This document shows, piece after piece, positions 1 to 10,289 of a DNA stretch of 10,289 nt. Each line of letters begins with the position of its first letter. The stretch's first letter is position 1. The notes below the pieces were generated by a model. The model did not search any database. It had not been told where the DNA came from and was given only the letters and a program-made list of their open reading frames with translations. The position numbers and the translations under genes are program-made. Source of the DNA: an uncultured archaeon (lineage in GTDB: Archaea; Asgardarchaeota; Lokiarchaeia; Sigyniarchaeales; SOKP01). The DNA lies in the NCBI GenBank assembly GCA_964447495.1, contig CAYUTF010000103.1, positions 1 to 10,289 of the forward strand. Reading direction: 5' to 3'.

Positions 1-233
1 CTGCCTTGAAAAAGAACTTTCCCAAACGATATCCGGAAAAGATGCTCAAAATCATCATTGCGGGAGAACTGTATGAAACTGAAATTTTAACCGCCGGAGG
101 AGTTTCTAAAGTTTTCTATCATGTAAAAGGTGCTTCTCATCAGGAAGTTACTAATTTATTAGAAAGAGTGTGCATTGATTCTAAACTTCCCGAATCCATC
201 AGAATCGCACATTTGATAGGTAAAGCATTATGA
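1..233 (+). CDS. DUF99 family (endonuclease V-like) protein, 3' part; truncated by window start
   Basis: Frame is open from the window edge to TGA at 231-233. The C-terminus 'SKLPESIRIAHLIGKAL' resembles the conserved DUF99 'K.PEPLR.AHLIA' ending. Confidence 0.7.
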   Translation, partial: ALKKNFPKRYPEKMLKIIIAGELYETEILTAGGVSKVFYHVKGASHQEVTNLLERVCIDSKLPESIRIAHLIGKAL

Positions 234-243
234 TTTAAGCAAT

Positions 244-284
244 AATTCGATAGTAATGCTCAAATTAGAACTATCGTATTTTTT
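244..284. terminator. Hairpin between convergent stop codons, followed by a T-run; possible terminator
   Basis: CGATAGT (248-254) pairs with ACTATCG (270-276), extendable by AAT/ATT after one mismatch; T-run at 279-284. Lies between the DUF99 stop and the GTPase stop. Confidence 0.35.
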
Positions 285-756
285 AATAAGTGGCAATTTC
301 GTATTCCAAAATCTCTTTCATCCTTTCCCTAAGCTCCGGGCGTATTGCCGACATACCGTAGGTTTTTAAGCCCCCTAACTTCTGTTGCACAACTCGTGCG
401 GGTATGGCTCCAGGTAGGTCTTGTTTATTTGCAATTGCAATTATCTTAGTGCCCAAAGTTCGTTCAAAACGATCGTATAATTGCTTGGTTTTATTGATGT
501 TCTCCTCTGTAGAGTCACAAACGATTACGGCTAAACCAGCACCCCTTAAAAAATCTTTCCACATAAATTTAAACCTTTTTTGGCCACCTAAGTCCCAGAT
601 CGAACACTTTTTCCCATTTAGTAAGGAATCCTCAACTTCCAGGCCAACTGTAGGTACTCGCTCTTCAGGTACATCTCTCCCCTGAAGCAGTGATAAAAGT
701 GAGGTTTTTCCAACTCCCCCTTCTCCAATAAGACATATCTTTTGTTTTGTTGTTAA
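283..756 (-). CDS. Arf-like small GTPase (Ras superfamily), ~157 aa; start codon uncertain
   Basis: Manual translation upstream of the ORF-track Met at 564, same frame: LTTKQKICLIGEGGVGKTS (G1), RVPTVG (G2), IWDLGGQKRFKFMW (Arf-type G3/switch II), then ANKQDLP (G4) and MSA (G5). The frame is open up to TGA at 768-766. Confidence 0.9.
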   Translation of the reverse strand, partial: LTTKQKICLIGEGGVGKTSLLSLLQGRDVPEERVPTVGLEVEDSLLNGKKCSIWDLGGQKRFKFMWKDFLRGAGLAVIVCDSTEENINKTKQLYDRFERTLGTKIIAIANKQDLPGAIPARVVQQKLGGLKTYGMSAIRPELRERMKEILEYEIATY

Positions 757-960
757 GACCTTACATCAACCCTATCCAATTAACATTATCTTAATTAGAA
801 AAGGCTAAGAACAATTCAAAAATTCAAATAATATTCACATAACATGGAATTTTATAATGAGAAAAATTGAGAAAAAGTAAACCTTCCCGATGAGAGTACT
901 CCTTTTTTAAAGATGAAATAGGAATTAACTTTGCTTTCGAGAATTATATGTCCAAGCAAT

Positions 961-1458
961 TCAATTGTGACTTATTTTATTATCTATGACTCTAAGAGCC
1001 CTATTTTTATGAATTAAGGTGATCCCATAAATGAACATTACTATAACCAAAATGAAAGGAATTAAAGAAGGAGAAATAATTGTCATAACATTATACACAA
1101 ATAAGGGACTGCCTAAATTCACTATAATGATGAGTATGATACCAACGAGCTCTAGACCGATAGTAATACCTCCTATAACCGTTAAATATATCCCTTTTGC
1201 TAAATCTGTTTCGATTGAGCGATAAATCCCTACAAAAATGATAAGCGGGCCGCAAATAAACCCAATTATCGGAAACAGCACATAAAGGTTATACGGTTCA
1301 AGATTTTCCCTCTCACCAATAATCACCGGCCAAAATATGCTCATAATTCCGAAAAGGCTCACTCCTATGATAACCAGTCCAATTATTAAAAAAGGCTTGA
1401 ACTTTTGCTTTATCATAAGTAAAGTGGTTATAAAGTCCTTTTTAACATTTTCGTACAA
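961..1458 (-). CDS. Hypothetical integral membrane protein, ~4 TM helices
   Basis: 165-aa ORF with a TTG start, four long hydrophobic segments and basic flanks. Start position uncertain. Confidence 0.7.
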   Translation of the reverse strand: MYENVKKDFITTLLMIKQKFKPFLIIGLVIIGVSLFGIMSIFWPVIIGERENLEPYNLYVLFPIIGFICGPLIIFVGIYRSIETDLAKGIYLTVIGGITIGLELVGIILIIIVNLGSPLFVYNVMTIISPSLIPFILVIVMFIYGITLIHKNRALRVIDNKISHN

Positions 1459-1701
1459 TTTTATGTATTTTTAACGATCCCGACAGAAACCGTCCGCTCT
1501 CCTTAGAGCTGTCCAGCTAGTAATATAACTAGTTTTTATGAATAATTTTTTTTATTATTTGTAAAAATGTTTTACATCCATTTAATTGTATGAAGTGATT
1601 CCCGATCTGGGTCGTTTTGCTGTTTGTCAAACAGATAACCTTATCCTTGTAAATGGAAATAAATAAAAAAATACTAAAAAGAAGATTAAATATAAGTTTG
1701 G

Positions 1702-1718
1702 AAAAAATCAAAAAAAAA
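1702..1718 (-). terminator. Oligo-T archaeal terminator of EF-1alpha
   Basis: Minus strand reads TAA-attactcc-T9-ga-T6 immediately after the stop codon. Confidence 0.5.
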
Positions 1719-1726
1719 GGAGTAAT

Positions 1727-3025
1727 TTACTCGGTGACAATATCTTTTACTATTCCCACACACGCCGTTCTTCCCATATCCCGCACAGCAAATCTGCCCA
1801 TTTCAGGAATCACTTCATACTTTTCAATACAAAGCTTCTTAATGGGTTGTAATTTCACGATCGCAACTTCGTTTCGCTTTAAGAATTTAGGCGAATCTTC
1901 TATGACAGCACCCGTCTTTTGGTCAAGTTTTTTGGTTAATTCAATGAACTTGGCGGCAACTTGAGCAGTATGAGTATGAATTACGGGAGTATAACCTTGG
2001 GCAATAGCGGTCGGATGCCAGATGACAATTATTTGACCCGTCCAGTTGCCAGTTGGGGTAACTACAGTAGGTACATTACTAGGATGCCCCATACAGTCTC
2101 CACGTCCAACATCCTTCATTTCGATACCACGAATGCTAAAACCAATGTTATCGCCTGGTTCTGCTTGCGGTATTTCTTCGTGATGCATTTCGATGCTTCG
2201 AATTTCACCTTGAAATCCGGTCGGCATGATAATAATCTTATCACCTTTCTTTAAGATTCCAGTCTCGACTCTTCCAACAGGGACTACGCCAGTACCTTTA
2301 ATTTTATAAGCATCTTGAATAGGTACTCTTAAAGGTTTATCCGTTGGTTTAGGGGGAATTATAAATTCGTCAATTGCATCAATTAAAGTAGGACCGTCAT
2401 ACCATGGCATTTTATCACTTTTTTCAACTAAATTTTCTCCAGTCATTCCGCTGGTCGGCACAAATTTAATGTTCTTTACAGGATAACCAATTTGTTTTAA
2501 TAAGGCTGAAACAGCTTCTTTACATTCGTTGTATCTCTCTTTGGAATAATCATAATTATCAGCTTTATTAATGGCGACAACTAATTGTTTTACACCGAGG
2601 GTTTGGGCTAAGTAGGCATGTTCCCTTGTTTGTCCATTCGCAGCAATACCGACTTCCATTTCTCCTTTTTTACCAGAAACGACTAAGATTGCAGCGTCAG
2701 CTTGGGATGCACCAGTAATCATGTTCTTTACGAAGTCAGCATGTCCCGGAGCATCAATGATCGTGAAGTATTTTGTTTTGGTTTCAAATTTTCTGAATGC
2801 TAAATCAATGGTAATTCCACGTTGTCGTTCTTCTTTGAGCTTATCAAATACATATGCGTATGACCATGAGGGTCTGTCATATTCTTTAGCGATTTTTTCT
2901 AATTCTCTAGCTTCACGGTCACTCACAGCGCCAGTTTTGATGAGTAAGGCACCCATCATAGTTGACTTACCGTGGTCTATATGACCGATTATCACTAGAT
3001 TCAAATGAGGTTTTTCAGTAGGCAT
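1727..3025 (-). CDS. tuf: Translation elongation factor 1-alpha (aEF1A)
   Basis: 432 aa with GHIDHGKST, ERQRGITID, DAPGHADFVKNMITGASQAD, NKAD, GTGVVPVGRVETG, PGDNIGF and MGRFAVRDMG. Confidence 0.99.
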   Translation of the reverse strand: MPTEKPHLNLVIIGHIDHGKSTMMGALLIKTGAVSDREARELEKIAKEYDRPSWSYAYVFDKLKEERQRGITIDLAFRKFETKTKYFTIIDAPGHADFVKNMITGASQADAAILVVSGKKGEMEVGIAANGQTREHAYLAQTLGVKQLVVAINKADNYDYSKERYNECKEAVSALLKQIGYPVKNIKFVPTSGMTGENLVEKSDKMPWYDGPTLIDAIDEFIIPPKPTDKPLRVPIQDAYKIKGTGVVPVGRVETGILKKGDKIIIMPTGFQGEIRSIEMHHEEIPQAEPGDNIGFSIRGIEMKDVGRGDCMGHPSNVPTVVTPTGNWTGQIIVIWHPTAIAQGYTPVIHTHTAQVAAKFIELTKKLDQKTGAVIEDSPKFLKRNEVAIVKLQPIKKLCIEKYEVIPEMGRFAVRDMGRTACVGIVKDIVTE

Positions 3026-3185
3026 AATTCATCAATTTCCTCAATTTATTATTTTATATTAATATATTTTCAATTGTTTCTATATTTAGATTAAATGATA
3101 ACTACCTTAATGATGTCCAATATATATTTTTTTCTATAAAAAGTCAGTATTAATTAGATTATACTCTCTTTCCATTGTATGAAAA

Positions 3186-3471
3186 TTACTGCAGATTCCA
3201 ATTTATCATCTCGTTAGGGTCAATTTCTAATTTAAGAACAGAATTCAAATAATAATCTAATTTCTTGATATTAGGATTGAATCCTAACTCTACATAAAAG
3301 GGTCTTCCTTTTTTGTACCCAACTATTTTATTTCTAAAATCGTGATAATAAATAGAGGCTGGGAACTGTTTATCGTTAGGGGTTCTTACGAGAACAAACA
3401 CTTCAAATAGAAGATTAAATTTTTAATTTTTCATTGGATTTTTCATAGAAATCAGACTCTGAATTTACCAT
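3186..3471 (-). pseudogene. Small hypothetical ORF (3186-3401), possibly the 3' part of a frameshifted ~94-aa gene starting at ATG 3471
   Basis: 71-aa GTG-started ORF with protein-like composition. An upstream ORF MVNSESDFYEKSNEKLKI* (ATG 3471) would join it if one A were removed from the A5 run at 3420-3424. Confidence 0.3.
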
Positions 3472-3512
3472 TTGGGAAATTAATGTTGATGAAAAAATAA
3501 TGCTGTTTTAAA

Positions 3513-3532
3513 AAAATCCATCTATGGATTTT
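3513..3532. promoter_or_regulatory. Palindrome AAAATCCAT-ct-ATGGATTTT, candidate transcription-factor site
   Basis: Perfect 9-bp arms with a 2-nt spacer in the AT-rich divergent region upstream of aIF2alpha. Confidence 0.35.
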
Positions 3533-3760
3533 GTAGAGATTTCTCATTAATGAAATGTTATTAATGTTCATCATTATGACCTAGTTGAGGCCATTTTTTT
3601 CTATGTTAGAAAAGGTTATTTAAGTATTTTTTTCAAAAAATGTTTAAAATCATTAAAAAAAATAATTATAAGACTTACAAATCATAAAGATAAAAAAAAA
3701 GGGTACATTACTTTATGATTATATAGTTCAATATAAATTTATAAAAAAACTAGATGAAAT

Positions 3761-4585
3761 ATGGTAAAAAGTAGAACGCCATTTCCGAAAGAAGGAGAGT
3801 TCGTTATCGGTCGAGTTGTGGATATTGAGCAGCAATACATCTATATTGATTTATTAGATTATAAGGGTTTACAAACAGAAGAATATGCTCGAGGGATGAT
3901 TCATATTAGTGAGATTTCAAGCCGATGGATAAAGAATATACGAAATTTTGCGAGAGTTGGACAAAGGATTGTAGTAAGAGTATTAAGAGTCGATCAAACT
4001 AAAGGCCATGTTGATTTATCGTTACGAAGGGTTAATTCTGCGCAAAAGGATAATCGTATGAAGGAATGGAAATATGCGGTTAAATATGAAAATCTTTTGC
4101 AGTTTTTTACGGAGGAAGAAGGAATTAATATCAATTTAGATCAAGCGTATGAGCTTATTGGATGGCCTATTTTGGAAAAGTTTGACTCATACCAAGAAAC
4201 AATTGAAGCCTTGAAAGAATATGGAGAGGATTTGCTTAATGATTTGGGGACTTTATCCGAACAACAAATAAAAGCATTTACAAAAGTTGTAAATGAGAAT
4301 GTTGAGATATCCACTGTTAATATCATAGGGAAGCTAAAATTGATGAATATTGATGGCGATGGCGTTGATAAAATTAAGGATACTCTAATTGAAGCAAAAA
4401 AAGTAATTGAGAAACCGAAAGAGACACGTAAGATAACAATTTCTTATCTTGGAGCTCCTTTTTATCGAATAGAGGTCATATCTAAAGATTATTTAGATGC
4501 TGAAAATATTCTCTCTGACTCGTTAGAAATAATTGAAAGAAAATCAAAACAATATAACAATACTATTGAATTTATTCGAGATTAA
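3761..4585 (+). CDS. eif2a: Translation initiation factor 2 subunit alpha (aIF2alpha)
   Basis: N-terminal S1 domain (FPKEGEFVIGRV; GMIHISEISSRWIKNIR; KGHVDLSLRRV), C-terminal YLGAPFYRI motif, 274 aa, followed by nop10. Confidence 0.97.
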   Translation: MVKSRTPFPKEGEFVIGRVVDIEQQYIYIDLLDYKGLQTEEYARGMIHISEISSRWIKNIRNFARVGQRIVVRVLRVDQTKGHVDLSLRRVNSAQKDNRMKEWKYAVKYENLLQFFTEEEGININLDQAYELIGWPILEKFDSYQETIEALKEYGEDLLNDLGTLSEQQIKAFTKVVNENVEISTVNIIGKLKLMNIDGDGVDKIKDTLIEAKKVIEKPKETRKITISYLGAPFYRIEVISKDYLDAENILSDSLEIIERKSKQYNNTIEFIRD

Positions 4586-4602
4586 TTTTGTAGGTCCTGG
4601 TT

Positions 4603-4794
4603 ATGACAAAATATCTCCAGAAATGTAAAGAATGCGGAAAATACGGGCTAGCAAACCCCGAGTCTAAATGTAAGTATTGTGGGGGACAATTAATTAATCC
4701 GCAACCTCCAAAATTTTCAACCACAGACAAGTATGGAGATTATCGTTTAATTTATTTTAAGGAAGAGTTTAAAAAGAGATTTGATAAAGATTAA
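4603..4794 (+). CDS. nop10: H/ACA RNP protein Nop10
   Basis: Zn ribbon CKECG...CKYCGG, then 'PQPPKFSTTDKYGDYR' matching Nop10 P.PPKFSPEDKYG.YR; canonical position after aIF2alpha. Confidence 0.93.
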   Translation: MTKYLQKCKECGKYGLANPESKCKYCGGQLINPQPPKFSTTDKYGDYRLIYFKEEFKKRFDKD

Positions 4795-5486
4795 GATAAA
4801 TCTACTTTTTCCGCATATTTTTCATTAATTAAAATTATCGCATTTTTATATGGCATACTCGCAACGTCATTTTTGTTGAAAGGGCCATAATTTTTCAGAT
4901 CTAAGCCCACTAGGGGAGGGGTATTTTTTATAAACCGTAGTATAGTATAGTTATAGCCCGTATCTTGTTCAAATTCTACAGATTCTTCAATATCTCCTTC
5001 GAATTCCTTGATATCATTTTCACTTTCACTTTTTTGAATCTCTTCCACATTTTCAACTATTAACTCTTTTTCAGAAATAGAAGGTGAAGCTTCTATGGGA
5101 GGCTCTTCGCTTTCAAAGTCTTCTAAGAGAGAAAGGGCTTTTATCTTATCATAACCCTTAATTGTGCTTACTAAGTTCTGATAGAGTAATTTCTCAGGCT
5201 CAAGAATGTCATTTAAATTAATTTCTTGTAAAGCAAGCGCCGCGTTCATTACTTTAATCTTCCTAATTTTCAGAAGGTCTTCAAATAAATATTCAAAATG
5301 GTCCTTGTAGGTTTCTATGAGTTCAATTTTAATTTTATCTTTATCTTCAATTTCAGTTGCCTTGATTGTATTCATACAATTCTTATAAGAATTAAAATCT
5401 TCTTGCAAAAATTGAGTTAACTCTGTTTGGTCAAATTCAGCTAGCCAATGTTGAAACAGGCGATCATAATCCTTTTTTAAATTCAT
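4791..5486 (-). CDS. GINS complex subunit Gins15 (Gins51), A-domain/acidic linker/B-domain
   Basis: Helical A-domain with 'LLKIRKIKVM' and 'ILEPEKLLY'; acidic linker; C-terminal B-domain 'ILRFIKNTPPLVGLDLKNYGPFNKNDVASMPYKNAIILI'. Located after priS. Confidence 0.9.
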   Translation of the reverse strand: MNLKKDYDRLFQHWLAEFDQTELTQFLQEDFNSYKNCMNTIKATEIEDKDKIKIELIETYKDHFEYLFEDLLKIRKIKVMNAALALQEINLNDILEPEKLLYQNLVSTIKGYDKIKALSLLEDFESEEPPIEASPSISEKELIVENVEEIQKSESENDIKEFEGDIEESVEFEQDTGYNYTILRFIKNTPPLVGLDLKNYGPFNKNDVASMPYKNAIILINEKYAEKVDLS

Positions 5487-5559
5487 AAAATTCGAATAAT
5501 ATTGATTGGTACTTATTAAACATGTAAATTCGAAAATAAATATTAGCCAGAAAAATATG

Positions 5560-6837
5560 CTAATACATTGATATAGGCTTTGCTACTTCCTTACATAATA
5601 AATAGATAGCAATATGCTTTGGGACTTTTATTTTTTCTCCTTTATTATATGGTCCATAATGAATACCTTTGATTTTTGTTGCTGGTACAAATTCTTCAGT
5701 AATCTCTAAATTTATATCAATACCTTTTTGCTGAAAGACAATAGGGTCTTTTGATTTGTCAGGCTCGTCTAAAGGATTAAAGTCTTCTAACTCTTCAATC
5801 AAAAGTTCTTGTGCTTTAAAACCAGTTTTCCCATGAAGTGATCCAGGATATCTAATTAACCTATGAACATCTACAGATACAGGCTCATCAATATGTGCGC
5901 CTACTCTTTTAGCGATACCTGTTAAAAACAATTTCCATTTATTTATATCGAACCCTTCTAATGACCAATCATTAATTTCACTATTCTTAAACCTATCTAA
6001 AAAAATATTCTTTTGATTTAAGAAACTCGAGATTTGATTTTTTTTAAAACCTAAATCCATTAAAAAATGCTGGAGCTCTAAATCGGATTGATTCAATAAT
6101 GATTCAATCTCATCGGTTATTTTCTTAGCCCATCCAATATTTTCCCTTGATAATCCATAAATGATACCACTTCTTGTTCTTAATCCTAAAATTTCAAAAT
6201 TTAAATTTTCACCAGTCAAATAGTCAACTATTTCTCTTCTAGCATCACTTGAAAGGTTTCTTAAATTGTCATCTTCGACTTTTAAATGATAACCGCGGTG
6301 TCCTGAAAAAGCGATCATCACCGATTTTTCATTTATTCCGAAATCGGGAATTAAAAAATTGTATAAGAGTTTTAAGATTTCTTCTTTTGCAATATTTAAG
6401 CATTTTTCACATATCCAGCTCACATTTTTTATTTTTAAACTTCCACAATCTGGACATTTGGGAGGCATTCCTTTCCCGCTTTTATAACAACTTTTACAAT
6501 ACCAACTATCATGATCGTCTTTACAGGGAGTATAGAAATGATCCACATCGATATCAATAATTAAATCACATCCTTCATACTCTTTTTTTTCCATATTTGG
6601 GATTTCTGGATGGGCATAAAGTGACCCACTCGAATAAACATGTTTAGGACCACTGTTGATGAGATAGTCATTAAGATTTTTTTTTTTCTCAAATCCCATA
6701 TGTCGAAGCATAATTGGTTTATCCCAGGAGAGGAACGCAAATTCTCTTTTTGTAAAGAAACTCACTTCGGGTAGATTTATCGCATTCTTTTTATAATAAT
6801 CCTTAAATGTTCTTATTAGAAATTTGACTGGACTCAT
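5560..6837 (-). CDS. priS: DNA primase small catalytic subunit PriS; likely start at ATG 6837 (MSPVKFLIRTFKDYY), 425 aa
   Basis: AEP motifs REFAF, PKHVYSS, LIIDIDVD, FSGHRGYHL and IDEPVSVDVHRLIRYPGSLHGKTG. The ORF-track start at 6978 lies deep inside priL. Confidence 0.96.
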   Translation of the reverse strand: MSPVKFLIRTFKDYYKKNAINLPEVSFFTKREFAFLSWDKPIMLRHMGFEKKKNLNDYLINSGPKHVYSSGSLYAHPEIPNMEKKEYEGCDLIIDIDVDHFYTPCKDDHDSWYCKSCYKSGKGMPPKCPDCGSLKIKNVSWICEKCLNIAKEEILKLLYNFLIPDFGINEKSVMIAFSGHRGYHLKVEDDNLRNLSSDARREIVDYLTGENLNFEILGLRTRSGIIYGLSRENIGWAKKITDEIESLLNQSDLELQHFLMDLGFKKNQISSFLNQKNIFLDRFKNSEINDWSLEGFDINKWKLFLTGIAKRVGAHIDEPVSVDVHRLIRYPGSLHGKTGFKAQELLIEELEDFNPLDEPDKSKDPIVFQQKGIDINLEITEEFVPATKIKGIHYGPYNKGEKIKVPKHIAIYLLCKEVAKPISMY

Positions 6838-8011
6838 TATTATCAATTTCTTCTTTTTGTTTTTTCTCAATTCTTGATTTCTTGAACTGGTGATACTGGA
6901 CATAAAAAAGAGGATGTTTAAGAGATCTCTGCTCATTATATTGTTTTGACATATATCCATTGAGACACAATGGATCATTATATTTAGAAGCCATACATAA
7001 ATTCAATGATTTTAAAGTCACGCAGGAATGGGGTGTATAACCCTTCTTTTTTGCAAATTCTACTTGATATTCTGTTTTTTTTCTATCAAAATCAGGTAAT
7101 CCTTTAAAAAGTTCTATAATACTTTCGTTTGGGAAATTTAAAGCATGCAAAAAGAAAACAAGAAATAACCGTTCGATATGTGGTAGATTTTGACCTTCCT
7201 CCGCTTTAGTTATAATTTCTTTAATGCACGGAGGGAATAAACTTTTGAAATCCTTACCTTCTTTGAACTTAATATCAATAGAATATTCAAAATCTTCCTT
7301 TTTCAATTCCCATTCGTTTAGAATATTGTCGTAAATACTCTTAAATTCCTCAAATTTGAAAAATTCCTGTCTTAATTTTTCCAATGCGATATTATCTCCA
7401 GCCTCGCCAATTATAAACTTGCGTCGCACATATTCCTGCAATAAACGCTTGAGTTCTCTCGCTTCAAGATATATATACCCATTTACCAAAGCTTTATGGC
7501 ATAATTTCCTATATTCATCTCTCAAATAAATGGAGAGCTTTAAGTAATCTTGAAATTGAATGGAAAATCTCGTTTTTAAAATTTCTTTTTGCCCTTTATC
7601 AAATACTTCTTTAAACTTGAATTCATCGCTGTATTTTGTATTTAACTTTAAATCTTTACAAATATCATCAAGATTTGCATCTTCATGATCATTAATTAAT
7701 TCAGCATAGGTTTGTTTTGAATATATGTTAGCAATTCTATTCGCAATTCGTTTATCATCAATAATATAAAGTAAAATCTTAATAAACACATATAGATATA
7801 CATTTAATTCATCAGGTGAATAATCATTAATCTCTTCCAAATTGTCGAAGGCAGATCTAAATAAATTAAGAATTCGGGGTTCATATTCACTCAATTGAAA
7901 TTTTGAAGTTAATTTTTTGAAGAATTCGACGGGGTTTGATAAATCCGAATAGAATTCCTCCAATGATGGTAACCATGGGTAATGGAATAATAAATCGGAT
8001 GATCTATTCAA
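6803..8011 (-). CDS. priL: DNA primase large regulatory subunit PriL with C-terminal Fe-S domain
   Basis: N-terminal YPWL; FPPCI, NLPHIERLFLVFFL, PDFDRKKTEYQVE, YTPHSC..LKSLNLC...C and KHPL. TTG start; overlaps priS by 35 nt. Confidence 0.95.
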   Translation of the reverse strand: MNRSSDLLFHYPWLPSLEEFYSDLSNPVEFFKKLTSKFQLSEYEPRILNLFRSAFDNLEEINDYSPDELNVYLYVFIKILLYIIDDKRIANRIANIYSKQTYAELINDHEDANLDDICKDLKLNTKYSDEFKFKEVFDKGQKEILKTRFSIQFQDYLKLSIYLRDEYRKLCHKALVNGYIYLEARELKRLLQEYVRRKFIIGEAGDNIALEKLRQEFFKFEEFKSIYDNILNEWELKKEDFEYSIDIKFKEGKDFKSLFPPCIKEIITKAEEGQNLPHIERLFLVFFLHALNFPNESIIELFKGLPDFDRKKTEYQVEFAKKKGYTPHSCVTLKSLNLCMASKYNDPLCLNGYMSKQYNEQRSLKHPLFYVQYHQFKKSRIEKKQKEEIDNNESSQISNKNI

Positions 8012-8113
8012 AGTAAGTTAATCTCCTTTTTAAAAACTCGATTGATTATATGAATTAAAAATATAGTATTATTATATTTAAAGAGTAAATAGAATTATTA
8101 TTAATTTGAGATG

Positions 8114-8139
8114 TAACTACGACGAATTAATGAAAAAAT
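8114..8139 (+). repeat. Left arm of an inverted repeat flanking the MarR/Fe-S cassette
   Basis: TAACTACGACGAA (8114-8126) is the exact reverse complement of 10145-10157; 23/26 identity over 8114-8139 vs 10132-10157. Confidence 0.8.
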
Positions 8140-8314
8140 TTATCTTTGAAATTTCGATGTTCAATGTATTCTCTGGCAATCTAAAATTTTTATACATTAA
8201 TTAAATTAAAAAATGATTGTGAAATAAATGAAAAAAAGTTTTCTCTTGAGATTATTAAATGAAAAATAATCCCAGAATAAGATAAAATAATAAGAAAAAT
8301 TACGATATTATATC

Positions 8315-8767
8315 TTAAAACATTTTATGTCTCTCTTCAAAGCTGGATTTAATTGCATTGAATCTTTCTAAAACCTTAAAAAAAACTTTTATTTGCTCAG
8401 GTTTAAACTCATGTTCCATCATTTTCACCCCCATTAGACGCCTTTGAACAAATTTTTGATATAAATCATATCCTTTATTTGTTAGCTTTAATTTAACAAC
8501 ACGACGATCTTTACTATCACTTACTCGCTTAACGAGCCCTAAATCTACTAATTTATCGATCCTTCTAGTAGCGGCGCTTGGAATTAATTTTAAAAACTCT
8601 ATAATATCAGACATCGAGCATTGGGGATGTTTCCCTATATAATTAATAAGGAATATTCCTGTGCTTATTTTTTTTCCATCGTATTCAAGAGCCTCTATAC
8701 CTTGAGTAAATTGTTCTATAAATGATGTAAAAATTTCTATATATTGCTCTTCTTGAGTATCCATCAT
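8315..8767 (-). CDS. MarR family transcriptional regulator
   Basis: 150 aa wHTH with 'SMSDIIEFLKLIPSAATRRIDKLVDLGLVKRVSDSKDRRVVKLKLTNKG' (D.R...V.LT.KG signature). Confidence 0.93.
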   Translation of the reverse strand: MMDTQEEQYIEIFTSFIEQFTQGIEALEYDGKKISTGIFLINYIGKHPQCSMSDIIEFLKLIPSAATRRIDKLVDLGLVKRVSDSKDRRVVKLKLTNKGYDLYQKFVQRRLMGVKMMEHEFKPEQIKVFFKVLERFNAIKSSFEERHKMF

Positions 8768-8862
8768 GAATAATAAGAAACTAATAAATATAATGTTTTT
8801 GCAATTTCAGAATAATTGCGTAAATGCAAATAGTTAAATATCAAAATTAATTAATTGCAACT
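8768..8862. promoter_or_regulatory. Divergent promoter region with putative MarR operator TTGC-N6-GCAA (8816-8829) and two TATA-like boxes
   Basis: TTGCGTAAATGCAA dyad; extra TTGCAA at 8799-8804 and 8855-8860; TTAAATA at 8834-8840 (+) and TTATAT at 8793-8788 (-), each ~21-29 nt before the respective ATG. Confidence 0.55.
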
Positions 8863-9948
8863 ATGCCAAAAAAGCAGACTACATTCGTTTTTCAAGGAAA
8901 AGATGAATTAGAGTTTCTGGACTTTTGTAAAACTTATCCAGATCAAGTAATCCCTTGCCATGAATCTTCCGTAACTGAGGGTTTTGAATATTTATTTAGT
9001 CTTGGTTTCAAGGTTTCCAAAAAGGAGAGAATTAAACAATTTTCAGAGGAAGGAAAAATATTCTCGTTCTTAAAATTCATGTTTAAGCTAATTTTTAAGT
9101 TGACGAGATGGAGAAAGCGAACATTCCGCGATTTAAAACCATATTATAACGAGATTAGATCCTCCACATTTATACAGAATCGTCAAGAAAATCCATCTAT
9201 AAATACACAATTATGGAAGGAACTTAACGAATATGCCTTGGAAAGATGGAATATTACCAAAATTGGATTTACGGAATTACCTACTCAACTTATATTTAAA
9301 AATAAATTTGTTCTTTTTAGATACGCTCTTGTGTTTATGCAAGAGATGGATAAGGAAAAGATTGATGAAGCACCTCGGCCCCAAGCGGGTATGGAGGTGA
9401 TGCGGGTCTATGCTACCTTAGGAGAAGCGGTTGGTCAAATCGCTCGATGGTTAAGAAAAAGAGAGGTAAGATGTCAAGCTAATCATCCTCTTGGTGGGTT
9501 AGTTAATACCCCTCCACTTACAGGTAAGGCAGGTATGGGATGGCAAGGGAGGCATGGATTGCTCATAACTCCAGAATTTGGACCACGCCAACGATTAGCA
9601 CCGATTTTTATTGAAGATCAAATATTTGAACTAACTGATAGCTTAGAACATACTTGGATTGAAAAACAATGTGATTCTTGTGGAATTTGTCAAAAAAATT
9701 GTCCTCCAGGTGCAATTCATGGAAAAAGAATAATCAATATAGATAATATTAATGGTATCGGGGCAACACGCATTAATATCGACAGAGAAAAATGTTTTCC
9801 TCAATTTTTAAAGACTGCGGGTTGTAGTATTTGCATAAAAGTTTGTCCTTTCTCATCTGGACCTAATGCATATGAGAAATTTAAACATCATATTTTAATG
9901 GAAAGTCAAAAAAATGAGAAAAAATCGCAAAATACGATAAAAAAATGA
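8863..9948 (+). CDS. Reductive dehalogenase / epoxyqueuosine reductase (RdhA/QueG) superfamily protein with a cobalamin-binding domain and two [4Fe-4S] motifs
   Basis: 'PPLTGKAGMGWQGRHGLLITPEFGPRQRL' matches the RdhA-type AG.G..GR.G..I.PEFGPR.R segment; CX2CX2CX3CP (CDSCGICQKNCP) and CX9CX2CX3CP (CFPQFLKTAGCSICIKVCP). No Tat signal seen. Confidence 0.82.
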   Translation: MPKKQTTFVFQGKDELEFLDFCKTYPDQVIPCHESSVTEGFEYLFSLGFKVSKKERIKQFSEEGKIFSFLKFMFKLIFKLTRWRKRTFRDLKPYYNEIRSSTFIQNRQENPSINTQLWKELNEYALERWNITKIGFTELPTQLIFKNKFVLFRYALVFMQEMDKEKIDEAPRPQAGMEVMRVYATLGEAVGQIARWLRKREVRCQANHPLGGLVNTPPLTGKAGMGWQGRHGLLITPEFGPRQRLAPIFIEDQIFELTDSLEHTWIEKQCDSCGICQKNCPPGAIHGKRIINIDNINGIGATRINIDREKCFPQFLKTAGCSICIKVCPFSSGPNAYEKFKHHILMESQKNEKKSQNTIKK

Positions 9949-10131
9949 GAAAAAGTTTTTTTCTTTTAATAAAATCATTAATTGTTAGAGAATTATATAA
10001 ATTTTAATTCGATTCCGTGATATCTCGAGGAATTTAAATTTATTAGGAAAAAAGTTGAGGAAATCCAAAAGACATTGAATACAGATGATTTAATAAATTA
10101 AATTCTTTAAAGTTTTTTTCCTTATTTTATC

Positions 10132-10157
10132 ATATTTTAATTATTTCGTCGTAGTTA
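10132..10157 (-). repeat. Right arm of the inverted repeat flanking the MarR/Fe-S cassette
   Basis: TTCGTCGTAGTTA at 10145-10157, 13 nt downstream of the PCNA stop codon; reverse complement of 8114-8126. Confidence 0.8.
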
Positions 10158-10170
10158 GAATTTAATAACG

Positions 10171-10289
10171 CTAAAATTCATCCATATCATCGTTTTCATC
10201 GAATTCGGCTTCTTCGACACGAGGGGCTAAGAAGTAACTCAATTCTCCTCCTTCAAGGATGCCAAAAATCATTTTCAGAGGGTGGTCGG
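10171..10289 (-). CDS. pcn: PCNA (DNA polymerase sliding clamp), 3' end; not in the ORF track
   Basis: Manual translation DHPLKMIFGILEGGELSYFLAPRVEEAEFDENDDMDEF* (TAG at 10173-10171) carries the PCNA C-terminal 'PL.....G.L.Y.LAPR.E' signature; context with priL/priS/gins fits. Confidence 0.92.
   Translation of the reverse strand, partial: DHPLKMIFGILEGGELSYFLAPRVEEAEFDENDDMDEF

Follow-up and report, generated by a model that had tools for sequence, protein, structure and literature searches.

A very probable non-autonomous derivative of a Tn7-family transposon between the replication genes pcn and priL of a Lokiarchaeial genome

The window considered here is the whole analyzed stretch of 10,289 nucleotides from an uncultured archaeon of the Lokiarchaeia, which appears to make up its entire contig, and it was compared with 54 related Asgard loci (936,244 bases), among which its source genome is not represented. 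[quoted passage not shown] Its identity is given by the C-terminal 38 amino acids, which match the PCNA genes located upstream of priL in 45 of the 54 loci; the full-length PCNA of locus L032 has both the PCNA_N and PCNA_C domains. On the same strand are located priL (6803–8011), encoding the large subunit of DNA primase, and then priS and gins51, all three recognized by Pfam (DNA_primase_lrg 3e-19, DNA_primase_S 2.5e-17, Gins51_C 2.9e-14). Upstream of priL, a host spacer is retained (8012–8111, minus strand), which aligns by eye with the spacers of loci L001 and L002 and includes the conserved TTTACTCTT block, present in nearly all loci.

Two accessory genes, oriented divergently, lie between this spacer and pcn. 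The first one (8315–8767, minus strand) encodes a MarR-family winged-helix regulator of 150 aa (Pfam MarR 1.4e-10, MarR_2 3.1e-10), which scores 41.3 bits with PF01047 against a cutoff of 24.6, while all of its NCBIfam matches stay under the family cutoffs. The second one (8863–9948, plus strand) encodes a 361-aa protein of the RdhA/QueG superfamily with two 4Fe-4S clusters (Pfam Fer4_16, residues 269–330). The control region shared by the two genes (8768–8862, unstranded) contains TTGCAA-type palindromes at 8798–8830 and 8852–8863 (inverted repeats I1–I4). Judging from the usual mode of action of MarR-family regulators, these palindromes are presumed to be MarR operators, and the regulator probably represses the divergent Fe-S gene. 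The GC content of both genes (0.30–0.36) is that of the host genes and gives no sign of a foreign composition.

The best solved relatives of the Fe-S protein are PceA (7.2e-13) and then the epoxyqueuosine reductase QueG (4.3e-07, PDB), and the QueG family profile matches it with an E-value of 1.1e-12. There are 794 homologues, the named ones being Asgard proteins, and the protein belongs to a large family of Asgard paralogues. A pairing of rdhA genes with MarR-type regulators is found in Dehalococcoides and other organohalide-respiring bacteria. The window shares with these respirers both the pairing of a MarR-type regulator with an RdhA-superfamily gene and the location in a variable, mobile region of the genome. 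The Fe-S protein differs from the rdhA systems in its NCBIfam RDH score (TIGR02486, 67.2 bits, E 2.1e-18), which is below the cutoff of 160.35, in its N-terminus (MPKKQTTF), which has no RR motif and no twin-arginine leader, and in the absence of any rdhB-like ORF within the element. The assignment as a bona fide RdhA was rejected on these grounds, and membership is limited to the level of the superfamily.

The two genes, and no others, are enclosed by an inverted repeat. The sequence TAACTACGACGAA is present at 8114–8126 (plus strand) and its exact reverse complement at 10145–10157, and the arms match at 23 of 26 positions (88%) when they are extended inward. The distance from the right arm to the pcn stop codon (10171–10173, read on the minus strand) is 13 nt, and the left arm begins 102 nt from the priL start at 8011. 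These features had been noticed in a preliminary description of the window, with the left arm placed at ~100 nt from priL, and they are borne out. The repeat proper starts two bases farther out, with the tips TGTAAC at the priL side and TCTAAC at the pcn side. The whole element, tip to tip, thus occupies 8112–10159 (2048 bp, unstranded), and its pcn-side tip lies 11 nt past the stop codon. The tips were placed by alignment with the ends of the elements in L002, L032, L038, and L042, and the borders are supported by L032, whose insert is delimited at the homologous bases by comparison with the empty site of L040.

The homology with these related elements is not restricted to the 13-nt arms. The priL-side end module (8112–8303, plus strand), which has the tip TGTAACTACGACGAA and contains the left arm, corresponds to the end adjoining tnsAB in L032. 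It is identical to the L032 end at 87% over 192 nt, to L042 at 88% over 157 nt, and to L038 at 90% over 129 nt (nhmmer profile E = 1.2e-44); the conserved blocks of the end alignment extend out to about column 130, and all of them are kept. The pcn-side end module (9939–10159, minus strand) contains the right arm and has the tip TCTAACTACGACGAA, with C at position 2, whereas the four relatives have G (TCTAAC vs. TGTAAC). It shares 89% identity with the L032 end (47 nt) and 76% with L038 (221 nt), an element consisting only of ends (nhmmer E = 7.1e-11). Both modules contain copies of a 19-nt unit, ACGAYGAAATAATGAAAAA, for which the unit tandemly tripled in the L002 end serves as the reference. 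At the priL side, there is a terminal copy at 8119–8137 (plus strand, 2 mismatches) and a second, weaker one at 8279–8297 (4 mismatches); at the pcn side, two copies adjoin each other at 10115–10152 (minus strand; 10134–10152 and 10115–10133, 3 mismatches each). The tandem layout comprises two copies in L032 and L038 and three in L002. The window holds eight copies in total, five of them inside the element, which makes up 20% of the window. The units are presumed to be TnsB-binding repeats.

The preliminary description had reported neither a transposase nor a clear target duplication in the window, and this holds. The only Pfam domains within the element are MarR and Fer4, with no transposition genes, and tblastn searches of the window with TnsAB, TniB, and TniQ of L032 give no coding relics (best E 0.57). 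No target-site duplication, or any other flanking direct repeat, was found around the element, although several tip placements were tried; the flanks read TAAAT and TCTCA. The element therefore lacks the combination of a 5-bp duplication with TGT at both tips, and the missing duplication and the TCT tip fit an old or disabled copy. Neither Rfam families nor tRNA genes are present in the window, as targets or as contents (0 and 0).

Considered within the window alone, the 13-nt repeat is not significant. Exact 13-mer inverted matches number 19 in the window (about 12 separate pairs), and in 131 of 300 dinucleotide shuffles there is an exact inverted repeat with an information content as high or higher. 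The repeat is taken as real because of the comparison with the related loci, not because of the window statistics. In their 936,244 bases, the exact 13-mer is expected 0.03 times and observed twice; with at most one mismatch, it is expected 1.4 times and observed seven times, and six of the seven matches lie at the pcn or priL border of an insert. The only match elsewhere in the loci has one mismatch, as chance would give.

The same comparison describes the site. Among the 45 loci with pcn upstream of priL, the spacer is empty and 100–249 nt long in 36, including L001, one of the two nearest relatives of the window, and none of these 36 empty spacers contains the motif within two mismatches. 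In six to seven loci, ends of the form TGTAACTACGAYGAA... flank inserts of 332 bp to 8.1 kb in a single orientation. The priL-side end is on the same strand in seven of seven elements, and every pcn-side end that was found points towards pcn. The ends are confined to the pcn–priL spacer, 0–21 nt past the pcn stop codon, and the end profiles have no nhmmer matches elsewhere in the 936 kb, so the insertion is specific for both the site and the orientation.

The content of the inserts varies. The L002 insert (1369 bp) encodes a hypothetical protein of 180 aa, the L036 insert (1152 bp) a DUF4256 protein, and the L038 insert (332 bp) has no ORF of 60 aa or more. A priL-side end is present in L009 together with an ABC-permease-like gene, and in L042 together with a TPR gene. 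In L047, where the genes encode a hydrolase and an AAA protein, the pcn-side end is weak (profile E = 0.41) and there is no priL-side end, so that this locus counts only weakly as an element. Relics of decay are visible in two cases: in L002, tnsAB survives as its first 32 codons, at the L032 spacing of 243 nt from the tip, and L042 retains TniQ residues 548–612. No target duplication surrounds the elements of L002 and L038. The window has the only dehalogenase-like gene among the inserts with Tn7-type ends; the L012 insert, at the same spot, carries a 44%-identical paralogue. Neither motif searches with up to four mismatches nor nhmmer profiles found ends in the inserts of L012 (RdhA-like), L027, and L043 (both DeoC aldolase). 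Since these three inserts have no recognizable ends, some of the genes at this site are not creditable to the transposon.

The one autonomous copy among the 54 loci is the insert of L032 (8118 bp), which encodes a TnsA–TnsB fusion, TniB/TnsC, and TniQ in the order tnsAB–tniB–tniQ. The fusion protein (6981–9605 of that locus, minus strand, 874 aa) has the layout TnsA_N, HTH, rve, and Mu-transposase_C. Its predicted TnsB-type DDE transposase part is recognized by Mu-transpos_C (5.5e-06) and weakly by rve (0.006), and its TnsA-type endonuclease part by Tn7_TnsA-like_N at residues 53–136 (9.3e-08, above the Pfam cutoff), with the NCBIfam TnsA_like match (1.5e-08) below its cutoff. Among solved chains, the protein matches PseTnsAB (5.7e-48), TnsB of Tn6677 (4.7e-43), and TnsB of Tn7 (1.1e-13). 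TniB and TniQ match PF05621 (1.7e-44) and PF06527 (2.3e-22). When the flanks of the insert are aligned with those of the empty-site sister L040, 224 of 236 positions are identical on one side and 238 of 253 on the other. The sequence TTTTC occurs once in L040 and on both sides of the L032 insert, which defines a 5-bp target duplication, 21 nt past the pcn stop codon, around the tips TGTAAC...GTTACA (TGT...ACA).

Taken together, it is very likely that 8112–10159 is a non-autonomous derivative of a Tn7-family transposon of Asgard (Promethearchaeota) genomes, located at a pcn-adjacent attachment site, because its ends match those of L032, the site is constant, and only cargo lies between the ends. 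Homologous ends are found in a tns-encoding element, and those of the window copy contain repeated subterminal units; the window element is classed as non-autonomous because transposition genes of its own were not found. The two arms would then be the tips of the transposon ends, of which the window copy would keep about 190–220 nt each, including the 19-nt unit repeats. Autonomous relatives such as L032 encode the transposase (a TnsA–TnsB fusion), the ATPase (TniB/TnsC), and the target selector (TniQ/TnsD), and insertion would occur in one orientation into the short spacer past the pcn stop codon, upstream of the priL promoter region, with the duplication of 5 bp. Such a position spares both replication genes, as attTn7 downstream of glmS does. 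Everything between the ends, namely the MarR regulator and the divergent RdhA/QueG-superfamily iron-sulfur oxidoreductase, would be cargo. The window copy may have arrived by one of two routes: a tns-less element may have been moved in trans, or a full element may have lost its tns genes in place. The preliminary description had likewise proposed a non-autonomous cargo element bounded by terminal inverted repeats between pcn and priL. Every check that it suggested and that was run supports it: empty sites exist in relatives, inverted pairs of the repeats enclose varying cargo (L002, L036, L038), and the repeats stand at the ends of the transposase-bearing element of L032.

Tn7 inserts at attTn7 downstream of glmS in Escherichia coli. 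Its insertions all face one way and fall shortly after a conserved essential gene, between a few and about 20 nt from the stop codon, so that no gene is broken, and the same is seen here. The pcn-docked element differs in being archaeal, in the fusion of TnsA and TnsB, in the absence of TnsE, in having pcn as the conserved neighbour, and in the position of the tns genes far from it; the window copy differs further in having no tns genes. The distance from the pcn stop codon to the tip varies (0, 10, 11, 17, 18, and 21 nt), with 10–11 nt in the host clade of the window and 17–21 nt in the other clade if L036, at 0, is set aside. The spacing from the tip to priL is looser, about 91–100 nt and about 137–152 nt. 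The pcn-side end has closely packed repeats, as does the target-proximal end of Tn7. In contrast, the tns genes of L032 are at the priL side, away from pcn, which is the reverse of canonical Tn7 at glmS. Because of this opposed orientation, the attachment determinant could be the pcn 3′ end or the region upstream of priL. Most likely, TniQ directs the insertion by reading the conserved 3′ end of pcn.

The distribution of the elements is patchy and disagrees with the host tree. In the PriL + PriS tree, every element-bearing locus has an empty-site sister, and eight changes are needed for eight rows, the weak L047 included; such a distribution on its own fits gains or losses alike. The end of the window element is 88–90% identical to those of L032, L038, and L042, whose PriL proteins are 51–52% identical to that of the window, and only 78% identical to that of L002, the nearest host relative. 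The window copy appears to have arrived by transposition. Judging from what is known of Tn7, its TCT tip should impair cleavage, so the window copy may be immobile. The evidence leans towards a copy that is now a fixed relic, a view favoured because one tip reads TCT instead of TGT and no duplication is left.

Three alternatives have to be weighed. One is a sub-case of the main reading and differs from it on present-day mobility only: the window may hold a still-mobile mini-element that never had tns genes here, having been placed at this site, and being movable again, by TnsAB, TniB, and TniQ from an autonomous copy in the same genome. This is possible, yet doubtful. The priL-side end, with all its conserved blocks and 90% identity to L032 over the first 135 aligned columns, argues for it, and there are no tns relics in the window, unlike in L002 and L042. 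The window and the ends-only L038 also share 221 nt of the pcn-side module even though PriL of their hosts is only about 51% identical, as expected of a tns-less lineage spreading in trans. However, the pcn-side tip and the missing 5-bp duplication oppose this sub-case. A further possibility, raised in the preliminary description, is an invertible segment flipped by a site-specific recombinase acting on two inverted sites. Perfect 13-nt sites about 2 kb apart, enclosing a divergent gene pair, have the expected appearance, but neither the window nor the homologous inserts encode a recombinase, the priL-side end faces priL in all seven elements without any inverted isomer being found, and an element with Tn7-type transposon genes has homologous ends. 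An invertible segment is therefore very improbable.

The preliminary description also offered a dispersed regulatory motif. In its broader form, the repeat would be a host regulatory or terminator/promoter motif of the pcn–priL region, or a chance repeat, and the genes would have arrived by an unrelated route. The arms do adjoin a gene end and a gene start, and repeats as informative as this one are common by chance in the window, as the shuffles indicate. This explanation nevertheless has hardly any likelihood: the empty spacers are free of the motif in all 36 cases, outside the inserts there is only the single chance-level match, the homology reaches about 190–220 nt inward rather than 13 nt, the motif is accompanied by inserts and by tns genes or remains of them, and Rfam finds nothing in the window. 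The reading as a non-autonomous Tn7-family derivative is thus retained.

Tn7-family elements in Asgard archaea are already known, and the pcn-adjacent site and the tns-less derivatives add to them. The 2025 preprint 10.1101/2025.07.27.667033 describes elements in which tnsAB is fused and accompanied by tnsC and tniQ, with tgt ends, duplications of 5 bp, and insertion that is specific for site and orientation; one of them was reconstituted in E. coli and showed target immunity. In the passages compared, the named attachment sites of these elements are nrdD, tRNA genes, and the genes of a DNA methylase and a radical-SAM protein; neither a pcn/PCNA or primase site nor non-autonomous elements are mentioned in the main text, and one of its 16 elements may be of the pcn type (10.1101/2025.07.27.667033). 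As far as that text goes, the elements of Thesier et al. 2025 have in common with the pcn-docked elements the Asgard hosts and the specificity of insertion, and with the autonomous L032 copy also the fused tnsAB with its partner genes, the tips, and the 5-bp duplication. In a passage on the gene neighbourhood of HrAgo2 in an Asgard archaeon, TniQ, a transposition protein, and PCNA are placed in one cluster, which is the arrangement expected of a member of the transposon family docked beside pcn; the cluster is not read there as a pcn-targeted Tn7-like element (PMC11217426).

The derivatives themselves have counterparts in bacteria. Both the laboratory mini-Tn7 and the natural tns-less Tn7 derivatives or islands at attTn7 consist of Tn7 ends around cargo, move only with proteins supplied in trans, and persist at the attachment site. 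The elements described here differ from mini-Tn7 in being natural, archaeal, and at staged degrees of decay: ends only (L038), ends and cargo (the window), and ends with tns relics (L002, L042).

A more far-reaching idea, which is speculative and rather unlikely, is that the pcn–priL spacer of Lokiarchaeial genomes is a dedicated dock for Tn7-type elements, with TniQ reading the conserved 3′ end of pcn. The tns-less relics would then be retained for target immunity through their TnsB-binding ends, shielding the replication cluster, and as a reusable cargo dock. If this is true, the dock would swap cargo such as the MarR and RdhA-like pair, and the site together with the ends would be a natural safe harbour for genetic tools in Asgard archaea.

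With the reading as a Tn7-family derivative, an anonymous repeat becomes a defined mobile element: its borders are exact, and a family, a relative that is autonomous, and a site of attachment can be assigned to it. A Tn7-type lineage repeatedly uses the spacer between the core replication genes pcn and priL in Asgard archaea and has left there a graded series of derivatives with varied cargo. This adds a candidate attachment site and natural mini-elements to the recently described archaeal Tn7 family, and the ends, TniQ, and the target could be used to develop integration at a defined site in archaea for which genetic tools are almost lacking. It also provides a concrete way in which accessory genes may be placed into these genomes, in this case a regulator and an RdhA-superfamily enzyme.

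The segment at 8112–10159 between pcn and priL is a non-autonomous Tn7-family element, one of a lineage that docks next to pcn in Asgard archaea. The preliminary description had recognized here two genes enclosed by an inverted repeat and read them as a mobile cargo element; the repeat is real, and this main interpretation is right. TAACTACGACGAA occurs at 8114–8126 and its exact reverse complement at 10145–10157, and the arms pair at 23 of 26 positions when extended inward, exactly as had been described. Within the window alone, the repeat does not exceed chance: 131 of 300 dinucleotide-preserving shuffles contained an equally or more informative exact inverted repeat, and the window holds 19 exact 13-mer inverted matches. 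The right arm lies 13 nt from the stop of a minus-strand gene leaving the window, the last 38 residues of which form the PCNA C-terminus, and the left arm starts 102 nt upstream of priL (6803–8011, minus strand; Pfam DNA_primase_lrg, 3e-19), whose named homologues belong to Promethearchaeota and other Asgard. The arms enclose only a MarR-family gene (8315–8767, minus) and a gene of a 361-aa Fe-S protein (8863–9948, plus), and the remaining window carries the conserved informational genes gins51, priS, nop10, eIF2-alpha and EF-1-alpha.

Several other features of the window were observed. The longest priS ORF (5560–6978) overlaps priL by 176 nt; the true start is probably further downstream, and in several loci the priS match starts at about residue 48 of the longest ORF. 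A 93-aa minus-strand ORF (283–564) weakly matches Arf/small GTPases (E = 0.0017). The most informative inverted repeat of the window is 44 nt long (1580–1623 and 1785–1828; 80% complementary, 15-nt exact core), with one arm within the EF-1-alpha 3′ coding end and the other as an antisense copy about 100 nt past the stop codon; the equivalent regions of the related loci L001, L002 and L004 showed no counterpart.

The identity of the element is established by an autonomous relative in the Asgard locus L032, to whose ends those of the window element are homologous. The L032 insert (1731–9848, 8118 bp) encodes three transposition proteins. An 874-aa protein combines a TnsA-like N-terminal endonuclease with helix-turn-helix, integrase-core and Mu-transposase C-terminal domains, and matches the solved chains PseTnsAB (5.7e-48), Tn6677 TnsB (4.7e-43) and Tn7 TnsB (1.1e-13). 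It is accompanied by a 300-aa TniB/TnsC ATPase (PF05621, 1.7e-44) and a 636-aa TniQ (PF06527, 2.3e-22, plus DUF6262); among the best 8000 candidates by shared words, scored from a 5.8-billion-protein collection, this TniQ has seven close clusters at 47–100% identity, its own included. The closely related locus L040 retains the empty site, and the flanks of the two agree at 224/236 and 238/253 positions. The insert starts with TGTAAC and ends with GTTACA, and TTTTC, present once in L040, flanks it on either side, 21 nt after the pcn stop. By these hallmarks, the L032 insert is a Tn7-family transposon.

Alignment with the ends of its relatives delimits the window element to 2048 bp. The priL-side end spans 8112 to about 8303 and shares 87% identity with that of L032 over 192 nt, 88% with L042 over 157 nt and 90% with L038 over 129 nt; in a six-way alignment its conserved blocks extend to about column 130. 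The pcn-side end is 89% identical to L032 over 47 nt and 76% to L038 over 221 nt. Because of this homology, the AT-rich "spacers" that separate each gene from the neighbouring arm are identified as transposon end modules. The 19-nt unit that forms a tandem triplet in L002 is found at 8119–8137 and 8279–8297 on one strand, at 10134–10152 and 10115–10133 on the other, and at 9934–9952; five of its eight window copies fall inside the element, which makes up 20% of the window. By analogy with Tn7, these units are putative TnsB-binding sites. The window contains no tns relic, and no target duplication flanks the element, in line with the earlier remark that neither transposase nor duplication was visible.

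The site was compared across species-representative genomes, scanned with an alignment of 29 PriL sequences, which gave 54 loci, each with flanks of up to 10 kb. The gene order of the window is common to all of them (tblastn with window proteins). Upstream of priL, a PCNA C-terminus is encoded in 45 loci and was not seen in nine, among which L026 and L046 have priL at a contig edge and L042 begins inside an insert. The empty site that the cargo reading predicts is widespread: 36 of the 45 loci, including L031 with a run of N, have a pcn-priL spacer of 100–249 nt, and one of the two nearest relatives of the window (L001) is among them. In the other nine, the gap is 0.5–8.3 kb. These loci total 936,244 bases, in which the exact 13-mer was found two times against 0.03 expected, and with up to one mismatch seven times against 1.4. 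Six of the seven matches border an enlarged gap on its pcn or priL side (L002, L042, and both edges in L032 and L038), and the seventh in an unrelated gene region of L023. As had been proposed for a mobile element, the repeats form inverted pairs around varying contents (L002, L038) and bound the TnsAB-encoding element of L032. The alternative of a dispersed regulatory motif fails, with the motif absent, within two mismatches, from all 36 short spacers.

The spacers have conserved elements of their own. Across hosts, the non-coding sequence upstream of priL contains strongly conserved blocks (e.g., L011 9845–10000, L040 9833–9985, window 8012–8111); TTTACTCTTAA or a close variant is present in most short spacers, and a block of about 50 nt, TTAATAGATTnATTAAAAnTATCAGTAAAyTAATTTACTCTTAATCTATTAAAG, was recognized by eye in about 15 loci. 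This block is probably the priL promoter or leader, and possibly an alternative TniQ target.

None of the other inserts with L032-type ends carries intact tns genes. The 1369-bp insert of L002 encodes a 180-aa hypothetical protein, and codons 1–32 of tnsAB survive in it at the distance from the tip found in L032 (243 nt). Its pcn-side end has the approximately 20-nt end unit in triplicate, in tandem; these copies and the tnsAB relic at the other end occupy 8541–8611 and 9571–9666. L036 (1152 bp, degenerate tips) carries a DUF4256 protein. L038 (9507–9838, 332 bp), a MITE-like miniature from the transposon family of L032 at the same site, consists of two end modules alone, without an ORF of at least 60 aa. 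L042, with the priL-side end only, carries a TPR protein and a relic of the TniQ C-terminus (residues 548–612, at 1062–1256). The relics in L002 and L042 show that the tns genes decay in place. L047 has only a weak pcn-side end, with hydrolase and AAA genes, and L009 only the priL-side end, with an ABC-permease-like gene. The latter locus (3114–9904) contains, in order, a full pcn (3114–3929), two LRR genes, one with a TIR domain, a second pcn 3′ fragment (7330–7506, 54% identical to PCNA residues 195–253), the ABC-permease-like gene and the priL-side end; a pcn-side end is absent from this region, and an 18-nt stretch of host spacer, CATTTATTTAGAAATTTT, follows the pcn fragment and is repeated after the transposon tip. 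Such an arrangement suggests a compound or rearranged insertion with a duplicated attachment region. In the enlarged gaps of L012, L027 and L043, motif and end-profile searches found no recognizable ends. L012 (8709–10000) holds an RdhA-like paralogue, 44% identical to that of the window, about 9 nt after the pcn stop and in the opposite orientation, and L027 (8909–10000) and L043 (8919–10000) hold a DeoC-family aldolase. These three may be completely decayed elements, or else the spacer may act as a general insertion hotspot.

Insertion is specific to the site. Across the 936 kb of loci and the window, the nhmmer end profiles match the pcn-priL spacer only, the strand of the priL-side end is constant (7/7 elements), and the pcn stop-to-tip distance is 0–21 nt (window 11, L002 10, L047 17, L038 18, L032 21, L036 0). 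In a quick-search PriL+PriS tree of 55 rows, each element-bearing row has an empty-site sister; the eight element rows, weak L047 included, require eight changes, a count that cannot tell gains from losses, and cluster no more than shuffled labels. The priL-side end of the window resembles those of L032, L038 and L042 at 88–90% identity, yet PriL of these three loci matches the window protein at just 51–52%. L002 is the nearest host (78% amino-acid identity over PriL+PriS), and its end agrees with the window end at only 78%; the best match of the L002 end is that of L009 (88%). Judged by sequence identity, end similarity contradicts host relatedness. The host spacers flanking elements in distant hosts have, by eye, only short conserved blocks in common. 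Site and orientation, the tree, the discord between ends and hosts and the fresh L032 insertion together point to repeated targeted insertion rather than a single ancient event. The status of the window copy itself can be read in two ways: its intact priL-side end and the pcn-side module common to it and L038 suggest a tns-less lineage that spreads, and its pcn-side tip, TCTAAC where L002, L032, L038 and L047 begin with TGT, together with the missing target duplication, suggests a fixed relic.

In the best-supported picture, TniQ would guide TnsAB and TniB to a position in the spacer directly after pcn, where cut-and-paste insertion would duplicate 5 bp and leave both replication genes unbroken; the conserved block upstream of priL, TTTACTCTT, remains on the priL side. 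Later, the tns genes would be lost, or tns-less copies moved in trans, leaving the ends around cargo. We lean towards TniQ reading the pcn flank, since this side shows the tighter spacing and a highly conserved pcn 3′ end, and the repeats at the pcn-side end are closely packed, as at the target-proximal end of Tn7. Reading of the priL flank is less favoured; it is supported by the L032 tns genes, which lie at the priL side, whereas those of Tn7 are located at the target-proximal end.

The cargo consists of a MarR-family regulator (PF01047, 41 bits) and the Fe-S gene, divergently arranged around a 95-nt intergenic region (8768–8862). Three TTGCAA-type palindromes there (8798–8830 and 8852–8863) are plausible MarR operators. 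The Fe-S protein had been described as RdhA-like, which stands at the superfamily level only: among solved structures, PceA and epoxyqueuosine reductase match it best (residues 154–336), but it scores 67 bits against the RDH family model, below the cutoff of 160, the QueG match is weaker still, and neither a twin-arginine leader nor an rdhB partner is present in the window. Its family comprises 794 hits, the best 77% identical, with the named hits from Asgard, and its GC content is like that of the host. Because of these features, it looks like a captured native Asgard gene. There is no evidence for the family as favoured cargo, with a single Tn7-ended case among the loci.

Tn7-family elements have been reported in archaea from 24 assemblies, nine of them Asgard, with fused tnsAB, tgt ends and 5-bp duplications; the main text names nrdD, tRNA genes, a methylase gene and a radical-SAM gene as attachment sites, and describes one reconstituted Heimdall element, target immunity included (10.1101/2025.07.27.667033). 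PCNA, pcn, primase, non-autonomous, remnant and miniature are not mentioned in that main text. The gene cluster of an Asgard Argonaute (HrAgo2), as listed in part of a 2024 report, includes TniQ, a transposition protein and PCNA, uninterpreted (PMC11217426), and may represent another pcn-docked family member with a defence gene as cargo. Full-text literature searches gave no further relevant report on Tn7-like elements in Asgard or Lokiarchaeia, or on TniQ with PCNA in archaea. A pcn-adjacent attachment site and a decay series of tns-less derivatives are not described in the literature texts examined, and the element adds to the recently described archaeal Tn7 family.
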